Part shown: positions 1 to 64,000 of the stretch, one piece after another
How the letters are laid out: each line of letters opens with the position of its first letter
Numbering within the stretch: position 1 is the first letter of the stretch
Source of the DNA: an uncultured Gemmatimonadales bacterium
GTDB lineage: Bacteria; Gemmatimonadota; Gemmatimonadetes; Gemmatimonadales; Gemmatimonadaceae
Direction: 5' to 3'
Assembly: GCA_963793305.1 (NCBI GenBank)
Contig: CAWBZV010000003.1
Location: 416,001 to 480,000, forward strand
DNA length: 64,000 nucleotides
Program-made: the position numbers and the translations under genes
The notes under the pieces: generated by a model
Databases searched by the model: none
Seen by the model: only the letters and a program-made list of their open reading frames with translations
What the model was told of the DNA's origin: nothing

Positions 1-2
1 AT

Positions 3-359
3 TCGATGCTCACGATGGGGCTGTCGCCGCGCTTTACCGGGCCCCTCGCGAATTGGCGCTACGCCGTGCTCGCGTCCGCGTATGCGACGCTCGGCCGGCG
101 GGCCGACGCATTCCAGCAACTCGCGCTGGCGGAGCAGGCGGCCGGGCGGCTCTCGGCCGATGATGCCATGCGAGGGAACATGGAGGAGCAGATTACCCAG
201 GCGTTCGGCATCATGGGCGAGGCCGATTCCACCATCGCGCACGTCAAAGTGCTGCTCAAGCTGGCGAGCGGATTTTCGATGGAGACGGCGAAGACCGATA
301 TCTCGTTTGCGCCGCTTAAAGGGAAGCCGGCATGGGAGCAGTTTCTCGCCGGGCGATAA
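3..359 (+). CDS. C-terminal end of a TPR-like helical protein (5' partial)
   Basis: Frame open from the window edge; Ala/Leu-rich TPR-like helices. Confidence 0.5.
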   Translation, partial: SMLTMGLSPRFTGPLANWRYAVLASAYATLGRRADAFQQLALAEQAAGRLSADDAMRGNMEEQITQAFGIMGEADSTIAHVKVLLKLASGFSMETAKTDISFAPLKGKPAWEQFLAGR

Positions 360-930
360 CTCCAGCCAGCGTCCGCACTCTCTCTGCACTGACTCGACCA
401 CTCCTTCCACCTTCACACGCCGCGCCGCGTACGCCGGCGATGTCGGCTCCGAGCGCGGCGGCTCTCGGTAGATCGTCGGCTGTCAGTCGGCCCGCGAGCG
501 CCACCAGGAGCCCCGCTGCGTGCGCGGTCTCGACCCAACGCGCGATCGTGTCTTCGCTCAGCAGACGAAACAACCCTGGACCGTTCTTGTCGCTCGTGTC
601 GAGTAGCACGCCCTGTGCGCCGCATCTCGCCGCCGCCCCGATGACGTCCTCCCATTGGCGATCGGCATACGCTGCCAAAACTATGGCGCATCCTGGGATC
701 TCGCGCGGCGTCGTGAGCTTCACGAAGGCGACGCCGGCGATCGAACCGTCACCCTCGGCGGCGCTCACCGGTCGTCGTCCCGCAACGGTCCCGATGATGG
801 CGGCGAGCGTCGCCAGGCTCACGGGCCCGAGCGGCCCACGCGAGGGGTCTTTGGCGTCGATGATATCGGCGCCGCCTGTGACCGCCGCGGCCGCATCCAT
901 GGCGTCAGCCACACTCACCAATAGCTGCAT
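316..930 (-). CDS. mfnB: (5-formylfuran-3-yl)methyl phosphate synthase (MfnB/Orf22, DUF556)
   Basis: N-terminal LLVSV...GGADIIDAKDPSRGPLG, LLDTSDK, LAGRL, GVRGAAC motifs; lies in the C1 cluster. Confidence 0.9.
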   Translation of the reverse strand: MQLLVSVADAMDAAAAVTGGADIIDAKDPSRGPLGPVSLATLAAIIGTVAGRRPVSAAEGDGSIAGVAFVKLTTPREIPGCAIVLAAYADRQWEDVIGAAARCGAQGVLLDTSDKNGPGLFRLLSEDTIARWVETAHAAGLLVALAGRLTADDLPRAAALGADIAGVRGAACEGGRSGRVSAERVRTLAGVIARRETAPMPASL

Positions 931-948
931 GCTAGGTTACACCAACAT

Positions 949-1704
949 ATGCCGCTGACCGATCGCGTGGTACTCGTGACCGGCGCGTCGAGCGGGATCG
1001 GCCGGGCGCTCGCGCTCGCCTGCGCGCGCGAGGGCGCCGACCTCGTGATCACCTACCGGCGCGAGCGCGCGAAGGCCGAGGCGGTTGCCGACGTGATCCG
1101 TTCGGTGGGGCGCCGGGTGTGCGTGCTGCCGCTCGATCTCGCCGACCCGGTGTCGATCGCGCGATTGGCGTCGGCCGCGCGCGAGGCGTTCGGCCGCGTG
1201 GACGCGTGGATCAACAATGCCGGCGCCGATATCCTGACCGGTCCCGGAGCCAGTTTGTCGTTGCACGATAAACTGGATCAATTACTCACCGTCGATCTCA
1301 AAGGAACGATCTTGGCGTCCTGGGTGGCGGCCGACTTGATGGCTGCGCAGGACTCCGGCGGTGTGATCATCAACATGAGCTGGGATCACGTGCTCACGGG
1401 AATGGAAGGCAAGAATCCCGAGATGTTCGCGGCCGCCAAAGGTGGGATCTTGAGCTTCAGCAGATCATTGGCGCGGTCAGTCGCGCCACGTGTGCGCGTG
1501 AATATTCTGGCGCCTGGATGGATCGACACCGCGTTTGCTGGTGGACTGGATGTCGAGCGCCGTCAGCAGGTAATTGACACAACACCCATGCGCCGCTGGG
1601 GAACGCCGGAGGATGTCGCGGGAGCGGCAGTATATCTCGCGTCGCCTGCCGCGGCATTTCTGACGGGGCAGACAATACTCATCAATGGGGGAGTAGTCAT
1701 GTGA
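949..1704 (+). CDS. SDR family oxidoreductase (catalytic Tyr replaced by Phe)
   Basis: TGASSGIG, NNAG and PGWIDT motifs; FAAAK at the YxxxK position. Confidence 0.85.
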   Translation: MPLTDRVVLVTGASSGIGRALALACAREGADLVITYRRERAKAEAVADVIRSVGRRVCVLPLDLADPVSIARLASAAREAFGRVDAWINNAGADILTGPGASLSLHDKLDQLLTVDLKGTILASWVAADLMAAQDSGGVIINMSWDHVLTGMEGKNPEMFAAAKGGILSFSRSLARSVAPRVRVNILAPGWIDTAFAGGLDVERRQQVIDTTPMRRWGTPEDVAGAAVYLASPAAAFLTGQTILINGGVVM

Positions 1705-2063
1705 CGAAGAAAGAACCGACATTCACCGACGAAGAGATCGCGAGCCAGTTGGAGCATCTCCCGGGATGGTTTTTCGAGGACGGCTGGATCCGTCGCTACT
1801 ACAAGACGGACGGCTGGAGATCGACGCTGATGCTCGTCAACACGATCGCGTTCCTGGCCGAGGCGGCGAACCATCATCCCGATTTGAGCGTGACGTGGGC
1901 GAGGGTCGGCGTGAAGCTCCAAACGCACTCCGCGGGCGGGATCACGGGGAAAGACATGGATCTCGCCAAGAAGATCGAAGAGGTCGCGCTGTGGCGTCCC
2001 GCGGCCGGCGGCGCGCTGGAGGGCACGCCGAGCAAGTGGGTGCAAAGTGGGGAGCGGCGATAG
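1701..2063 (+). CDS. pterin-4a-carbinolamine dehydratase
   Basis: AEAANHHPDL and THSAGGITGKD motifs. Confidence 0.88.
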   Translation: MTKKEPTFTDEEIASQLEHLPGWFFEDGWIRRYYKTDGWRSTLMLVNTIAFLAEAANHHPDLSVTWARVGVKLQTHSAGGITGKDMDLAKKIEEVALWRPAAGGALEGTPSKWVQSGERR

Positions 2064-3448
2064 CTACGATCACGTTCGTCACCGGGCGGCTGGCCGAGCC
2101 CGCGCTGAACGAGACGCTCCGGGCGATTCCGGGATCGGACCCGGAGTTCGCGTATCACGTCGTCGTGCTCAAGATCACGGTGGCCGCGCTCATGACGACA
2201 CCGTGGATCGCGAAATTTCTGGACATCCCGCCGGGGACCGATCTCGTGATGATCCCCGGCTTGTGTGAAGGCGATCCGTCGGTGATCGCCGACAAACTCG
2301 GCGTGCGGGTGATCAAGGGTCCCAAAGATCTACGCGAAATCCCGGGATGGCTCGGCCACGAGGCCGTTGCGCGAGAATATGGTGCGTGGGATATCGAGAT
2401 CTGCGCCGAGATCAACAATGCCCCCAGGTTGTCTCGCGAAGAAATCACGCGCCAAGCGCGCTACTATCGCGAGTCAGGCGCCGATGTCATCGACCTGGGA
2501 CTGACACCGGGCCTGCCGTATCCTGAGCTGGCCGAGACTGTGCGCGATCTCGTCTCGGCCGGCATGCGAGTGAGCGTCGACAGTTTTGATCCCGCCGAGA
2601 TCCACACGGCAGTCGATGCGGGGGCGTCGCTCGTGCTCAGTGTGAATGGCTCGAATCGCGATGTCATTGCGACTCTGGCGGGAGGACCGGCGAAAGTCGT
2701 GGCCATCCCCGATTTCGGCGCCGGTCTAGATACACTCGAACCGACGATCGCGGCGCTAGAGCAAGCGCGCATCCAGTATTTTATTGACCCGGTCATCGAA
2801 CCAATCGGCTATGGCTTCGCCGCATCGATCCAGCGCTACGCCGAAGCGCACCGACGCTATCCGGATGCGCCGCTCTTTATGGGCATAGGCAACCTGACCG
2901 AGCTGACCGCGGCCGACACCACGGGCGTCAATGCTGTCCTGATCGCGATCGCACAAGAGCTCGGCGTCCGGGCAGTGCTGACGACCGAAGTCATTCCATG
3001 GGCGCGTGGATGCGTGCGCGAGATCGACATTGCGCGGCGTCTCATGCACTATGCGATCACCAAGCGCTCGCTGCCGAAGCATGTCGACGATCGACTGATA
3101 ACGGTGAAGGATCCCACGATTCTGAGCTACACGGAAGCCGAACTTCGCACGCTGCAATCGTCTATTAAAGACGCGAACTATCGCATCTTCACCGATCGCG
3201 ATGTCATCACCGTGCTCAACGCCGAGCGCTTCGTGCGGGGCACAGATATCCAGGAGATCTTCGGACAACTCGGCGTGACCGAGGCGACGCACGCGTTCTA
3301 TCTCGGCAAAGAACTAGCGAAAGCGAAGCTCGCGATCACCTTGGGCAAGACGTATCGTCAGGAAGGTCAACTCGCCTGGGGCTACCTGACGCCGCCGGAC
3401 GACCCGATCAGCGAGCATCTCCGAGTGACGGCGAAGCGTGATCGTTGA
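2060..3448 (+). CDS. dihydropteroate synthase-like protein (Orf20 type)
   Basis: FVTGRLAE, VAALMT, GPKDL, GADVIDLG, MGIGNLTELT, HAFYLGKEL motifs; start uncertain (ATA at 2060 or GTG at 2036). Confidence 0.85.
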   Translation: MATITFVTGRLAEPALNETLRAIPGSDPEFAYHVVVLKITVAALMTTPWIAKFLDIPPGTDLVMIPGLCEGDPSVIADKLGVRVIKGPKDLREIPGWLGHEAVAREYGAWDIEICAEINNAPRLSREEITRQARYYRESGADVIDLGLTPGLPYPELAETVRDLVSAGMRVSVDSFDPAEIHTAVDAGASLVLSVNGSNRDVIATLAGGPAKVVAIPDFGAGLDTLEPTIAALEQARIQYFIDPVIEPIGYGFAASIQRYAEAHRRYPDAPLFMGIGNLTELTAADTTGVNAVLIAIAQELGVRAVLTTEVIPWARGCVREIDIARRLMHYAITKRSLPKHVDDRLITVKDPTILSYTEAELRTLQSSIKDANYRIFTDRDVITVLNAERFVRGTDIQEIFGQLGVTEATHAFYLGKELAKAKLAITLGKTYRQEGQLAWGYLTPPDDPISEHLRVTAKRDR

Positions 3449-4806
3449 AGAGCTGATCCCGCCACCGGACGTCATAGAGACGTTCGAGCGCACAGCGGGC
3501 CTCCCCTATCGGATGCTGCTCGACAGCGCCAGCGACCCGCAGCGCCTCGGCCGCTACTCGTTCGTGGTCGCCGACCCGTACAAGGTCATTCACAGCGGCC
3601 CGGACCCACTGCTCGCCGCGCGCGCGGCGCTCGCGCACTTGCACCACGCCTCGATTCCGGACTTGCCGCCATTTCAAGGCGGCGCGGTGGGCTACATTGG
3701 CTACGACTATGGCGCCCGACTCGAACGCCTGCCGTCGGCGCGCTACGACGACTTAGGGATCCCCGATGTCGTGCTCGGTCTCTACGACTGGGTCATCGCA
3801 TGGGACCATCTCGCCAGGCGCGCCTGGATCATTTGCATTGGCGATCGAGCGGGGCCCCGGAGAGACAACGCTCGCGCGATGCTGGAGGGCCGGGGAGCCC
3901 CGCGTGCAACGCCGGAGGTCGATCCCTGGCCACGTCCACCGCGAGCGCCGTCGTGGCCGCTGCCGCCAGAGGTGGCGGGCTCCCTCGACCTGCGATCCTC
4001 ATTCTCGCGCGAGGCGTATCTGGAGGCGGTCGAACGCGTACGCGAGTACATCTTCGCCGGCGATATCTTCCAGGCCAACCTCTCGCAGCGATTGGAAGCG
4101 CCGCTCGATGAGCCGGCGTGGGACCTCTACAAGCGACTGCGCGCGATCAACCCGGCGCCGTTCGCCGCCTACATCGAGACGGGCGAAGCCACGATCATGA
4201 GTGCGTCGCCCGAGCGATTCCTACGGGTCTCGACTGATCGGACCGTCGAGACGCGACCGATAAAGGGGACGCGCCCGCGCGGCATTGGCCCCGAGCACGA
4301 TGCCGCGCTCGGGCAAGCATTGATCGAGAGCGAGAAAGATCGCGCCGAGAACCTCATGATCGTGGATCTCCTGCGGAATGATCTGTCGCGCGTCTGCGTT
4401 CCGGGGACCGTGCGCGTGCCTGAGCTCTTCTTGCTCGAGAACTACCCGACCGTGCACCATTCTCGTGTCGACGGTCGTGGGCGTCTTGCCGCCGAAAGCC
4501 GATGCCATCGATCTCCTCCAGGCGAGCTTTCCGGGCGGGTCGATCACCGGTGCGCCCAAGGTGCGCGCGATGGAGATCATCGCCGAGTTGGAGCCTTCGC
4601 GCCGTGGCGTCTACTGCGGGTCGATCGGCTATCTCAGCGTGACTGGCGCTCTGGATACCAGCATCGTCATCCGGACCTACCTGGCGCTGGAGCGCCGGGT
4701 GTATTTTTCTGTCGGCGGGGGCATTGTCGCCGACTCCGATCCTACAGCGGAGTACGAGGAGACGCTGACCAAGGCCCGCGCGCTCATCGCCGCGCTACGC
4801 CCGTGA
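3438..4806 (+). CDS. pabB: aminodeoxychorismate synthase component I (frameshift ~4460)
   Basis: GDIFQANLS, SPERF, PIKGT, ENLMIVDLLRNDL, then FPGGSITGAPK and GGGIVADS in the second frame. Confidence 0.9.
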
Positions 4807-5459
4807 TTCTACTCATCGACAACTACGACTCGTTTGTCTATAACCTGGCTCGCTATGTGCGCGAGCTGGGGCGTGAGGCGGTCGTGCGTCGGCACGATGC
4901 GATCACGCTCGATGACATCGCGTCGCTTGGCCCCTCGCACATCATCCTCTCACCGGGTCCTTGTACGCCTCGCGAGGCCGGCATCTCGACTGATGTCGTC
5001 CTCCGCTTCTCTTCAACAATACCTATCCTCGGCGTCTGCCTCGGCCATCAGTGCATTGGTGAGGCATTTGGCGGTCGGATCGTCCGCGCCGCCCGGCCAA
5101 TGCATGGCAAGGTCTCATTGGTGATCCACGACGGGACCAGCGTATTCGCGGGACTCCCATTGCCCATTCGCGCGACCCGGTATCACTCGTTAGTGATCGC
5201 TCCCGAGACTGTCCCGAAGGAGCTCAAGGTCATTGCCAGAACAGACTCCGGGGAGATAATGGCCGTTGTACACCGGGAACGTCCCACGGTTGGTGTGCAG
5301 TTTCATCCAGAGTCGGCGCTCACCGAATATGGGTATCGCATGCTGGCGACGTTCTTGAACCGCAGCGCAGGACCCGACGTCCCCGATCGAGCAGATGGCG
5401 CGTTCAGTCGCCGCGAGCCCGCCGCATTCGTCCCTCCTCCGGTGGAGCTCGTGCGGTGA
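4803..5459 (+). CDS. pabA: aminodeoxychorismate/anthranilate synthase component II (glutamine amidotransferase)
   Basis: ILLIDNYDSF, SPGP, GVCLGHQ, QFHPES; GTG start overlaps the pabB TGA. Confidence 0.92.
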   Translation: MILLIDNYDSFVYNLARYVRELGREAVVRRHDAITLDDIASLGPSHIILSPGPCTPREAGISTDVVLRFSSTIPILGVCLGHQCIGEAFGGRIVRAARPMHGKVSLVIHDGTSVFAGLPLPIRATRYHSLVIAPETVPKELKVIARTDSGEIMAVVHRERPTVGVQFHPESALTEYGYRMLATFLNRSAGPDVPDRADGAFSRREPAAFVPPPVELVR

Positions 5460-6304
5460 GCGTACTCCCTGCTTGTTGGGTCGATGGAAAGCGCGTCGAC
5501 CCGACGGGCGCACACATCGATGTCACCGATCGCGGGTTCACGCTCGCCGACGGTATCTTCGAGACCATGCGTGCGTACAACGGCGCCATCTTTCGCTTCG
5601 ACGAGCACATGGCCCGCCTTTCTCGGGGCGCCGAGCGGCTGGGCCTTCCGCGCCCGGCCAATTTGTTCCCCACGCTCCAGCAGGCGCTCCACGAGTTGCG
5701 CGCCGCGCGAGTCGACGCCGTCGTGCGACTCACGGTGAGTCGCGGGTCCGGGCGCCACGGGCTCATGCCGACGCGCGGCGAGACACCGACGGTCGTCCTG
5801 TTCGCCCAAGAGCTGGCGCCGTTCAAGATGGCGATCAGCGTGCGTACCGCGAGTGGGCGGCGCAATGAGCACGCGATGAGCGTCGGCATCAAAGCGCTGT
5901 CATACACGGACAGCGTGCTGGCCCTACTCGAGGTCGCGGCGAAAGGCGCCGAAGACGCGATTTTTCTCGACACGGGTGGTCATGTGTCGGAGGCGACCGC
6001 CAGCAACGTGTTTCTCGTGAAAGGTGGGACCGTTCGCACCCCGCCAGAATCCTGCGGTGCCTTCCCCGGTATCACGCGGTCAGTCGTGATCGAGCTCCTC
6101 GAAGATATGCGGATTCCGCTGAGCGATGACCCCGTGACGCCCGCTGAGTTGGCGCAAGCGGACGAGGTGTTCTTGACCAGCTCCGTGCGCGAGATCGCGC
6201 CGGTTGATACCGTCGACGGACGATCGCTCAAAGTCCCTGGGCCTATTACGACGGCGCTCATGGGTGGGTACGCGGCACTGGTGCAGGTCGAGCGCGAGTC
6301 GTGA
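5456..6304 (+). CDS. pabC: aminotransferase class IV, probable 4-amino-4-deoxychorismate lyase
   Basis: DRGFTLADGIFET, EATASNVF, PGITR; follows pabBA. Confidence 0.8.
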   Translation: MSVLPACWVDGKRVDPTGAHIDVTDRGFTLADGIFETMRAYNGAIFRFDEHMARLSRGAERLGLPRPANLFPTLQQALHELRAARVDAVVRLTVSRGSGRHGLMPTRGETPTVVLFAQELAPFKMAISVRTASGRRNEHAMSVGIKALSYTDSVLALLEVAAKGAEDAIFLDTGGHVSEATASNVFLVKGGTVRTPPESCGAFPGITRSVVIELLEDMRIPLSDDPVTPAELAQADEVFLTSSVREIAPVDTVDGRSLKVPGPITTALMGGYAALVQVERES

Positions 6305-6852
6305 TCATCGAGACGATCGTCACAACGCTCGATGCCAAAGGCGCAGTGAACGTCGCGCCCATGGGCGTCGAGTGGAGTGACGAGGTGTTGGTGGTCAAGC
6401 CATTTCTCGACACGACGACGTTTCGCAACCTGCGCGATACCCACGTCGCGGTCGTCAATCTCACCGACGACGTGCGCATTTTTGTTCAGGCGGCACTGTT
6501 CAGCGCCAGCGCGCCAACGATACCGGCGACAGTGGTGAAAGGTGTCGTTCTCTCGGCCGCGACCTCCTGGCGCGAAGTCGAGGTCACATTGATCGACGCC
6601 ACGCCGCCGCGTTCCCGCATCGAGACGCGCGTGGTGTTTCGCTCGGCGCAAGGAGAATTTCTCGGTTTCAATCGCGCGCGCCACGCGGTGCTCGAAGCAA
6701 CGATATTGGCGACCCGGCTGCATCTGATCCCGCACGACGAGGTTCGCCGACAGGTCGACGCACTCGCCGTGCTCGTCGACAAGACAGCCGGCCCACGCGA
6801 GCGAGAAGGGTGGGCGCTCGTCACGGAATACCTGACAGACCGGATCAAGTGA
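6301..6852 (+). CDS. DUF447 family protein (methanopterin-cluster associated)
   Basis: IIETIVTT, NVAPMG, KPF, FNRARHAVLEATILATRL motifs. Confidence 0.85.
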   Translation: MIIETIVTTLDAKGAVNVAPMGVEWSDEVLVVKPFLDTTTFRNLRDTHVAVVNLTDDVRIFVQAALFSASAPTIPATVVKGVVLSAATSWREVEVTLIDATPPRSRIETRVVFRSAQGEFLGFNRARHAVLEATILATRLHLIPHDEVRRQVDALAVLVDKTAGPREREGWALVTEYLTDRIK

Positions 6853-7811
6853 CAGTTTTTGTCGAGGCCCCGGCGCGATTGCATTTCGGCATGCTCGACC
6901 TCGCGGGCACGCTGGGCCGGAGGTTTGGCGGCATTGGCGCGGCCGTTCCGACGCCGTCGCTCCTGCTCTCGGCCGAGATGCGAACGCAGATAACGGCCGA
7001 AGGCCCGGAGGCCGAGCGCGCGATTCGATTCGCGACGAGGTTCGTGGATCACTACGGGATAGAGGGCCGGGGAGCGCATTTCGTAATCGAGCGAGCCATC
7101 CCACGCCACAATGGCCTGGGTTCCGGAACGCAGCTCGCACTCGCCGTCGCGCGATCGATGGCCGAGTTATATGAGCTGGACGCCGATATCGCGACGCTGG
7201 CGACGGCGGTTGGCAGAGCGCGGCGGTCGGCCATAGGCACATGGACGTTTGCGCACGGTGGGTTTGTGCTCGAAGGTGGCCGGCGGTCGGGGGCGGGCGA
7301 TGCCCCGGACCAGCCCGCACCGCTCTTGGCACGCCTGGCGATCCCCCCGCACTGGAGATGCGTCATAGCGGTACCGCGGGCTGCGTTGGGCGTCAGTGGC
7401 GATGCCGAGGTCGCGGCGTTTGCGTCGCTGCCCGAGCCGCCGCTCAGGGATGTCGAGCACGTGGCGCACCTCGTGCTCATGTCGCTTTTGCCGGCGCTCG
7501 TCGAGGGCGACCTGGCGACATTTGGCGCGGCGCTGACGGAGGTGCAGTATGTGACGGGTCGCTGGTTCGCGCCCGCGCAGGGTGGCGCGTTCGCGCCGGG
7601 GGTCGGCGCCTCGCTGATCGCGCAGATGCGGGAGTGGGGTGCGGCCGGCGTCGGCCAAAGCTCGTGGGGACCGGCCGTATATGGTATCGTAGGCGATGCG
7701 GCCGCCGGCGCGGCGCTCGCGGCCCGGGTCCGGGCGGCGTTGCCCGAGGCCAATGGGGCAGTCTACGAAGGACCTTTCAGCCACACGGGGGCGCGGATAT
7801 GGGTAGAGTAG
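6849..7811 (+). CDS. mptG: beta-ribofuranosylaminobenzene 5'-phosphate synthase
   Basis: PARLHFG, FGGIG, HNGLGSGTQLALA, GQSSWGP motifs. Confidence 0.92.
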   Translation: MTVFVEAPARLHFGMLDLAGTLGRRFGGIGAAVPTPSLLLSAEMRTQITAEGPEAERAIRFATRFVDHYGIEGRGAHFVIERAIPRHNGLGSGTQLALAVARSMAELYELDADIATLATAVGRARRSAIGTWTFAHGGFVLEGGRRSGAGDAPDQPAPLLARLAIPPHWRCVIAVPRAALGVSGDAEVAAFASLPEPPLRDVEHVAHLVLMSLLPALVEGDLATFGAALTEVQYVTGRWFAPAQGGAFAPGVGASLIAQMREWGAAGVGQSSWGPAVYGIVGDAAAGAALAARVRAALPEANGAVYEGPFSHTGARIWVE

Positions 7812-9016
7812 TCGAGCGCATCCAGGCGTTCAACGCAGACCGCGAACCCGAGCGGCTCGCGCTCAAGTACCAGCGCATGCGCTTGAACGCGTTCGCGTTC
7901 TTTCGCGGCACGGCCCACCTGTTCTACGAGGACTGGACCAAGGGCGGCCCGCTCGATGCTGCGCCGCTGGCCTGGCTCTCGGGTGACCTCCACCTCGAGA
8001 ATTTCGGCAGCTACAAGGGCGACAACCGGCTCGGGTACTTCGATCTCAACGATTTCGACGAAGCGTACCTGGCGCCGGCGACGTGGGACCTGGGCCGGTT
8101 CACGACGAGTCTCTATCTCGCTGCCGACGCGCTGAAAATCGGCGATAGCGATACCCGCATTTTGGGCGCGACATTTCTCGACACGTACGGCACCGCGCTG
8201 CACGACGGCAAGGCTCGCTGGGTGGAGCGCTCGACAGCCGAAGGGATCGTGCGCGAGCTGCTGCGCCGCGTGAAGCGGCGGACGCGCAGGCAGTTACTCG
8301 ACAGCATGACGACGGGCCGTCACAAGGGCCGCAAGTTCACGCTCGATGCCCAACATCGTCTCATCGTCTCGCGCGCCGACCGCGCCGCCGTTGTCGCGAC
8401 GATGAAGACATTCGCGGCGAGCGAGCACTGCCCCGAAGAATTTTCCGGCGGATTTCTCCGCGTCCTCGACGTCGTGCGCCGGGTTGCCGGGACCGGCAGC
8501 CTCGGCGTTCGCCGTTTCGCGATTCTGGTCGAAGGTCGCGGCGGTCCGGACGGCAACTTCGTGCTCGACCTCAAGGAAGCGCGTCGCGCCGCGCTCGCTC
8601 CGTATGTGACGACTCCGCAGCCCGGTTGGCCGAGTGAGGCGGCGCGGGTCGCCGGCATCCAGCGGCGCGCCGAAGCGATCGCGCCGGCGCTGCTGCACGC
8701 GGTGAACATGGGGAAGTCGTCGTACGTGCTCAAAGAATTGCAGCCGTTGATCGACCGGCTCACGATCGACGAGACGACCTCGGGCACTGACCTCGGCCTC
8801 ATCATGGTCGCCATGGGCCACGTCGTCGCGTGGAGCCACTTGCGCGGGAGCGGCCGCCAGGGCTCGGCGATTGCCGACGATCTCGTCACGTTTGGCGCCG
8901 AGCGATGGTGGGTACGCGAGACGCTGGCGTATGCGCGGCGGTATCGCGAGGTCATGAAAGCCGATTACGAGATCTTCGCCAAGGCGTACGATGACGGAGC
9001 GTTTACCGCGACGTGA
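7799..9016 (+). CDS. DUF2252 family protein
   Basis: FAFFRGTAHLF, GDLHLENFG, FDLNDFDE, GTGSLG motifs. Confidence 0.85.
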   Translation: MGRVVERIQAFNADREPERLALKYQRMRLNAFAFFRGTAHLFYEDWTKGGPLDAAPLAWLSGDLHLENFGSYKGDNRLGYFDLNDFDEAYLAPATWDLGRFTTSLYLAADALKIGDSDTRILGATFLDTYGTALHDGKARWVERSTAEGIVRELLRRVKRRTRRQLLDSMTTGRHKGRKFTLDAQHRLIVSRADRAAVVATMKTFAASEHCPEEFSGGFLRVLDVVRRVAGTGSLGVRRFAILVEGRGGPDGNFVLDLKEARRAALAPYVTTPQPGWPSEAARVAGIQRRAEAIAPALLHAVNMGKSSYVLKELQPLIDRLTIDETTSGTDLGLIMVAMGHVVAWSHLRGSGRQGSAIADDLVTFGAERWWVRETLAYARRYREVMKADYEIFAKAYDDGAFTAT

Positions 9017-9509
9017 TCACGACCTGGGCGGGGTGCTGCACGAGGCCATTGGCATCTCGTACGGCCACGTCGATCGAGTCAGCATCCCACGCCGCGAGCA
9101 CGACGTGATCCGTCCCTTTCGCGAACGTGGATAGGTCGGTACTCGACAGCACCGGCTCTTTGAGCGGGTGGTTGGCCGAGTCGGCCCGATATGGATGCGT
9201 GTGCCACGTGCCGACGAGATGCGCGACGTGCTTGCAGTCGCCGGTGACGGCGAACTGCCATTGGTGCATGTGCTGCGCGGGTGTCCAGTCGGTGACGTAG
9301 ACGGTATCGCCGACCCTGTGGCCGATGAGACAACCCAAGTATTCGTGCTGTGTCGGCTTACCGGTGCCGAGCATTTGCGTCAGCGTGTTCTGGTCGGTGA
9401 GCTCGTTCCAGTGCAGGTTGTTGCGTAGCCAGATGGCGTTGATCGAATCGCGCACCGGTTGCGCGATGACGACGATCGCTGGCGGGTCGGGTGGATGTGC
9501 GAGTGGCAT
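9003..9509 (-). CDS. JAB/MPN-like metalloprotein
   Basis: EYLGCLIG and VGTWHTHP...LSSTD, a JAMM-like motif. Confidence 0.55.
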   Translation of the reverse strand: MPLAHPPDPPAIVVIAQPVRDSINAIWLRNNLHWNELTDQNTLTQMLGTGKPTQHEYLGCLIGHRVGDTVYVTDWTPAQHMHQWQFAVTGDCKHVAHLVGTWHTHPYRADSANHPLKEPVLSSTDLSTFAKGTDHVVLAAWDADSIDVAVRDANGLVQHPAQVVITSR

Positions 9510-9525
9510 GTCGTATCTTTCAGGT

Positions 9526-10434
9526 ATGAACGCTAAGCCCCGGCCAACTACTCTCATCGACGCGCCACGCTTGTCCGATCGCCTGTGCGCGAACGTCACG
9601 CTCGCGGCCGAGACGTTTCAATTTACCGGCAGCTTCAAGTTCAGGGCGGCGAATAACGTCGTCACGAACGTGCCGAACCCGTCGATCATCACGGCGTCGT
9701 CGGGGAACTTCGGCCAGGCCATGGCGTATGCGTGCAAGCTCGCGGGCAAGCGATGCACCGTCGTCATGCCCACGAACTCGGTCAAGGTTAAGGTTGAGGC
9801 TGTACGCGCATTCGGCGCGACGGTGGATCTCGTCGATACCACGAAGGTACCCCGCGCTCAGCGGGTACGAGAGTTAGCCGAGGCGGATCCGGACGCGTAT
9901 GTGGCCAGTGCGTACGATGACCCACTCGTGATTGCGGGCAACTCGTCGCTCGGTCGCGAGCTCGCTGCGCTCGCCACGCGGTTCGATGTCATCGTCGCGC
10001 CTGTCGGCGGCGGCGGACTGCTGTCCGGCGTCATTCAGGGATTGCGATCCTCGGGGGATACGACGCCTGTCATTGGGGCCGAGCCGCTCTTGGCGAACGA
10101 TGCCGCGCAGTCCCTGCGCGAGGGACGGATCGTCGCCAGCGATCACGAGATCCAGACGATCGCCGATGGCGCGAGAACGATGAGTCTCGGAAAGCACAAC
10201 TGGGCGATTATCAAAGATGGCGTCGAGACCATCGTCGAAGTGTCGGAGGAGCAGATTCGCGAGGCGGTGCGATTGCTCTTTTCACTCGCGAACTTGAAGG
10301 TCGAGCCCACGGGTGCGCTCACGACCGGCGCGTTGCTTGCATCACCCGATCGCTTCCGTGACCTTCGGGTCTGCTGTGTCGTCAGTGGGGGCAACGTTGA
10401 TCCCGCACTGTATCGGGACCTGCTGTCGGTATAA
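9526..10434 (+). CDS. threonine/serine dehydratase (PLP fold type II)
   Basis: TGSFKFRA, SSGNFGQA, PVGGGGL, VEPTGA, SGGN motifs. Confidence 0.9.
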   Translation: MNAKPRPTTLIDAPRLSDRLCANVTLAAETFQFTGSFKFRAANNVVTNVPNPSIITASSGNFGQAMAYACKLAGKRCTVVMPTNSVKVKVEAVRAFGATVDLVDTTKVPRAQRVRELAEADPDAYVASAYDDPLVIAGNSSLGRELAALATRFDVIVAPVGGGGLLSGVIQGLRSSGDTTPVIGAEPLLANDAAQSLREGRIVASDHEIQTIADGARTMSLGKHNWAIIKDGVETIVEVSEEQIREAVRLLFSLANLKVEPTGALTTGALLASPDRFRDLRVCCVVSGGNVDPALYRDLLSV

Positions 10435-10482
10435 AGTTTGCGCTAGTATTAGGGGCTTCACTTTTCCTGAGAGGGAACGTCT

Positions 10483-10665
10483 ATGCCCACGAATCATGCG
10501 CACGACCCGAAGAAACCTCGTCCCTCGGCGCCGCGACCCGCGCAGCCCGACGAGGAGCCCAAAGTGATCACCCGTGGGCGGGTGTCACACGTGGAGCACG
10601 AGCTCGATCAGCCGGAGCCGATGCCAGTCCGCAAATCGGGCGAACGCGACAAAATCTCTCGGTAG
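10483..10665 (+). CDS. small hypothetical protein
   Basis: 60-aa ORF with a GAGAGGG RBS-like site; no recognisable motif. Confidence 0.35.
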   Translation: MPTNHAHDPKKPRPSAPRPAQPDEEPKVITRGRVSHVEHELDQPEPMPVRKSGERDKISR

Positions 10666-11135
10666 ACCGCGGACTGACCGAAGCTCTCCTCGACTTCGAT
10701 CTCGATTGACGCGAGCCGGTCGGCGCTCGCCCCCAGCTCGACCTTCAGCCGACCGGCGAGATACTGCGCCAGCATCTCCGCGGTAGTGTTGGGAATGGGG
10801 AGGAGCACACAATCCTCTCGCGGGAAGACGTAGCGCGGTCGGTCCTGGTACGCGACCGTTATCGACTCTGCCTGCTCCCCGATCCGGAGTTTTGGATTTT
10901 CCAGCGGGAGGAGCACCCGGTGGTCGATCTCATCGCACAGGCGCTTCATCACGCGCTTGAGGTCGACGAAGTTGAAGACGTACCAGCTTTCCGGATCGAG
11001 CGTGCCTTCGAGCGCCACGCTCACGCGATAGTTGTGGCCGTGGAGTGATTCGCAGCGGTGGCCGGCGAAGGTGATAAAATGCGCGGCGGCGAAGACCAAA
11101 TAGTCTTTGGTGACCTGTACTCGGAACGTTGTCAT
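10608..11135 (-). CDS. 6-pyruvoyl-tetrahydropterin synthase/QueD family protein
   Basis: FAAAHF, CESLHGHNY, NTTAE, VEES motifs. Confidence 0.88.
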   Translation of the reverse strand: MTTFRVQVTKDYLVFAAAHFITFAGHRCESLHGHNYRVSVALEGTLDPESWYVFNFVDLKRVMKRLCDEIDHRVLLPLENPKLRIGEQAESITVAYQDRPRYVFPREDCVLLPIPNTTAEMLAQYLAGRLKVELGASADRLASIEIEVEESFGQSAVYREILSRSPDLRTGIGSG

Positions 11136-12163
11136 CGTGAGTCCCAGGCGCCGGTGAGCAGCGCCACGTAAAGGGCCGCAGCCGTGAGGTCCGCGGTCGT
11201 ACCCGGGTTCAGGCCAGCTGACCGTAGCTCTTCGTCGAAATACGCTCGGCCCTCCGGGCCAGTGCGCAAAGCGTCCTTCGCGCCGCGGCTGACCTCGGCG
11301 GCGACATCCGGGCCGAATTTGCGACGAATATGAGTATCCGGGATTGCGGCGAGGAGTGCCAGGAAGGTTCTGACCGTCGCCTCTGCCCAGCCCAGTGACC
11401 TCGCCTCGATCAGCGCCGGAAGGCCCAAGTCGAACGTGATGCGAAAGTCAGTCGCATATTCGGCCGCGATCGAATCCCGCGCGGCCGCTATCCGCATGGC
11501 CTCCGTGAGCGCGACACCAGGCTCGCCGGCAACGTCCTGCTCGGCCGCCGTGCCCAGACCACCGGGTCGCGCCAATCGGATCGCGGCATATACCTCGCGA
11601 GCATCTTGCACGGTCGTGCTCGCCAGGACGTTGCGCACGGCGTCTCTCAGTGCCACCGAGGACGGGCCTGAGGGCTGGGCCGACGACTGGGCCGACGACT
11701 GGGCCGACGACTGGCCCGACGACTGGCCCGACGACTGGCCCGACGACTGGGCCGACAACTGGGCCGAGGACTGAGCCGAGGACTGAGCCGAGGGCTGGGC
11801 CGACGACTGGCCCGACGACTGGGCCGACGACTGGCCCGACGACTGGTCCGACGACTGGGCCGACTGGGCCGAGGGCTGGGCCGAGGACCGTGCAGCGCGA
11901 GCCAATGGGGCGAGCAAGAGAACCATACCGAGATTCGTATTCGACCGCGTCCACTGGCCTGTCGCGCGAATCGCCGCATTGATCGTGGCGCCGAGCGGCA
12001 AATCCGAGGCGAGCGCAGGCCCGATGGCGGCAGCGCTCGCCAGGAAATCCTCATAACTCGCGTCGGAAAAATTCCGGCCGGGCGAAACATTACCAGGCTT
12101 CGGCGCGCTCGCTTCGAGCAAGCAGGCGAGCTGGGCGGCGCTAGCGATAAAATCGTTCGTCAC
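11132..12163 (-). CDS. triphosphoribosyl-dephospho-CoA synthase family (CitG-like Orf7) with internal tetrapeptide repeat
   Basis: [34 protein letters not shown] motifs. Confidence 0.88.
11670..11888. repeat. 12-bp tandem repeat (~18 units) encoding (S/P/L)S(A/G/D)Q
   Basis: ctgggccgacga/ctggcccgacga units read directly. Confidence 0.95.
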
Positions 12164-13014
12164 ACGCCAAGCGCATGGTCGACGATGCCTTGGGCGACGT
12201 TGAGACCGGTGGCATCGTGCAGCCCGCGCCACCCGGGAATCCCGTTGACCTCGAGCGCGTAGGTCTTTCCATCGTTCCCGGGCAGCAGGTCCACCCCGGC
12301 GTACTCGGCGCCCACCGCGCGCGCGGCTGTCAGCGCCATGTCGGTCTGCGCTGTCGTCAGGGTCAATGCCCGCGCCGCCCCACCGCGCGACACGTTCGTT
12401 CGCCACGTGGGAGACGAGCGCTCGATGGCCCCGAACACGCGATCGCCGATGACGAACGCGCGGATGTCCCGCCCGTCATGGTCGATGTAGCGCTGCAAAT
12501 AAAAAATACCGCGGATCTGCTCGATCGCCCGCAACACGCGCCAGGCCGTGTCTTCGTCGGTGACGCGGACGAGGCCCAGTCCCATCGAACCGAACAGTGG
12601 CTTGACGATGCAATCGCGCAGATGGCGAAATGCCGCCATCGCGTCGTCGATCCGCTCGCAGACGATCGTCTCGGGCGTGGTCAGTCCGGCCTGTTGCAGC
12701 AGAGCCGACGTATAGAACTTGTCAACGGTCCGCTCGATCGCGCGGGGCGAGTTGATGACACGCGCGCCGATGTCCTCCAGCCAATGCAAGGCGTCGACTC
12801 GATAGATGATCTGCTCCAACGAGCCATTGGGGATGATCCGCGCGAGGACGATGTCGCCGCGATGCACGGATGGCGAGACAGCGCTGGGCCCGAGGCGGCT
12901 GACGATGCCTTCCCATGGCGCGATGCGCGGAGCAGCGCCCCGGGCACGAATGGCGTGGCAGAGCTGGTCGGTGTGCCAGCCCTGCCGCGAGGCGAGAATG
13001 GTGACCGTGGTAAC
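12160..13014 (-). CDS. RimK-family ATP-grasp glutamate ligase (Orf5/MyfA-like)
   Basis: In-frame ILASRQGWHTDQL upstream of the called ORF; GSLEQIIYR, KPLFGSMG, WRTNVSRG, EVNGIPGW; no canonical start (GTT at 13014). Confidence 0.85.
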   Translation of the reverse strand, partial: VTTVTILASRQGWHTDQLCHAIRARGAAPRIAPWEGIVSRLGPSAVSPSVHRGDIVLARIIPNGSLEQIIYRVDALHWLEDIGARVINSPRAIERTVDKFYTSALLQQAGLTTPETIVCERIDDAMAAFRHLRDCIVKPLFGSMGLGLVRVTDEDTAWRVLRAIEQIRGIFYLQRYIDHDGRDIRAFVIGDRVFGAIERSSPTWRTNVSRGGAARALTLTTAQTDMALTAARAVGAEYAGVDLLPGNDGKTYALEVNGIPGWRGLHDATGLNVAQGIVDHALGV

Positions 13015-13319
13015 TAGGGAGTCTCCTCGCCCGTCAGCGCCTGGAATCCCCCGCTCGCGAATATCGGGATGTCATCGGCGACCGCCTTGAACCCAGGTGT
13101 CGACATCCCTTTCTTGAGCGCGTCCGTCGACGCGAACGTCAGCTCGGCCTTGCGATAAAAGGCGCTGTTCGGCGCGAACTTGACGAGCACGCCATTGGTA
13201 AACCCGATCTCTTTGGCATGCTTGGCGAGCAATGGCAGGTGCGTTGCCGCGTAGTACTTCTCGAACGCCGCGGGATCCTTGGGCGCATTGTATAGCACAA
13301 CGAGATGGGCCGCACTCAT
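13014..13319 (-). CDS. EthD family protein
   Basis: VVLYNAPKDPAAFEKYYAATHLPL...AELTF motif. Confidence 0.8.
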   Translation of the reverse strand: MSAAHLVVLYNAPKDPAAFEKYYAATHLPLLAKHAKEIGFTNGVLVKFAPNSAFYRKAELTFASTDALKKGMSTPGFKAVADDIPIFASGGFQALTGEETP

Positions 13320-14284
13320 AGCGATGTGATCTCCAGGAGAGAAGTACGCAGAACGTCGGGATTGAGCAGCCCGCCGTGGAAAGTCCGCCCCGTCTTCGCG
13401 CTCGTCAACCAGACCTCGGCGGGACTGAACAAGAGTGGATCGATCTTGTAGAAATCGCCCTTATAGGCGTTGAACGTGTCGACGAATGGCTTGCCATAGT
13501 CGGGCGACGCCGAGGCCGGCAGCTTCGCGGCCAACGGCTCCAGCTCTGCGTCAGTCGCGTCGATCAGGAATCGCGCCTGGCCGCCATACAAAATGCAGTC
13601 GTTGGTGCGCCCGATCGCTTTGATATCCGACGTTGCCAGCGGTGGAACGGGGGCGGAGCCCGACGCCGAGATCACGCGCGTGACGTTGAAGCCGAGCGCG
13701 TCGAGCTTGTGGAGGCCGGTCTCCATGACGCGAGCGACGACCTGCACGGCGCCCGCGATGCTCGCCGTCGGCGCGACTACGAACGTCAGCTGTGCCGGCT
13801 TGACATGTGCGCGCTCGGCGACCCACGCGGCGACTGCGTCGGTCGGGTGTGCTCTCGTCTCGAGAACGAGCACGCCGTCGGACGCCGTCTCTTCGTACTT
13901 CAACTTGGCGAACAAGTCCTTTTCGACCCGGGCATGAGCGCGAAGCGGGCCCGATCCCATCGCGAAGAACTTGTCGACCTGAATCGCCCAGCCGGCGTAC
14001 TGCGATGCCATGCACGCTATCGCGGGATGGTCGGTCCAGACCTCGACGCCCATGTAGTCGTCGGGTCCCACCCGGACGGTCTCATAACTGATATGCCCCA
14101 GCCCACCCATGCAGATCTCGGCCATCGCGAGACCGGCGGCGAGCCCGCCGCGTACGTCGATGCCGAGGTCGATGATGCGCGCTCCACCGGGGAGCGTGGT
14201 CGACGCGATCCGCAACTCGTCGGACCGCGTCTCGACGTTATCGGCGATCGCCAATGCGTTGGCGTTCAGTCTCAGGTCGTCCAC
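13316..14284 (-). CDS. mch: methenyltetrahydromethanopterin cyclohydrolase
   Basis: CMGGLG, ACMASQYAGW, MGSGPLRA, GRTNDCILYGG, DFYKIDPLLFSPA. Confidence 0.95.
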   Translation of the reverse strand: MDDLRLNANALAIADNVETRSDELRIASTTLPGGARIIDLGIDVRGGLAAGLAMAEICMGGLGHISYETVRVGPDDYMGVEVWTDHPAIACMASQYAGWAIQVDKFFAMGSGPLRAHARVEKDLFAKLKYEETASDGVLVLETRAHPTDAVAAWVAERAHVKPAQLTFVVAPTASIAGAVQVVARVMETGLHKLDALGFNVTRVISASGSAPVPPLATSDIKAIGRTNDCILYGGQARFLIDATDAELEPLAAKLPASASPDYGKPFVDTFNAYKGDFYKIDPLLFSPAEVWLTSAKTGRTFHGGLLNPDVLRTSLLEITSL

Positions 14285-15049
14285 TCGAGAATCTCTCCTT
14301 TGCCAACGTCGGCTACATTGCCCGTCCAGCGCTTGTAGCGCCCGGTGGCGAACCGGCCGTCGATCGTGAATCCGCGCATGCGTTGGAGATAGCGCAGGAG
14401 TACCGGCACGTATGGCGGGCGGTAGGTGCACGCGTACCGATACGTCGCCGGGACCTCCAGGCCGCCGAGCGCGATCACGGACCCGCGCTTGGACCAGAGG
14501 CCGGCGCCGGTGCCGAGTCGGCCCGCGACCAGCATCGTCCCGGCGATCATCGCATGCGCGGCGTTCGCACCGGCATTTCCGCCGACGATCACGAGTCCCC
14601 GACGCACTCGCGTCGCGGCCCCGCTCCCGACGTTGCCGCGCACGATGATCTCCCCACCAGTCATCCCACGCGAGGCGCCGGGCAACGGCGCGCCGAGCCG
14701 ATCGCCCGCCGATCCACGGATCCGCAACAAACCCCCGGACATGGCCACGCCGGCGCCATCGCCGACGCTGCCGGTCACGTCGATCGTGCCGCCGCTCATC
14801 GCATGCCCGACACCTCGACCTGCCTCGCCTTCGATCGTCAGGGTGCCGGCACTCATGCCGGTCCCGAGTCCATCGACCCGCCGCAAATCCCCACCGACCC
14901 TGACGTTCCGGGCTCGGCTCGCCTTTGACATCGAATAGCTCGGCGAGCGGCACGCGGCGGCGACCAACCCAACACGTCCGGTCCGTGGCGATCGACGAGG
15001 CATCAATGCGCTCGGTGATCCCGGGGCGAAGCGTCAGCACGAGTGTCAT
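14272..15049 (-). CDS. fhcC: formyltransferase/hydrolase complex subunit C (frameshift ~14910)
   Basis: GXGXG beta-helix repeats; N-terminus MTLVLTLR...LAELFDV lies in an adjacent frame. Confidence 0.88.
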
Positions 15050-15951
15050 GCGACGATCTTCCGCAGGTAGAAATGATGGGGCCCGAGCTTCCCGCCATAA
15101 TTCCCGGCGGTGATTTTCTTGACGCCGGGGATGCACGCCGCCGGAATCCCCGCGCGCATCGCGCGGCTGATGCTGTCGAAGTCCAGTCCGTCGAGGACGA
15201 TCTCCATGACGCCGTTCACTCCTTCGGGCAGATCGGTCGTGGTGATCTCCCGCAGGGTCGGCGCGAACGCATCGTTCGTCGACGCGAGCAAGCTCTTGTA
15301 GCGCCTCGACCCGACTTTGCTGCCGCTGCGTACGATGCCGCCCGGGAACGGCAGGATGACGCCCGGCAGTCCCGTCATCGCGGCCACCGCTGCCTCAGCC
15401 GCCTGCAGCGCCTTCTCGGCCGTCTCGGCCAGCATGAGAAAATTGCCGCCGCCGACCGCGGAGACCTTGCCGAACGTCTCTTGTATCAGCGCTTCGCCTT
15501 CCATGACTGGCACGCGCCAGTAGCGGATCCCTCCGATCCGCTTGCTCGCTTGGAATCCGTCGCCGAAGATGCGGAGCGCCTTACCAACGGGCATCCGATC
15601 AGTTGAGCTCGGGATCCCATCGAAGACCGCCGTCGTCGGGCACGTGAGCACGGTCTGGCCCAGGCGTTCGATCAGCCGTTGCTGGAGGCCCGCCGAGTCG
15701 GGCGTGAACACCAGAACGCTGATGCCGGATCGGCCATCCGGTGTGTCGTCCGGCGACACCTCGTGTTCGATGCCCGCTTCGACCTTGCACCCGATGACCG
15801 ACGTCGCGAAGCCCGTCATCACGGTCGCCGCCACGCGCGCCCATCGCGGCGTCGCGGCCGTGATGATCACGCGCGCGCCGCGCATCGTGAACGCCTCGGC
15901 GAACGTGTCCTCGATCTCGACGCCGTTGATCGTGAGCGTGTCCGCGGTCAT
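15046..15951 (-). CDS. fhcD: formylmethanofuran-H4MPT formyltransferase
   Basis: IEDTFAEAF, ATSVIGC, LTCPTTA, PFPGGIVRSGSK, AGNYGGKLG. Confidence 0.95.
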   Translation of the reverse strand: MTADTLTINGVEIEDTFAEAFTMRGARVIITAATPRWARVAATVMTGFATSVIGCKVEAGIEHEVSPDDTPDGRSGISVLVFTPDSAGLQQRLIERLGQTVLTCPTTAVFDGIPSSTDRMPVGKALRIFGDGFQASKRIGGIRYWRVPVMEGEALIQETFGKVSAVGGGNFLMLAETAEKALQAAEAAVAAMTGLPGVILPFPGGIVRSGSKVGSRRYKSLLASTNDAFAPTLREITTTDLPEGVNGVMEIVLDGLDFDSISRAMRAGIPAACIPGVKKITAGNYGGKLGPHHFYLRKIVA

Positions 15952-17552
15952 AGCTGCACCGCGTAGTTCTCGAAGGCGATGGTCACGTTCTCCTGGAAGT
16001 ACTTCTTGATATCGCTCTCAACCGCGCGATCATATCCAGGGGTCTGAAGCAATCTTCGCCCGGCAGGAGCGCGACGTAGTTGGCCTTCCTCGACGACCAG
16101 AATACCGGCCTTCACGACGTATCGTGGTGTCGCAAACATCTCGGCCGCGTTGGCCGACCGGGCATACACCGTGATGTCGGCATCAGCGCCCGGGCCGAGG
16201 TGCCCCTTGTTGCGCAATCCGAGCAATCGCGCCGGCCCTGCCCGCGTGATAATCGCGATTTCGCTCAGCGTATACTCGCGCGCGAGGCCATCGGCGAGCG
16301 CGCTGCCTGCGAGATGCTTCTGGTTGATGCGCTTGAGCCGATCATCGCGATACGTCCGATCCATGAGCAACCGGATGAGCTCCGGATAGCTCATGAACGA
16401 CCCGCCGTTGGGATGGTCGGTAGAAAGAACCAAGCGCCACGGATCGGGCGACAACAGAAAGAGCTCTAGACCGACGACCCATTGCAGCGCGGCCACGGCT
16501 GCGGTGTCCCGGTATGTATAGGGGACGATCCCGCAGCCCGTCTCGAGCTCGATGTCGACATTCATCCACTTCCGCCCCGTCGACATATGCAGCAGGTACT
16601 CGACCGCGCCGTCCGCGGTCAGTGTGCACGCGGGTCCGAACATGACCTGCCCGACGTCCCCACTGACCTCGGGATGCGCCGCGAAGTACTCGGCGATCCG
16701 CTTCGCCGCCGACGCCCAGGGTTTCGCATAGCTCTGAAACTGCAGATGCGTGAAATGCGCCCGCCGGCCGCCAACGGCTCGCATGCTCTCGAGCGTGATC
16801 TCGACGTTGCCGGGCAACCCGAGATTGTTGCAGTGAATGTGCACGGGGTGCGGAAGCCCGAGCGCGTTCCCGGCGTCGGTCAACGTCTCCAGGATGGCGC
16901 GGGGAGTCACGTTCGCCGCGCCGACGGGGTCGTCGAGCGACTTGACCTCGCGCACATTTCGCTTCCACAACTCGACGCCGCCGGGATTGACGATCTTGAT
17001 CGAATACGCCTTCGTCGCGCCGAGGAGCCAGCCGACATAGTCACGCGCCCGGTCGCGTTCGCCCGCGGCAATCTGGCGCAGCAGGTATTCGTCGTTGCCG
17101 AGCAACGCGAAGAATCCGCCGTCGACGATCGGCGTGTCGTCGAACTGCGCATGCGTCGACCGGGCGGAGATCGGCGCGACCGCGGCGTCGAACACGGTGG
17201 TGTAACCGAGTCCCGCGTAGCGATATCCTGTGGTGAACGTGCTCGGCACGGTGCCGCCGGAGCCCGAGCGCGGAATGATGTCACCGCGCTCCAACGCTGG
17301 CGCTGATACGGGATCGGCCGCGTGCTCCTCGGGCAGCAGCATGCGCGCGAGGTTGACGCTCGCCGCCGCGACGTGCGCGTGGATGTCGATGCCACCGGGC
17401 ATGACCACCATGCTGCGTGCGTCGATCTTTGGCGCATCCGCGGGCACATCCGCCACGATCTGTCCGTCGCGCACGCAGATATCGCGCACGTCGCCGTCGA
17501 CGCCGTTCGCGGGGTCGTAGACGGTGCCCCCGGCGATCCGCAGGCTCGTCAC
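15948..17552 (-). CDS. fhcA: formyltransferase/hydrolase complex subunit A
   Basis: GGIDIHAH, KIVNPGG, HIHCNNLG, STDHPNGG, ITRAGPA. Confidence 0.95.
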   Translation of the reverse strand: MTSLRIAGGTVYDPANGVDGDVRDICVRDGQIVADVPADAPKIDARSMVVMPGGIDIHAHVAAASVNLARMLLPEEHAADPVSAPALERGDIIPRSGSGGTVPSTFTTGYRYAGLGYTTVFDAAVAPISARSTHAQFDDTPIVDGGFFALLGNDEYLLRQIAAGERDRARDYVGWLLGATKAYSIKIVNPGGVELWKRNVREVKSLDDPVGAANVTPRAILETLTDAGNALGLPHPVHIHCNNLGLPGNVEITLESMRAVGGRRAHFTHLQFQSYAKPWASAAKRIAEYFAAHPEVSGDVGQVMFGPACTLTADGAVEYLLHMSTGRKWMNVDIELETGCGIVPYTYRDTAAVAALQWVVGLELFLLSPDPWRLVLSTDHPNGGSFMSYPELIRLLMDRTYRDDRLKRINQKHLAGSALADGLAREYTLSEIAIITRAGPARLLGLRNKGHLGPGADADITVYARSANAAEMFATPRYVVKAGILVVEEGQLRRAPAGRRLLQTPGYDRAVESDIKKYFQENVTIAFENYAVQL

Positions 17553-18622
17553 GGTTGCCTCACCAGCGCGGTCAACTCACGCACCGTGGCCGCCGTTTCG
17601 GGAACCACGCCGACCAGCGCTGGTCGCAATGGCAGCGGGATCTCATCGGCGCGCAGCGCCGTGCCGCCGTCATGGATGCCCGCGATACCAGTATCGATGG
17701 TGACCGCCGCGGCGAGGAGATTCTCACTTGCGCGGGGGCCAACAATGACAGTCGGTATGTTGGTGAGTCGTAGCGACGGGGGCACACTGGCACTGGATCC
17801 CACGATCAGCGCCGCGTCGAACTCAGGAGGGTCATAGGGGCAGTAGCGCGGCGCCCCCCTCGCGAAATCGATTGCCTTGGGATACCCGGTTTGCCACGTG
17901 AGCACCGAGTCGGCGCCCACGCGATTGCCGCCGCCGCGCAGGATCATTAACGCCGCGCGCGTCGGCCCATTGAGCGCTTCGGTCAGCGCCAGCAGTGGCT
18001 CGATGTACTCAGGCCGTTGCTCGCCATCGACGACGATGGCCACGTACTTCCCCTTGACCAGCCGCTCGGCCAGCGGGGTCATACCGTGCCCGAGAATCGC
18101 GGCCCGTGTCAGTGTGGCGGCCTCGACGCTCAAGTCGACGGAGATGAACTGCACGCCCGCGCGATCGGGGAGATAGCGCGAGCGCAATCGCGGGTACGCA
18201 TGATCGGGATCGATGCCCCAGAACACGACGATGTCGGCCCGGTACCGGAGCTCGCCGAATGTCGCGCTGCAACGGCCGCGCTCCTGGATGGCGAGGATGA
18301 GCTCTCGTGGCGTCACGGTATCCAGCATTGCGCCGAGTACGTCGGCTAGCGCGCATGCCTCGCGCTGCGCGGAGGTCGAGAGCTCGGCCGCCAGGTACAC
18401 CAGCGGTCGCTTGGCCGTCGTCAGCACTCGCGCCGCCTCGGCCAGCGCGGTGGGGACGGTGACTCCGGCATCGCCGACGCGCGCCAGCGTCGGCACCGTG
18501 CCATCGCCGAACCAGCGAATGCCGAGGTCACAGGCGTTCACGGCCTCGAAGATGCGGCCGTCGCGGACCGTGACGGCGATGTCATCGCAGGCCAACCCGC
18601 AGCCGAGGCACGTGGTCGTCAC
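17549..18622 (-). CDS. fhcB: formyltransferase/hydrolase complex subunit B
   Basis: CLGCGLACDD, RADIVVFWG, WQTGYP, GTALRADEIPL. Confidence 0.88.
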   Translation of the reverse strand: MTTTCLGCGLACDDIAVTVRDGRIFEAVNACDLGIRWFGDGTVPTLARVGDAGVTVPTALAEAARVLTTAKRPLVYLAAELSTSAQREACALADVLGAMLDTVTPRELILAIQERGRCSATFGELRYRADIVVFWGIDPDHAYPRLRSRYLPDRAGVQFISVDLSVEAATLTRAAILGHGMTPLAERLVKGKYVAIVVDGEQRPEYIEPLLALTEALNGPTRAALMILRGGGNRVGADSVLTWQTGYPKAIDFARGAPRYCPYDPPEFDAALIVGSSASVPPSLRLTNIPTVIVGPRASENLLAAAVTIDTGIAGIHDGGTALRADEIPLPLRPALVGVVPETAATVRELTALVRQP

Positions 18623-19641
18623 GCGGCCCGCACCCTGAGCGCAGCCTCGCACGCAGTCACGGTTCTCGCCTCGGCGAACACCGTGCAGATCGGGCGGCCG
18701 GCCGCTATACGCGATCCGGGCATTGGGATATCGCGCACCGAGCTGTCCGCGAGCCACGACGTTGTGTCACCGACGACCGTATCATTGCGCGCATACACGA
18801 TCGCTTTGCCGACCGTGGTCCGTCGCGGTTCCGGCGCGAAGCTCGGCAGCTTTCCGGCGCACGCCTCGGCGTGCACGCGCGCGATCGAAATTCCGTACAA
18901 TCGCTCGGCCAGCTCCATCGCCGCGGTGAAGCGCGGGTTGACCTCGATCGGGACCGGCCGGCCGCGGCTCAGCACGAAATCGACACCGTTGACGCCGACG
19001 AGTCCGAACTCGCGCGTGACCGTCTCGGCGATCGTGACAGCCTCGTCGATCGGCGGCACGAGGATATTGCCGACGTACCGGAAATCGCTTGCGACGAGTT
19101 GGCGCGTGAATGCCAGCGGGCACACGGAGCGTCCATCGGCCGCAAAGACTATGGACCCCGGTACGCCCGGCACTCGCTCCTGCAGCACGCTGGTCCGAGG
19201 GATGCGCATTCCCCGTCGCCATTCCGTGATGGCATGACCTCCGCCGGATCGGCGAGGCTTCATCAACCAACGCCCGCTGCTTGGCGCCGATGCACGCACC
19301 GCCGGTGCAGTTGATAGCGCGCGCGCGAGCACGAACGGATTGCGCACGCGCTCCACCACCTCTGGCGAATTGCCCCAGAGTGTGCGCCCCTGGGCCAACT
19401 CGGCGATGGCCCCGGGGTGATTCTCGAAGTTCGACGTATATGCGCACGCAGCCGCGGGGATACCGCGAGCGCGCAGCGCCGCGGCTTCGGCCGAATACGG
19501 CCCGCTGAGCGCATTAAAAGCCGAGACGGCGCGAAGGTCGAGGTCCCCGAATGCGTCGATGGCGGCAACGGAGAACCCGGCCGCCCTCGCAGACTCGGCG
19601 AATGCGCGCACGCTGACACCGGCAAGAAGAAGCGTCGTCAT
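18619..19641 (-). CDS. ATP-grasp protein (OrfY/MyfB-like)
   Basis: SVRAFAESARAAG, IDAFGDLD, KPRRSGGG, EVNPR. Confidence 0.8.
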   Translation of the reverse strand: MTTLLLAGVSVRAFAESARAAGFSVAAIDAFGDLDLRAVSAFNALSGPYSAEAAALRARGIPAAACAYTSNFENHPGAIAELAQGRTLWGNSPEVVERVRNPFVLARALSTAPAVRASAPSSGRWLMKPRRSGGGHAITEWRRGMRIPRTSVLQERVPGVPGSIVFAADGRSVCPLAFTRQLVASDFRYVGNILVPPIDEAVTIAETVTREFGLVGVNGVDFVLSRGRPVPIEVNPRFTAAMELAERLYGISIARVHAEACAGKLPSFAPEPRRTTVGKAIVYARNDTVVGDTTSWLADSSVRDIPMPGSRIAAGRPICTVFAEARTVTACEAALRVRAA

Positions 19642-19718
19642 GCGACGAGCGCCGCTCCGCGGCGCGTCGATGCGGCAAAAAACGCCGCTCGACTGGTCGG
19701 TTGGAATGGGCTCGTCAT
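19638..19718 (-). repeat. MIRU-like 77-bp insert carrying a 26-aa mini-ORF coupled to both neighbours
   Basis: [30 protein letters not shown] overlaps at both ends; 16-bp direct repeat at 19635-19650 and 19712-19727. Confidence 0.8.
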
Positions 19719-20728
19719 GCGACGAGCCCTAGGCGTCGCCGCGCGGCGTCGCGCGGAATAACGGTGAGATAGTCGAGGGCGGAGCCGCGCGCGTCGCGCA
19801 GGCCGAGCGTGTCGACCATGGCGCGAGCGCTGCCGCCAGCGAGGCCGTTGGCGATGAGCGCCGCGCCTTGCGCCGCATGCTTCGCGACGGACGCAAAGCC
19901 GTCGAGCACGCGCACGGGCCGGCTGAGCCGTGCGGCGAACGCATCCACGTACTCGTGCGCGAACCGGCCTGACAGCACGATCTCAGCCGGACCCGGCACC
20001 GACACCATCAGTGCGGCTATCGCTTTGAGTCCGCTCTCGACGTACGCCACGTCATCGTCGGTCCCGCCGTGAAACAACATGGCTTTGGTGACGTGCTCCG
20101 CGAGATACGCGACCTCGCCGTCCCATGCCCCGGCCGCGCGACGGCCGATGGGACCCGACGACCCGCCAACACCGTCGACGATGCGTCCACGATCGACGGC
20201 GATCGCCGCGGTAAAGGCCCCGCCGAGCTCCAACAGGATCAATGACACGTCGCCAGGTGCGCAGCGTCGGCGGCGTCGTTGTTCGTCAACGGCGAGGGCG
20301 ACCGCACAGACTTTGTCGGCGGTTCCCATATCGACGCGGTTGTGCTTTCGATAGGCTGGGACCGAGGGCAGATGCACGACGCCCGGTGTGAAAACGACCG
20401 GGAGTCGCGATGAGGCGAGCGCGCGGATGAGAGACGAGAGGCCGCCGAGGCCGCCAGTGTCACCCGACTCGGTGAGCACGGCCAGGCGCACATCGTCCTC
20501 GGTAAGCTCGAGGCCCGGTACGAGCGGGAGACCGTAGCCTGATGGTCCGACGATGAGATCGACGGGCGCGACCTCGTAGAGCATGGTAAGAAACGCGGCT
20601 GGGTCGGCGAGCGCGGTGGCGGTCTCGACCGCGCGGTCGAGGAAGACGGTGTCGCCGGCCAGGCCGCACACGTCGATGCTGACCGTCCCCGGGTCGATCC
20701 CAATGACCCGGGGCGCGTCGCTATCCAA
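19715..20728 (-). CDS. DUF1464 family protein (ASKHA kinase-like fold)
   Basis: VIGIDPGT, GPSGYG, PGVVHLPSVP, DMGTADK, IVDGVGG; start TTG 20728 or ATG 20746. Confidence 0.82.
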   Translation of the reverse strand: MDSDAPRVIGIDPGTVSIDVCGLAGDTVFLDRAVETATALADPAAFLTMLYEVAPVDLIVGPSGYGLPLVPGLELTEDDVRLAVLTESGDTGGLGGLSSLIRALASSRLPVVFTPGVVHLPSVPAYRKHNRVDMGTADKVCAVALAVDEQRRRRRCAPGDVSLILLELGGAFTAAIAVDRGRIVDGVGGSSGPIGRRAAGAWDGEVAYLAEHVTKAMLFHGGTDDDVAYVESGLKAIAALMVSVPGPAEIVLSGRFAHEYVDAFAARLSRPVRVLDGFASVAKHAAQGAALIANGLAGGSARAMVDTLGLRDARGSALDYLTVIPRDAARRRLGLVA

Positions 20729-21578
20729 TCGACTGTGCGAGGTCATAGATCGCCTCGGCGTCGAGAACGGCATCACTCGTCTCGAACAACCGCGCGATAC
20801 AGCGCTTGTGGATCTTGGTCTTGAGGCCGCCGACGCCGATCGCGCCGAACACGGTCACGCCGTCGCGAACCTTGCCATCGTCGTTCGTCTCGACGCCTTC
20901 GATGCCTAAGGGCGGCACGGCGTTCAAGTCGACGGCGACCTGGAGTCCGCGGTTGGCCCACGCCGCGCGCGGCACCATCTGGACGCCGGCCGGCCCGCAG
21001 TTGAGCAGGATCTGCGCGCCCTCCAGTATGGCCGCGGCCTGACTCGGCTCTGACATCTGCGTGCACGAGACTTTGCCACCGAAGCGCGCGATGATGTTGC
21101 GCGTCGCTCGCTCGCCATCGGGTCCGCGCCGCGATGTGATGAGCACGTCGGCGCCGGCTTTGGCGAGGAGGCCGGCCGAGCGGGTGCCGACGGGGCCGGT
21201 GCCGGCGGTGACGACGGCGCGCTTGCCGCGAACGTCGCCGACGGATTTCACGATCTTGCAGACGGCCGCCACCGCGGTCGTGTTCGAACCGTTCGAGTCG
21301 AGCATCAGCGACACACGGAACGGGCCGAACAGGGTTTCTTGCGCGGCGACGAGAATGGCCTCGCCGACGTTGATATCGGCGCCGCCGACGAATACGGCCG
21401 AGTTCACGAGGTCTTTGGGGCCTCGTGTGAAGATCAGGCCATAGATCAGATCACGCGCATCGGGTGGCGTGATGCTGCCATAGCTCATGATCTCGTCCGC
21501 GCCGCCGTCGTAGGCTACGACACGGTCGAAGACGCTCGGCAGGCGGTTGCTGTCGAGCTGCAAAAGCAGTTTTCGCAT
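20721..21578 (-). CDS. NAD(P)-dependent methylene-H4MPT dehydrogenase, MtdA/MtdC-type
   Basis: LLLQLD...PSVFDRVVAYDGGAD, FTRG, DSNGSNTTA, DLNAVPP. Confidence 0.92.
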   Translation of the reverse strand: MRKLLLQLDSNRLPSVFDRVVAYDGGADEIMSYGSITPPDARDLIYGLIFTRGPKDLVNSAVFVGGADINVGEAILVAAQETLFGPFRVSLMLDSNGSNTTAVAAVCKIVKSVGDVRGKRAVVTAGTGPVGTRSAGLLAKAGADVLITSRRGPDGERATRNIIARFGGKVSCTQMSEPSQAAAILEGAQILLNCGPAGVQMVPRAAWANRGLQVAVDLNAVPPLGIEGVETNDDGKVRDGVTVFGAIGVGGLKTKIHKRCIARLFETSDAVLDAEAIYDLAQSIG

Positions 21579-21636
21579 CGAAATAGCTCACTCGATCGGG
21601 TACCGGCAGGATGGAGTTCGGCTCAGCCGAAACTCC

Positions 21637-21696
21637 TTCCAACCGACCAGTCGAGCAGCGCGATAGCGCTGCATCGACGCGCCGCGGAGCGGCGCT
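21637..21696 (+). repeat. second copy of the ~58-bp interspersed palindromic element, among additional hairpins
   Basis: ttccaaccgaccagtcgagc-[hairpin]-gcatcgacgcgccgcggagcggcgct, matching 19648-19706 (minus strand). Confidence 0.85.
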
Positions 21697-21743
21697 ACCT
21701 GCTGGGAGCCGCGAGGACGCGGGCTCCCAGCTGCCGGGCGAGC

Positions 21744-22265
21744 TTACTTCGCTGCCGAGTCTGCTCCGCCTGCGAACGGGTGCTTCGCGGTCCGCGCACC
21801 GCTGATGACGGCGTCGACCGACGGTTGATGCTTGAGCGCGCGTTCGATCGACTCCTTCGTCGCGCGGTAGTTGTAATCGAAGATCTTCTTGTCATCGGCG
21901 GCATCCCAGTGGATGAACACACCGACAGTTATGCAGTAGTCGTCCACCTTGTTCCGTGGGATGACGCCGCTCGAGACGGAGTCGACGACGGCGCGGGCCA
22001 CGGCGGCCTGCGCGGGGCCGAACATTTGCACCGCCTGCTTCGCACCCTTGATCGTGACCTTGTTGTAGAGGATCGTGTCCGGCTTCGCGGGCAAGTTCGG
22101 CGTGACGACGGCGAGCAGTGTCGTGAAGCCATCCTTGTTGTTCGTCAGTGCTTCGGCGAACGCGTGTCCCACGGGCCCTTCCTTGGAACCGATCATCAGG
22201 TCGATATGGGCTACTTCGTTGCCGTCGCCTACCAGCGACTCACCGAGAAAGAAATCCGCAGCCAT
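21744..22265 (-). CDS. fae: formaldehyde-activating enzyme
   Basis: GESLVGDGNEVAHIDL, NKVTIK, QMFGPAQ, VFIHW. Confidence 0.96.
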   Translation of the reverse strand: MAADFFLGESLVGDGNEVAHIDLMIGSKEGPVGHAFAEALTNNKDGFTTLLAVVTPNLPAKPDTILYNKVTIKGAKQAVQMFGPAQAAVARAVVDSVSSGVIPRNKVDDYCITVGVFIHWDAADDKKIFDYNYRATKESIERALKHQPSVDAVISGARTAKHPFAGGADSAAK

Positions 22266-22367
22266 GTGACCTCCGAACCAGGTTTTGTGGGAGCGGCGCG
22301 CCGGCGATCCGTCACGCAGTCCGTATCCCGCGGCTAGGGGGATAGCGGTAGCTCGAAGAGGACCAAG

Positions 22368-22396
22368 AGAATGTCCAAAGGGCGCTTATAGGTCAA
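22368..22396 (-). promoter_or_regulatory. putative sigma70 promoter of the fae operon
   Basis: TTGACC-17 bp-CATTCT on the minus strand. Confidence 0.55.
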
Positions 22397-22465
22397 GGGG
22401 GTCGGCCCTGTATCGCCGCCGTTACATCATCTGGCCGACGGGGAGCCTGTCGATTTCATTTGGTT

Positions 22466-23779
22466 ATGCGAATTCCTATCGAAACCTTCACCCTCGGCAA
22501 CGGCCTCCGCGTCACCCTCTCCGAGGACCACACCGCGCCGATCGTCGCCGTGAACCTGTGGTACCACGTCGGATCCGCAAACGAACGCTCAGGCCGCACG
22601 GGTTTCGCCCACCTGTTCGAGCACATGCTCTTCCAGGGCTCCGAGAACGTCGGCTCGAACGAGCATTTCGAGCTCATCCAAAGGGCAGGCGGCACGCTCA
22701 ACGGCTCGACATGGCTCGACCGTACGAACTACTACGAGACGGTCCCCTCCCACCAATTCGCCCTGGCACTCTGGCTGGAATCGGATCGGATGGGACGCCT
22801 CCTCCCGGCGATGACGCAACAAAAGCTCGACACCCAGCGCGATGTCGTAAAGAATGAGCGCCGCTGGTCCGTCGATAACCAGCCGTATGGCACGTGGTGG
22901 GAGCGCATCCCGGCGTTGGCCTTTCCGTCGACGCATCCGTTCCACCACTCATTGATCGGCTCAATGGAAGACCTGACGGCGGCGAGCCTCGACGACGTTC
23001 GCCAGTTCTTCGCGACGTACTACACGCCGGACAACGCGGTACTGACGATCGCCGGCGACTTCGATCCGGGTGAGGCGAAACAGCTAGTCGAGAAGTATTT
23101 CGGCCCGCTCCCTCGCGGCCGCGGCAAGCCGCCGCTTCCGGACCTCTCGCTGCCCGCACGGTTCGATCGTCCACCGCGCGAGATCGTGCCGGACGACGTG
23201 CGCGTGCCGCGCGTGTATATCACCTTCCGGTCGCCGACGTACGGCAGCGACGCATACTATGCGGCGAGCGTTGCCGCGGCTGTGCTCGGCCTCAAGAAAG
23301 GGAGCCGGCTCCATCGCTCACTCGTGCGAGATCGCCAGCTCGCGTCAGAAGCGAACGCGTTCACGTTCGACCTCGCCAAGGGCACGGATCTCCTCATCGT
23401 CGACGTCACGGCGCGCCCTGGCACGAGCGCCGAGGATCTCGAGCGCGCGGTCGTCGAGGAGATCGATCGATTTGCCGCCGAGGGTCCGTCCGAAGCAGAG
23501 ATCGAGCGCGCCGTCGCGCTGATCGAGACGGAGTTCGTGTCATCGCTGCAATCGGCTGGTGACCGCGCGGACAAGCTCTCGATGTTCGCGACGTACCTCG
23601 GTGATCCCGAGCGGATCAACTCGCACGTCGACCGCTTTCGCGCGGTAACGGCATTGGACGTTGCGCGTTTCGCGCGCGAACGCCTCGGCCCCGCGCATCG
23701 GGCGACGCTGGTCTACGTGCCGCGGGCTCCGGAGAGCGCTGACGTCGAGGCGGGTGATCTCGCGACGGCGGACGTATGA
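22466..23779 (+). CDS. M16 family metallopeptidase, catalytic subunit
   Basis: GFAHLFEHM (HxxEH), VKNERR. Confidence 0.92.
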   Translation: MRIPIETFTLGNGLRVTLSEDHTAPIVAVNLWYHVGSANERSGRTGFAHLFEHMLFQGSENVGSNEHFELIQRAGGTLNGSTWLDRTNYYETVPSHQFALALWLESDRMGRLLPAMTQQKLDTQRDVVKNERRWSVDNQPYGTWWERIPALAFPSTHPFHHSLIGSMEDLTAASLDDVRQFFATYYTPDNAVLTIAGDFDPGEAKQLVEKYFGPLPRGRGKPPLPDLSLPARFDRPPREIVPDDVRVPRVYITFRSPTYGSDAYYAASVAAAVLGLKKGSRLHRSLVRDRQLASEANAFTFDLAKGTDLLIVDVTARPGTSAEDLERAVVEEIDRFAAEGPSEAEIERAVALIETEFVSSLQSAGDRADKLSMFATYLGDPERINSHVDRFRAVTALDVARFARERLGPAHRATLVYVPRAPESADVEAGDLATADV

Positions 23780-25131
23780 CAGCGGCCCCTCCTCGTCCAT
23801 CGGCAGCAGCCCCGAGGTCGTATCGCTTTCCGAGATTCGAACGGCGCACGCTGTCAAATGGCATCGGACTCGTCGTTGCTCCCGTCAACAAGCTGCCAGT
23901 TGCCAGCATCATCGCCGTGATCGACGCCGGCGCCGCGCTGGACCCGGCCGGCAAAGAGGGTCTGGCGCTGCTCACGGCGCGCGCACTGGTCGAGGGCGCC
24001 GTGGGCCTCACGGAGCGCGCCGAGCGGCTCGGCACGGAGCTCGACGCCGATGCGGATTGGGACACGGCGCTGCTCAACCTCACCGTGCTCTCGGAGCGCG
24101 TGGACGAAGCGCTCGAGCTCGTCGGCGAGATCCTCACCAAGCCCGCATTTCCCGATCGCGAGATCGAGCGGCTCAAAGGCGAGCGGTTGGCCGAGATCCT
24201 CCAACTGCGCGCAGAACCGCGTGGGCTCGGCGACGAGATGCTGGAGCGCTTTGTGTATGCGCCGGACGCTCGCTACTCGCATCCGGAAGGAGGCTCCGAA
24301 GCCTCGGTCGCCGGTCTGCGCCGGGATGATGTCAGCATGTTCTACGGCGCCTACTACGCGCCACGCCGGGTGACGTTGATCGTGGTCGGCGATGTGAGCG
24401 CCGGCGATGTCGAGACGATGGCCGAGGCCGCGCTCGGTGGATGGTCATCGACGAGCGGTGCGCCGCAGGCGTCCGCGCCCGACAAGGTCGCACGCCAGAC
24501 GAGAGCCGTGCATATCGTCACAAAGGGCGAGGCCCCACAGTCGGAACTGAGAGTCGGTCAGCTGGGCGTGCCGCGATCGCATCCAGATTATTTCGCGATC
24601 ACGATCATGAACGCGGTGCTCGGAGGCTTGTTCTCGTCGAGAATCAACCTCAATCTCCGCGAGAAGCACGGCTACACCTACGGCGCCCACTCGGCCTTCG
24701 ACTGGCGTCGCGCCTCAGGCCCGTTCTCGGTGTCGTCAGCCGTGCAAAGCGATGTCACGGACAAGGCGCTCGCCGAAGTATTCCGGGAGATCGACCGGAT
24801 CCGCACGGAGCCGGTGAGCGACGACGAACGCACGCTCGCCACGAGCTATCTGGACGGCGTATTCCCGATCAAATACGAGACCGCTTCGGCGATCGCGACC
24901 GCGCTCGCCAATCTCGTGATCTACGATTACCCGGCCGATTTTTACGACCAATACCGCCCGAACGTGCGAGCGGTTACTGCCGGCCAGATACTGGAAGCAG
25001 CGCGGGCGCACCTCGATCCGTCGCGCATGCAAGTCGTCGTGGTCGGCGAGCCCGACGCCATCGCCGGCCCGCTCGAACGACTCGGTGTCGGCCCGGTGGC
25101 GATCTACGACGACAACGGACGTCAGCTTTGA
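23776..25131 (+). CDS. M16 family peptidase, non-catalytic subunit
   Basis: No HxxEH; SRINLNLREKHGYTY motif. Confidence 0.88.
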   Translation: MTAAPPRPSAAAPRSYRFPRFERRTLSNGIGLVVAPVNKLPVASIIAVIDAGAALDPAGKEGLALLTARALVEGAVGLTERAERLGTELDADADWDTALLNLTVLSERVDEALELVGEILTKPAFPDREIERLKGERLAEILQLRAEPRGLGDEMLERFVYAPDARYSHPEGGSEASVAGLRRDDVSMFYGAYYAPRRVTLIVVGDVSAGDVETMAEAALGGWSSTSGAPQASAPDKVARQTRAVHIVTKGEAPQSELRVGQLGVPRSHPDYFAITIMNAVLGGLFSSRINLNLREKHGYTYGAHSAFDWRRASGPFSVSSAVQSDVTDKALAEVFREIDRIRTEPVSDDERTLATSYLDGVFPIKYETASAIATALANLVIYDYPADFYDQYRPNVRAVTAGQILEAARAHLDPSRMQVVVVGEPDAIAGPLERLGVGPVAIYDDNGRQL

Positions 25132-25694
25132 CCAAGGCAGAATCATCCGAACCGGGGCAGGTTTCCTCGCGCCGCGTGTACTCCGGGCGAGTGATCGATC
25201 TCGACATCGATACAGTTCGCTTCCCCGACGGCTCGGAGGGGGAGCTCGAGATCATCCGGCACTCGGGCGCGAGCGCCGTCGTACCGTTCGTGAGCGAGCC
25301 GACGGGAAACGATCCCCAGATCATCCTGATCCGGCAGTACCGCTACGCCACCAACGGTTACGTCTACGAAATCCCCGCCGGGCGGCTCGAGCCCGGCGAA
25401 GCCCCCGAGGCCTGCGCAGTTCGCGAGCTCGAGGAGGAAACCGGATGCCGGGCTGAGCGTGTCGAACGTCTAACCACGATCTACACCACGCCTGGGTTCA
25501 CCGACGAGCGGATCCACCTGTTCGCCGCATTCGGACTCACCGCCGGGAAGGTCAACCGCGACGCGGATGAATTCCTGGAGGTGAAGACCATGCTGCTCTC
25601 GGAAGCGCTGGCGATGATCTCGCGTGGAGAGATCGTGGATGGCAAGACGATCGTCGCGCTTTTGTTCGTAGCCGGGTTCCGGTTGGGGACATAA
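25128..25694 (+). CDS. NUDIX hydrolase (ADP-ribose pyrophosphatase-like)
   Basis: RQYRY, PAGRLEPGE...RELEEETG Nudix box, DGKT. Confidence 0.9.
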   Translation: MTKAESSEPGQVSSRRVYSGRVIDLDIDTVRFPDGSEGELEIIRHSGASAVVPFVSEPTGNDPQIILIRQYRYATNGYVYEIPAGRLEPGEAPEACAVRELEEETGCRAERVERLTTIYTTPGFTDERIHLFAAFGLTAGKVNRDADEFLEVKTMLLSEALAMISRGEIVDGKTIVALLFVAGFRLGT

Positions 25695-25856
25695 TTGTCG
25701 CTCAGAGTAGACAGTTTCCCTCGATTGGGACGTTGTCGGCTCGGCGACCAAAATCGTAACTCTCTGCCAGCATTACCTTTGGGTTAGCGCGTCTCCCGAC
25801 CGGTGACGGGCATACCCCGTGCACGGGTCGAGTGGGAGAGAGAACAGGGGTGTGTT

Positions 25857-26477
25857 ATGGCAGCCGAGGTGGCGCTCAAGAGGATCGTCGCCCCCAAATG
25901 GAGCACCATGGAGGACTCGGCCGTCGTCGGCGCGTTTCTGGCCGGCGATGAGCGGGCGTTCCAGGTGCTGGTCGAGCGGTACCAGACACGACTATTGAAC
26001 TTCGTGTACCGCACGATTGGGGATCGGGAGAAGGCCGAGGATCTCGTGCAGGAAGTCTTCATCCGGGTCTACCGGCATCTGCACCGGTTCGACCGGTCGA
26101 AGAAGTTCTCCACGTGGGTATATACGATCGCGTCGAACCTGGCGAAGAACGAGCTCCGCAACCGTTCGCGGAACCCTCTCGTGCTCTTCCAGACCATCCG
26201 TCGCAATTGGGAGGACGAAGACCGACCCCTCCAGTTCGAGGATCCGGCGTCTCGACCAGACGACCTGTACCGCAAGCGGCATCTGCGCGAGCTAGTCGAG
26301 GCGTCCGTCGCGCGTCTTCCCGAGCATCATCGCCAGGTGTTCATCCTGCGCGAGCTCGAGGGCAAGTCGTACGAGGAGATCGCCGAGATCACGGCGTGCA
26401 ACCTGGGCACCGTGAAGTCCCGGCTCAACCGTGCCCGGACCTCGTTCGCCGAGATCATCGCCCCGGCCCTGCGATAG
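25857..26477 (+). CDS. ECF RNA polymerase sigma factor
   Basis: AEDLVQEVF, FSTWVYTIASN, SYEEIAE...GTVKSRLNRAR. Confidence 0.93.
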   Translation: MAAEVALKRIVAPKWSTMEDSAVVGAFLAGDERAFQVLVERYQTRLLNFVYRTIGDREKAEDLVQEVFIRVYRHLHRFDRSKKFSTWVYTIASNLAKNELRNRSRNPLVLFQTIRRNWEDEDRPLQFEDPASRPDDLYRKRHLRELVEASVARLPEHHRQVFILRELEGKSYEEIAEITACNLGTVKSRLNRARTSFAEIIAPALR

Positions 26478-26540
26478 GTTCCGGGGGCTGTTCGGGCCCC
26501 TGGGAACCCGGATCGGACCCCGGGGGTACGCAGCGCTACC

Positions 26541-27113
26541 ATGGACTGCGGCCGTTTCCGTGATAATCACGCAGCGTTCATTGATAACGCGTTAGACGAC
26601 GTTGAGCTCTCGGCGATGCGCTCGCATCGGGCCGAGTGCGCGGACTGCGCGGATCACGACGCCACGATCCGCCGTGCGCTGCTGCTGTTCCGCAACCTGC
26701 CAACGATCGAGCCCTCGGCCGAATTCGGTCGGAGACTCAATGCTCGCCTTCGCGCGACGGAGCGCAGTCTCTCGTGGTCGCACGCCGGCATGCGAGGCCC
26801 GAGCTGGACTTCATTCGCGTGGGCCGCGTCGGGCGTGCTGGCCGCCGGGTATGTCCTCGTGGCCACTTTCGGCGGCGCGGCCACCATACGCCATCAAGAG
26901 CTCGCGCTCGCACCCGTTGTCGTCACCGCAGTGCCCTCGGCGACCATCGACAGCGCGCCGGTCGGGCCGATGCGGATCTCGCCGATGGCCAGCCCCGCGA
27001 TCGTCGCGTCGGTGTCGATGGGTATGCCGGTGTGGCCCGCCGCGCTCCTCGCGGCGCAGGCGCCGATGCACTTCGCCGTGACGGAGTTCCAAGTCGTCAG
27101 CCTCAGACGATAG
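26541..27113 (+). CDS. zinc-finger (ZAS) anti-sigma factor
   Basis: HRAECADC (HxxxCxxC) plus a TM segment; follows an ECF sigma. Confidence 0.8.
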   Translation: MDCGRFRDNHAAFIDNALDDVELSAMRSHRAECADCADHDATIRRALLLFRNLPTIEPSAEFGRRLNARLRATERSLSWSHAGMRGPSWTSFAWAASGVLAAGYVLVATFGGAATIRHQELALAPVVVTAVPSATIDSAPVGPMRISPMASPAIVASVSMGMPVWPAALLAAQAPMHFAVTEFQVVSLRR

Positions 27114-27345
27114 CGACTGGGCTACGGCCAGCGAGATCGCCGCCTACGAGTACTGCGGGCGCGCGTTCTGGCTGGACATTACCTCCGAGGCGCCCGAGGA
27201 CTCGGAGCGTTTTGACGCCGGCATCCGTGCGCACCAGTCTCACGCCGCGCGCATCGTCAACGCCCGCCAATTCGCCGTGCTCGCACTGGCCGCGGCCGCC
27301 GTGCTGGCCATTGCCGCCGCATTTGTCGCATGGTCGTCGCGCTAA
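27112..27345 (+). CDS. Cas4-like N-terminal fragment with C-terminal TM helix (absent from the ORF track)
   Basis: SDWATASEIAAYEYCGRAFWL...GIRAH...FAVLALAAAAVLAIAAAFVAWSSR*; no canonical start, but one added G would give ATG AGC. Confidence 0.75.
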   Translation, partial: SDWATASEIAAYEYCGRAFWLDITSEAPEDSERFDAGIRAHQSHAARIVNARQFAVLALAAAAVLAIAAAFVAWSSR

Positions 27346-27809
27346 CGCTCGCGGCCGCACTCTTGGGTCTCGTGTCTCTGGCCCTCTTCGTGGCCGTCGG
27401 AGACCTTGGCCGCAGCGCCTCGATGGAGCCATTGCTCGTCGACGAGACGCGCCGGCTGCGCGGGCGGCCGGACTATCTGCTGCATCACCGCAAGGGTCTC
27501 ATTCCCGTCGAGCTCAAGCCTCTTCGGACCTCGCGGAGCTTGTACGAGTCAGACCGGCTCCAGGTCGCGACCTATCTCATGCTAGTCCGGGCGGCGCACC
27601 CGGATGCGAACGTGCCGTACGGGGTCGTGCGCTACAAGGACAGCACGTTCCGTGTCTATCTCACCGAGGAGCTCGAGGCGCGGTGTCTGGGTGTCGCCGA
27701 GCAAGTCCGGGCCGCGAAGCACGCCGCGGTGGTGCATCGCACGCACAATGTTCCGGCGAAGTGCCGCGCGTGCGCCCACCGAACGGCGTGTGGCGAGGCG
27801 TTGGTGTAG
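27330..27809 (+). CDS. Cas4-like PD-(D/E)xK nuclease C-terminal part with N-terminal TM helix
   Basis: GRPD, VELK, QVATY, CRACAHRTAC. Confidence 0.85.
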   Translation: MVVALTLAAALLGLVSLALFVAVGDLGRSASMEPLLVDETRRLRGRPDYLLHHRKGLIPVELKPLRTSRSLYESDRLQVATYLMLVRAAHPDANVPYGVVRYKDSTFRVYLTEELEARCLGVAEQVRAAKHAAVVHRTHNVPAKCRACAHRTACGEALV

Positions 27810-27821
27810 CTTACGGGTGGG

Positions 27822-28829
27822 ATGAACGAACGCGCCCTCCGCACGGCGATCTCCAAGCGCACGTTTGAGCCGGCGTACTATCTCTTCGGCGACGACGACT
27901 TTCGGAAGGATGACGCGCTCGCCGCGCTCATCGCGTCGGCCGTCGACCCCGCTCTGCGCGATTTCAATGTCGAGGTGAGGCGGAGCGCGGAGCTGGACGC
28001 CGAGACGTTGGAGACGGTGTTGGGGACTCCGCCGCTCATGTCGGAGCGCCGCGTGGTCGCGTTGCGCGACGCGCCGTCGCTCAAGAAAGAGCCCAAGGCT
28101 ATCCTCGAGCGCTATCTCGCGCACCCGGCGTCCGATACGGTTCTCGTGATGCTGGTGCCTGCCGGGGGCAAGCCTGACAAGGCGCTCTCCGATCGGGCCG
28201 TCAGCGTCGAGATCGCGCCCCTCTCTGGTGATCGCCTCGACGACTGGATCACCAAACGCTCGACCGTCACGATCACGCCCGAGGCCTCGGCCCTACTGCA
28301 GGACGCGATCGGGAATGATCTCGCCCAGATGTCCGGGGAGTTGGACAAGCTCGCCAGCTACGCCCGCGGGATTGGCGGTGAAGCGGTCATTGACGAGGCG
28401 GCAGTTGGCGCCGTGGTGGGTGTGACGCGCGAGGAGACGCTGGGGCGGCTCCTCGATTATGTGGCCGCTCGGGATGCCGCCGGAGCGATCGCGGTGCTGC
28501 CGCATGTCCTGGCGCAGCCCAAGACCAGCGCGGTCACGATCATCATGGCGTTGACGACGCAGACGCTTGCGTTAGCCTATGCGGTGGCCTCCGGGAAGCG
28601 CTCCGCCGGGGACTTCTTTGCGCTGCTCAAGGACACCGGAGCGTTTCCCGGTCGCGCGTGGGGCGAGGCGGTGAATGCGTGGGTACGCGCCGTCCCTGCC
28701 TGGAATCTCGCCGCGCTCGAAGGGGGGATCACGAGATTGTTGGCGGCGGACGTTGCGCTCAAGGAGTCACGAGTGTCCGATGACGAGCAGGTGCTCGTCT
28801 CGCTCATCCTCGATCTGTGCGCGTCATGA
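27822..28829 (+). CDS. holA: DNA polymerase III subunit delta
   Basis: YYLFGDDDF, PLMSERRVV, ELDKLASY, ADVALK. Confidence 0.88.
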   Translation: MNERALRTAISKRTFEPAYYLFGDDDFRKDDALAALIASAVDPALRDFNVEVRRSAELDAETLETVLGTPPLMSERRVVALRDAPSLKKEPKAILERYLAHPASDTVLVMLVPAGGKPDKALSDRAVSVEIAPLSGDRLDDWITKRSTVTITPEASALLQDAIGNDLAQMSGELDKLASYARGIGGEAVIDEAAVGAVVGVTREETLGRLLDYVAARDAAGAIAVLPHVLAQPKTSAVTIIMALTTQTLALAYAVASGKRSAGDFFALLKDTGAFPGRAWGEAVNAWVRAVPAWNLAALEGGITRLLAADVALKESRVSDDEQVLVSLILDLCAS

Positions 28830-29809
28830 GACTGTCTTTCGTACTGATTCTCCTCGTCGGCGGGGTCGCCCGGGCGCAGGACACGACCGGGTATTCGGCT
28901 TCGACCCCGGTGGTGCCGGAGCCCGCGGATACCGTGCTCCGGAGAGCCGTGCAAATAGTCTCCGAGGGACATGGGCCGGCGGGCCGGGCGATCATCGACT
29001 CGGTGCTCGCGGCCACGTCGCCAGGGACGCCGCCGTTCGCCGAGGTCTTGTTCACGAAAGCCGTGGTGGCTGCGACCGCGTTCGAGGCTGAGCGCGATTA
29101 TCAGCGGGTTATCGTGGAATACCCGTCGTCGCCGCGGGCGGACGACGCCCTGTTGAGAATCGCGCAGGAGGAGATCGTGCGCGGGGACAAGGAAGCGGCG
29201 CGGCAGCATCTCACGCGGCTCGATCGCGATCGGCCGCCGTCGTCGACCTGGCCGCGGGCAAACCTCTCGGTCGCGCGTGCGTGGTTCGAGGTCGACGATC
29301 CCACCCATGCGTGTGCCGCGCTGGCCGTCGCGCATAGCACGACGCCGTCGTCTGCGATCGAGCTCCTCCACCAGCTCGATTACGCGGCTCAGCCATGCGC
29401 GGGATTGCCCGTCGTCGCGACGAAGACAGCGCCGCCTCCGGTGGCGACCGTACCAGCGCCGGTGCCGCCGGCTCCGACGCCCGTCGTATCGACACCGGCC
29501 CCGGCCCCCGTGGTATCGACACCGGCCCCGACGCCCGCAGTATCGACGCCGGCTCCAACGCCTGTCCCATCCACGCCGGCGGGTAAGTACACGGTGCAGG
29601 TCGCCGCCTACGACACCCGGGGCGCAGCCGAGGCGCTGGCATCCAAGCTCCGCGAACGCGGCTACGAGTCGCGAGTCTGGGGCACGGCCGCCCCGTTCCG
29701 CGTGCGCATCGGCCACTACACCACGCGCGCAGCGGCGGAGCGCGAGCTCAGTGCGCTCCAGGCCAAGCAGATGTCGGGTTTCGTCGCGGCGAGCGAGCCG
29801 GCTAACTAG
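28826..29809 (+). CDS. secreted TPR + SPOR domain protein with Pro/Thr-rich linker
   Basis: Signal peptide, YPSSPRADDALL, PVVSTPAP repeats, YTVQVAA...RVRIG. Confidence 0.85.
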   Translation: MRLSFVLILLVGGVARAQDTTGYSASTPVVPEPADTVLRRAVQIVSEGHGPAGRAIIDSVLAATSPGTPPFAEVLFTKAVVAATAFEAERDYQRVIVEYPSSPRADDALLRIAQEEIVRGDKEAARQHLTRLDRDRPPSSTWPRANLSVARAWFEVDDPTHACAALAVAHSTTPSSAIELLHQLDYAAQPCAGLPVVATKTAPPPVATVPAPVPPAPTPVVSTPAPAPVVSTPAPTPAVSTPAPTPVPSTPAGKYTVQVAAYDTRGAAEALASKLRERGYESRVWGTAAPFRVRIGHYTTRAAAERELSALQAKQMSGFVAASEPAN

Positions 29810-31019
29810 CCGTTCGCTCGCCTTTCCAGGCGGCGTACGTCCAGATTGCGCCGCTGACCACGACGGCGAAGGGGATGATCATGACCGCGTGCGCCAGTGT
29901 GTCGCGGTCTGAGATCCACCCGATGAGCGTCGGCGAGATCGCATCGCCCAGGACGTGGATGGCGAAGATGGAGAGCGCCATAGCGGCCGCCCTCAACGCC
30001 GGCGCGACCTCGGACACGATCGCCGCGTTGATCGGCCCGGTCGACGCAAACAACAAGAGCTCGGCCGCGGTCACGGCGATCCAGAACGTCGGCAGACTCG
30101 GTGTCACGAGCGCCCACCACGCGAGCGGAACCGCCGCGAGCGTCGTGACGCCGGACACCCACAGGTTGGCTTGGCGGGTCCGCTTCGCGAAGGCGTCTGC
30201 CGCCCACCCACCGACGAACGTCCCGACAAATCCAGTGATGAGCAGCACGCTCCCGAGCTTGCCCGTCGCATCGGCCTGCGACATCCCGTGCACGCGCACG
30301 AGGAACGATGGCATCCAGATCGAGATGCCACCGAGCGCGAACGTGTACGCGACGTATCCGAGTACGGTGCGCCGGTAGGGCGGACTCTTGAGCAGCGGCC
30401 GGTACGAGTCGAGTCCAGTCGGCGCCGGCGTGCCGTCGTCCTCGCGCGGCGGATCCTTGAGGGCCAGCGAGATCAGTGCGAGCACGAGTCCCGGCGCGCC
30501 CGCGACGAAGAATGCCGCGCGCCAGCTGTACATCCGATCGATCTGGCCGCCGAGCACGTAGCCGAGCGCTGCGCCGACGGGAATGGCCATGTAGAAGAGC
30601 GCGAAGACGCGCCCGCGCATGCGCTCGGGAAACACGTCCGCGAGCACGGCGGGCGCGATCGTAGCATACGCTGCCTCGCCGATGCCGACGGTCGCGCGCG
30701 CGGCCAGCAGCTGGCCGTAGTTCGCCGCCAGGCCGCCGAGCGCGGTGGCGATGCTCCAGATGGCGACGCCGACGCCGATGACGCGGGTGCGCGAGCCTTT
30801 TGCGGCTTTGGCGCCGAACACGGGCGCCGAGGCCATGTAGACCCAGAGGAACGCCGAGGCCAGCAAGCCGATTTGGGCGTCGCTCAAGGCGAGCGAGGAG
30901 TGCTTGATGCTCTCCTGAACGGCCGGTACCACGTACCGGTCGGTGTAGTTCAGCAGGTTCATCGCCGTAAACACGACGAGGACGGTCCACGCCTGGGGAC
31001 GCGGCTTATCGAGTGGCAT
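29802..31019 (-). CDS. MFS transporter (spinster-like)
   Basis: NLLNYTDR, RATVGIGEA, about 12 hydrophobic segments. Confidence 0.9.
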   Translation of the reverse strand: MPLDKPRPQAWTVLVVFTAMNLLNYTDRYVVPAVQESIKHSSLALSDAQIGLLASAFLWVYMASAPVFGAKAAKGSRTRVIGVGVAIWSIATALGGLAANYGQLLAARATVGIGEAAYATIAPAVLADVFPERMRGRVFALFYMAIPVGAALGYVLGGQIDRMYSWRAAFFVAGAPGLVLALISLALKDPPREDDGTPAPTGLDSYRPLLKSPPYRRTVLGYVAYTFALGGISIWMPSFLVRVHGMSQADATGKLGSVLLITGFVGTFVGGWAADAFAKRTRQANLWVSGVTTLAAVPLAWWALVTPSLPTFWIAVTAAELLLFASTGPINAAIVSEVAPALRAAAMALSIFAIHVLGDAISPTLIGWISDRDTLAHAVMIIPFAVVVSGAIWTYAAWKGERTAS

Positions 31020-31034
31020 GGCCGGCGAACTTAC

Positions 31035-31078
31035 TTGACGCTTAGTTCATAGTCAAATAATATTTAGGCGTGGCTAAA
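31035..31078 (+). promoter_or_regulatory. sigma70 promoter and DtxR/MntR-type operator over a leaderless start
   Basis: TTGACG-17 bp-TAATAT; palindrome TTTAG-N6-CTAAA at 31063-31078 covers the GTG at 31070. Confidence 0.75.
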
Positions 31079-32471
31079 ATCGACGAGCCGAAGGCGAGGA
31101 GTGGCCAACCGACCAGTCGAGCGGAGCATAGCGACGCCTCGACGCGCCGCGGAGCGGCGGGTGAGGTTAGGTGGCGGCATTCCCGCCCCACGCCGAGTCT
31201 GGCCGAGTCCTACCGGACGATCTCGGTCGAGGGCGGCTGGTGGCGCAAGCTGCTGGCCTTCGCCGGCCCGGGCTACCTGGTAGCCGTCGGCTACATGGAC
31301 CCCGGCAACTGGGCCACAGACCTCGCTGGCGGGTCCCGGTTCGGCTACGCCCTCCTGAGCGTGATCCTCGTCTCCAATCTCCTGGCGGTCCTCCTACAGG
31401 GCTTGGCGTCGAAGCTGGGCATCGTCACCGGCCGCGATCTGGCGCAGGCGTGTCGGGATGCCTACTCGCGCCCGACGTTCGATCGCGCTCTGGCTGGGTG
31501 CCGAAGTCGCCATTGCGGCGTGTGACTTGGCCGAGGTGATCGGCTCGGCGATCGCTCTGCAGTTGTTGTTTCACATTCCGCTCATCATCGGCGTCATCCT
31601 CACGTCGCTCGACGTGCTGATCGTGCTCTACTTGCAGCACAGCGGATTCCGGCGACTCGAAGCGGTCGTGGTCGTGCTCATCGCGACGATCGGCCTCTGC
31701 TTCTTGTTCGAGCTCGTCCTCGCCCGCCCTGATCTCGGCGCGGTCGCGCGCGGGTTCGTGCCGCAGGCGTCGGTCGTGACGAATCCGGCGCAGCTCTACA
31801 TCGCCATCTCGATCCTCGGCGCGACGGTCATGCCGCACAATCTGTATCTGCACTCGTCGATCGTGCAGACGCGAAGCTACGAGGAGACGCCGAGCGGGAA
31901 GCGCGAGGCCATTCGGTTCGCGTTCTTGGACTCGACGATCGCGCTCACGTTCGCGCTCTTTATCAACGCGGCGATCCTGATCGTGGCGGCCGCGATTTTT
32001 CATTCGACTGGACACACCGAAGTCGCCGAGATCGAGGATGCGTACAAGCTCCTGACGCCGCTCCTGGGCGTCGGAGGCGCCAGTCTCGTATTCGCGCTGG
32101 CGCTCCTCGCCTCCGGGCAGAACTCGACGTTGACGGGGACGCTCGCCGGGCAGATCGTGATGGAGGGGTTTCTCGACGTCAGGCTCCGGCCCTGGTTGCG
32201 GCGGCTCATCACGCGTGGGCTGGCGATCGTGCCGGCCGTCATCGTGACCGCGCTCTATGGCCAGCACGGGACGGCGAGCTTGCTCGTGTTGAGTCAGGTC
32301 GTGCTCAGTCTCCAGCTCTCGTTCGCCGTCGTCCCCCTGGTGCAGTTCACGTCGAGCCGGGCGATGATGGGGGAGTTCGTCAACCGGCGATGGCTGATCG
32401 TGCTCGCGTGGGTCGCTACGATTCTCATTGCGGGCCTGAACTTGTGGCTGCTGGTGCTTTCGTTCAGATGA
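31070..32471 (+). CDS. mntH: Nramp family Mn2+ transporter (frameshift ~31478)
   Basis: [30 protein letters not shown]. Confidence 0.93.
31105..31159 (+). repeat. third copy of the interspersed element, in frame within the MntH N-terminus
   Basis: ccaaccgaccagtcgagcg...tcgacgcgccgcggagcggcg encoding [18 protein letters not shown]. Confidence 0.85.
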
Positions 32472-33133
32472 CAGCGTATACGGAGTCCGTCGAGAACTGC
32501 CTCAAGGCGGTCTACGAGCTCGAGCGCTCGGGGCGCGAGAGCGTCTCGACGACCGATCTCGCCAACCGCCTCGGGATCGCGCCGCCGTCGGTGACGGGTA
32601 TGATGCGCCGGCTCGCCGACTCGGGTCTGATTAAGTATGAACCATACCATGGCGCTCGATTGACCAACGAAGGGCAGCGGGTTGCGCTGCGTACCTTGAG
32701 GCGCCATCGCATTATCGAGACGTACTTGGCGCGTGCGCTGGGCCTGTCCTGGGACCTCGTGCACGAGGAGGCCGAGCGGTTGGAGCACGCGGCGTCGGAT
32801 GCATTGATCGATCGGATGGCAATGGTGCTTGGGCACCCGACGGTGGATCCGCACGGCGCGCCGATTCCGACGGCCGAGGGCGCGATCGATGAGCGCATGC
32901 TGACGCCGCTCACCGAGCTCGATGTCGGCGATCGGGCGCGCATCGTCTCCGTGTACGACGAGGATCCCGATCGGCTGCGCTACCTGGGCCAACTCGGGCT
33001 CGTGCCCGGCGTCGTCGTGACGCTCGTGAGCCGTCAGCCCTACGGCGGGCCGCTCTCGCTGGGACTCGGCGATGCGGTCCGCGATATCGGGCCCGCGCTC
33101 GGCGCTTGTGTGTTCGCGGAGCGGCTCGGATGA
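32468..33133 (+). CDS. mntR: DtxR/MntR family metal-dependent repressor with FeoA domain
   Basis: [33 protein letters not shown]; follows mntH. Confidence 0.88.
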
Positions 33134-35636
33134 GCGAGACGCCACTCATGCAGCAGTATCGGGAGATCAAGGCGCGGCATCAGGACGCGATCCTGTTCTT
33201 TCGCATGGGCGATTTCTTCGAGATGTTCTACGAGGACGCCGAGGTTGGCTCGCGGGTCCTGGGTCTCACGCTGACGGCACGCAACAATGGCGGTGCGGCG
33301 GCGGTCCCTCTGGCCGGCGTCCCCGCCAAGGCGGTCAGCGAGTACGTCAAGCGACTCGTCCGCAAGGGCTTTCGTGTGGCGATCTGCGAGCAGGTCGAAG
33401 ATCCCAAGTACGCGAAGGGTCCTGTTCGGCGCGAGGTCATCGAGACGGTCACGCCCGGCGCCGCGCTCGCCGACGATCTCCTCGACGGGGCTCGCAATAA
33501 TTTTCTCTGCGCGCTGCATGGCACTGGTCTCGCGGCGGTCCGAATGTCTCGACGGGCGAATTCCGTCTCGCCACCGCCCACGTATCCGACGCCGCGGCTC
33601 TCGTCGCTCGCTACGCCCCACGTGAGATCCTGATTGCGCGCGGCGCCACGGTCGGCGTGCCGATCGATGGCGTGCTCGTGACAGAGCGCGAGCCGTGGGA
33701 GTTCGACACGGCGAGTGGCGCCGAAGCGTTAGCCCGGCGTTTTGGCGTTCAGTCGCTCGAGGGATTCGGCGTTCAGTCGTCCGACGCACCTGCCGTAGCG
33801 GCAGCGGGCGCATTGTTGGAGTACCTGCGCGAGCTTCAGCCGGGCGGGCTCCCGCACTTGGCGCGGCCGGTCATCGAACGTCCTGGTGGCTCGGTGCCCC
33901 TCGACGAAATGACGCGCCGGAATCTCGAGCTCGTCGAGTCGTTGCGTGGTGAGGCCGCGGGCACGTTGCTCGACGTCCTCGATCGGACATCGACGCCGAT
34001 GGGCGCGCGGCTTTTGCGCCAGTGGATTCTGGCGCCGCTTTCGGATCGCGTCGCGATCAACGCGCGGCTCGATCGCGTCGAGGCGTTGGCCAACGACTCA
34101 TTGGCCCGTGCGGCGTTGCGTGACGCGCTCGATGGGGTGCGCGACGTCGAGCGCCTCGCCGGCAAGGTCGCCGCTGCCCGGGCGACACCCCGCGAGCTTC
34201 GCTCGCTCGGCGACTCGCTGGCGCGCCTACCCGACGTTAGCGCGGCGGCGGCGCGCGTGGGTCTCGCCGAGCCCTGGGACACGTGCGACGATCTCGCCGC
34301 CGCGATCACTCGAGCGCTCGTCGAGCGGCCGCCGATCGCGATCGGTGATGAGCCGACGATTGAGATCGGTGTCGATGCCGGCGTCGACGAGCTGCGTGTG
34401 CTCCGTGACGGAGGGAAGGACGCGATCGCCGAGATTCAGGCGGCCGAGCGTACGCGGACGGGGATCGCGTCGCTCAAGGTCGGCTACAATCGGGTGTTCG
34501 GATACTTCATCGAGGTGACGAACGCCAACAAGGACGCGGTTCCGGCCGACTATCAGCGTCGCCAGACGCTGACGGGGGCCGAGCGGTATGTGACGCCGGC
34601 GCTCAAGGAGTACGAGGAGCGGGTGCTGACGGCGGCCGAGCGATTGGAGGCGCGCGAGCGGGAGTTATTCGAGGCGTTGCGCTCTGCTACCGGCACTGGG
34701 ATCGCTCGCCTTCAGCTTGTTGCTCGGCGAGTGGCCGAGCTCGACGTTGTGGCGACGTTCGCGGAGGTGGCGGAGCGCGAGCGGTTTGTTCGGCCGGTGG
34801 TGACGGACGACCTCGAGATCGACATCGTCGGCGGCCGGCATCCGGTCGTCGAGCGGATGATGCCGCGCGAGCAGTTCATCCCGAACGATGTTCGGCTCAG
34901 TACGGCCGAGCGGGTGATTATTCTCACGGGGCCGAACATGGCGGGCAAGTCGACGATCCTGCGCCAGGTCGGACTCATCGTATTGTTGGCCCAGGCCGGC
35001 AGCTTCGTACCCGCCGCGCGCGCGACGATCGGCATCGTCGACCGGCTCTTCACGCGCGTCGGCGCGAGCGACAATCTCGTGCGCGGGCAGTCGACGTTTA
35101 TGGTCGAGATGGCGGAGACGAGCGCCATTTTGCACACGGCCACCGCGCGCAGCCTCGTGTTGCTCGACGAGATCGGCCGCGGGACGTTGACGTACGACGG
35201 CGTCTCCATTGCGTGGTCCGTCACCGAGCATCTGCACTCTCGGGTAGGCTGCAAGACTATTTTCGCCACGCACTACCACGAGCTGACGCAACTCGCCGAC
35301 GAGCTCCCGGCTCTCCGCAACTACAACGTGGCCGTCCGCGAAGTCGGCGATCGCATTTTGTTCTTGCACCGGATGCAACCGGGCGGCGCCGATCGCTCCT
35401 ACGGAATCGAAGTCGGCCGCCTCGCCGGCCTCCCGGACGCCGTCATCACTCGCGCTCGCGAAGTGTTGCGGCGCCTCGAAAGCGAACAGCTCGTCGCGTC
35501 ACGCCCTGTCGAGCAGCTCGCACTTTTTGCTCCCGAGCCTCACGCCGCCGTCAAACGCTTAGCAGCGCTCAATCCCGATGATATGACGCCGTTGCAAGCA
35601 CTGACTTTGTTATCTGAGCTCAAAGGGCTCGTTTAA
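33130..35636 (+). CDS. mutS: DNA mismatch repair protein MutS (frameshift ~33540-33600)
   Basis: TPLMQQY, FRMGDFFE, GPNMAGKST, STFMVEM, DEIGRGT, FATHYHEL. Confidence 0.95.
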
Positions 35637-35772
35637 AATCTCACCGCCGAGATTTACTCGCTAGCGCGCAACGCGCGGCGCTTTTTATATTGCCGGTCCG
35701 CTGAACCAGCGTGTGGCCGTTTTCGAATCACCGTGTCGCAGCACCCAGTTGGCACCAAACACGCCGCGTGTG

Positions 35773-35858
35773 GCCCGCGTGGTGGAACTGGTAGACACGG
35801 TCGATTCGCAATCGACTGACCCGCAAGGGTCGTGTGGGTTCAAATCCCGCCGCGGGCA
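35773..35858 (+). tRNA. type II tRNA with Leu-type body and CGC (Ala) anticodon
   Basis: Acceptor GCCCGCG/CGCGGGC with A73; D-arm GTGGAACTGGTAGACAC; anticodon arm GTCGA-TTCGCAA-TCGAC; variable arm GACCC-GCAA-GGGTC; T-arm GTGGG-TTCAAAT-CCCGC; no encoded CCA. Confidence 0.9.
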
Positions 35859-35888
35859 CACGCTGGTTGACACGTACGCTTTTGCACG

Positions 35889-35917
35889 TTGACGGTCGGA
35901 CGCACTATTTCTAGATT
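35889..35917 (+). promoter_or_regulatory. sigma70 promoter for the downstream small RNA
   Basis: TTGACG-17 bp-TAGATT. Confidence 0.7.
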
Positions 35918-35921
35918 TACT

Positions 35922-35997
35922 ACGACCCTTGCGGGCGAAGTGTCCGCCAGTTCCAGACACAGAAGTGACCCCGGGTGATTGCGACACCCGGGGTTTT
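35922..35997 (+). ncRNA. putative anti-tRNA small RNA (three hairpins)
   Basis: Bounded by a promoter and a terminator; three segments complementary to the upstream tRNA. Confidence 0.7.
35969..35997 (+). terminator. intrinsic terminator (possibly bidirectional)
   Basis: CCCCGGGTG-ATTGCGA-CACCCGGGG-TTTT. Confidence 0.8.
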
Positions 35998-36005
35998 CTG
36001 TTGCG

Positions 36006-36710
36006 CTACATGGTCGTCGCCGGCTGATCCGGCATCAGGAATCGAAATTCCTGCCGCACCCACTGCCGCACGAGCCTCCCGCCGAGCTCCGCGGGCACGA
36101 AGCGCATGTGAGGGAGCGCCGAGCGGAGTGATTGCTCGAAGGCCGGGTGCGAGGAGTGGATCACGCGGAGACTGGTGCTGTCCGCGCCGCCCGTCGTGTC
36201 GACGACGAATTCGACGGTCAGCGACCCCTCGATGTGATTCTCCATGAGATACGACGGATACTCCGGCGCCGCACTCGTGGGATCCCGTTGCACCTCGCGG
36301 TCGACCTCGGCGTCGACATAGACCTTGCCACTCGGCAGCGCGTCGATGTCGGGAAGGTCGACCGTAGGCGCCGCGTCGCCCTTGCGCCCAAGGCCGATGC
36401 CTTGGCGGTTGTCGCCGGCGACGTTGAGCCCGGTGCCTTTGGTGGCCTTTGACCGGTCCCCAGACCCATTGGCATTGCTCGGCGCCCATTTGACGCCAGC
36501 GGTATCGAGCGACTTCCCTGTGGGAATCGTCGGAGCCAGATAGGTGACGATGCGCTCCTCGTCACTCTTCTTATCCGCCACTTTCGGCCAATACGCGGCA
36601 CCGGACGCGATGAAAAAGACGACAGCGGAAGCCGCTAATCCCACCGTCACCGACGGTACCGAACACAGACTCGCACTCTGTGGTGCCACGAGGTGGCGCA
36701 GCATACCCAC
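36006..36710 (-). CDS. TonB family energy transducer
   Basis: N-terminal TM; PEYP...IEG...VEFVVDTTG...FVPA. Confidence 0.8.
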   Translation of the reverse strand: MGMLRHLVAPQSASLCSVPSVTVGLAASAVVFFIASGAAYWPKVADKKSDEERIVTYLAPTIPTGKSLDTAGVKWAPSNANGSGDRSKATKGTGLNVAGDNRQGIGLGRKGDAAPTVDLPDIDALPSGKVYVDAEVDREVQRDPTSAAPEYPSYLMENHIEGSLTVEFVVDTTGGADSTSLRVIHSSHPAFEQSLRSALPHMRFVPAELGGRLVRQWVRQEFRFLMPDQPATTM

Positions 36711-36848
36711 ACCCCCACCGGCCTAACAAAATCCCTGGGACTACTATGTGTATTTGCCCGGTCTTACGCTAGTCTCGAACCCGTTCCACGGCCCATGTAG
36801 TCGGGACGACTTGCTCTTAGAAGGGGACGAGTTGCCCTACTACAGTGG

Positions 36849-37601
36849 TCACTTATCATGCCCAGTCAAGATGGACTCGAACAATTCGAGCGCGCGCGGG
36901 TCACCGGATTGGCCCAGCCAGAACATGGCCTTACGGCGAAGCTCCGGGTCGTGATTATTTTTGGCCACATCGATCAAAATCGGTACACCTTCCTCGCGCG
37001 GCCGCTGCGACAGCGCGAAGATCGCCGACTCGCGGACCTCGCGATTGACGCCGTTATCGGTCACCAGTGAATCGAGTGCCCCCGTCGCGTTGGCGGCGGC
37101 CTGACCGAGCCAAAAGACCGCATTCTTTCGCGTCTCCGTCGGCTTCGCGTCGTCACGCGCGATCGCGATCAAACGTGGCCAGATTCGGACCTGGTCGGAG
37201 CTATCGGCAAGAGTTGCCGGAAAAATCGCGTCGTGGCCCACATGCGTCGATTTCCGCTCGGCCAGTCCGAGGAAATAATCCGCCGCCGCGCTCGCCGATA
37301 CGGCGCCCAGGTCGGTGATCGTGACGGCGCGCGGACGCCACCGTCCGCCGACATGGACGTGGATGCGCGTGATCTCGTGCGCGCTCACCCAGACGACGAC
37401 GCGCACGGGGCCGTCGTCGCAGTCGTCGTCGTACTCGACGTCGGTATCGTCATCGCCCGAGACATAGCGATGGTGCCCGGCGCACAGGCCCGGCCGGGCC
37501 GCGAAGGTCATCCGCACCTCGCCGTCGGGCGCGGCCGCAATGCGCGAGGCGAGGTCGGGCTGCTGCTGGGTCAATGCCCAGACGAGTGCCAAGGCGATCA
37601 T
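36849..37601 (-). CDS. secreted HEAT repeat protein
   Basis: RKNAVFWLGQ and RRKAMFWLGQ repeats. Confidence 0.8.
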   Translation of the reverse strand: MIALALVWALTQQQPDLASRIAAAPDGEVRMTFAARPGLCAGHHRYVSGDDDTDVEYDDDCDDGPVRVVVWVSAHEITRIHVHVGGRWRPRAVTITDLGAVSASAAADYFLGLAERKSTHVGHDAIFPATLADSSDQVRIWPRLIAIARDDAKPTETRKNAVFWLGQAAANATGALDSLVTDNGVNREVRESAIFALSQRPREEGVPILIDVAKNNHDPELRRKAMFWLGQSGDPRALELFESILTGHDK

Positions 37602-38935
37602 TTGTTGATCAACTCCTGAAGGACCTGTACGGCACGCGGATCGTGGGACTGCCCGAGCCAGAACACCGCCTTCTTGCGCATCTCGGGATCCTTGTCGGTC
37701 TTGGCGATCGAGATCAGCTCATCGACCGCCGAGCGCTCGTGGCGTTGCGAGTACGCAAAGATCAGGGCCTCCTTGAGCTCGCGATCCTGCATCCGGCCAT
37801 AGAGGCCGGTGAGCTGGTCGAGTGACGAGCTGCCCTGGCCCAGCCAGAAGATCGCCTTCTTCCGCACCTCGACGTCCTGCGTCGTATCCGTGGCGACGCC
37901 CGCCAGCCAGTCGGCCTCGTCCCCGCTGTGACGTTGGGCGACCGAGAAGATGATCTTGTCCTTGAGATCCATGCTCTTCTCTTTGCGGAACATATTCTTG
38001 AGAAACGTCTCGTCGTCGGGATTTGAGCTCTGGCCGAGCCAGAACACGGCCTTCTCCCGCAGGTCTTCGTTCTGGGACTCGTCGCCCGCGAACTGGCGCA
38101 AGATCGGCGACCCGTGATCGTGCTGCTGCGTGAGCGCGAACAGGGCCTTCTCGCGAATCTCCTCGTCGTCCGAGTGCAGCAGCAGGCTGTCGAGCATCCC
38201 GACGGCACGGGGATCGTGGACCTGCGACAGCCAGAAGACGGCTTGCTCGCGGACCTCCTGGTCCGGGTCGGTGCGCGCGGTGGCGAGCAGGATATCGGCG
38301 CCGTCGGACTGGGCTTTTTGCGATACCAGAAAGACCGCCTTGCGACGCAGCACGACCGAGCAGGCATCCCGGCGCGCGAGCACCTGCTTCAAGATCGGCA
38401 TCGCCTTGTCGGGCTCGACCTGGAGCAAGGCGTCGAGCGCGGCGATCTGGATATTGTTGTCGTCGTCCTCGGTCGGGCACTTGGTCGACTCGGTCGTGGG
38501 CTCCTTCGAGTCCGCCTTGTACATCAGGCGCCGCTTACACGATTCATCCCCCTTCTGCACCAGCTGACGGCAGACCTGCGCGGTCAGCGCTCCGGCATCC
38601 TTGGAGAGCGACGTCGTGGACGCCGTGAGGATGCCATAGGCCTGACGCAGGTCATCGATGCTGCCCATGCGCGACCGCGAAAACGCTTCGTAGTAGGCCG
38701 CCGTCGAGGCGTATGTCGATGTCGGATACCGCGATGTGATCTCATGGAACAACGCGGCCGCGCGGGCATAGCGTTGCTCGGCCATCGCGGCGCGGGCCGC
38801 GGTGTACAGTGAGTCGGCCGGGTCGTCCGGATAGGCGCCCACCGCAATCACATTCGACTCGGCCAGCTGCAGCTGCGCGCGAGCGGGCTGCGCGGCGAGC
38901 AGGGCGAGAGAGACGGCAAGAAAGAGTTTCATCAT
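37598..38935 (-). CDS. secreted TPR + HEAT repeat protein
   Basis: Signal peptide; repeated R(E/K)KA(V/I)FWLGQ. Confidence 0.82.
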   Translation of the reverse strand: MMKLFLAVSLALLAAQPARAQLQLAESNVIAVGAYPDDPADSLYTAARAAMAEQRYARAAALFHEITSRYPTSTYASTAAYYEAFSRSRMGSIDDLRQAYGILTASTTSLSKDAGALTAQVCRQLVQKGDESCKRRLMYKADSKEPTTESTKCPTEDDDNNIQIAALDALLQVEPDKAMPILKQVLARRDACSVVLRRKAVFLVSQKAQSDGADILLATARTDPDQEVREQAVFWLSQVHDPRAVGMLDSLLLHSDDEEIREKALFALTQQHDHGSPILRQFAGDESQNEDLREKAVFWLGQSSNPDDETFLKNMFRKEKSMDLKDKIIFSVAQRHSGDEADWLAGVATDTTQDVEVRKKAIFWLGQGSSSLDQLTGLYGRMQDRELKEALIFAYSQRHERSAVDELISIAKTDKDPEMRKKAVFWLGQSHDPRAVQVLQELINK

Positions 38936-39600
38936 AGACCCACCTGGTTCTGATTCGTCGGAATCGCTGCCTTGATCCGCGGCAGCACTTGAGCGTCATC
39001 GAGCGTGTGGGCGATCGCCGCCCGATCGCTCGTCGCGGCATCCGGCGAAAGCGCGGCGATCTGCACCAGCACGAGCTCGAGGTCTTCGAGCAACTGTCGC
39101 CGATGCGGATCGGCGCCCGCGGGCGAGTCCAGCAACAGTCGCGTGTTCGACAACAGGTCGCGGGCCCACAACGCAAGGTGCGCGTCCGCTTTCGCATCGG
39201 CCTTCGCGCCCGCTGCATTGCCCGTCGCCTGGCGGTTGTTGGCGTCGAACGCCGTGAGCAGCGCCTGCACTTCCAGAAGCTGCTGCGTCGTCGCGATCGC
39301 GTAAGCCTCGGGCACAGCCGTTGGAGCTGCCGCGGGATTCGCCGCGATCGGAGTACCGGTCGGGCGCGAGATGCTCACGCGCCCGACCCCAATGCCAACC
39401 GCGAGCACGATGACGGCCGCGGCCGCGAGCGGAGCGAAGCGACGCGAGAGTTGTAGTATGCGCGGCCGACCCCGCCGCTGCCCCGCGACGATCGCCGCCC
39501 ACATGGCCTCACGCGGCACGATCATCGGCGGCTGATTGTAATCCCGCGCCAGGTCACGCAGCGCGTCGTTCCACTTTTCTTCGTTCGCGTCGTCGTTCAT
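38932..39600 (-). CDS. putative membrane anti-sigma factor
   Basis: Single TM; coupled to the upstream ECF sigma by ATGA. Confidence 0.65.
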   Translation of the reverse strand: MNDDANEEKWNDALRDLARDYNQPPMIVPREAMWAAIVAGQRRGRPRILQLSRRFAPLAAAAVIVLAVGIGVGRVSISRPTGTPIAANPAAAPTAVPEAYAIATTQQLLEVQALLTAFDANNRQATGNAAGAKADAKADAHLALWARDLLSNTRLLLDSPAGADPHRRQLLEDLELVLVQIAALSPDAATSDRAAIAHTLDDAQVLPRIKAAIPTNQNQVGL

Positions 39601-40140
39601 GCGATCCACTCCCCGGCAAAATCCGCCAACGCAGTGCGCAACTTGGCCCGCGCCCGCGACAATTGTGCTTTCGAAGTCCCCGACTCTATGCCCAGCACGA
39701 CCCCGATCTCCTCGTGCGTATACCCTTCGAACGTCGTGCATCACGAACACCGTCCGATACCCGTCCGGCAGCGCGTCAATCGCCCGCGCCAGCCGCTCCT
39801 TGAGATCCGGCTCACTCCCAACCCGTACCGCACCGAGCGTCGCCTCGTCGACCGCGGTCGTCTCCCGCTCACGGAGCCGCCTGACCGAGCGCAGCCCATT
39901 GAGGGCCACCGACACGCCAATCGAATGCAGCCACGTCGAGAACGACGACCGTCGCTTGAACGTGCCGAGCGATGCGAACGCCCGGATGAACGTGTCCTGC
40001 GTGAAATCCCGAGCGAGGTCGGCGTCACCGGCGAACCGATAGGCGAGCCGGTAGACTCGGTCGACGTGCGCGTCATACAGCGCGCGCTGCGCGGCCGGAT
40101 CTCCCGCCAACACGCGATCGATCAACGCGTCGTCGCTCAA
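39597..40140 (-). CDS. ECF RNA polymerase sigma factor (frameshift ~39730)
   Basis: DFTQDTFIRAF, FSTWLH, LPDGYR, then GYTHEEIG...SKAQLSRAR in the second frame. Confidence 0.88.
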
Positions 40141-40304
40141 GCGTCCTCTCGTGCCATGGCGACACTCTGACACGCCGATATCACAAAGGGTTGCGTGTTA
40201 CGGTCGCGCTCGCATCTTAGGCGCATGTTTTCAGGCCGTCGCGGACTCATTCTAGCGGCGCTCGCTGTCGTACCGGGCCTTCAACTTGCGCCGCAGGTGA
40301 GCCT

Positions 40305-41045
40305 ATGATGCACGCCGCGTTACTCGCGATGGTCCTGGTGTTCCAAGAGCAGCACGCCGCGATCGTCCACGCCGACACCGGGACCATCGAGGTCACCCTG
40401 CGCAACGACTCGGCCTCGGTCCGACTCTCGACGCCCGGCCGCGCCTTTCAGCTCGACCTCGACTCGCTCACGTTGGCCGCCTGGGCCGACACGGCCGCCG
40501 TACTCCGCGGACCGCGGAAGGGCGCGAAGGAGCTGGAGTATCCAGCGGCCCGACTCGCCACGTCGCTGGTCTCGATGGCCATCATTCGCTTGTCGACCGA
40601 CTCGACCTCGTCCTACGCGTTCGCGGCGACCAGTTATGGCGGGTTCGCCGGACGCGTGACGCTGCCCTACGATAGCGCGCGTCGGCTCTTCGACGTCATG
40701 CGCGCGCCGCCGCTCGCCGACTCGCAGAGCCGCGTGTTCCCGCGACGGAGGTCAATCAGCGGGCCCACCTCATGGGCGTCATCCCCTCGGCCTACGCCCG
40801 CGCCTCAGACGTGCGTCGGGGATTCAGACGCGTCGTACTCGCCGCCGATCATCTTCCAGTTCGTGGTCGATACGAGCGGACATGTCGAACAGCAGACATT
40901 CCGCGTCGTGTCGACCCCGGATCAGGCTCTCGCCGCGGCCATCGAGCAGACGCTACGCGAGTCGCCCTACCGGCCAGCCGAACGCAACGGTCACAAGGTG
41001 CAGCAACTCGTAGTGGACACGCTCTACACGGTGCAGACATACTGA
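40305..41045 (+). CDS. secreted protein with TonB-C-like C-terminus
   Basis: QFVVDTSG...YRPAERNGHKVQQLV. Confidence 0.6.
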   Translation: MMHAALLAMVLVFQEQHAAIVHADTGTIEVTLRNDSASVRLSTPGRAFQLDLDSLTLAAWADTAAVLRGPRKGAKELEYPAARLATSLVSMAIIRLSTDSTSSYAFAATSYGGFAGRVTLPYDSARRLFDVMRAPPLADSQSRVFPRRRSISGPTSWASSPRPTPAPQTCVGDSDASYSPPIIFQFVVDTSGHVEQQTFRVVSTPDQALAAAIEQTLRESPYRPAERNGHKVQQLVVDTLYTVQTY

Positions 41046-41061
41046 GGTACGTGTTCAGCCT

Positions 41062-43123
41062 TCAGTTCCCAATAGCACCCGCGGTCTGGTTGGTCTTGAG
41101 CTGTCGATCAAAGAACTCGGCCGTCGCCCGGCCCAGCGCGACCCAGCTGCCGTAGAGCAGGAGATCGTGCGTCTCGTCGGGGAATACTATCGACTCGACG
41201 TGCACATGCCGTGCGCGCAGGTCCTCGGCCAGTTGCACGGTCTGCGAGAACACGACATTCCGATCGTCGTCGCCTTGCACCAGGAGCACCGGCGAGTGCC
41301 AGTGGTCGAACGTCGGCCATGGGTGACGACGAGAACGCGATCGCCCGGGCACGCTGATCCTTCGCGATGTCCCAACCCGGCACGAGCGGCTCGTACTCGA
41401 GATTCCAGTCGTGCACGCCGGCGTAGTCGACGCCGGCCGCGAAGAGATCAGAGCTGCGCGCGAGCGCCATCGCCGTGAGATATCCGCCGTATGAGCCGCC
41501 CCATACGCCGATTTTCTTGGGATCGACGTTCGCGCGGCCGCGCAGATACAGGCCGGCGCCCTGCACGTCGTTGTACTCGCTCGCGCCCGTGGCGCCATAG
41601 TTGAGCGCCTCCCGAAACTCCATCCCGTACCCGATGCCGCTCCGATAATTCACCGAGAGCACGATGTAGCCGCGGCTCGCAAGAAACTGGTTAATGGAGT
41701 AGGCGTTGTGATAGAAGTCCATGTAGTGGAACCCGAGCAGCATTCTGCCGTCGGGAGCCACCGTGGAAGAACACGATCGCCGGATGCCGCTCGCCCGTCG
41801 CGCCGCTCGGCATGAACAGCTGCCCGTGGAGCTGCAGGCCATCGGCCGCGGGGAACGTCACCTCGGTCGGTGTCACCAGCGCACGCTCGGCTGGGAACGT
41901 CGCCGGAATCGCCGCGACATCGTGGAGCGCTGCCGTGCCACCCCAGATCGCCGGGCGCGCTGGCGTACGAGCGCCGGAGTGGAGCAGCGCGACGCCGCCC
42001 GAGACGTTCGACGGGCGACCACTCGATGCCGTCGCCATGCGTGACCGCTGTTATCGCGCCGCGAGCGGGATCGAGTCGCCACACGTGACGGCGTGGCGAA
42101 TCATCCTGGTTGCTGCTCAGCAAGATCGCCGCGCGGTCCGCGGTAAGCGTGGCGTTCTCGACCTCGAATGCACCGGGCGTGAGCAACTTCGCCTCGGCGC
42201 CGACGGCGTAGAGATGCTGCCACCCGTCCCGCTCCCAAGGGAAGACAATGGTGCCTGACGCGGTCCAGAAGAGCTGGTCGCGTGCGTCGAGCCGATGGAA
42301 CACGCTCCCCACGCCTTCAGCCGCCGTCCACACCGCGTGACCTTCGCCGGTTGTGGCGTCGGCAACCCAGATCGCCCAAGGACGCCCGGTGCGTCGAGCG
42401 CGGAAGACTTCAGTCCGCGTGACTGCTGGCAGCCGGAGAAACGCGACCGATCGGCTGTCCGGCGACCACACCGGGTCCTGATCCCGGTCGAGCCCCGGCG
42501 CCAGATATCGCAGCGTGCGCGCACGCGTGTCGTACACACCGATGAACGCGTGATCGCCCCGCACGCTCACGAACGCGAGGCGCGCTCCGTCCGGCGACCA
42601 CCGGAGGTCGCTCAACTCCCCGCGCGTGTGCAACAGCTGCGTCGCCGAATCGCTGCCGCTCATCCAGATCTGATTCTTATGGATGAACGCGACGGCCGCA
42701 GGTCCAGCCTCGGGCTCACTGCCGGCGCCGAGCTTGCGCGGCGCGCCGCCGCTCAGCGTCGCGACCCGAGATGTCTTGCTCGACGCCCGCCGGCACGAAT
42801 GTCGGATTGGGAAGCTCGCCGGCGCGATTCGGATCGCCGCCGCGCGCGTAGACGACGCCGCTGCCGTCCGACAGCCAACGGAGGCCGGTGATCTCCTGGC
42901 CATCGTCGCCGGTGTACGGCGTGATCCGTCGCGCCGTCCACGCCGGCGCCTCGGCCACCCAGACGTTTCGTGACCCGGCGCTGTCGAACACCCAAGCGAC
43001 GGCCTTGGCCGACGGCGAAGCCACGAGCTCGGTCGGGAATGGTGCACCCAGGAGGCCCTCGAGAGTCGGGGCCTGCGCGCCGAGCACGCCCGGCGCGAGC
43101 AGCAGTAGGACGAAGCGACGCAT
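41062..43123 (-). CDS. S9 family prolyl oligopeptidase (several frameshifts)
   Basis: WSPD propeller repeats; HGG, GGSYGG, QGDDDRNV and DETH spread across frames. Confidence 0.85.
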
Positions 43124-43135
43124 AGTTTCAAAATT

Positions 43136-44014
43136 ATGCTGCCCATTCTGTTCGCGCTCGCCGTCGACTCGACCCTGGCTGGCCAGGTGCACCAGCGCAT
43201 CGATCAGGTGCCGGGGGCCGTGGTCGCGGTGTACTACCGGCGGTTGTCGGATGGCGACTCGCTGGCCATCAATGCCGATACCGTGTACCACGCGGCGAGC
43301 ACGATGAAGGTCCCGGTCATGATCGAGCTCTTCCACGCGATCGACGCCGGCCGGTTGAAGCTCGATCAGCCGGTGCTCGTGACGAACCAGTTCACGAGTC
43401 TCGCCGACGGCTCGCCGTTCTCAGCCGACTCGGCCGACGACTCCGACAGCACGCTGTATCACGAGATCGGGCAGCGCGTGCCGCTCTCGCGGCTCATGGA
43501 TCTCATGATCCAAAAGTCGAGCAACCTCGCGACCAACACGGTCATCGAGCTCGTCGGCGCCAAACGCGTCGACTCGACGGCGCACGCGCTCGGCGTCACG
43601 CGCATGCGGGTTCTCCGTGGCGTCGAAGACGGGAAGGCCTTCAAGCTCGGGCTCAACAACGTGACGACCGCGCGCGATCTGGGCATTCTCATGCGAGCGA
43701 TCGCCGAGAATCGCGCGGCCTCGCCAAAGAGCTGCGAGGCCATGCGTCAAATTCTCCTGGGTCAGGAATTCGACACGGAGATTCCCGCGGGTCTCCCGCC
43801 GGGCACACGCGTCGCCCACAAGACGGGGTGGATCACCGGCGTCCTGCACGATGGCGCCATCGTGTATCCCAACGGCGGCAAGCCGTACGTGCTGGTCGTG
43901 CTCACGCGCGGCATCCCGGACGTGAAGGTCGCGCAGTCGCTGATCGCCGATATCTCGCGACTAGTGTACGCCCATGCGCTCGTAGACCACGCTGCCGCCG
44001 ACCACCGTCATTAA
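43136..44014 (+). CDS. serine hydrolase, class A beta-lactamase-like family
   Basis: ASTMK, SSN and HKTG motifs. Confidence 0.85.
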   Translation: MLPILFALAVDSTLAGQVHQRIDQVPGAVVAVYYRRLSDGDSLAINADTVYHAASTMKVPVMIELFHAIDAGRLKLDQPVLVTNQFTSLADGSPFSADSADDSDSTLYHEIGQRVPLSRLMDLMIQKSSNLATNTVIELVGAKRVDSTAHALGVTRMRVLRGVEDGKAFKLGLNNVTTARDLGILMRAIAENRAASPKSCEAMRQILLGQEFDTEIPAGLPPGTRVAHKTGWITGVLHDGAIVYPNGGKPYVLVVLTRGIPDVKVAQSLIADISRLVYAHALVDHAAADHRH

Positions 44015-45631
44015 GATTTTCGCATCGCGAATCTCGGCCGGTGGGATCTTGAACAGATCCTTGTCGATCAGCACGAAGTCGGCCAGCCTGCCGACGGAGA
44101 GCGTGCCGAGCGCCGTGTCGGCGAACATGGCGTACGCCGCGGTGCGCGTGTACGCCTGGAGTGCCTCGTCGACCGTGATTTTCTGCTCGGGAATCCACCC
44201 GTCCGGGTGCGCGTCATCGAGCGTTCGTCTCGTTACGGCGGCGTAGATCCCTTCGATGGGAGTGGGTGGCGCCACATCCCAGTCACTGCCGAACGCCAAT
44301 CGCGCATGGGTATCGAGCAGCGTCCGAAACGGATAGGTCGTCTTTGCGCGCTCGTGTCCGATGATTTTCTCCGCCCATCGCCCGTCATCGATCGCGTGAT
44401 ACGGCTGCGCGCTGGCGATCACGCCGAGCTGGCCGAATCGTGGTATGTCTTCTGGCGTGAGGTGCTGCGCGTGCTCGATGCGAAACCGGCGATCGCGCGG
44501 ACCGTTCTCTTTTTCGATGCGCTCGTATATGTCCAGCATCGAGCGATTGGCCTTGGTGCCGATGGCGTGCACCATCACCTGCAGGCCCGCTTGGTCCGCG
44601 GCTTTGGCCCAGGTGTACAGTAATTCTGGCGGCGTGACCTGCAGGCCCGTGTCCTTCGGCGCGTCGGTGAACGGCGTCAGCATCCACGCCGTGTGCGACC
44701 CGAGCGACCCGTCCGCGAACCCCTTGAGCCCGCCCCAGTGCACCCATGCGTCCCCGCGGCCGAGTGCGGCGACGGTGTCGCGGAGCTTGGCCCAGTCGCG
44801 GAGGGGGACGACCGCGTAGAAGCGCGTCTTGAGCCGCCCCGCGGCGCTCGCGCGCCGGAACGTCTCGAAGTCGTCCCACGAGTATCCCATGTTCGTGACC
44901 GCGGTGACACCGCGCTCGGCGAGATACGCCGTCGCGGTATCGAGCGCGCGGTCGTACTGCTCCGTGGTCATATCGGGCATCGCGCGGTCGATCAGCCCCA
45001 TCGCGTTGTCCTTCAAGATCCCGGTCGGCTCGCCATTCGCATCGTGCACGATCTCGCCGCCGTCGACGTGACTCGTTGGCGTGACGTGCGCGGCGGTCAG
45101 CGCGACCGTGTTCGCGAGACCCATGTGCCCGTCGACGCGCTGAATCCACACGGGGTTGTTTGGCGTCACCGAGTCGATCCACGCTCGGGTCGGAAGCTCG
45201 CCGCCCCAATGCGTGTGGTCCCACCGGCCGCCGACTATCCAGGTGCCGGCCGGCTGGTTGTGCGCATAGGCAGCGAGCTCCGATGCGAGCTGCTGGCGCG
45301 ACGTGGCGTCGTGCAGCTGCACGGACCGGAGCTGGAATCCCGCATCGATCGCGTGGACATGCGCGTCGATCAGTCCGGGCACGAGCAGCGCACCCTTCGC
45401 ATCGATCGTCCGCGTGCCGTCGCTCTTCCACTTCGCGGCCTCGGCGCTCGTCCCGACCGCCACGAGCCGGTCGCCGCGTACGGCGATGGCCTGGGCCCAT
45501 GGGCGGGCCGGGTCGCCCGTCCAGACGCGGGCGTTGACGACGATCAGCGTGGCGCGGGCGGGAGGCTGCGGGGGGTGCATGGTGGGAGTGCCGAAGGCGG
45601 CCGCGAGTATGATCGCAACAGGGTATCGCAT
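43961..45631 (-). CDS. amidohydrolase 3 (YtcJ-like)
   Basis: PGLIDAHVH, KGFADGSLG, HAIG, RIEHAQ, GSDW. Confidence 0.9.
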   Translation of the reverse strand: MRYPVAIILAAAFGTPTMHPPQPPARATLIVVNARVWTGDPARPWAQAIAVRGDRLVAVGTSAEAAKWKSDGTRTIDAKGALLVPGLIDAHVHAIDAGFQLRSVQLHDATSRQQLASELAAYAHNQPAGTWIVGGRWDHTHWGGELPTRAWIDSVTPNNPVWIQRVDGHMGLANTVALTAAHVTPTSHVDGGEIVHDANGEPTGILKDNAMGLIDRAMPDMTTEQYDRALDTATAYLAERGVTAVTNMGYSWDDFETFRRASAAGRLKTRFYAVVPLRDWAKLRDTVAALGRGDAWVHWGGLKGFADGSLGSHTAWMLTPFTDAPKDTGLQVTPPELLYTWAKAADQAGLQVMVHAIGTKANRSMLDIYERIEKENGPRDRRFRIEHAQHLTPEDIPRFGQLGVIASAQPYHAIDDGRWAEKIIGHERAKTTYPFRTLLDTHARLAFGSDWDVAPPTPIEGIYAAVTRRTLDDAHPDGWIPEQKITVDEALQAYTRTAAYAMFADTALGTLSVGRLADFVLIDKDLFKIPPAEIRDAKILMTVVGGSVVYERMGVH

Positions 45632-45688
45632 GACGGCCCAAGGTAACCACTCCGCGCTTCGGCCGCGTGGGGGTAGATTATCGGCGCC

Positions 45689-46117
45689 ATGCGCTTACGC
45701 CCCTGGGCATTTGTCGCCGTGCTCGCCATGACGGCGTGCGTCACCAAGGATGACGCCAAGAAGGCGATCGACGCCCTCTCCGAGGCCAAGGTGCCGATGC
45801 CTGACCAACTTCCGGTCATGCAGAACACGAAGGTCCCGTTTCACTACCCGGACGCGCTTGTCGCGTCGGGCGTCCGGGACAGCGTCGTGCTCCGGATTTT
45901 TATCGACTCGCTGGGCGGTGTGCGACCGGAGTCGACCCGGCTCGAGCAGAAGTCGCACTATCCGTTGCTGGATACGGCGGCGCTCAACGGCGCGAAAGAC
46001 CTGGTGTTCGCGCCGGCCCGCCGGCAGGGTCATCCGATGGCGGTGTCGATCAAGCTGCCGGTCGAGTTCAACCCGCCGCCGCCGCTGCCGACAGTGTCAA
46101 CGGTGCCCAAGCCGTGA
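45689..46117 (+). CDS. TonB-C domain lipoprotein
   Basis: Lipobox-like MTAC; YPD...FIDSLG...FAPA. Confidence 0.7.
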   Translation: MRLRPWAFVAVLAMTACVTKDDAKKAIDALSEAKVPMPDQLPVMQNTKVPFHYPDALVASGVRDSVVLRIFIDSLGGVRPESTRLEQKSHYPLLDTAALNGAKDLVFAPARRQGHPMAVSIKLPVEFNPPPPLPTVSTVPKP

Positions 46118-47518
46118 GCGAGCGCAATCGCACGCCGTACGAGTCGGTCCTCGACACGATCGGCTGGACGCCGCTGATCCGGCTCAACCGGTTGACGCGC
46201 GGGATCAAGACGCCGGTCTATGGCAAGGCCGAATTTTTCAATCCTGGCGGGTCGGTCAAGGATCGCATCGGGCTGCCGATCATCGAGCGGGCCGAGCGAG
46301 AGGGGCGGCTCCTGCCCGGCGGGACGATCGTCGAGGGCACGAGCGGCAATACCGGCGTCGGGCTCGCGATCGCCGCGGCGGTCAAGGGCTACAAGTGCAT
46401 CTTCACGATGCCCGACAAGATGTCGCAGGAGAAAGTTCGGTTGCTCAAGGCGTTCGGGGCCGAGGTCATCGTGACGCCGACGGCGGTACCGCCGGATCAT
46501 CCGGACAACTACATCGTGATGGCGAAGCGGATCGCGGCCGAGACGCCGAACGCGATGCTGGCGAATCAGTTCTATAACGACGCCAACCCGGACGCACATT
46601 TCGCGACGACCGGGCCCGAGCTGTGGGAGCAGACCGGCGGGAAGATCACCCATTTCGTCGCCTCGGCCGGCACTGGCGGGACGATCACGGGTGTCGGCCG
46701 CTATCTGAAATCAAAGAACCCGAATATCAAGATCATCTCCGGCGATCCGGCCGGGTCTATCCTGGCGAGCTCCTGGCACCAGGTGAAAGACGGAGTGAAA
46801 GAAAAGATCGAGGGCGCCCCGTACAAGGTCGAAGGCATCGGGCAGGATAAGATTCCCGGCACGCTGGACCTTGGGATAGTCGACGAGTACCACACGGTCT
46901 CCGATCGCGACAGCTTCGCCATGGCGCGCCGGCTCACGCGAGAAGAGGGACTGTTCGTTGGCGGGTCGTCGGGCCTCATCGCCCATGTCGCGGTGTCATT
47001 GGCCAGGCGCATCGATGATCCGAAGGCGCTCGTCGTGACGTTCCTGTGTGACACTGGCGAGCGCTATCTGTCCAAGCTGTACAATGACGAGTGGATGCGC
47101 GAGAACCAGATGCTGGACGCCGACCGAACGACGCTGGCGTCGTTGCTCGACAGAAAGGGTGGCGGGAAGACGCCGTCGGTGGTCAGCGTCGCGCCGGGCA
47201 CGGGCGTGCGGCAGGCACTGGGCCTCATGACGCTGCACGACGTTCTCGCAGCTCCCCGTGATGGACGGCCCGAGCAACGTCGGCTCGGTCAGCGAGTGGG
47301 CGCTCACCGGCAAGGGCCTGTCGGACCCGAAGGTGCTGGACCGGCTGGTCGGCGACGTCATGGACGGGCCGTTCCCCGAGGTCGACGTGCGCCAGAGTAC
47401 CGACTCTGTCGCCAAGCTGTTGTCCAAGTCGAGCCCGGCCGTGCTCGTGCGCGGCGCCGCGGGCATCGAGGGCATCGTCACCCGGTCTGACCTTCTTCAC
47501 TTCATGATGGCCCGCTAG
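46114..47518 (+). CDS. cystathionine beta-synthase with CBS domains (frameshift ~47243)
   Basis: NPGGSVKDR, TSGNTG, GTGGT, DTGERYLSK; CBS pair. Confidence 0.9.
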
Positions 47519-48475
47519 ATGGACATTGTGATGTTGCTCGGCGGCTCCTCGTCCGAGCGCGACGTGTCGTTGGCGTCCGGCTTCCGCGTGACCGACGCTC
47601 TCCGCGCCCGCGGCCATGTCGTGCGCGTGATCGACCCCGCCTCTCAAATGAGTGAGGCCGAGCTGCGCCAGGCGGCGAAGGTCAAGCGTGCGCCGCCGAC
47701 TTTGGAAAGCCTGGGTGCGAGCAACTTCGTTCGGCTGGCGGACCTCAAGACCGATGTCGTATTCCTCGGATTGCACGGCGGTCAGGGCGAGGATGGAACG
47801 ATCCAGGCCGTGCTCGACTCGTTCGGCCTGCCGTATACGGGTAGCGGGCACTTAGGCAGCGCGATCGCGATGGACAAGGAATTGTCAAAAATCCTGTTCC
47901 GCGCGGCGGGCGTCTCGACGGCCGACTGGGTGATGGCGCCGGCGGATCCGAGCGCGCTCGGATACCCGATTATCGTCAAACCATCGAAAGAGGGTTCGAC
48001 GGTTGGTCTCAGTATCGTGCGAGAGCGAAGCGAGCTCGATGCGGCCGTGGCCGAGGCATTGCGTTACGACCGCGAAGTGATCATCGAACGCTACATCCCG
48101 GGTCGCGAGCTCACGGTCGCGGTGCTCGGCGGCGTCGCGCTGCCGGTCGGTGAGATCTTCCCGAAGCACGAGATCTACGACTACGAATGTAAGTACACCG
48201 TTGGGATGGCCCGCGAGGAATTTCCCGCGCAGTTGCCACCGGACGTGACGGCGCACGTGCAAGACCAGGCGGTCAAGGCATTTCGCGCACTCAAGCTCAG
48301 CGGCTGCGCGAGGATCGACTTCCGGCTCGACCCGCAAAACGTGCCCTACTGTCTCGAGGCGAATACGCTGCCCGGGATGACCGGAACGAGTCTCGTGCCG
48401 CAGGCTGCCGAAGCGGCGGGCTACACGTTCGAGGAGTTGTGTGACCGCATTGCGCGTTTGGCACTCGGCAGGTGA
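47519..48475 (+). CDS. ddl: D-alanine--D-alanine ligase
   Basis: GGSSSERDVSL, LHGGQGEDG, YDYECKY, EANTLPG. Confidence 0.95.
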   Translation: MDIVMLLGGSSSERDVSLASGFRVTDALRARGHVVRVIDPASQMSEAELRQAAKVKRAPPTLESLGASNFVRLADLKTDVVFLGLHGGQGEDGTIQAVLDSFGLPYTGSGHLGSAIAMDKELSKILFRAAGVSTADWVMAPADPSALGYPIIVKPSKEGSTVGLSIVRERSELDAAVAEALRYDREVIIERYIPGRELTVAVLGGVALPVGEIFPKHEIYDYECKYTVGMAREEFPAQLPPDVTAHVQDQAVKAFRALKLSGCARIDFRLDPQNVPYCLEANTLPGMTGTSLVPQAAEAAGYTFEELCDRIARLALGR

Positions 48476-48526
48476 CGGGGCCATTGTACGATTCGTCGGC
48501 CCTCTGGGTATAATTAAAATCGCGCG

Positions 48527-49459
48527 ATGCCTTCCACCTCCCCCTCCTCCTTCTCGCTGACCGACGAGTCCAATGCCCCCCGGGTGACCCCGGCGGTTCA
48601 ATGGTTGATCGGCATCAACGTCGTGGTGTTCTTCCTGGAGCTGACGATCAGCCCCCAGGGGATCATCAACACATTGGGGTTCCGCGCGCAGTACCTGACC
48701 ACGGCGTGGTGGACGGTCGTCACGTACATGTTCGTGCACAAGGGGTTCCTGCACCTCTTGTTCAACATGGCGGTGCTGTTCTTCTTCGGCCCGCGGGTCG
48801 AACGGGCGTGGGGCGCGGCGCCGTTCGTGCGCTACTACCTGCTGTGCGGGCTCGGCGGATGGCTCGCGCACCTGATGTTGTCCAACACGACGACGCTCAT
48901 CGGCGCCTCGGCCGCCATTTACGGCGTCATGCTCGCGTACGCCGTGCGTTGGCCGGACGACGAGGTGTACGTGTTCTTCGCCGTGCCGGTCAAGATCAAA
49001 TGGCTCGTCGCGATCCTCGTCGTCTCGAGCCTCGTGCTCGGGTTGACGCAGAGTGGTGACTCGAGCGGCGTCGCGCAGTTCGCGCACCTGGGCGGGTTTG
49101 TCGCCGGCTGGCTCTATCTCCACAGCCCGTCCAGTGGGAGCATTCGCCGGCTGCGCCAGCGGGTCTCACAGGTGCCCGATGTGCCGGACGAAACTCCGCG
49201 CGCCATTCCTCGCACCGGCCCGGCTCCGCGCGCGCGCGAGCGCAATGACATCGACGAGATCGTGGCGCGAAGCAAGGCCGCGGTGGTCAAGCGCCCGCCC
49301 GCGCCGCCGCCTCAGGCGGCCCGCGCCTCGTCGCGGAAGAGCAAGATCGAGGAGCTCGACATCGTCCTCGATAAGATCAATCGGCAGGGCATGGAGAGCC
49401 TGACGGCCGACGAGCGCCAGCTGCTCGACGAGGCCTCGCGCCGCCTTCGGGACAGCTAG
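48527..49459 (+). CDS. rhomboid family intramembrane serine protease
   Basis: HLLFNM, GASAA, AHLGG; C-terminal LDKINRQG domain. Confidence 0.9.
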
Positions 49460-49472
49460 AGCGCCCACCGCA

Positions 49473-49881
49473 TTGCCACAGGCCGAGCTGCTCGAGACCT
49501 TCCCGAACCCGTATCCCGGGCGGGATTACGAGATCCGGATGACGTGCCCGGAGTTCACGTCGCTCTGTCCGCTGGGCGGTATCGAGAGCGACGCGCGCGA
49601 GCTCGATCTCCTCAAAGGGGGCGCGCCGGACTTCGGTACTGTTGCTCATCACGTATCGGCCCGATGCCCTCTGTGTTGAGCTCAAGAGCCTCAAGCTCTA
49701 TCTGTGGAGCTATCGGAACGACGGGATTTTTTACGAGCGGGCGGTGAATCGTATACTCGACGATCTCGCCGGTTGCGTGCATCCCGTGTGGATGGAAGTC
49801 GTGGGCGACTTCAACATCCGGGGCGGGATCAAGTCCGTGATCACGGCGCGCTTTGGCGCGCGAGGGCCACGAAGCGCGTGA
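49473..49881 (+). CDS. queF: preQ1 synthase (frameshift ~49641)
   Basis: PEFTSLCP...[17 protein letters not shown]. Confidence 0.88.
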
Positions 49882-50390
49882 GGTTGTCCACGCGGTCGGC
49901 CACGCGCTCGACCAGCACCGTCAGCCCATAGCGCTCCGCCGCCGCTGGGCCGGCGATCACCGCCAAGGTTCGGTCTCCGCTCGCCACGAGGTCCCGCGCA
50001 GCGCCGGCGGTGTCCCAAGCCTCTTCCGTCGGCATGTTTTGCAGAAATTGGCGGCATTGCCCGAGGGCCGCTGGATGACTGGCGACCCTTTTGATCTCAC
50101 CGAGGGTCACCCCAGGTAGCGCGAGCAACATCGGCCGGATGATGACCGTGGTCTCGTCGACAATGCCGATCTCGGGATGCGCGGCGATCGCCGTCAGGCT
50201 CGACTTCGATCGGTCCGACGATGGCGTTGTGCACGGGCAGCACGCCACGATCGACGTCCGCATGCGCGACAGCGCGCGCGACGTCTTCGAACGTGCGCTC
50301 GGACACTGGCTCGGCGGCGTCGCCCCAGATTTGTCGGAGCGCCTGCTCGCTGAACGCCCCGAGCTCCCCTTGAAACGCGACGCTTATCAA
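49841..50390 (-). CDS. pheA: prephenate dehydratase catalytic domain (frameshifts)
   Basis: [32 protein letters not shown]. Confidence 0.75.
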
Positions 50391-51433
50391 ACCGTCGCGA
50401 CCTCCTCGGCCACCCGGCCGGCAGCCTCCGCAAAGGCAGCGAGTTTCTGCATCATCGCGTCGAAGGCGCTAATAGTGAGACTCTGCTCGCCGTCAGAGCG
50501 CGCAGACTCCGGCTCAGGGTGCACTTCGATGATGAGCCCGTCTGCCCCCGCGGCGACGGCCGCGTATGCCAGCGGCGCGACGAGTGATGCGCGTCCACCG
50601 GCGTGGCTCGGATCGACGATGACGGGGAGGTGCGTCTCGGCCTTGAGCACGGGCACGGCCGCGATGTCGAGCGTGTTGCGCGTCGCGGTCTCGTACGTGC
50701 GAATCCCGCGCTCGCACAGAATCACGCGATGATTTCCCTGCGCCAGCACGTACTCGGCCGCCATGAGCAGCTCTTGGATGGTGGCCGAGAGGCCGCGTTT
50801 GAGCAGGACGGGCCGATTGGTGCGGCCGACTTCGGAGAGCAACGAAAAGTTTTGCATGTTGCGCGCGCCGACTTGCAGACAATCGGCGACCTCGGCCACC
50901 GACTCGACCTGCCGCGGATCCATGACTTCCGTCACGATCGGCAGCCCCGTCTCGGCCCGCGCCTCGGCGAGCATTTCGAGTGCTGGTAGGCCGAGTCCCT
51001 GGAACGCGTACGGCGATGTACGGGGCTTGAACGCACCGCCACGCAGCGCCTGCGCGCCGGACGCCCGCACGGCGCGCGCGGTGTCGACGATCATGTCGAG
51101 CCCTTCGACGGAGCACGGCCCGGCGATGACCGCCAGCGCCTGGCCGCCGATGTGACACGGCGTGCGCGTTGTCTCGGCGCCGAGTGTCACGGTGGTGGAC
51201 GACGCGAATCCTCGCGCCGCGAGCTTGTATGGTCTCAGGACCGGCGTCACGGACTCGACGCCGGCGAGTGCCAGGAGTGGCACGTTGGCGAGCGCCGATT
51301 CATCGCCGACGCAGCCGATGATCACGCGCTCGACCCCTCGCGAGAGGTGCGTGCGGAGGCCGAGTGACTCGACGCGTCCTCGAATGTGAGCGATCTCGGC
51401 ATTGGTGATTCCAGCGCGGGTGACGATCAGCAT
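50387..51433 (-). CDS. aroF: 3-deoxy-7-phosphoheptulonate synthase (type I-beta)
   Basis: [31 protein letters not shown]. Confidence 0.93.
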
Positions 51434-51454
51434 GACAAGGGGTCCGGTGGGGGC

Positions 51455-51486
51455 AAAGAAAAAGCCCCCGTCAGTGTGACGAGGGC
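51455..51486 (-). terminator. attenuator terminator upstream of aroF
   Basis: GCCCTCGTCA-CAC-TGACGGGGGC-TTTTTCTTT. Confidence 0.85.
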
Positions 51487-51513
51487 CGGGTGTGCCGCGA
51501 CGATACTATGCGT

Positions 51514-51597
51514 CTACGCGTGCGACTCCGGGCCCCCACTGGTAAAGAACCAGTAGCGGCGGTCGGTGACGTAGTAGGAGACGCGGCGGGAGGTCAT
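51514..51597 (-). CDS. aromatic amino-acid leader peptide
   Basis: MTSRRVSYYVTDRRYWFFTSGGPESHA*; TATACT -10 lies 7 nt before the ATG. Confidence 0.8.
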   Translation of the reverse strand: MTSRRVSYYVTDRRYWFFTSGGPESHA

Positions 51598-51616
51598 TGC
51601 AATCAGTATAGCACAG

Positions 51617-52027
51617 TTACATGGCCATGGAAAGATTGCCACACGACACGATGGTCCCCATATCGGTGGCCGACTTGTGAATGTTCACGTAGTACGCGCC
51701 GTTGTCGGGAATCGCGAACGGCAGCGTGACGTCGACTTTCCCATTGCCATCTTTGCCGATCTTGATCGGCGTATACGCACCAGCCTGCCCGACGACCGCA
51801 CCGTTATCACCGCACTTGCCCGAATGCACGTGCCACGGATATGTCACGCCGGCTTCGCCGCCAGTGATTGTCACAGTGGCGTGAGTACTCGACGCACTGG
51901 ATCCCGGCTCGACGGACACGGCACCCGCCACGGCGGTCCCACCCTGCGGCATGAGCTTCCCGCCCCATTTCATGGGCGCGGCGATAGCCACTGAGCTCAA
52001 CGCAATAAGAGCAGCGATGCGAATCAC
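51617..52027 (-). CDS. secreted Cu/Zn-SOD-like/CHRD-like protein
   Basis: Signal peptide; WHVHSGKCG, VNIH, SCG. Confidence 0.6.
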   Translation of the reverse strand: MIRIAALIALSSVAIAAPMKWGGKLMPQGGTAVAGAVSVEPGSSASSTHATVTITGGEAGVTYPWHVHSGKCGDNGAVVGQAGAYTPIKIGKDGNGKVDVTLPFAIPDNGAYYVNIHKSATDMGTIVSCGNLSMAM

Positions 52028-52066
52028 TGTGGTGTTCCTCGGAAGGGGGTTTTGAGACCGGGGAAG

Positions 52067-52339
52067 TTACGCCGTGGTCCCGGCCATGGCGAGCGGTAAC
52101 TCGAGCTGCGAGGGATCGCCCCACGACTCATCGCATATCAGTTGGCAGGTCTGGTGCCGGAACTGCCAGAGCGCGATGGGAGCCCGAAGGCTATCCGGCG
52201 GCAGGCCGGCCAGGCTCAACGCTTCTTCTCGCACGCGCTGCGGTAGCGCGGTCGAGCCTGGCCCATTCACAATAGCCCACACGTGCGCCAGATCGCGCGC
52301 CGCAATGGCATCCGCGAGCGCATCGAGCAGGCGAAGCAC
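52067..52339 (-). CDS. hypothetical protein
   Basis: Co-oriented ORF directly after ku. Confidence 0.5.
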   Translation of the reverse strand: MLRLLDALADAIAARDLAHVWAIVNGPGSTALPQRVREEALSLAGLPPDSLRAPIALWQFRHQTCQLICDESWGDPSQLELPLAMAGTTA

Positions 52340-52343
52340 GGGG

Positions 52344-53252
52344 TTACGCGGTCTTTCGCGATTTCGAGCGCGTACCCTTCTTGGCCTTTTTCGGCTCCTC
52401 TTCCTGCTCCTCAGCCTTGGCCTCGCGCGCGGCCTCCTCCCCTTCCTCGGCCGCCGCCTCGGCGTCGCCGCCAGCCCGCTTCCGTCCTTGCTCCAGGCTC
52501 TCTCTCAGTCGCGCCATGAGATCGAGCACCGGCGTGCCTTCCGGCTCCGCGGTTTCCTCGGTCGAGATCTCTTTGCCCTTCAGCTTGTCGTCGATGAGCC
52601 GCATGATGTAGGCGCGATAGTCGTCGGTGTACTTCGACGCATCGAACGTCGTCGAGTACTGCGCGACCAGTTGCTCGGCCATCGTGAGCTCTTGCGGCTT
52701 CACTTCTTTTGCACTCGGGAACGTGAACTCGGTCGCGGGGACGAGCTCATTGCCGAACCGCATCACTTCGAGGACGATCGCCTCACCGATCACTTTGATG
52801 GCCGCCAATGACTCGCGCTGGCGCAGCGCGAATTTGCCGATGCCCACCATCTTGGTATTGCGAATCGTCTCGCGCAGGAGTGCGTAGGCGCGCTCGCCAC
52901 CTTTCTGTGGCACGCAGAAATACGGCGTCTCGAAGAAGCGTGGATCGATCTCGCTTTCTTGCACGAAATCGATGATATCGAGGGCTTTGGAGCTGCCCGG
53001 CTGGGCGGCCTTGAGCTCTTCGTCCGTGATCACCACGAACTTGCCTTTCGTGTACTCGTATCCCTTCACGATCTCCGAGTACGGAACGGTTTTGTCCTCG
53101 AGATTGCAGATCCGGTCCATGTGGATCGGCGACAGGTCTTTTTCGTGCAGCTGGCGGAAGCTGATCCCGTCATTGTCCCGGACGGCTGTGCGCAGCTCAA
53201 TGGGAATGTTCACCAAACCGAAGCTGATAGCGCCCTTCCAGATAGCGGCCAT
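52344..53252 (-). CDS. ku: NHEJ Ku protein
   Basis: IWKGAISFGLVNIP, IVKGYE, AYALLRE, YTDDYR. Confidence 0.95.
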   Translation of the reverse strand: MAAIWKGAISFGLVNIPIELRTAVRDNDGISFRQLHEKDLSPIHMDRICNLEDKTVPYSEIVKGYEYTKGKFVVITDEELKAAQPGSSKALDIIDFVQESEIDPRFFETPYFCVPQKGGERAYALLRETIRNTKMVGIGKFALRQRESLAAIKVIGEAIVLEVMRFGNELVPATEFTFPSAKEVKPQELTMAEQLVAQYSTTFDASKYTDDYRAYIMRLIDDKLKGKEISTEETAEPEGTPVLDLMARLRESLEQGRKRAGGDAEAAAEEGEEAAREAKAEEQEEEPKKAKKGTRSKSRKTA

Positions 53253-53410
53253 GGTAAAAAAATAACACCGGACCCGGACCCTCGGCCCGGCACGGCCCGG
53301 GCACGCGAATCCCCTGAAGACGTGAAGCCCCTGGACACGTGAACCCAGACATCAGAACTGAGAGTTTCAAGGCGACGAGCCGCGAAGCGGCGAGGAGTCA
53401 GCCCTTGTGC

Positions 53411-53419
53411 TTATCCACA
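53411..53419 (+). promoter_or_regulatory. DnaA box
   Basis: Perfect TTATCCACA just before the dnaA-like start. Confidence 0.75.
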
Positions 53420-53423
53420 ATTT

Positions 53424-54455
53424 GTGCACAGAATCCAGTCAGTGCTGAACTCAGCGTACACGTTCGCCCATTTCGTGATCGGCAAGTCGAACGACCTGGC
53501 CGCAGCCAGCGCTACGGCTGTGGCCGCACGCCCGGGCCGGACGTACAACCCGCTGTTTATCTATGGCGAGACCGGCCTCGGCAAGACGCACCTCATGCAG
53601 GCGGTCGCGCACGAGGTACTGGGCCGGCATCCGGAGACGCGGCTCGTGTACGTCTCGGCTGAGCAGTTCACGAACGACCTGGTGAGCTCGATGCAGCAGG
53701 CGGATTTGTCACCATTCCGCGCGCGATATCACACTGCTGATCTATTGCTGATCGACGACGTGCACATTCTCGCGGGTCGTCGCGCAGCCCAAGATGCATT
53801 TGCTGAGACGTTCGCCGTTCTGCACAACGGCGGTCGACAGATCATGATGACGAGCGACCGCGCGCCGCAGTCGTCGGGCCTCGACAGCGAGCTCGTAGGC
53901 CGTTTTCGAGGGGGAAAAATCGCCGACGTCTCTCGCCCGGAACGTTCGAGCATCGTCACGCGATCCTGCGCGAGAAAATCAAATTCGACACGCGTGGCCC
54001 GGCGGTTCCCGACGATGTGATCGCGTTCATCGCCGATCAAGTCACGCAGAACGTGCGCGCGATGGAGGGCGCGCTGACGCGTCTCATTGCCTACGCCGCC
54101 CTCAAATCGCGTCCCGTGAGTCTCGATCTCGCGCGTGAAGCCCTGCCCTTGAAGGCAGCCGCCACGCCGAGCGCCGACGCGGAATTGGTGGCTCGCCGGG
54201 TCGCGGCTGAGTGGGGTGTTACACCCGAGGCGCTGGCCTCGAAGCGCCGGACGAAAGAGATCGTCGAGCCCCGCCAGGTCGCCATGCACCTCTGTCGTGA
54301 GATTCTCGGCATGACGCTATCCGACATTCGGGGCCGTATTCGGCGGACGCGACCACTCGACCGTGATTCACGGGCTCGAGAGGGTGCACGCGGAAATGGG
54401 GTTCAACCCGGCATTTTCTGCCCGTGTTCGGCGTCTCGAAGAGGGGCTCCGGTAG
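53424..54455 (+). CDS. DnaA paralog lacking domains I-II (frameshifts ~53945 and ~54327)
   Basis: YTFAHFVIG, YNPLFIYGETGLGKTHL, LLIDD, NVRAMEGAL, PRQVAM, FGGRDHSTVIH. Confidence 0.85.
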
Positions 54456-54573
54456 CGGGAACATACGTCTCCGCAAGTGCCCTCGGATGTCGTGCGTGTG
54501 ACCAATCGGCCGTGCTCAACGTGACACAAGACCGCCCTTTGTTACGATTGTGGCATCCCCAACCTGCCTGTCG

Positions 54574-54669
54574 ATATCCACATACCGGTCACAGCGCTAA
54601 TCACGGTTGTGATGTGAGTTAGGCCATACGCCAAATGTTCTCCACAACTGGTTATCCACGTTATCTACA
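54574..54669 (+). promoter_or_regulatory. cluster of DnaA-box-like sites
   Basis: ATATCCACA 54574, TTCTCCACA 54638, TTATCCACG 54652, TTATCTACA 54661. Confidence 0.65.
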
Positions 54670-54785
54670 TGCGGCTCAATGACTTAGACTGTCACGGGCC
54701 GTTGCGTTCGTGGCCTGGACATTGTATACCTCTCGCACTCGCGCAACGTGCGCGAAATGACACACCGGGACGAGGGGTACTGGGG

Positions 54786-55148
54786 ATGAATCTTGTTGCG
54801 TGCGACGCGCCGGTCGGGGTGCTCGATGAAGCCCCTCAGACGGCACTGCGACAGGACACGTCGACCGAGCATTGGGATGGTTTTTGGGCCGACGACGACC
54901 GGTACTACGCGCGTTGCACGACAGCGGCTGGGGTGGCTTGGTATCGGATGGACGACGGGATTGAGGTTGGACCCGTAGCCACAGTACTGCCGAGGCCGCT
55001 CACCTCGAATAACGTACCCCGAGTAGATATTCGCCGGCCGATCGTGTTCCGCGTCGGCCAGGGCTGCATCGTCGGGTTTCGGCATGCAGTGAAGCGACCG
55101 GCTCTGACATTAGCGAGCCGAGCGCGATCGTCTGACATCTCGGCGTAA
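54786..55148 (+). CDS. hypothetical protein
   Basis: ORF with a plausible RBS; no motif. Confidence 0.35.
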   Translation: MNLVACDAPVGVLDEAPQTALRQDTSTEHWDGFWADDDRYYARCTTAAGVAWYRMDDGIEVGPVATVLPRPLTSNNVPRVDIRRPIVFRVGQGCIVGFRHAVKRPALTLASRARSSDISA

Positions 55149-55211
55149 CCCGACATGAGTTACGCCGTCGCGTCCGGGGCCGATTGGGCTCCGGTGGAGA
55201 TCTCTTTTTCT

Positions 55212-56141
55212 TTACTGCGCGAGCCCGGGCAGCGCGAGTTGTTCCGTGCGCCGTTGGGCGAGCATGACGGCCGCGCCGTGCAGCCAGGACAGTGCGACGT
55301 CGACCGTCGCATTGCCCGACGCTGCCGCGCGGGCGACAGTGAAGTGCAGGTTCAATTGCCGCAGGATGTCGCCGGGCTCGGACCGCGTGAGGTACGTGAT
55401 GAGCGCGGCGGCGGCATTGGCGATGTGGTAGAGCGTGAAGAGTCGGAAGCGGACCGCGGCGGCTTCGTCGGCGCCGAGCGCCGCGAGCAGTGCGGTCTCT
55501 CCGGTCTCGCGCTCCTCGCGAATGGCGCCGAGTCGAGTCACGGCACGGCGGTACGCGGTGGAGCGCGCGGGAGCGAGCAAGTCGATCCACACGTGCGCCA
55601 GTCGATCGGTGAGCACCGTCGCCCAGTCGGCGTCGGGGTCCGCTTTGAGTGGTGCGAGTGGGTCGCCGGCGCGGAGCCAGTCGCCCAGGTCAGCGCGGCG
55701 ATCACCGACCGTGGCGAGCGAGGCGACGTGCAGGAGTCCTATGAGTCCTGCTTCGCCGTGTCCGTGGAGTGGCAACACCCGGTGGAGCTGGAACGCTCGG
55801 GCCGCGACCGCAACAAGCGCGGGACGGAGCGTCTCGGCATTCGGCGGACTGGAGAGCGGCGTGCCGTTGCCGCTGAACGCGCGCACGTACGGATCGAGCC
55901 AGTCGAGCGCGGCGACATCGTACGCGGTAGCGAGGACGCTGACCGCGGGGATGTCTTCATCGTTCGGATTGGCGGGGCCGTGCTTCGCGGACCAGAGACG
56001 CTGAGCAGCCGCGAGCGCGCGAGCGCGTTCGTGGGCATCTATGGCGGTAACCGCCCAATGCCCATCGAGTGCGCTGACAACGCCCGGCGGACCGGGATTG
56101 CCGTGCGGCGTCTCGGCCTTGGTCGGCGAAATCGGCGTCAT
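55212..56141 (-). CDS. hypothetical helical protein
   Basis: 309-aa ORF with GGAG RBS and natural composition. Confidence 0.6.
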   Translation of the reverse strand: MTPISPTKAETPHGNPGPPGVVSALDGHWAVTAIDAHERARALAAAQRLWSAKHGPANPNDEDIPAVSVLATAYDVAALDWLDPYVRAFSGNGTPLSSPPNAETLRPALVAVAARAFQLHRVLPLHGHGEAGLIGLLHVASLATVGDRRADLGDWLRAGDPLAPLKADPDADWATVLTDRLAHVWIDLLAPARSTAYRRAVTRLGAIREERETGETALLAALGADEAAAVRFRLFTLYHIANAAAALITYLTRSEPGDILRQLNLHFTVARAAASGNATVDVALSWLHGAAVMLAQRRTEQLALPGLAQ

Positions 56142-56485
56142 TCAATCTCCGCAGCGTGGAGCACAGGCGCCCTGAACCACCGTGTATCACAATACTGCGT
56201 GTGCAACAAACGCGAAAGGAGCGGTCGTGTATAAGGTTACAGCCATTGGTCACGGCTCAGTAGCGAATTTCGCGGATCCCCGTACCTTTGCCGGTCGTTC
56301 GGATCCAAAATGGATCCGCCCGACCAGCGAGCTTGACCGGCTGAGGCCGGTCAAGGTTCCGCTCCCATTTTCCGATGGGATTTGAGCCCCAAACCGGCGC
56401 GGCGCGCCGTCTTCACTTGCTGTGCTCAACGTCCCGAGACACAGATCTCCGTTTCATCCTCAGCGCACTCCTCGAGGACGTACCT

Positions 56486-56839
56486 ATGCCATCTTTCCCG
56501 CGCGAGCTGCTTCTGCCGTCTCAAGAGGCGGAGGGCCCGTGCGACCTGACTAGTAGTCTTACCCCATCCGCTGGCGGACTCGGCGGTGACATTACCTCGT
56601 TGGCCGGTGGTCTCACCGACAGCGAGTCTGCTGGCGCCTTGTTGGCGTTATCCGAGCACGCGACCGTGCTCAGGTTGATCTGGGAAGCGCATGCCCGCGG
56701 CGCGATTGCGTTGCCGCCGACCTTGGCTCGTCGAGTGGTGCAAGCTCGGCGGTCTATCCCGAAATACCTGAGCGTGAGCTCGGCGGGAGCGTTCGCGCAG
56801 GTCGCGCACACGCCCACTGCGCAGCGCGACGCTATATAG
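56486..56839 (+). CDS. hypothetical protein
   Basis: GAGGA RBS; followed by a terminator. Confidence 0.5.
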   Translation: MPSFPRELLLPSQEAEGPCDLTSSLTPSAGGLGGDITSLAGGLTDSESAGALLALSEHATVLRLIWEAHARGAIALPPTLARRVVQARRSIPKYLSVSSAGAFAQVAHTPTAQRDAI

Positions 56840-56859
56840 TCGTAGCTCCCAAAGACTCG

Positions 56860-56890
56860 GCGCCCCGTCTACAGCGGGGCGCTTTTTTTT
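56860..56890 (+). terminator. intrinsic terminator
   Basis: GCGCCCCG-N7-CGGGGCGC followed by a T8 run. Confidence 0.85.
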
Positions 56891-56966
56891 GTTGCGTCGT
56901 GAGAATTCACACGTATACTGTGACGGATGCGTTACACGACGTGACCTGAATGTGACTGGGGGCGGT

Positions 56967-57476
56967 ATGAGAGCGAGCGCGAGCGTGGTAGCGGGGGTCT
57001 TTTCCCTATGTAGCCTCGGCCTGGGCTGCGCTGGGCACCATGCGCCACCTGGCGGCTCTGTCGACGCTGCCTTCGCCGTGGTCGAGATTCGCCCTCAGCC
57101 GAGACAGACCCTGAAAGACCAGATCATCCAGGAAGCATCGGTGGCCGAGTCTCATGGGCTGACGCCTTTCCTCGAGCTCACGTCCGAGTTCAGTCGGCGG
57201 TGCTTCCTCGTCGATCACAGCTTCGACGATACCCGGATGCGGCAAGCGCTCACCGGGACATACATCATCAGGATCGATATCGATCGCTGGGTTGGGCGCT
57301 TCGGAGAGACCGGGCTCGACCGGTTGCCGATGGCTTTGCCGGGCTTCGTCCAGCTCTTCGAGGGTGGGCGCGGCATGGGCCCGTACATCGACGCCCGCTC
57401 CTGGATCGCCGACGCTCCCTCGGCTGTCGCCCCTTCGCTCGGCGCCTTCGTCCACTCCTTCGTGGCCGCTAACTAG
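56967..57476 (+). CDS. putative lipoprotein, degenerate thioredoxin-like
   Basis: Lipobox-like LGLGC; thioredoxin-like pattern without CxxC. Confidence 0.45.
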   Translation: MRASASVVAGVFSLCSLGLGCAGHHAPPGGSVDAAFAVVEIRPQPRQTLKDQIIQEASVAESHGLTPFLELTSEFSRRCFLVDHSFDDTRMRQALTGTYIIRIDIDRWVGRFGETGLDRLPMALPGFVQLFEGGRGMGPYIDARSWIADAPSAVAPSLGAFVHSFVAAN

Positions 57477-58057
57477 GGCTTCGCGACCTCGGCCAGGTCC
57501 TGTCGAGGAGGCGTGGGCGCGGCGAACTGGCTGGGATAATAGAAGACGAACGCGTGCCGATCGCATTGGATGATCGCGAACGCGTCGCCGCGATCGAGGA
57601 GCTTGCGTGCATCCTCGCGGCTCGGCTGACATGAGTACGCGTCCGCTCCACCCGCATAGCACTGATCGGTGCGATCGCTATAGCACGTCGCGGGCGGGTG
57701 CGTATGCACCTCTGGCACGCCCGCCGGGCAGGCGAAGGTCGCGCCGTTCGGCGTCGCCTCGCTCGTCTCGACAGGCTTGATCTCGAGCACCCGGAAGACC
57801 GTGTCGGCATCGCGTCCGTCGGGCTTCTGCACGGCGGCCGAGTCGTTGGACGCATGGACGCGCGCATTGCGCGAGGTCGCCGTCCACCACTGGGTGACGC
57901 AGTACGCGCGCTCGACCTGCGCCGGATTGTCCGTCCACTCCGCGGCGAGCGCATTGCGCGCGGCGTCCATGACGACGCCATACCGCATAATCTGAGCGCT
58001 GGCCGGCGAGGTCACACTGACGGCGAGCAACACGCCGAGGAGGACCGCATAGCGCAT
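57473..58057 (-). CDS. secreted JAB/MPN-like protein
   Basis: Signal peptide; ERAYC, HTHP...PSRED. Confidence 0.55.
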   Translation of the reverse strand: MRYAVLLGVLLAVSVTSPASAQIMRYGVVMDAARNALAAEWTDNPAQVERAYCVTQWWTATSRNARVHASNDSAAVQKPDGRDADTVFRVLEIKPVETSEATPNGATFACPAGVPEVHTHPPATCYSDRTDQCYAGGADAYSCQPSREDARKLLDRGDAFAIIQCDRHAFVFYYPSQFAAPTPPRQDLAEVAKP

Positions 58058-58244
58058 GCGGTCGATCGCCTCTCGGATTCCGTGTGCCGCGCCAGTGACT
58101 CGCATTGCTGGACTCGCTCCTCTCGCATTACTTGGTCGACGAGGTCTTTTCCTCTTGCGTCACGCCTCGTGTGCGACCACCCGTTGACTTGCACTGTGCT
58201 CATCGCATTGTCACTATCACATCATCGACTCACTTACTCATCTA

Positions 58245-58655
58245 ATGCGCGCGTCTCGTGATCTCGCTCACCTTCTCGCCGTGATGCGCCCGGAACTCGA
58301 CCCGCGCGAATTTGTTTTTGCGACGGGGTCCTTGGACACCCTCGCCGAGCTCTCCCGATCTGGCACGGCGCTTGTCGCGACGTTCGTCGAATCCGAGGGC
58401 GTGAGCCTGATCCTCGAGCGCACGGCCGCTCTCCGCGCCGGCCTGGCGTACATATACCCGTGCCGCCTCATCACGCTGACGGTCCATTCGTCGCTCGACG
58501 CGATCGGATTTGTGGCGGCCGTCACATCTGCGTTGGCCACGGCCGGCATCAGCGTCAATCCCGTCTCGGCGTATCACCACGACCACCTGCTGGTCGCCGC
58601 CGATCGCGCGGACGACGCGATGGCGGTGCTGGAGAGACTCAGCATTTCACTGTAG
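58245..58655 (+). CDS. ACT domain protein (DUF2241-like)
   Basis: ESEGVSLI, ITLTVHSSLDAIG, ISVNPVSAYHHDH. Confidence 0.85.
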   Translation: MRASRDLAHLLAVMRPELDPREFVFATGSLDTLAELSRSGTALVATFVESEGVSLILERTAALRAGLAYIYPCRLITLTVHSSLDAIGFVAAVTSALATAGISVNPVSAYHHDHLLVAADRADDAMAVLERLSISL

Positions 58656-58683
58656 ATTGTTGCCCGTTTCTCTCGGGCGATCG

Positions 58684-59790
58684 ATGCGATTGTTGCTGGT
58701 CCTATTCGCGGTCGCGAGCGTGGCGCAGGCGCAGGCTCCGGCGCCACTCGCCGTGTTGGACCCGATGCTCGATCTGTCGGCCGTTCCTTCGCGACCGCCG
58801 CTCGCCGCGCTCGCGACCCTCGACTCGAACGACGCCCACCAGTACTACGACGTGGGGATGGCATCGGTCGACACCAACCCATCCCTCGCGGCGGCGGCAT
58901 TTTTCTGGGCCAGTCGCCTCGATCCTTCGTGGGCCGAGCCCTACTTCGCCCGCTGGTACATGCTGCGGCGTGCGGCGCCGCGGTCGATCAGTGACTCTGT
59001 GCGGAACCTCGTCGATTCGCTGCGCGATGTGGCGCTCATGCGCGATCCGTTCGTCGACGAGCAAATCAGCTTGCAGGGGCGTTCGGACCGCCGCATTTCC
59101 AATTGGTACTTCGCATTCTCCGGACGGCGGTACGACCTCGCGTCGCAGGAGCTGGCGAAGTTGATCCCCAGGTATCCCAACGTGCTGGATGTGTACGTCT
59201 ATCGCGCCAAGGCCACGTACTACCTCCACCAGTATGACACCGCGGCCGCGATTCTCCAGTCGGCGATCGATCGGATCACGTTGTGGGATACGACGCGACT
59301 CCAGCGCCGCTATCTCGCCCGGACGATCTTCACCTACGCCATGGGCTTGGCCTACCAGCAGGGACACCGGGATTCGGCGGCGCGATCGGCGTTTCAGCTC
59401 ACGCTCACCGAGAACCTCGGGTTCTACATGGCACACGTGCACCTGGCGAGCGAGGCGCTCAGTGCGGGCGATACGGCGACGGCGATCGCCGAAGCGCAGC
59501 TTGCCGCCGAGATTCGGCCGGACGATCCAGTCGTGCAGCTGTTCTTGGGTCGGACGCTGCTCTCCGCGCATCGCCCGGACGAAGCCATCGAGCATTTGCG
59601 CGCGGCCACGGTCGCCGACCCCTACTTCGCGTTGCCGTATTATTACATCGGACAGGCGAGCGAGCTCGCGCACGACACGTCGGCCTCGCTCACGGCCTAT
59701 CGCGCTTTTCTCGCGCACGCCAGTCGTGCGGACAATTTGCGCACGAGCGCCGAGCAAGCGGTTCGGGCGCTGGGCGGAGGCGCCAAGTAA
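58684..59790 (+). CDS. secreted TPR protein, paralog 1
   Basis: Signal peptide; FFWASRLDPSWAEPYF, ENLGFYMAH, DPYFALPY. Confidence 0.8.
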   Translation: MRLLLVLFAVASVAQAQAPAPLAVLDPMLDLSAVPSRPPLAALATLDSNDAHQYYDVGMASVDTNPSLAAAAFFWASRLDPSWAEPYFARWYMLRRAAPRSISDSVRNLVDSLRDVALMRDPFVDEQISLQGRSDRRISNWYFAFSGRRYDLASQELAKLIPRYPNVLDVYVYRAKATYYLHQYDTAAAILQSAIDRITLWDTTRLQRRYLARTIFTYAMGLAYQQGHRDSAARSAFQLTLTENLGFYMAHVHLASEALSAGDTATAIAEAQLAAEIRPDDPVVQLFLGRTLLSAHRPDEAIEHLRAATVADPYFALPYYYIGQASELAHDTSASLTAYRAFLAHASRADNLRTSAEQAVRALGGGAK

Positions 59791-59874
59791 GCGAGTGATA
59801 TCGACGTAATCAATCCTTAACGAACGCGACACGGCGGTCGCGCTACATTGTTGCCCGTTTCTATCGGGCGATCG

Positions 59875-61167
59875 ATGCGGATCCTCGTCGTCGTATGCTC
59901 AATCGCGATCCTCGCGTGCAGTAGTGGCGCTCCTCCAGCCAAGCCTCCTGTGCCGGCTGGCCCTCTTCCATCGATGTACGATCTCACCCGTGCGCCTGAC
60001 CGCCCGCCCGTGGTATTCCGCGGTGCGCTGCAGAACAGAGTCGTGGAAGCCGATTCCGCCGGCCAGCAGGTGCTGCATCTCGAGCCCGGAGTGCCGGACA
60101 CGAACGACGCGAACACCTACTACCGCGCTGGCCTTGTCGCGATCTGGGCGAACCCGTCGGGCGCATCCGCGTCGTTCTACTGGGCGAGCCAACTCAATCC
60201 TGGTTGGGCCGACCCCTACTTCGCTCGCTGGTACACGCTTGCGAGGACCGGCCGACGCCTGCCGGATTCTGTGCAACAACGCGTCGACTCGCTCGTCTTG
60301 ACGGCGATGATTCACGACCCGTTCTTCGACGAACGGCTCACGATGGGCGATTTTGCGGGACAGGTTCACTCACATTTAGCCCTGGCTCAAAAGCAGGTCA
60401 ACGCCGCGGTCAGCCAAGAGAACCAACGGCGCCGCCAGAACGGCGAGCCGATGCTCGCCGCCTCGCGCCTCGTGCTCCCGCATACGTGGTATCTGGCATT
60501 CGCGGATCGCCATTTCGACAGTGCGTCGCATGATCTTGCGCGGGAGATCGCGAAGCACCCCGACGCATTGGAGCTCTACGTCTATCGCTCGAAGGCGCAG
60601 TACTACTTGCGGCAGTACGATAGCGCGGCGTCGACGCTGGCAGCCGCGATCCGCCGCGTCGACTTGAAAGACACGACCAAGCTCCTCCCCGTCTATTTCT
60701 CGCGCGAGATGTTCTACTATGCATCCGGCATCGCGTTGATGAACGCGAAACACGACTCGGCAGCGCGCTTCGCTTTCGAGAACGCCGTCACGGAGAATCT
60801 CGGCTTCTACATGGCCCACTTGCACCTGGCGAGCCGCGCCATCGCGCGACGCGACACTGCGACGGCGATCAACGAGGCACGGATCGCCGCGCAAATTCGC
60901 CCGACCGATCCGCTGGTGCAGTTCCTCTTCGGCTACTCGCTGCTCGACGCCGGGCATCCGGCGGATGCGATCGACGCACTGCGCGCGGCGGTCGCGGACG
61001 ATCCCTACTTCGCCTTGCCCTACTTTTACCTGGCGCAGGCGAGCGAAGCGGTACACGACACCGTCGGATCGCGTGAGAGCTATCGCGGATTCCTCGCACA
61101 CGCCACCCTGGCCGACACCTTGCGCAAGACCGCCGCGCGTGCAATTTCGCGCCTGGGCGGAACGTAA
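59875..61167 (+). CDS. TPR lipoprotein, paralog 2
   Basis: ILAC lipobox; same motifs as paralog 1. Confidence 0.8.
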   Translation: MRILVVVCSIAILACSSGAPPAKPPVPAGPLPSMYDLTRAPDRPPVVFRGALQNRVVEADSAGQQVLHLEPGVPDTNDANTYYRAGLVAIWANPSGASASFYWASQLNPGWADPYFARWYTLARTGRRLPDSVQQRVDSLVLTAMIHDPFFDERLTMGDFAGQVHSHLALAQKQVNAAVSQENQRRRQNGEPMLAASRLVLPHTWYLAFADRHFDSASHDLAREIAKHPDALELYVYRSKAQYYLRQYDSAASTLAAAIRRVDLKDTTKLLPVYFSREMFYYASGIALMNAKHDSAARFAFENAVTENLGFYMAHLHLASRAIARRDTATAINEARIAAQIRPTDPLVQFLFGYSLLDAGHPADAIDALRAAVADDPYFALPYFYLAQASEAVHDTVGSRESYRGFLAHATLADTLRKTAARAISRLGGT

Positions 61168-61185
61168 TTCACCGAAGGAGAGCGC

Positions 61186-62577
61186 ATGCGACCGATGGCT
61201 GTTGGCCTGCTGTGTCTCGCAATAGGATGCGGCACCGTTGCCCGTGCGCAGAAGACGCCGCCGGCGCCGGTCAAGCTTCCCGACATGTACGATCTGTCAC
61301 TCGTGCCCGCGCGGCCGACGGTCGTCACGGGGTCGACGAGCAACGTGATGCCGTTCGTCAAGGATCCGAAGACCGGCAAGTACGTGCGGGCCACGCCGAC
61401 CGCGGCGCCCGTCGATTCGACGCAGCCGGACACGAACGACGCCAGAACGTACTACGATGCCGGCGTCGCGTCGGTGGACGGTAACCCCGTTGGCGCGGCC
61501 GCGGCGTTCTACTGGGCCAGCCGCCTCAATCCGTCATGGGCCGAGCCGTACTTCGGACGTTGGTTCGTGCTGACGCAGGCGGCGGAGCGGACGGCGGTGC
61601 TCAAGAAGGACGACGCGAAGAAGAACAAGGATCTGGTGCTCGTGCCGGACAGCACGTTGAAGCACTTGGACTCGCTCGTAATCCTGGCGGACATCCACGA
61701 TCCGTTCTTCGACGAGAAGCTCGCCCTCGAGGCGGCCAGCGGCAATATGCACGGCTCGATCGCGCTGGCGAATACGCTCCGGAACAAGGCGATCAACGAG
61801 TATAACCGGGAGCAGATGTCGGAAGGCGAGCCGCCGTTCATGGGCTTCTACAACGGGTATAAGCTGGAGCACACGTGGTATACCGCGTACGTCGATCGCC
61901 ATTTCGACAGCGCGTCGGCCGACCTGGCGAAGTTGATCAAGAAGAACCCGGACGCGATCCAGCTCTATACGTATCGCGCGAAGGCCCAGTACTACCTCAA
62001 GCAGTTCGACAGCGCGACGGCCACGTTGAGCGCCGCGATCGCGCAGATCGAGAAGCGCGACACGACGAAGCTGCTCCCGGTATACATCTCGCGGGAGATG
62101 CTGACCTACTCGATCGCGATGGCGAACGCCCAAGCGCACCATGACTCGGCCGCGAAGGCGACCTTCCAGCTCGTGGTGACGCAGAACTTGGGCTTCCACA
62201 TGGCGCACCTGCATCTGGCGAGCCAGGCGCTTACCGCGCACGATACGGCGACGGCGATCACCGAAGCGCAGATCGCGGCCCAGATCCGGCCGGACGATCC
62301 CGTGGTGCAGCTCTTCCTCGGTTACGCGCTGATTAACGCGGGGCACATGAACGACGGCATCGACCATCTGCGGCAGGCGACGACGGTCGACCCGTACTAT
62401 TCGCTCCCGTACTACTATTTGGGCCAGGCGCTGGAGCAATCGCGTAATGACACCGCGGCGGTCTCCGCCTACCGCGGGTATCTGGCGCACGCCGCCCGTG
62501 GCGAGGGCCTGCGTCAAAGTGCCCAGGACGCGATCGGCATGCTGACGATGTCAAAGTCTCCGACGGCGACGCACTGA
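61186..62577 (+). CDS. secreted TPR protein, paralog 3
   Basis: Signal peptide; same motifs as paralog 1. Confidence 0.8.
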   Translation: MRPMAVGLLCLAIGCGTVARAQKTPPAPVKLPDMYDLSLVPARPTVVTGSTSNVMPFVKDPKTGKYVRATPTAAPVDSTQPDTNDARTYYDAGVASVDGNPVGAAAAFYWASRLNPSWAEPYFGRWFVLTQAAERTAVLKKDDAKKNKDLVLVPDSTLKHLDSLVILADIHDPFFDEKLALEAASGNMHGSIALANTLRNKAINEYNREQMSEGEPPFMGFYNGYKLEHTWYTAYVDRHFDSASADLAKLIKKNPDAIQLYTYRAKAQYYLKQFDSATATLSAAIAQIEKRDTTKLLPVYISREMLTYSIAMANAQAHHDSAAKATFQLVVTQNLGFHMAHLHLASQALTAHDTATAITEAQIAAQIRPDDPVVQLFLGYALINAGHMNDGIDHLRQATTVDPYYSLPYYYLGQALEQSRNDTAAVSAYRGYLAHAARGEGLRQSAQDAIGMLTMSKSPTATH

Positions 62578-64000
62578 TGCGCCGCCAGTGTCTCGTTCTC
62601 GCGCTCGCGTGGGCGCCGTGTGCGTTCGCGCAGCAGGACACGACGAAGCACGCCGTCCGCCAGTGGACGACCTATGAGGACCTGCAGCTCTTCAGTCAGG
62701 TGCTCGCTGAGCTCAAGCTGAACCATCCGGATTCGCTCGACACGCACACGCTCGTCATGTCGGCGATCGAGGGCATGGTGCACGCGGCCGACCCGCACTC
62801 GTTCGTGATTCCGGCGGTGCGGTTGAACTTCGCCAAGGAAGCCGATTACCGCGCGGGCAAGCTCGTGCCGGTTCCGGTCGAGTTTGTGGAGGTGCGGGGC
62901 GCGTATGTCGTCGCCGGCGCGGCGTCGGGATCGGAAGCGGAGCGCCTCGACATTTTGCCGGGCGATCGGCTGGTGGCGATCGATAGCGGGCCTGTTCGGG
63001 CCGAGAGCGTGGTGGAGCTCGAGGTGATGCTGTCGGGCGCCCCGAAGACGACCACGCTGCTGACGCTGGAGCGGCGGCGGCTCGATGGCTCGACCGTGCG
63101 CCTCGATCGGCGCCTCACGCGGCATGCTCCGGACGAGGAGTCGGCGGTCCCGGCGGTGTTCATGCTCGATCCGAAGACCGGGTACATCCGGATCACGACT
63201 TTCTTGAGCGATCGCGCCGCCGACGATCTCCACACCGCGCTCGGCACGTTGGACCACCAGGGGATGCAACGCTTGGTGCTCGATCTCCGTGATAACGGCG
63301 GCGGCAGCATCAAGCAAGCCGCGCACGTCGCCGGCGAGTTCTTGCCCAAGGGCATGCTCATCTACACGTCCGAGGGCCGCAAAAAGGATATCACCGACAC
63401 GGGCCGAGTGTCGCGCTCGTTCTTCGCGACGCGCGCAAAATATCCGCTCGTGGTGATGATCGACGGCGGGACCGCGAGCGCCTCGGAGCTCGTCGCGGGC
63501 GCGCTGCAGGATCACGACCGGGCGGTGATCATCGGGCGTCCGAGTTTCGGGAAGGCATTGCTCATGGTCCCGCTGGCGATGAGCGACGGCTCGTCGCTCA
63601 TGATGGTCGTCGGCCACGTCCGCACGCCGTGTGGCCGGATCGTGCAGCGCAGCTATCGTGGTCTCGCCCTTCGCGACTACTACGAAGGCGCGTGGTCGTC
63701 GCGTGACACGACGGGGCGTCCCTCGTGCAAGACCGACGCGGGCCGGACGGTCTATGGCGGCGGGGGGATCGTGCCCGATGTGCTGCTCCCGACGCACCTC
63801 GGCGCGCCGCCCTGGTTCGAGCGCATCGAGGAGGATCGGTTGGTGTTGCAGTGGATCGGCGGGTATCTCGACGCGCACGGCGCGCAGTACACGACGCTCG
63901 ACGCATTCGCGGCCGCACCGACGATCCCACCGGAGGCGATCGCCGACTTCCGCACGTTCGTGGCGTCGCACGGGGATTCGGCGGCGACGGGTGATGCGGC
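62577..64000 (+). CDS. S41 C-terminal processing peptidase (3' partial; absent from the ORF track)
   Basis: MRRQCLVLALAW...; PDZ-like region; LDLRDNGGG, TASASELVAGALQD, SFGK. Confidence 0.88.
   Translation, partial: MRRQCLVLALAWAPCAFAQQDTTKHAVRQWTTYEDLQLFSQVLAELKLNHPDSLDTHTLVMSAIEGMVHAADPHSFVIPAVRLNFAKEADYRAGKLVPVPVEFVEVRGAYVVAGAASGSEAERLDILPGDRLVAIDSGPVRAESVVELEVMLSGAPKTTTLLTLERRRLDGSTVRLDRRLTRHAPDEESAVPAVFMLDPKTGYIRITTFLSDRAADDLHTALGTLDHQGMQRLVLDLRDNGGGSIKQAAHVAGEFLPKGMLIYTSEGRKKDITDTGRVSRSFFATRAKYPLVVMIDGGTASASELVAGALQDHDRAVIIGRPSFGKALLMVPLAMSDGSSLMMVVGHVRTPCGRIVQRSYRGLALRDYYEGAWSSRDTTGRPSCKTDAGRTVYGGGGIVPDVLLPTHLGAPPWFERIEEDRLVLQWIGGYLDAHGAQYTTLDAFAAAPTIPPEAIADFRTFVASHGDSAATGDA

What the first reader, a model, noticed from the sequence alone, without database searches (positions are those of the whole stretch)
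35686..35997. Candidate RNA-only toxin-antitoxin locus: mistranslating tRNA, fold-back leader and dedicated anti-tRNA small RNA
Seen: within ~310 bp there is (i) a possible -10 TATATT at 35686, (ii) a leader complementary to the tRNA and its trailer, (iii) a Leu-bodied tRNA with a CGC anticodon, (iv) a separate TTGACG-17-TAGATT promoter, and (v) a ~75-nt RNA antisense to three tRNA arms that ends in a terminator. Established: hok/sok-type systems combine a self-inhibited, folded-back toxin transcript with a separately promoted antisense RNA acting by loop kissing. tRNAs whose identity and anticodon disagree are also known (allo-tRNAs, Streptomyces tRNAProA). Inference: the tRNA would insert Leu at GCG, a very common codon in this window, and is restrained in cis and in trans. 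It could act in addiction, abortive infection or regulated mistranslation. I do not know of a described system with this architecture.
Basis: partly seen in the sequence, partly recalled or inferred. Interest (0 to 1): 0.93.

Follow-up and report, generated by a model that had tools for sequence, protein, structure and literature searches.

The report
Miscoding tRNA with dedicated antisense RNA
A transfer RNA built like a leucine tRNA but reading an alanine codon lies beside a small RNA gene made to base-pair with it; dozens of soil-bacterial genomes keep this pairing, which suggests a self-restrained mistranslation device not described before.

Summary
Window 35773-35858 is a class-II tRNA with a leucine-type body (A73, Leu D-arm, no G3:U70) and anticodon CGC (Ala). 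It is followed by a sigma-70 promoter (35889-35917) and a ~76-nt terminated RNA. That RNA is complementary to three tRNA arms (0 of 1000 shuffles reach the score).

The locus belongs to a family. The genome has three such tRNAs, each with its own antisense RNA, and I found over 60 related loci, the named ones mostly in Gemmatimonadales. Across 56 aligned loci the small RNA's 5' seed pairs with the anticodon loop and the 5' strand of the anticodon stem. 97% of cells are paired, 11 of 13 pairs show compensatory changes, and shuffled and slid controls score far lower. The seed follows the anticodon, which varies (CGC, GGC, AGC, GAC, CAC, GGU). The cloverleaf is strictly kept.

Decayed loci lose the tRNA and keep the small RNA, and no intact family tRNA lacked an antisense partner.

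Best reading: a Leu-charged tRNA that would misread abundant Ala/Val/Thr codons, neutralised by a co-evolving antisense RNA with toxin-antitoxin-like logic. Expression, charging and toxicity are untested. The fold-back leader has only modest support. My literature searches found no described equivalent.

The parts
35686..35691 (+). Candidate -10 (TATATT) for the leader-tRNA transcript. It has no matching -35 and overlaps the T-run of the mutS terminator.
   Evidence: Sequence. Not called by the promoter scan. A TATAYT is conserved at the same alignment position in the ortholog and in C-type paralogs. Inferred, not shown.
35692..35772 (+). Leader. 35704-35715 pairs with A73 plus the trailer (35857-35868). 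The box at 35730-35737 (the family's GYGTC box) pairs with the D-stem 3' strand and position 26-28 of the tRNA (35794-35801).
   Evidence: 27 of 1000 shuffles reach the score. In the family, box-tRNA pairing is 84.1% paired, covariation 0.212 against 0.147 shuffled. No consensus structure by RNAalifold.
35773..35859 (+). Class-II tRNA with a leucine-type body, A73 at 35858, anticodon CGC at 35807-35809, loop TTCGCAA at 35805-35811, and an acceptor stem without G3:U70.
   Evidence: ARAGORN. Rfam 54.2 bits. Comparison with the genome's own tRNAs. Family cloverleaf 98.2% paired, with compensatory changes in 20 of 24 pairs.
35860..35888 (+). Trailer. Its first bases pair with the leader. There is no terminator between the tRNA and the next promoter, so read-through into the small RNA is possible.
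   Evidence: Read-through is an inference.
35889..35917 (+). Sigma-70-type promoter of the small RNA: -35 TTGACG (35889-35894), 17-nt spacer, -10 TAGATT (35912-35917).
   Evidence: In the family: TTG of the -35 in 56 of 56, 17-nt spacer in 39 of 56, A2 and T6 of the -10 in 54 of 56.
35924..35999 (+). Anti-tRNA small RNA, ~76 nt; the start is inferred as 7 nt after the -10. Antisense patches are 35921-35935 (variable arm), 35946-35955 (D arm) and 35976-35984 (anticodon loop).
   Evidence: 0 of 1000 shuffles reach the score. Fold (-34 kcal/mol, z -3.26). Not a known Rfam family.
35967..35999 (+). Intrinsic terminator: 11-bp stem, 7-nt loop ATTGCGA that carries the anti-anticodon, then a T-run. 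It lies 7 nt from the stop of the convergent TonB_C-like gene and may act in both directions.
   Evidence: Action in both directions is an inference.

Best explanation
The locus is one member of a family of chromosomal all-RNA modules found mainly in Gemmatimonadales.

Part 1 is a genuine, fully foldable class-II tRNA that keeps every leucine-type feature. Its anticodon has been changed to read an abundant non-leucine codon: GCG here, and GCC, GCU, GUC, GUG or ACC in relatives. LeuRS does not read the anticodon (established for bacterial LeuRS; recalled). The tRNA is therefore predicted to be leucylated by the genome's single LeuRS and to insert Leu at Ala codons, competing with the two canonical tRNA-Ala(CGC).

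Part 2 is a small RNA, separately promoted and terminated, encoded 40-70 nt downstream on the same strand. Its 5' end is a single-stranded seed. The seed would nucleate on the anticodon loop, then invade the 5' strand of the anticodon stem and the 3' strand of the D stem, giving 14-28 bp in all. This would unfold or sequester its own tRNA, or make it a double-strand RNase substrate. In this window's copy the same job is done by three shorter patches, one of them a terminator-loop to anticodon-loop kiss.

Part 3 is a leader that pairs with the trailer and the D-stem region and may hold the precursor.

The net logic is a potentially harmful decoder kept silent by a dedicated, co-evolving antisense RNA. 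That is toxin-antitoxin-like, or a switch for conditional mistranslation.

Shown: the anatomy, conservation, covariation and promoter/terminator signals. Inferred: transcription, leucylation, misreading, harm, and the outcome of pairing.
For: Identity of the tRNA:
- Leu-type body, A73, no G3:U70.
- A73 is invariant in 56 of 56, and the cloverleaf is 98.2% paired with compensatory changes in 20 of 24 pairs.
- The genome already has all five Leu isoacceptors and two canonical Ala(CGC), and one LeuRS.
- GCG is the commonest codon, 62.5 per 1000.

The antisense partner:
- Three paralogs in this genome each carry their own antisense. Their scores (20, 16, 14.5) are the top three of 62 tRNA calls; all others are 12.5 or less.
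- Cognate duplex score averages 17.2 against 9.5 for non-cognate pairs. The upstream control gives 8.7 and the other strand 8.2. The tRNA's own partner is the best for 32 of 41.
- In the 56-locus alignment, tRNA 27-39 against the seed is 97.1% paired and 11 of 13 pairs are compensatory. Over all 18 pairs tested (tRNA 22-39) the covariation score is 0.491, against 0.147 shuffled (0 of 500 reach it) and 0.073 or less when slid.
- G.U pairs outnumber A.C mismatches 30 to 9, as expected for pairing of RNAs read from this strand.
- The seed follows the anticodon: GAC, CAC, AGC, GGC and CGC each have the matching seed. In a sample chosen without regard to the small RNA, 29 of 30 tRNAs have a cognate antisense nearby; the exception looks like a pseudogene.
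- The promoter is conserved and is placed so that the RNA starts at the seed. A hairpin terminator was found in 48 of 56. The seed is unpaired in 4 of the 5 folds; the fifth stretch began downstream of its seed.

Decay is one-sided: truncated, disrupted or absent tRNAs occur with an intact small RNA (L176, L193, L184, second units in L036 and paralog C), never the reverse.

C33 replaces U33 in 13 of 49 sites (my tally). A review reports that non-U33 curtails decoding in other natural mistranslating tRNAs (PMC11415595, passages seen).
Against: - There is no evidence of expression. Metatranscriptome contigs of four runs covered only the neighbouring gene.
- Charging by LeuRS is inferred from identity rules worked out in E. 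coli (recalled), not in this phylum.
- Members with Val anticodons could also be ValRS substrates, and so harmless.
- C33 in a quarter of the sites could equally mean that decoding is not the selected function.
- The loci are syntenic within the genus and sit among housekeeping genes, not in mobile or defence islands. That fits a regulator as well as a toxin.
- The window copy's loop seed also matches the anticodon loop of one canonical tRNA-Ala(CGC) over 7 nt (sequences), so some cross-talk is possible.
- Most of my family sample came from patterns that fixed the Leu D-arm and part of the anticodon loop. Anticodons outside N-R-Y were not surveyed.
Confidence: 0.55

Rival explanations
1. The tRNA is a benign specialised or non-ribosomal tRNA. 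It could be a Leu donor for a tRNA-dependent transferase, or a tRNA-shaped regulatory RNA. The small RNA merely tunes its level or maturation, and no harm is involved.
For: Chromosomal, syntenic loci sit among housekeeping and signalling genes. C33 in 13 of 49 sites suggests relaxed decoding. Non-translational tRNAs are established in cell-wall and lipid aminoacylation (recalled).
Against: No conserved neighbouring enzyme gene was seen at the three loci of this genome. In the sRNA-blind N-R-Y survey the anticodon loops keep a decoding-type form (Y32, A37) and the anticodons found all read Ala, Val or Thr codons; the pattern itself required Y32, Y33 and A37, so only the spread of anticodons is an observation. 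This window's loop is identical to that of a canonical tRNA-Ala(CGC). The one-sided decay, in which the tRNA is lost and the small RNA kept, is not expected for a harmless tRNA. A dedicated antisense for each paralog is costly for mere tuning.
Confidence: 0.17
2. The roles are reversed. The small RNA is the effector, acting on mRNAs or on canonical tRNA-Ala/Val, and the tRNA-like gene is its sponge or decoy.
For: RNA sponges derived from tRNA transcripts are known (the 3' external spacer of an E. coli tRNA-Leu operon; recalled). The window seed also fits a canonical tRNA-Ala(CGC) loop over 7 nt. Orphan small RNAs exist without a tRNA.
Against: Complementarity runs 14-28 nt into stem sequences unique to the partner tRNA, and it co-varies with them. 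A sponge would not need an intact cloverleaf, an invariant A73 and a Leu-type D loop. The seeds differ between paralogs of one genome, so no common outside target is evident.
Confidence: 0.1
3. The tRNA is harmful without mistranslating. It stays uncharged, enters the A site at very common codons, and triggers RelA and the stringent response, or stalls ribosomes. The small RNA is still the antidote.
For: The anticodons target abundant codons. The antisense architecture and the one-sided decay are the same as for the main reading.
Against: The full LeuRS-type feature set is conserved, including the invariant A73, which argues for charging.
Confidence: 0.08
4. The locus has no function. The downstream complementarity is a decaying inverted partial duplication of a tRNA pseudogene.
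For: The window copy has three short, non-collinear patches that could pass for rearranged debris. Some family loci are clearly decayed.
Against: Compensatory changes occur in 11 of 13 intermolecular pairs and 20 of 24 cloverleaf pairs across 56 loci. G.U pairs are tolerated. The promoter and terminator are conserved. Repeats of 15-20 nt are too short for homogenisation by gene conversion (inference).
Confidence: 0.02

Closest known systems
tRNAProX of Streptomyces/Kitasatospora (tRNAProA, tRNAProN, tRNAProT with ProRSx)
   Same: Natural bacterial tRNAs whose body belongs to one amino acid and whose anticodon belongs to another, including Ala and Thr. Position 33 is unusual and is thought to damp decoding. 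They occur in soil bacteria. (PMC11415595, passages seen; PMC10404621, search listing only.)
   Different: The body here is Leu, not Pro. There is no dedicated second synthetase: one LeuRS in this genome. Position 33 is C, not A. Above all, each tRNA here has a co-evolving antisense RNA, which the passages I read do not report for tRNAProX.
allo-tRNAs (Mukai et al., NAR 2017, PMC5389517)
   Same: Class-II tRNAs with diverse non-cognate anticodons in soil bacteria. They are suggested to be missense suppressors and/or regulatory RNAs and are often found near toxin-antitoxin genes (passages seen).
   Different: allo-tRNAs have 8/4 or 9/3 acceptor/T stems and Ser or Ala identity. These tRNAs have the canonical 7/5 arrangement and Leu features. 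The terms 'antisense' and 'Gemmatimon' do not occur in that paper.
Type I toxin-antitoxin systems such as hok/sok
   Same: An antisense RNA with its own strong promoter is encoded beside its target. Several paralogous, partner-specific copies occur per chromosome. The target transcript folds back on itself. Pairing nucleates on a loop. (Recalled.)
   Different: The target there is an mRNA for a small toxic peptide. Here it is a tRNA, and no coding toxin is involved.
Type VIII toxin-antitoxin pairs (CreT/CreA, SdsR/RyeA)
   Same: Both partners are RNAs. CreT acts on the translation apparatus. (Abstracts in the listing; that CreT sequesters a rare tRNA is recalled.)
   Different: CreA represses creT through a CRISPR effector, not by pairing with the toxin. 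The toxin there is not a tRNA. Toxicity is unproven here.
Sequestration of a tRNA by base pairing (tRNA-LysT/tRNA-ArgU heterodimer, bioRxiv 10.64898/2026.09.02.748885)
   Same: A folded tRNA can be titrated by a complementary RNA, with effects on growth (abstract and passages seen).
   Different: That is a by-product complementarity between two ordinary tRNAs, in the T and acceptor arms. Here a dedicated small RNA gene targets the anticodon and D arms of one special tRNA.
T-box riboswitch
   Same: An RNA that reads a tRNA's anticodon by base pairing.
   Different: There is no Rfam T-box match. No co-oriented gene follows; the next gene is convergent. Pairing extends into the stem, not just the anticodon.

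Membership tests
tRNA (Rfam RF00005) | Cloverleaf scoring above the family's gathering threshold | tested here: met
   54.2 bits against a threshold of 29. ARAGORN call. Family cloverleaf 98.2% paired.
Bacterial tRNA-Leu (substrate of LeuRS) | Discriminator A73 | tested here: met
   A at 35858. Invariant in 56 of 56 aligned loci. That A73 is a LeuRS determinant is recalled.
Bacterial tRNA-Leu (substrate of LeuRS) | Class-II body with a Leu-type D arm and loop (A14, A15, G18G19 placement, U48) | tested here: met
   The D-arm region is 15-19 of 20 identical to the five canonical tRNA-Leu of the genome, against 4-9 for Ser, Tyr, Sec and Ala. These positions are invariant or nearly so.
Bacterial tRNA-Leu (substrate of LeuRS) | Leucine anticodon (NAG or NAA) | tested here: not met
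   The anticodon is CGC. It is not a LeuRS determinant (recalled), so this bears on decoding, not on charging.
Bacterial tRNA-Leu (substrate of LeuRS) | Actual leucylation | not testable with these tools
   Needs an aminoacylation assay or charged-tRNA sequencing.
tRNA-Ala (substrate of AlaRS) | G3:U70 wobble pair | tested here: not met
   Pair 3:70 is C:G in the window. In the family it is G:U in 1 of 56. The genome's two canonical Ala(CGC) do have G3:U70.
allo-tRNA | 8/4 or 9/3 acceptor/T-stem arrangement | tested here: not met
   7-bp acceptor and 5-bp T stem, both co-varying.
tRNAProX / ProRSx system | Pro-type body and a dedicated second synthetase | tested here: not met
   Leu-type body. 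Only one match above the leuS cut-off in the genome, which is 92% complete. No synthetase gene beside the three loci.
Type I toxin-antitoxin | Antisense RNA with its own promoter, encoded beside its target and specific for it | tested here: met
Type I toxin-antitoxin | The target is an mRNA encoding a small toxic protein | tested here: not met
   The target is the tRNA itself. No conserved ORF was looked for beyond the ORF list.
Type VIII (RNA toxin, RNA antitoxin) | The RNA is toxic on its own and is neutralised by the partner RNA | not testable with these tools
   Only indirect: one-sided decay of loci, and no intact tRNA without a partner.
T-box riboswitch | T-box fold upstream of a co-oriented regulated gene | tested here: not met
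   No Rfam match even at E up to 1. The downstream gene is on the other strand.

The most novel reading that the evidence does not exclude
These modules are a new class of all-RNA toxin-antitoxin or abortive-infection system. The toxin is a stable, leucine-charged tRNA that misreads the cell's commonest Ala, Val or Thr codons. The antitoxin is a short-lived antisense RNA that starts on the anticodon loop and unzips the tRNA. When transcription of the locus stops, through loss, phage take-over or stress, the small RNA decays first and proteome-wide Leu misincorporation arrests the cell.
Probability: 0.33. Interest if true: 0.95.

Novelty: new variant of a known kind. Interest (0 to 1): 0.88.

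Why it matters
Dual-identity tRNAs are known, and so are antisense-controlled toxic RNAs. My searches found no report of a tRNA with its own co-evolving antisense RNA gene.

If the reading holds, three things follow:
- Cells can carry genetically encoded mistranslation as a loaded device and control it purely by RNA pairing.
- It adds a Leu-bodied family to the short list of natural miscoding tRNAs. That family spans at least seven anticodons and about 7% of the sampled genomes of one order.
- It offers a compact, programmable tRNA/anti-tRNA pair for synthetic biology.

It also warns annotators. These genes are called tRNA-Ala, tRNA-Val or tRNA-Thr by anticodon, although they are almost certainly not.

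Tried and rejected
- RNA evidence. The run search and the laying of four metatranscriptome runs put contigs only on 35252-35297 and on the TonB_C-like gene region from 36005 onward, with nothing on 35686-35999. Such libraries and contigs seldom hold small RNAs, so this says nothing either way.
- RNAalifold on leader plus tRNA plus trailer (54 loci) returned only the cloverleaf.
- Leader-trailer pairing did not separate cognate from non-cognate pairs: 7.7 against 7.2. In one clade both sides are conserved. Within the genus the helix changes sequence between paralogs.
- Ranking the genome's tRNAs by global identity to the window tRNA was uninformative: Met, Arg and Leu all came near 0.70. I used the D-arm comparison instead.
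- A 12-mer scan of the genome for further antisense copies gave only chance-level scatter.
- The first genome-wide pattern was too loose. Two of the five matches in this genome were chance hits in coding sequence.
- The viral-contig scan gave 2 hits, a tRNA fragment without an acceptor stem and an unrelated AT-rich phage tRNA. Neither is a family member.
- Rfam at a permissive threshold found no other family.
- Earlier findings of this scan gave nothing.
- I could not define the promoter of the tRNA transcript outside the genus. The conserved upstream block is not a sigma-70 consensus.
Full report
**What is in the window**

Between the 3' end of mutS (33657-35636, +; MutS domains II-V) and a convergent TonB_C-like gene (36006-36710, -) lies a ~310-bp non-coding stretch. 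It holds, in order:
- a TATATT at 35686-35691;
- an ~80-nt leader;
- a tRNA at 35773-35858/9;
- a 30-nt trailer;
- the only sigma-70-like promoter of the region, TTGACG-17-TAGATT at 35889-35917;
- a ~76-nt RNA ending in an 11-bp hairpin and T-run at 35967-35999.

**The tRNA**

ARAGORN names it Ala because the anticodon is CGC, but the body is that of a leucine tRNA.
- It has a long variable arm.
- Its D-arm region is 15-19 of 20 identical to the genome's five canonical tRNA-Leu. The figures are 6-9 for Ser, 4 for Tyr, 9 for Sec and 9 for the canonical Ala(CGC).
- Its discriminator is A, and pair 3:70 is C:G rather than the G:U that AlaRS needs.

The genome already has a full Leu set (GAG, TAG, CAG, TAA, CAA) and two ordinary tRNA-Ala(CGC) with G3:U70. 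So this is an extra gene, not a reassignment. Only one leuS-class gene scores above the family cut-off. GCG is the most used codon in 512 long ORFs: 62.5 per 1000, and 51% of Ala codons. That LeuRS ignores the anticodon and relies on A73 and D-loop/tertiary features is recalled from E. coli work, not tested here.

**Complementarity in the window**

The downstream RNA is antisense to three arms:
- the variable arm, 15 nt;
- the D arm, 10 nt;
- the anticodon loop, 9 nt, sitting in the 7-nt terminator loop.

The summed score is 32.5 against 20.6 +/- 2.0 in 1000 dinucleotide shuffles, and none reaches it. The leader has a perfect 12-bp match to A73 plus the trailer and an 8-bp match to the D-stem/26-28 region; 27 of 1000 shuffles reach its score. 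In the minimum-energy fold of the precursor these leader pairings replace the D stem and anticodon stem of the cloverleaf and enclose the acceptor end; the variable and T arms remain.

**It is a family**

The genome holds three such tRNAs: C3:451773 (this one), C3:636248 and C3:709201. They are 79-84% alike, and each has a leader, a trailer, a promoter and a terminated small RNA. In the other two, the first 15-20 nt of the small RNA are a perfect complement of that paralog's own anticodon loop and 5' stem strand. Among all 62 ARAGORN calls of the genome these three have the three highest downstream antisense scores (20, 16, 14.5). The rest score 12.5 or less, with a median of 8.5.

I collected relatives with DNA patterns.
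- Among 60 relatives, 3 of the 5 other genomes of the genus matched, and 0 of 55 genomes from other genera. Two of the five matches in G000 itself were chance hits in coding sequence.
Eight of those 12 are labelled Gemmatimonad-, and one each Planctomycetales, Chloroflexi, Paracoccaceae and Gammaproteobacteria.
- A specific scan of metagenome contigs gave 45 loci.

Together these gave 51 distinct tRNA-plus-flank combinations. Of these, 43 have a gap-free antisense run scoring 14 or more within about 40-110 nt downstream. Five more score 10-12.5, and two of those that I read through (L109, L176) continue past a single mismatch. The three non-Gemmatimonad outliers (L043, L093, L104) have no clear partner.

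**Covariation**

In a swap test on 41 unique loci the cognate score averages 17.2.
- Non-cognate pairs average 9.5 (95th percentile 13.0).
- The upstream flank gives 8.7.
- The opposite strand gives 8.2.
- The tRNA's own flank is the best partner for 32 of 41.

I then aligned 56 loci from tRNA start to seed. From the 64 combinations in hand I left out 8:
- the window's locus and its G001 ortholog, because their antisense is arranged differently;
- the three outliers;
- two exact duplicates;
- one with too short a flank.

For 18 intermolecular pairs (tRNA 22-39 by running count), 91.7% of cells form standard pairs. The covariation score is 0.491 against 0.147 in shuffles (0 of 500 reach it) and 0.043-0.073 when the partner is slid by 1-3 columns. 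For the 13 pairs covering the anticodon loop and 5' stem strand, 97.1% are paired and 11 of 13 pairs show changes on both sides. G.U pairs outnumber A.C mismatches 30 to 9. That fits selection on RNAs read from this strand rather than DNA-level homogenisation.

On the same alignment the cloverleaf is 98.2% paired with compensatory changes in 20 of 24 pairs. A73 is invariant, and 3:70 is G:U in 1 of 56. The tRNA is therefore under selection as a tRNA, and the same stem strand co-varies with two partners.

**The small RNA gene**

- The -35 TTG is present in 56 of 56 (TTGACT in 28).
- The spacer is 17 nt in 39, 18 in 12 and 16 in 5.
- The -10 has A2 and T6 in 54 of 56.
- The -10 ends 7-11 nt before the seed, so transcription should start at or just before it.
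- A strict hairpin-plus-T scan finds a terminator in 48 of 56. The other 8 have visibly imperfect GC hairpins.
- Five stretches were folded. In four the seed is unpaired ahead of a strong terminator hairpin, and the clade-2 RNAs add a small hairpin; the fifth stretch began downstream of its seed.

The typical RNA is thus about 55-75 nt. The window's copy is the odd one. Its 5' end targets the variable arm, and the anti-anticodon has moved into the terminator loop. Its ortholog in G001 has a 28-nt antisense plus a second, tandem small RNA against the D arm.

**The leader**

Conserved blocks exist. One of them, the GYGTC box, pairs with the D-stem 3' strand and positions 26-28 of the tRNA. It is 84.1% paired, with a covariation score of 0.212 against 0.147 shuffled (0 of 500 reach it) and 0.041-0.149 when slid. 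That support is modest and is strongest within the genus. RNAalifold finds no consensus leader structure. Leader-trailer pairing does not separate cognate from non-cognate pairs overall. I therefore treat the fold-back leader as plausible but not established.

**The anticodon is not fixed**

My first patterns required CGC, so I searched again in two ways.

The first was a pattern on the small-RNA module alone. It matched 12 of 401 genomes of the order, against control hits in 2 genomes. It led to the same Leu-bodied tRNAs with CGC, GGC, GGU and GAC anticodons, and the seeds matched each.

The second was a pattern on the Leu D-arm with a relaxed loop (anticodon N-R-Y), blind to the small RNA. 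It matched 29 of 401 genomes at 49 sites, with 0 control hits. By my own tally of the printed matches the anticodons are CGC 24, CAC 9, GAC 5, GGC 5, AGC 3, GGU 2 and UGC 1, and position 33 is C rather than U in 13 of 49.

The loci returned held 31 distinct tRNAs:
- 1 had too short a flank to judge;
- 27 of the remaining 30 have a downstream antisense that includes the loop and follows the anticodon;
- 2 are tandem units with the small-RNA module 208 nt upstream instead;
- 1 has none. It carries a UGC anticodon and a shortened variable arm, and is probably a pseudogene.

Anticodons outside N-R-Y were not surveyed.

**One-sided decay**

Several loci keep the small RNA while the tRNA is damaged or gone:
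- the 3' half of the tRNA is deleted (L176);
- a ~70-nt insertion sits in the T loop (L193);
- an orphan module has no tRNA (L184);
- a second small RNA follows a remnant of a tRNA 3' end (L036);
- a second small RNA with a diverged seed follows paralog C in this genome.

I saw no intact family tRNA without a partner among the Gemmatimonad-type loci. This asymmetry is what one expects if the tRNA is harmful when unopposed. The numbers are small.

**Context and range**

The three loci of this genome lie among housekeeping and signalling genes (mutS; Ser/Thr kinases; a PP2C phosphatase). No mobile-element, defence or synthetase genes are adjacent. Positions are shared between species of the genus. 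In a sample of 401 genomes across the phylum the exact CGC pattern occurs in 4. Viral contigs gave no family member. The distribution is patchy: it was found in 7% of the sampled genomes of the order and was not found in most genera searched.

**How it most likely works**

Shown:
- a selected, foldable Leu-type tRNA with a non-Leu anticodon;
- a conserved promoter and terminator bracketing a short RNA;
- strong partner-specific covariation between that RNA and the anticodon/D region.

Inferred:
- the tRNA is leucylated and misreads Ala (or Val, Thr) codons;
- the small RNA nucleates on the pre-stacked anticodon loop, invades the stem and the D stem, and so inactivates or marks the tRNA;
- the leader delays folding;
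- because no terminator lies between the tRNA and the small RNA, the antidote is also co-transcribed.

Whether the purpose is addiction, defence or conditional mistranslation cannot be told from sequence. The rivals are a benign special tRNA, reversed sponge logic, an uncharged stringent-response trigger, and debris; they are weighed in their own section.

**Literature**

Searches for leucine/alanine-codon mistranslating tRNAs, Gemmatimonadetes tRNA antisense, allo-tRNA, small RNAs complementary to the anticodon, anti-tRNA, tRNAProA and type VIII systems found nothing with this architecture. I read passages of three papers:
- PMC5389517;
- PMC11415595;
- the preprint 10.64898/2026.09.02.748885.

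For all other papers I saw only listings or the start of the abstract. Subscription journals are mostly outside this library, so a prior description cannot be excluded.

**Limits**

There are no expression data for the locus. Identity rules are borrowed from E. coli. The family sample was drawn with patterns. Kin are not independent, although the slid-partner controls keep relatedness. G000 is 92% complete with 5% contamination.

Noticed in passing
G000:C3:709201-709287 (-) and flank (locus L008); locus L036: A second, tandem small-RNA unit with its own promoter and terminator follows the first. It keeps complementarity to the tRNA stem but not to the anticodon loop. In L036 it is preceded by a remnant of a tRNA 3' end, so it is the orphan of a lost unit.
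   Followed up: partly
L176 (G136:C82), L193 (G050:C164), L184 (G240:C24): These are decayed units. In L176 the tRNA 3' half is deleted. In L193 a ~70-nt insertion sits in the T loop. L184 is a small-RNA module with no tRNA. In each case the small RNA gene looks intact.
   Followed up: partly
L171 (metagenome contig), L183/L203 (G113:C7), L220 (G442:C89): Tandem arrays occur: three units in L171 and two units with different anticodons (CGC and GAC) in G113. In G442 the order is reversed, with the small-RNA module 208 nt upstream of its tRNA.
   Followed up: partly
Family-wide (one search list): C replaces the near-universal U at position 33 in 13 of 49 sites, and the small RNA carries the matching G. 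This may damp decoding, as reported for A33/G33 in other natural miscoding tRNAs.
   Followed up: partly
A2 alignment columns ~107-168; window ~35640-35691: A conserved block lies 60-100 nt upstream of the leader box (TGC-GTT..A.CGGTTAC or AACGATGAC types). It is not a sigma-70 consensus outside the genus. It could be an unusual promoter or a regulator site for the tRNA transcript.
   Followed up: no
L093 (Paracoccaceae MAG), L104 (Gammaproteobacteria MAG), L043 (Chloroflexi MAG): Leu-like class-II tRNAs with anticodon CGC also occur outside the phylum, without a clear antisense partner. L043 has a 12-nt complement to the D and anticodon stem only. Their context was not examined.
   Followed up: no
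L117 (Planctomycetales-labelled MAG contig): This is a complete unit with a 17-nt seed and an extra 9-nt anti-D-arm stretch, in a contig binned to another phylum. It reflects either horizontal transfer or mis-binning.
   Followed up: no
window 36006-36710 (-): This TonB_C-like gene is what the soil and peat metatranscriptome contigs of four runs covered (36005-36800), with many third-position differences. Related organisms carrying this gene are present in those RNA libraries.
   Followed up: no
G000 contigs C3:412684, C3:616291, C5:831649, C12:141242, C12:205543, C14:171327: ARAGORN reports six odd, long 'tRNAs' (79-100 nt) with poor cloverleaf features. They look like false positives in GC-rich sequence rather than further unusual tRNAs.
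   Followed up: no
L201 (IMG/VR contig): A viral contig carries a fragment of a Leu-type tRNA(CGC), from the D arm to the T arm, without an acceptor stem. It may be an integration-site remnant.
   Followed up: no

Follow-up and report, generated by a model that had tools for sequence, protein, structure and literature searches.

In hok/Sok and aapA1/IsoA1, as described in the available part of PMC5416894, the full-length toxin RNA is kept inert by its fold and is activated by end processing and refolding. Their antisense RNAs have promoters of their own, act on the cognate partner among paralogs and bind the active form; IsoA1 and Sok bind the processed toxin mRNA only. A type VIII toxin-antitoxin system is defined as one with an RNA toxin and an RNA antitoxin (PMC11951105). 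Among tRNAs, natural missense allo-tRNAs have been found to arrest and kill E. coli. They come from soil bacteria, combine a long variable arm and one charging identity with many unrelated anticodons, and often lie near protein toxin-antitoxin loci (PMC5389517). The Streptomyces tRNA-ProX is another natural bacterial mismatch between body and anticodon, with a growth cost in E. coli (PMC11415595). Judging from its sequence, the cassette described here, in a window of 64,000 nucleotides (the whole stretch analysed), is a locked missense tRNA with a leucine body and a dedicated, co-evolving antisense RNA. It is real, conserved, and larger than the first-pass annotation had noted.

The tRNA, the putative toxin, is encoded at 35773..35858, on the plus strand like all features of the window given below. 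ARAGORN labels it tRNA-Ala(CGC) and Rfam matches it with the generic tRNA model only; the anticodon CGC at 35807..35809, seen both in the tRNA call and in the parsed sequence, reads the alanine codon GCG. The body is that of a tRNA-Leu when the parsed sequence is held against the leucine identity rules of PMC9976931, with a 7/5 cloverleaf, a long variable arm, discriminator A73 at 35858, A15:U48, G18G19, A20a, U8:A14, U54:A58 and C2:G71. Instead of the G3:U70 pair of a canonical tRNA-Ala there is C3:G70, and the variable region is 17 nt; the 7/5 branch and A73 also set it apart from the allo-tRNAs. Leucine identity in E. coli is set by these body elements and not by the anticodon, and all the E. 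coli determinants given in the available text of PMC9976931 are found in this tRNA.

The window's genome (G000) has 55 tRNA genes, being 62 ARAGORN calls minus 7 implausible ones, among them five Leu tRNAs and two Ala(CGC) tRNAs of the ordinary kind and three hybrids of Leu body and CGC anticodon, as well as one strong LeuRS-domain match. In this genome no codon is used more often than GCG (62.5 per 1000 in long ORFs), and the target codons GCG, GCC and CGC rank 1, 3 and 6. Since the leucine identity elements are joined to a CGC anticodon while GCG still means alanine, the mature tRNA should be charged with leucine and would place it at alanine codons. A gene class is thus concealed beneath ordinary labels such as tRNA-Ala. 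The two other hybrids are paralogous cassettes with anticodon CGC and an antisense RNA of their own, at G000:C3:636248-636334 (plus strand) and 709201-709287 (minus strand). The same genome also contains two atypical tRNAs with similar flanks, called Val (CAC) and Arg (GCG), at G000:C11:51975-52049 and 53866-53938, and an Ile-like tRNA with anticodon TAT at G000:C5:432842-432915. ARAGORN found no tmRNA gene in the assembly, which is 92% complete.

The first-pass annotation had proposed that leader and trailer hold the tRNA precursor in an alternative fold, and every pairing it named is present. The leader, the cis lock, spans 35697..35772 and is supported by folding, shuffles, alignment and covariation. 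Its segment 35704..35715 is the exact reverse complement of 35857-35868, a helix of 12 bp that includes C72 and A73 and whose trailer strand proper is 35859..35868; two of the consensus pairs are changed on both sides in nine relatives. The block 35724..35737 pairs with 35794-35808 in 14 bp with one bulged C, thereby opening the D stem on its 3' strand and the anticodon stem on its 5' strand, along with two of the anticodon's three bases, and a further block (35745..35757) is directed against the D arm, its parts 35745-35750 and 35753-35757 pairing with 35780-35791; both blocks are backed by covariation. An alternative partner of the trailer, 35766..35772, is the exact complement of 35857-35863 and would lengthen the acceptor stem over A73, in line with a GT at -2/-1 found in the family. 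It is also true that no CCA is encoded, which as a signal is uninformative, CCA being encoded in only 2 of the 55 tRNA genes.

Folding of 35697-35870 beside truncated forms disfavours the cloverleaf in the full precursor and frees it when the 5' end is shortened. The computed penalty for the cloverleaf is 16.4 kcal/mol in the full precursor as compared to 1.3 kcal/mol in the bare tRNA. Removal of the trailer alone still leaves 10.3 kcal/mol, and it is only with a 5' end at 35740 or further that the penalty falls to 1.7 kcal/mol, about that of the bare tRNA. The stretch 35697-35875 folds at -88.1 kcal/mol (z-score -4.19), a stability reached by none of 200 shuffles, and the lock score of the window, 14.1 kcal/mol, stands against 1.4 +/- 1.9 with shuffled leaders, 0 of 60 reaching it. 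In nine relatives the two helices between leader and D arm are 98.3% paired, both bases have changed in 3 of the 13 pairs, and the covariation score of the helices was matched by 1 of 500 shuffles; the structure was derived from the same sequences, and the slide control thus leans in its favour. RNAalifold, given the nine relatives, returned a cloverleaf within the leader:trailer helix and not the locked fold, and the lock helices were therefore counted separately. Taken as modelled, these results support a lock in the precursor of this cassette. The earlier view that the full precursor is inactive is thus partly upheld by folding and covariation for this copy and does not extend evenly to the family, where the lock varies and a leader swap has no significant effect, as described below. 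The mismatch between leucine body and alanine anticodon and the antisense RNA downstream, neither of which the first-pass annotation had mentioned, suggest what the lock is for.

It is likely that the precursor starts near 35697-35700, judging from a putative -10 hexamer TATATT at 35686..35691, which has no clear -35 and is similar and in the same place in most of the aligned relatives. A terminator-like hairpin with a T run behind mutS (35664..35689, from the terminator scan; mutS by Pfam and PDB matches) overlaps this promoter. Contigs from four of 24 metatranscriptome runs (X1, X2, X3 and X5) cover 36005-36400, in a tonB-like gene, and none of the cassette; matches of this kind are assembled contigs and thus uninformative on its expression.

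Behind the tRNA there is a second transcription unit. A sigma-70-type promoter (TTGACG, 17 nt, TAGATT) was found by promoter scan at 35889..35917, and it is followed by a small antisense RNA of about 78 nt, the putative antitoxin, at 35922..35999, recognised by complementarity and alignment and with ends that are inferred. Its first block, 35922..35935, is a perfect 14-nt complement of the variable arm (35820-35833), and its second, 35940..35955, faces the D arm (35783-35798) with 14 Watson-Crick pairs, one G:U and one mismatch. An intrinsic terminator at 35967..35999 would end the antisense RNA and probably also a read-through precursor: the terminator scan of the window found no U-tailed terminator between the tRNA and the small RNA, so that transcription of the precursor may continue into the antisense, which would then also lie in cis. 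The cassette contains no plus-strand ORF of at least 60 aa (shorter ones are not listed), and the conserved element is the tRNA.

The antisense is computed to bind the mature tRNA at -15.6 kcal/mol and the locked precursor at only -3.1 kcal/mol, a preference for the unlocked form which, like the locked fold itself, is a computed result and parallels what the available text of PMC5416894 describes for IsoA1 and Sok. In the three cassettes of the genome the small RNAs bind their own tRNAs at -19.7, -20.5 and -11.9 kcal/mol, and each binds its own best among the 55 tRNAs, with one near tie: the tRNA of the third cassette binds the window's small RNA about equally (-12.3 kcal/mol). The window's antisense also binds the ordinary Leu(CAG) tRNA at -11.1 kcal/mol. 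As in type I toxin-antitoxin systems, the antisense thus appears to be specific for its cognate and to have a promoter of its own, and as in type VIII systems both partners would be RNA.

The cassette is one of a family. DNA and pattern searches gave 237 loci; L192, from the unpublished genome G012, was excluded from all counts, and that genome enters only the raw search tallies. Of the 217 matches to the D-arm motif that went through the parser, 132 had an intact structure and sufficient flank; dropping identical tRNAs left 130, of which 36 carry a Leu anticodon and 94 another. Several pattern matches were discarded as not being intact cloverleaves, and some of these look intron-split. The phylum group, which consists of the loci of our G genomes and the Gemmatimonadota records and is itself an inferred grouping, has 53 non-Leu tRNAs with a Leu body and 33 true Leu tRNAs as controls. 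A73 was a selection filter, all family members carrying it; of the other body traits U48 is present in 52 of 53 and C2:G71 in 50 of 53, and G3:U70 in none. A perfect downstream complement of at least 10 nt accompanies 43 of the 53 family members and none of the 33 Leu tRNAs, a promoter pattern behind the tRNA 36 of 53 against 0 of 33, and a terminator behind the antisense 33 of 53 against 0 of 33. The members are kin, and such counts overstate the number of independent events.

The antisense spans the anticodon loop in 41 of the 53, the window copy with its variable- and D-arm targets being an exception, and the triplet opposite the anticodon tracks it across 11 codons (for Ala, Arg, Glu, Asp, Val, Pro, Ser and Gly). 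Of the downstream regions of all members, the one bound best by an anticodon arm is its own in 45 of 53 cases, as compared to 1 of 33 controls. In a metagenome scan that was blind to the anticodon, with 121 matches of which 17 were not intact, 7 short and 7 duplicates, leaving 90, an antisense accompanied 4 of 4 non-Leu and 0 of 86 Leu tRNAs. Nine of ten Planctomycete copies have an antisense, mostly against the variable arm, and one IMG/VR contig (L221) holds a complete cassette. The antisense is absent in 4 of the 53 phylum members and in 28 of 31 non-planctomycete members from other phyla or viruses, so that such tRNAs can exist without antisense control. At least 18 of 401 phylum genomes carry the strict pattern, all in the window's order; this is a floor, as the strict pattern excludes Val anticodons and D-loop variants. 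The search patterns favour some anticodons, and the anticodon frequencies are biased to that extent.

The searches also brought up other arrangements. L285 has two full cassettes in tandem, with anticodons CGC and GAC. Ten loci (L059, L061, L064, L089, L090, L116, L127, L133, L146 and L174), mostly from Alpha- and Gammaproteobacteria, combine a Leu-type D arm and a non-Leu anticodon with a very long variable arm of 26-31 nt, mostly encode CCA and have no downstream antisense; by sequence they are possibly another family. Six loci from Solirubrobacterales (L139, L141, L142, L157, L158 and L113) are tRNA-like genes that have a Leu-type D arm, TTC (Glu) as the anticodon and a much expanded variable region, with no downstream antisense of this kind, and three from Saccharibacteria (L056, L097 and L102) have a Leu-type body, the Gly anticodon ACC and an encoded CCA, with the antisense absent. 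L016 and L035 are Leu-body tRNAs with the Pro anticodon TGG, without leader lock and antisense; the neighbourhood of L016 includes an IS1595-type transposase gene, that of L035 a Fic gene.

The lock is uneven across the family. Counting only leader and trailer, a lock of at least 5 kcal/mol is reached by 17 of 53 members as compared to 1 of 33 Leu tRNAs, and 23 of 53 stay below 2 kcal/mol; with read-through into the antisense 43 of 53 members reach 5 kcal/mol, against 4 of 33. The window's copy has one of the tightest locks. Leaders swapped among members did not give a significantly lower lock than their own leaders (p 0.26), and the longest run of leader:trailer pairing separates family from controls only weakly (medians 5 and 4). 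GT at -2/-1, facing A73-C74, is found in 31 of 53 family members and 0 of 33 Leu tRNAs. Such a GT may hinder RNase P and RNase Z. A -10-like hexamer lies 5-25 nt upstream in 20 of 33 ordinary Leu tRNAs and in 0 of 53 family members, of which 16 have one 70-105 nt upstream, the histogram peaking at 70-89 nt. Family precursors therefore likely have a long leader.

Comparison of the loci shows how freely the anticodon is exchanged. At the site between mutS and tonB it is CGC in G000 and G001 (Ala), CTC in G004 (Glu) and CAC in G005 (Val), and each of these four species has the matching antisense, which suggests that no particular codon is needed. At the site between Ro60 and rtcB, G001 and G004 have the anticodon GGC, and G005 has GGA. 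The window's genome has there, at G000:C3 ~293510 beside Ro60 and rtcB (L257, L258), the scar of a fourth cassette: about 235 bp with tRNA and antisense are missing together, promoter and terminator are kept, and the flanks are 92-94% identical to G004. Ro60 adjoins only L022, L026 and L256, the first two of which lie between Ro60 and rtcB. At L002 and L023 a second unit of promoter, antisense and terminator follows 130-270 nt behind the tRNA; that of L002 matches the D arm over 20 nt, and that of L023 fits a variant arm with anticodon AGG, which is absent among the tRNAs of G000. These extra units are possibly orphan antitoxins, to judge from what they match.

Each site has its own set of neighbours, for the most part unrelated genes of housekeeping function; mobile or defence genes are few among them. 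Among 88 flanking ORFs (of 94 picked, in flanks of about 1.5 kb) there was no synthetase, no cas family and no conserved neighbour gene, and the plasmid and phage records contained no match to the cassette. With such neighbours and no such match, nothing obvious is being addicted. The window has apparent frameshifts, probably assembly errors, in 31070-32471, 33106-35636 and 38932-40173; they split mutS and a gene that we take to be metal-transporter-like, and fuse a presumably sigma-factor-like gene with its neighbour.

The cassette is probably an RNA-only toxin-antitoxin module with a logic like that of hok/sok, in which a mistranslating tRNA is the toxin. This reading builds on the anatomy of the cassette, its leucine elements, the family, the covariation between antisense and anticodon arm, and the joint loss of both partners at one site, all of which are found in the sequences. 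The long precursor would be a slow-release reservoir in which leader and trailer hide the D arm, the anticodon arm and A73, helped, upon read-through, by the downstream antisense in cis, which would hide the same parts. A 5' cut in the leader would let the cloverleaf form, and the host LeuRS would charge it with leucine; by reading GCG it would then cause Ala-to-Leu substitution throughout the proteome. The short RNA from the internal promoter would bind the unlocked tRNA and inactivate it. If transcription stopped or the cassette was lost, the short RNA would disappear first and the tRNA would act, with addiction, growth arrest or abortive infection as the outcome. Transcription, the order of processing, leucylation, toxicity, the instability of the antisense and the trigger are the steps that we infer. 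That any non-Leu anticodon serves is more easily understood of a poison than of a function that the cell requires. It is possible, and we hold it tentatively, that the cassettes form a widespread, mobile-acting class in Gemmatimonadota and Planctomycetota: a leucine-charged poison with swappable anticodon, kept in a stable locked reservoir, countered by anticodon-specific immunity antisenses that can accumulate as orphans, and released abortively upon host shut-off. In this widest form, a phage or another agent that halts host transcription would free code-wide mistranslation as an abortive defence.

The chromosomal sites amid housekeeping genes, kept across a genus, and the position of two cassettes between the RNA-stress genes Ro60 and rtcB would also suit a regulated, sub-lethal device, in which stress unlocks the tRNA so that the proteome is diversified or slowed, for persistence or bet-hedging, with the small RNA as a dimmer in place of an antidote; encoded mistranslation has been proposed as useful (PMC11415595). 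We regard such a device as unlikely, as its scattered occurrence, in 18 of 401 genomes with a single strict pattern, fits a selfish or immunity logic better, and the free exchange of the target codon at one site, the cognate-specific antisense and the extra antisense units all speak against it. It is more doubtful still that the RNA works outside translation, as a decoy for an anticodon nuclease or as a sponge that takes up LeuRS, EF-Tu or Ro60, its level set by the antisense. The 5' and 3' ends of Y RNAs pair, which the ends of the precursor resemble, and two loci lie beside Ro60; some allo-tRNA-like RNAs, moreover, are charged yet unused in translation (PMC5389517). Against this, the family keeps its decoding traits (U33 in 52 of 53, a purine at 37 in 53 of 53, normal T loops), the anticodons avoid leucine though the body keeps the leucine determinants, the antisense mostly targets the anticodon loop, and in six loci Rfam matched no Y RNA even with an E limit of 1.

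A reassignment of GCG to leucine in this lineage could draw on the three copies of a well-formed Leu-body tRNA with CGC. It is hardly credible, as the genome keeps two ordinary Ala(CGC) tRNAs and the relatives have other anticodons at the same site. This candidate was also tried on mutS and rejected: its 43 GCG codons face other alanine codons 13, 16 and 10 times, and leucine codons 1, 0 and 1 times, in three relatives. The apparent frameshifts show that the assembly has errors, and an anticodon produced by such an error, or an inverted duplication left as a neutral relic by recombination at a tRNA gene, is to be considered. Both are very improbable: the anticodon is the same in three paralogs and in independent genomes, and the compensatory changes in stems, leader and antisense refute an artefact unless every assembly shares the error. 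The antisense, moreover, has a promoter and terminator of its own, and in Planctomycetes it targets the variable arm instead.

The toxin-antitoxin reading places the cassette between several known systems. In hok/Sok and aapA1/IsoA1 the toxin is a peptide, while here the RNA itself would be the toxin and no ORF would be needed; their antisense lies on the opposite strand, here its gene follows in tandem, on the strand of the tRNA; and the folding suggests a 5' cut, as for tisB, in place of their 3' trimming. SdsR/RyeA is a type VIII toxin-antitoxin system. With it and CreTA the cassette would share that toxin and antitoxin are both RNA and that translation is the target. CreT sequesters a host tRNA and CreA represses via the CRISPR Cascade, whereas here a tRNA toxin would corrupt decoding and the antitoxin would pair with it directly; the flanking ORFs include no cas family, and the Rfam scans found no CRISPR family. 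Nor does the cassette look like the bacterial Y RNAs YrlA/YrlB, with no Rfam match and with linkage to Ro60 at three loci only. The allo-tRNAs have 8/4 or 9/3 branches and Ser or Ala identity, as compared to the canonical 7/5 Leu body here, and the words antisense, leader, precursor and complementary do not occur in the main text of PMC5389517. ProX has a dedicated synthetase and A34, and antisense control is not described in the available text of PMC11415595; here there is no synthetase near the cassettes. An antisense-controlled mistranslating tRNA was not found, by literal term matching, in the literature searched, which held few subscription papers.

If the reading is true, the genetic code is used as a weapon in nature, with a tRNA as the toxin and an antisense RNA that switches it off. 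It would be a candidate answer to the question why soil bacteria keep tRNAs with mismatched body and anticodon, open since the allo-tRNA work (PMC5389517), and would offer a programmable switch, compact and protein-free, with which missense or suppressor tRNAs could be controlled. Should toxicity and rescue be borne out, the cassette would belong to type VIII, with a class of toxin and a form of control, antisense against a tRNA, that the literature searched did not show.

What the first reader, a model, noticed from the sequence alone, without database searches (positions are those of the whole stretch)
35773..35858. tRNA with leucine identity elements but an alanine (CGC) anticodon
Seen: an intact 7/5 cloverleaf with long variable arm, A15:U48, Leu-type D-loop (GGAACTGGTAGAC), A73, C3:G70, and anticodon loop TT-CGC-AA. 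Established: AlaRS needs G3:U70, which is absent, while bacterial LeuRS largely ignores the anticodon. The nearest Leu loop (TT-CAA-AA) differs by two substitutions, and separate flanking segments are complementary to the CGC loop (35724-35729, 35935-35939, 35977-35984), so a sequencing error is unlikely. Inference: a natural Ala->Leu missense tRNA.
Basis: partly seen in the sequence, partly recalled or inferred. Interest (0 to 1): 0.85.

Follow-up and report, generated by a model that had tools for sequence, protein, structure and literature searches.

The report
Leucine-type missense tRNA with anti-tRNA partner
A soil bacterium carries a tRNA built like a leucine tRNA that reads the commonest alanine codon, and next to it lies a small RNA gene complementary to that tRNA, which looks like a built-in way to keep a dangerous mistranslating tRNA switched off.

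Summary
Window 35773-35858 (+) is an intact class II tRNA with the bacterial leucine identity set (A73, A15:U48, G18G19, A20a, C2:G71), C3:G70 in place of the alanine mark G3:U70, and anticodon CGC. An independent metagenome contig has the same sequence, so it is not a sequencing error.

It is not a one-off. The genome holds three diverged copies. Relatives (probably Gemmatimonadales) carry the same tRNA body with at least 14 non-leucine anticodons, and the anticodon differs at one syntenic locus (CGC, CTC, CAC).

The new point: nearly every such tRNA is followed on the same strand by a sigma-70-like promoter, a short RNA complementary to that tRNA, and a terminator. This RNA covaries with the tRNA.

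In this window the small RNA pairs with the variable arm (14 nt) and the D arm (9 nt). Its terminator loop is the exact complement of the anticodon loop. Three Planctomycetota loci show the same design.

Best reading (about 0.5): a leucine-charged missense tRNA aimed at GCG, the genome's commonest codon, is held in check by its own antisense RNA, much like a toxin-antitoxin pair. Expression, charging and toxicity are untested. Eight full-text searches found no description of such a module.

The parts
35686..35691 (+). TATATT, a possible -10 box for the tRNA precursor. It would give a 5' leader of about 75 nt. No good -35 box was found.
   Evidence: Invariant in the four syntenic orthologues (alignment A2). 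The consensus scan did not call it. This is an inference.
35704..35713 (+). Leader strand AACCAGCGTG of a leader-trailer helix that encloses the tRNA.
   Evidence: It is the exact reverse complement of 35859-35868. The MFE fold of the precursor pairs the two. Other module groups have different but again complementary leader and trailer sequences. No formal covariation count was made.
35720..35737 (+). Leader segment that is an imperfect antisense copy of tRNA nt 21-38 (3' strand of the D stem plus the 5' half of the anticodon arm).
   Evidence: Read from the sequence, and the MFE fold pairs it with the tRNA. Across the family this leader match is weak and not unit-specific: a unit's own leader is its best partner in only 3 of 43 units.
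35773..35858 (+). Class II tRNA with a leucine-type body and anticodon CGC (35807-35809; loop 35805-35811). A73 is at 35858. CCA is not encoded.
   Evidence: ARAGORN. Rfam 54.2 bits. In 42 family members the cloverleaf is kept, with both-sided compensatory changes at 21 of 25 pairs. C3:G70 and A73.
35859..35868 (+). Trailer strand CACGCTGGTT of the leader-trailer helix.
35872..35889 (+). Small hairpin (ACGTAC / GCACGT) that abuts the -35 box of the small-RNA promoter. It could be a processing site or an operator; its role is unexplained.
   Evidence: Conserved in the four syntenic orthologues, with one compensatory G:C to A:T change in G005.
35889..35917 (+). Sigma-70-like promoter TTGACG-17-TAGATT of the anti-tRNA small RNA.
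   Evidence: It is the only promoter-like site in 35600-36050; shuffles give a mean of 0.1. A like promoter ends 5-10 nt before the antisense seed in 31 of 43 family units.
35922..35999 (+). Predicted anti-tRNA small RNA of about 75 nt. The start is inferred at about 35923-35925 and the end at the T run after the terminator.
   Evidence: Lies between a promoter and a terminator. Folds with z = -4.1 against shuffles. Cofolding with the tRNA gains -17.9 kcal/mol; 100 shuffled small RNAs gave a mean of -2.2 and none reached -17.9. No Rfam family matches it. Expression is not shown.
35922..35935 (+). 5' seed ACGACCCTTGCGGG, complementary to the variable arm (gene nt 48-61 of the tRNA).
   Evidence: 14-nt exact reverse complement.
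35947..35955 (+). CCAGTTCCA, complementary to the D arm and loop (gene nt 11-19).
   Evidence: 9-nt exact reverse complement.
35967..35995 (+). Intrinsic terminator with an 11-bp stem. Its 7-nt loop ATTGCGA (35978-35984) is the exact complement of anticodon-loop positions 33-39.
   Evidence: Terminator scan and fold. Three Planctomycetota modules show the same design: L114 terminator loop 7 of 7, L104 6 of 7, L068 5 nt.

Best explanation
The locus is a two-gene RNA module.

**Gene 1** is a translation-type tRNA derived from tRNA-Leu. The single housekeeping LeuRS should charge it with leucine, but it carries anticodon CGC, so it would insert Leu at GCG, the most used codon of this genome.

**Gene 2** lies about 65 nt downstream on the same strand and has its own promoter and terminator. 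It encodes a small RNA of about 75 nt whose 5' end, middle and terminator loop are complementary to the variable arm, the D arm and the anticodon loop of that same tRNA.

**Proposed mechanism.**
- The small RNA docks on the exposed loops by kissing contacts.
- It then pairs further and unfolds or sequesters the tRNA. This blocks charging and decoding, or exposes the duplex to RNases.
- The missense tRNA would act only when the small RNA falls, for example after transcription shut-off, because tRNAs usually outlive small RNAs.
- This is the logic of an RNA-RNA toxin-antitoxin pair. The biological use (abortive infection, addiction, or stress-induced mistranslation) is open.

**Shown here:**
- the tRNA anatomy and its conservation;
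- the family and its changing anticodons;
- the promoter, antisense seed and terminator architecture;
- the covariation between tRNA and small RNA.

**Inferred:**
- transcription of both genes;
- leucylation;
- ribosomal use;
- toxicity;
- neutralisation by the small RNA.
For: **Identity.**
- The E. coli leucine set in PMC9976931 section 12 and Table 3 (passages read) is: A73; A15:U48; G18G19; A20a; D/T-loop tertiary partners; C2:G71 as an antideterminant against SerRS.
- All of these are present here.
- G3:U70 is absent here but present in all 4 canonical tRNA-Ala genes of the genome.
- There is one LeuRS gene (859.8 bits) and no paralogue above the cut-off.

**Selection on tRNA shape.** In 42 family members, 21 of 25 cloverleaf pairs show both-sided compensatory changes.

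**Family.**
- The genome has three diverged CGC copies.
- Relatives carry anticodons reading Ala, Arg, Asp, Glu, Val, His, Gly, Thr, Pro and Ser codons.
- The pattern matched 33 of 401 genomes of the family (this count includes the unpublished G285) and 9 of 151 in a phylum sample. All 9 belong to one order.
- The syntenic mutS|tonB-like locus (78-95% identical flanks) carries CGC, CGC, CTC and CAC in four species.

**Partner RNA.**
- 38 of 43 units have an exact downstream complement of at least 7 nt that includes the anticodon.
- 31 of 43 have a TTGNNN-16..18-TANNNT promoter ending 5-10 nt before that complement.
- 38 of 43 have a terminator.
- A unit's own downstream region is the best duplex partner of its anticodon arm in 27 of 37 units: mean -33.7 against -21.1 kcal/mol for other units, and -10 to -26 for six canonical tRNA-Leu.
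- In 33 class-1 units, tRNA nt 26-40 pair with the small RNA in 28-33 of 33 cases, with up to 6 pair types per position. Small RNAs of other units with the same anticodon pair at only about 0.45-0.5 of the variable stem positions.
- Within this genome, each of the three tRNAs binds its own small RNA best: -17.9, -15.3 and -26.1, against -2.0 to -12.8 off the diagonal.

**Target codon.**
- GCG ranks 1 of 61 codons, at 62 per 1000, in 815 long ORFs.
- 28 of 37 family anticodons read one of the 12 most used codons.

**Plausibility from published work.**
- Synthetic antisense oligonucleotides against the region between the anticodon and the variable loop of a class II tRNA sequester it and abolish its activity in E. 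coli lysate (PMC6158751, abstract).
- Missense allo-tRNAs arrest growth and kill E. coli when induced (PMC5389517, passage).
Against: **No expression data.** The two metatranscriptome runs laid (contigs only) cover the neighbouring gene from 36005 on but not the module, which says nothing either way.

**Charging is unproven.**
- All natural tRNA-Leu share A35, which is G35 here.
- A35 counts for yeast LeuRS in vitro (PMC9976931).
- The LeuRS of this lineage has not been studied.

**In this particular copy the anticodon complement is short.**
- It is only 7-8 nt, a length that other tRNAs of the genome reach by chance.
- The case for this copy rests on the 14-nt and 9-nt matches, on the position of the 7-mer in the terminator loop, and on the recurrence of that design.

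**Exceptions.** 5 of 43 units lack a clear partner. Two of them (Pro tgg units L014 and L169) have quite different neighbours.

**The G.U against A.C test does not show selection on the + strand RNA:** 26 against 30.

**Weak points in the evidence base.**
- No convincing promoter was found for the tRNA itself.
- Units come from related genomes and are not independent.
- The search pattern required a leucine-type D arm and a non-A35 base, so the anticodon tallies are ascertained.
Confidence: 0.5

Rival explanations
1. The pair is a regulatory RNA device. The tRNA-shaped RNA is never used on the ribosome: it serves as a stable sponge, decoy or sensor for the small RNA, or the reverse. For example, it could report LeuRS or charging status, and the anticodon arm would be merely a variable address.
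For: The covariation proves an interaction, not a translation role. The anticodon arm and variable arm behave like hypervariable specificity regions, while the D arm and T arm are constant. The 5' leader and the leader-trailer helix suggest an elaborate precursor.
Against: The full leucine identity set, the acceptor stem, the T loop, U33 and a purine at 37 are all kept, with compensatory changes. A mere address would not need these. The anticodons are heavily skewed towards the most used codons, which only matters if codons are read.
Confidence: 0.2
2. One reading: a constitutively active natural Ala-to-Leu missense tRNA, tolerated at a low level. The flanking complementarity would be irrelevant.
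For: Identity elements are as in the best explanation. Natural hybrid-identity tRNAs exist: nev-tRNAs (PMC3333845, abstract seen in the listing) and tRNAProX (PMC11415595 section 17 passage).
Against: The dedicated partner RNA is conserved and covaries. GCG is the commonest codon, so constitutive activity would be very costly. Orthologous loci change the anticodon, which argues against a fixed recoding role.
Confidence: 0.08
3. The tRNA is charged with alanine or another non-leucine amino acid by an unusual recognition route. It would then be an ordinary, if odd-looking, GCG decoder or an inert molecule.
For: No charging data exist. A35 is missing.
Against: C3:G70 stands in place of G3:U70, whereas all four canonical tRNA-Ala genes keep G3:U70. 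The same body carries at least 14 different anticodons in relatives, so no single anticodon-matched synthetase can be meant. C2:G71 and A73 speak against SerRS.
Confidence: 0.05
4. A DNA-level feature: inverted repeats between a tRNA gene and its flank that are kept by gene conversion or used as a recombination or mobile-element site, with no small RNA function.
For: The G.U against A.C count shows no strand bias. Leucine-type mismatched tRNAs sit next to DUF772 transposases in two Solirubrobacterales loci.
Against: No integrase or transposase lies within 5 kb of any of the three copies, and their neighbours differ: mutS and a tonB-like gene; an unknown gene and a radical SAM gene; PP2C and others. 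The promoter and terminator are on the + strand with fixed spacing to the seed. In this copy the three complementary patches run in the order V, D, anticodon, which cannot form a single DNA hairpin with the tRNA gene.
Confidence: 0.05

Closest known systems
nev-tRNAs of nematodes (PMC3333845, PMC4300185; abstracts seen in the search listing)
   Same: Class II tRNAs with a leucine-type body and non-leucine anticodons (Gly CCC, Ile UAU), leucylated in vitro. They are the closest analogue of the tRNA itself.
   Different: They are eukaryotic and restricted to nematodes, and those abstracts mention no antisense partner. Here the tRNA is bacterial and multi-copy, has many anticodons, and comes with a dedicated small RNA.
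allo-tRNAs of Acidobacteria and others (Mukai et al., PMC5389517; passages read)
   Same: Bacterial tRNAs with anticodons that do not fit their identity and with a diverse anticodon spectrum. They are toxic when expressed in E. coli and are often found near toxin-antitoxin genes. The authors suggested they are missense suppressors and/or regulatory RNAs.
   Different: Allo-tRNAs have 8/4 or 9/3 acceptor/T architecture and serine identity. This one is a standard 7/5 tRNA with leucine identity. The words 'antisense' and 'complementary' do not occur in that paper.
tRNAProX with ProRSx of Streptomyces and Kitasatospora (PMC11415595 section 17 passage; PMC10404621 in the listing)
   Same: A natural bacterial family of hybrid-identity tRNAs that would mistranslate Ala, Asn or Thr codons.
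   Different: They have proline identity. The dedicated synthetase paralogue ProRSx is my recollection, not taken from any call. Here there is one LeuRS only, and the partner is an RNA.
RNA-RNA toxin-antitoxin pairs (type VIII: CreT/CreA, PMC8501985 abstract in the listing; SdsR/RyeA, recalled) and type I antisense antitoxins
   Same: An adjacent small RNA with its own promoter neutralises a harmful RNA by base pairing or repression. CreT also acts on translation through a tRNA.
   Different: In known systems the toxin is an mRNA, or a small RNA that sequesters a tRNA. Here the presumed toxin would be a decoding tRNA itself, and the antitoxin an anti-tRNA. Toxicity and neutralisation are not shown.
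Synthetic antisense sequestration of tRNA (PMC6158751, abstract read)
   Same: Oligonucleotides complementary to the region between the anticodon and the variable loop of a class II tRNA bind tightly and abolish its translational activity. That is the mechanism proposed here.
   Different: It is an engineered, chemically modified system used in vitro, not a natural gene.
T-box leaders and ColE1 RNA I/RNA II kissing complexes (recalled, no call)
   Same: RNA elements that read a tRNA anticodon by pairing (T-box specifier), and multi-loop kissing between two structured RNAs (ColE1).
   Different: No T-box family match in the region and no regulated downstream gene: the next gene is on the other strand. 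Pairing here extends far beyond the anticodon.

Membership tests
tRNA (Rfam RF00005) | Cloverleaf matching the covariance model above the gathering score | tested here: met
   54.2 bits against 29, full length 1-71. ARAGORN agrees.
Bacterial tRNA-Leu (identity set as in PMC9976931 section 12) | Discriminator A73 | tested here: met
   A at 35858. A73 is kept in the aligned family.
Bacterial tRNA-Leu | A15:U48, G18G19 and A20a in the D loop; U54, U55, C56 and A58 in the T loop | tested here: met
   Read from the sequence. The D region is nearly invariant in 42 members.
Bacterial tRNA-Leu | Leucine anticodon (A35 is common to all isoacceptors) | tested here: not met
   The anticodon is CGC, with G35.
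Bacterial tRNA-Leu | Aminoacylation by LeuRS | not testable with these tools
   Only one LeuRS gene was found. There is no biochemical evidence.
tRNA-Ala | G3:U70 in the acceptor stem | tested here: not met
   C3:G70 here. All 4 canonical tRNA-Ala genes of the genome have G3:U70.
allo-tRNA | 8/4 or 9/3 acceptor/T-stem architecture and serine identity | tested here: not met
   7-bp acceptor stem and 5-bp T stem. A73 and C2:G71 speak against serine identity.
tRNAProX/ProRSx-type system | A dedicated extra synthetase paralogue alongside the hybrid tRNA (the defining feature is recalled from memory, not taken from any call) | tested here: not met
   One LeuRS is above the cut-off. The other hits are other class Ia enzymes below it. 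The assembly is 92% complete.
Antisense-RNA toxin-antitoxin pair (type I or type VIII logic) | An adjacent RNA gene with its own promoter and terminator that is complementary to the harmful RNA | tested here: met
   Promoter 35889-35917 and terminator 35967-35995. Complements of 14, 9 and 7 nt. Family counts 38/43, 31/43 and 38/43. This is sequence-level evidence only.
Antisense-RNA toxin-antitoxin pair | Toxicity of the target RNA, rescue by the antisense RNA, and an unstable antitoxin | not testable with these tools
   No expression or growth data. RNA contigs do not cover the module.
T-box riboswitch | T-box leader fold with a specifier loop and antiterminator upstream of a regulated gene | tested here: not met
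   No T-box match at E up to 1 in 33000-39000. The next gene downstream lies on the minus strand.

The most novel reading that the evidence does not exclude
A new class of RNA-only conflict module. The toxin would be a fully functional tRNA that mistranslates the most abundant codons with leucine. The antitoxin would be a multi-loop 'anti-tRNA' that recognises the variable arm, D arm and anticodon loop of its own tRNA only. The rapid switching of anticodon and arm sequences at orthologous loci, the orthogonal paralogues within one genome, and the presence in two phyla would then reflect an arms race (for instance with phages) or selfish addiction. Bacteria would be using deliberate proteome-wide mistranslation as a suicide or dormancy weapon.
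Probability: 0.3. Interest if true: 0.95.

Novelty: new variant of a known kind. Interest (0 to 1): 0.88.

Why it matters
Natural tRNAs whose identity and anticodon disagree are rare, and their biological use is an open question (PMC11415595 sections 17-18).

This family offers a handle on that question. The cell appears to encode, next to each such tRNA, a specific RNA that can switch it off. That would explain how a genome tolerates a tRNA aimed at its commonest codon, and it makes regulated mistranslation directly testable with two small genes.

It would also be the first natural case I could find of a small RNA dedicated to a tRNA. Its design resembles what engineers built to sequester tRNAs for codon reassignment. 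The three mutually orthogonal tRNA/anti-tRNA pairs in this one genome could be useful parts for synthetic biology.

Tried and rejected
1. **Expression.** One run search and one laying of reads. RNA runs X15 and X16 gave contigs only from 36005 on (the neighbouring gene) and none over the module, so there is no conclusion.

2. **G.U against A.C asymmetry**, to show selection at the RNA level on the + strand: 26 against 30, uninformative.

3. **5' leader as a specific cis-antisense.** A unit's own leader is the best partner in only 3 of 43 units, so I dropped the leader as a general specific element. Some leaders do carry a hairpin whose loop complements the anticodon.

4. **Shared protein partner.** Pfam scans of ORFs within about 5 kb of all three copies found no common family, no integrase and no transposase.

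5. **Extra LeuRS:** none.

6. **Known RNA family for the small RNA:** none, in the window region or in 8 other module loci.

7. **Phage origin.** None had a downstream complement of 12 nt or more.

8. **Pseudogene or chance.** Rejected because of the compensatory changes, the three copies, and the covariation.

9. **Integration-site remnant.** Rejected: no integrase, and the repeats are inverted and internal to the tRNA.

10. **Earlier notes of this scan:** no look-alike by sequence.

11. **Literature.** Eight full-text searches found no bacterial leucine-type mismatched family and no tRNA/anti-tRNA gene pair. The library holds open-access papers and bioRxiv only, so a paper in a subscription journal could have been missed.
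Full report
**1. The observation**

- ARAGORN finds a single tRNA in the 64-kb window, at 35773-35859 (+), and calls it tRNA-Ala(cgc) from its anticodon.
- The Rfam tRNA model matches 35773-35858 end to end at 54.2 bits, against a gathering score of 29.
- Read directly, the gene has:
  - a 7-bp acceptor stem with C2:G71 and C3:G70, and discriminator A73;
  - the D region GGAACTGGTAGAC (A14, A15, G18G19, A20a);
  - a 5-bp anticodon stem and loop TTCGCAA (anticodon CGC at 35807-35809);
  - a long variable arm, U48, and a standard T arm.
- This is the E. coli leucine identity set as summarised in PMC9976931 (section 12 and Table 3, passages read).
- The alanine mark G3:U70 is absent, while all four canonical tRNA-Ala genes of the same genome carry it.
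- A contig of run X1 (possibly the source sample) and a 720-nt contig of run X3 (another study) are identical to the window over 35350-36069. The CGC anticodon is therefore not an assembly or sequencing slip. These were contigs, not raw reads.

**2. It is one of a family**

- The window is G000:C3:416001-480000 in a 5.7-Mb, 26-contig assembly of about 65% G+C.
- ARAGORN on the whole genome gives 62 calls. They include five canonical tRNA-Leu, four canonical tRNA-Ala, and three 87-nt leucine-type tRNAs with anticodon CGC, all on contig C3.
- The three copies differ in acceptor, anticodon-stem and variable-arm sequence but keep all stems.
- BLAST against 41 related genomes, then ARAGORN on the hits, showed the same body with other anticodons: ctc, cac, gtc, ggc, gac, tgg, agg, gcg. 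Ordinary tRNA-Leu(caa/cag/gag) were the nearest canonical relatives.
- A pattern for the leucine-type D arm plus a non-A35 anticodon gave:
  - 33 of 401 genomes of the family (21 of 241 high-quality genomes; the tally includes the unpublished G285, which I otherwise left out);
  - 9 of 151 genomes sampled across the phylum, all in one order and 0 of 46 in the other nine families.
- Record titles of the matching public loci place these in Gemmatimonadaceae/Gemmatimonadales. G000 is therefore probably a member of that family; this is an inference.
- An alignment of 42 non-redundant members folds into the cloverleaf, with both-sided compensatory changes at 21 of 25 pairs and a nearly invariant D region and A73. 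The tRNA shape is under selection, so these are not pseudogenes.

**3. The anticodon moves**

- Copy 1 lies between mutS (33657-35636) and a tonB-like gene on the other strand (36006-36710).
- The same locus is present in three congeners, with flanks 91%, 92-95% and 78% identical.
- The anticodons there are CGC (G000), CGC (G001), CTC (G004) and CAC (G005).
- Among 37 family units the tally is cgc 11, gcg 8, ggc 4, ggt 3, gtg 2, tgg 2, and one each of agg, ctc, gga, gcc, gtc, cac and gac.
- In 815 long ORFs of G000, GCG is the most used of the 61 sense codons (62 per 1000). 28 of the 37 anticodons read one of the 12 most used codons.
- Two caveats: the codon table is from G000 only, and the search pattern biases which anticodons could be found.

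**4. The partner RNA**

This is the main new result. Downstream of each mismatched tRNA, on the same strand, lies a segment that is the reverse complement of that tRNA's own anticodon arm. Canonical tRNA-Leu genes lack it.

Counts in 43 non-redundant units (family and order loci, plus eight Gemmatimonadota loci from the global scan), all:
- 38 have an exact complement of at least 7 nt that includes the whole anticodon;
- 33 have a TTGNNN-16..18-TANNNT promoter near it, and in 31 of these it ends 5-10 nt before the complement, so transcription would start at the seed;
- 38 have a G+C-rich hairpin with a T run after it.

Specificity and covariation:
- A unit's own downstream region is the best duplex partner of its anticodon arm among all units in 27 of 37 cases. 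The mean is -33.7 kcal/mol for own pairs and -21.1 for non-cognate pairs; six canonical tRNA-Leu give -10 to -26.
- In the 33 units with a contiguous seed ('class 1'), tRNA nt 26-40 are paired in 28-33 of 33 units, with up to six pair types per position. The small RNA of another unit with the same anticodon pairs at only about 0.45-0.5 of the variable stem positions.
- So three partners covary: the 5' stem strand, the 3' stem strand and the small RNA.
- Five further units from a sister family show the same layout.
- No Rfam family matches the small RNA, in the window or in eight other loci.

**5. This window's module**

- The only promoter-like site in 35600-36050 is TTGACG-17-TAGATT at 35889-35917. 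A terminator follows at 35967-35995.
- The RNA between them folds well, with z = -4.1.
- It does not carry the usual contiguous anti-anticodon-arm seed. Instead it has three patches:
  - 35922-35935, complementary to the variable arm (14 nt);
  - 35947-35955, complementary to the D arm and loop (9 nt);
  - the 7-nt terminator loop at 35978-35984, the exact complement of anticodon-loop positions 33-39.
- The 7-8-nt anticodon match alone is within what other tRNAs of this genome reach by chance.
- The 14-nt match is not. The three CGC tRNAs are the top three of 62 calls for the longest downstream complement, at 20, 16 and 14 nt against 10 or less for the rest.
- The same 'class 2' design recurs in three Planctomycetota loci. 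Each has a near-consensus promoter, a 5' seed against the variable arm (12-17 nt), and a terminator loop complementary to the anticodon loop: L114 7 of 7, L104 6 of 7, L068 5 nt.
- Looser forms of this design occur in Gemmatimonadaceae units L150, L151 and L170.
- Cofolding this tRNA (with CCA added) and its small RNA gains -17.9 kcal/mol over the separate folds. None of 100 shuffled small RNAs reached that (mean -2.2). Canonical tRNAs give 0 to -11.1.
- In a 3 x 3 test of the genome's three pairs, each tRNA prefers its own small RNA: -17.9, -15.3 and -26.1, against -2.0 to -12.8 off the diagonal.
- The order of the patches (V, D, anticodon) cannot form one hairpin with the tRNA gene. This argues for contacts in trans between loops.

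**6. Other anatomy (less secure)**

- A TATATT box at 35686-35691 is invariant in the four orthologues and may start a leader of about 75 nt. No good -35 box was found.
- The leader strand 35704-35713 is the exact complement of the trailer 35859-35868, so the precursor would enclose the tRNA in a helix.
Across the family this leader element is not unit-specific: 3 of 43.
- A small conserved hairpin at 35872-35889 abuts the -35 box.

**7. Context**

- Neighbours of the three copies share no protein family and include no integrase or transposase.
- There is one LeuRS gene and no paralogue.
- The module is therefore RNA-only and chromosomal. Its patchy distribution (6-8% of genomes sampled, several copies in some) is what one expects of an accessory or selfish element.

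**8. Mechanism**

- *Shown:* the anatomy, conservation, architecture and covariation described above.
- *From established knowledge:*
  - bacterial LeuRS does not read the anticodon;
  - missense tRNAs are toxic in E. coli (PMC5389517 passage);
  - antisense oligonucleotides against the anticodon-to-variable-loop region of a class II tRNA sequester it and abolish its activity (PMC6158751 abstract).
- *Inferred:*
  - both genes are transcribed;
  - the tRNA is leucylated and can decode GCG;
  - the small RNA docks on the loops, then unfolds, sequesters or destabilises the tRNA;
  - the tRNA acts when the small RNA level falls.
- My estimates: about 0.95 that the tRNA is a real, selected gene; about 0.85 that the downstream element is a dedicated interacting RNA; about 0.5 for the full gated-missense model.
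- The rivals are a non-translational regulatory pair, constitutive missense decoding, non-leucine charging, and a DNA-level repeat. They are listed with their tests.

**9. Comparison and novelty**

- The tRNA works like the nev-tRNAs of nematodes (leucine body, foreign anticodon) and like bacterial allo-tRNAs and tRNAProX (hybrid identity).
- It fails the defining features of the latter two. It has 7/5 rather than 8/4 or 9/3 architecture, leucine rather than serine or proline identity, and no synthetase paralogue.
- The pair works like an antisense RNA antitoxin with its target (type I or type VIII logic). No known system has a tRNA as the target of a dedicated small RNA gene.
- Eight full-text searches and passages of three reviews or method papers gave no description of a bacterial leucine-type mismatched family or of tRNA/anti-tRNA gene pairs. 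Subscription-only literature was not searchable.
- Earlier notes of this scan mention a transposon-borne leucine-type tRNA with a serine anticodon, and an archaeal class II tRNA with an isoleucine anticodon, both in other genomes. Neither note mentions an antisense partner.
- I file the finding as a new variant of a known kind (natural hybrid-identity tRNA). Its partner RNA has no precedent that I could find.

**10. Limits**

- There are no expression, charging or phenotype data.
- Promoters and terminators are consensus predictions.
- Units come from related genomes and are not independent.
- The taxonomy of G000 is inferred from the titles of related public loci.

Noticed in passing
L002:1640-1880 (G001, syntenic to window about 36000): The orthologous locus in a congener carries a second tandem small-RNA unit with its own TTGACG...TATAGT promoter, a 19-nt complement to tRNA nt 8-26 (D arm) and its own terminator. 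This seed would also match canonical tRNA-Leu with the same D arm.
   Followed up: partly
L150, L151, L017 (upstream 30-75 nt of the tRNA): The 5' leaders contain a G+C hairpin whose loop is the complement of the unit's own anticodon loop: TCACAG for His gtg, TTCGCAG for Arg gcg. This suggests a kissing contact in cis within the precursor.
   Followed up: partly
L160 (G305): The tRNA has anticodon GCC, but the downstream seed carries the codon GAC, which fits GTC. This looks like a unit caught after an anticodon switch that the small RNA has not yet followed.
   Followed up: no
L024, L169, L069: In an Acidobacteriaceae, a Gemmatimonadaceae and a Bryobacterales genome, a leucine-type tRNA with a Pro (tgg) or Ala (tgc) anticodon has no antisense RNA. 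Instead it is followed within about 30 nt by a 42-54-aa Lys/Pro-rich ORF with no Pfam match. Two of the ORFs are visibly alike. This may be a protein-partnered version.
   Followed up: partly
L022, L095 (Solirubrobacterales): Leucine-type tRNAs with Asp (atc) or Glu (ttc) anticodons lie directly upstream of a DUF772 transposase ORF.
   Followed up: partly
L173-L288 (viral contigs): Many phage contigs carry class II tRNAs with a leucine-type D arm and other anticodons (Gln ttg, His gtg, Asp gtc, and the suppressors tta and cta). None showed the antisense partner.
   Followed up: partly
window 35872-35889: A conserved hairpin lies between the tRNA trailer and the -35 box of the small-RNA promoter, with a compensatory change in one orthologue. 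It may be an operator or a processing site.
   Followed up: no
window 36849-40173 (-): Downstream of the tonB-like gene lies a minus-strand run of two HEAT-repeat proteins and a 413-aa protein with a sigma-70 region 2 domain. It appears unrelated to the module.
   Followed up: no
G479 (L293, L299, L301): A genome of a sister family also carries three separate CGC-anticodon matches; the two that were analysed further each have their own antisense seed. Multi-copy CGC sets therefore recur.
   Followed up: partly
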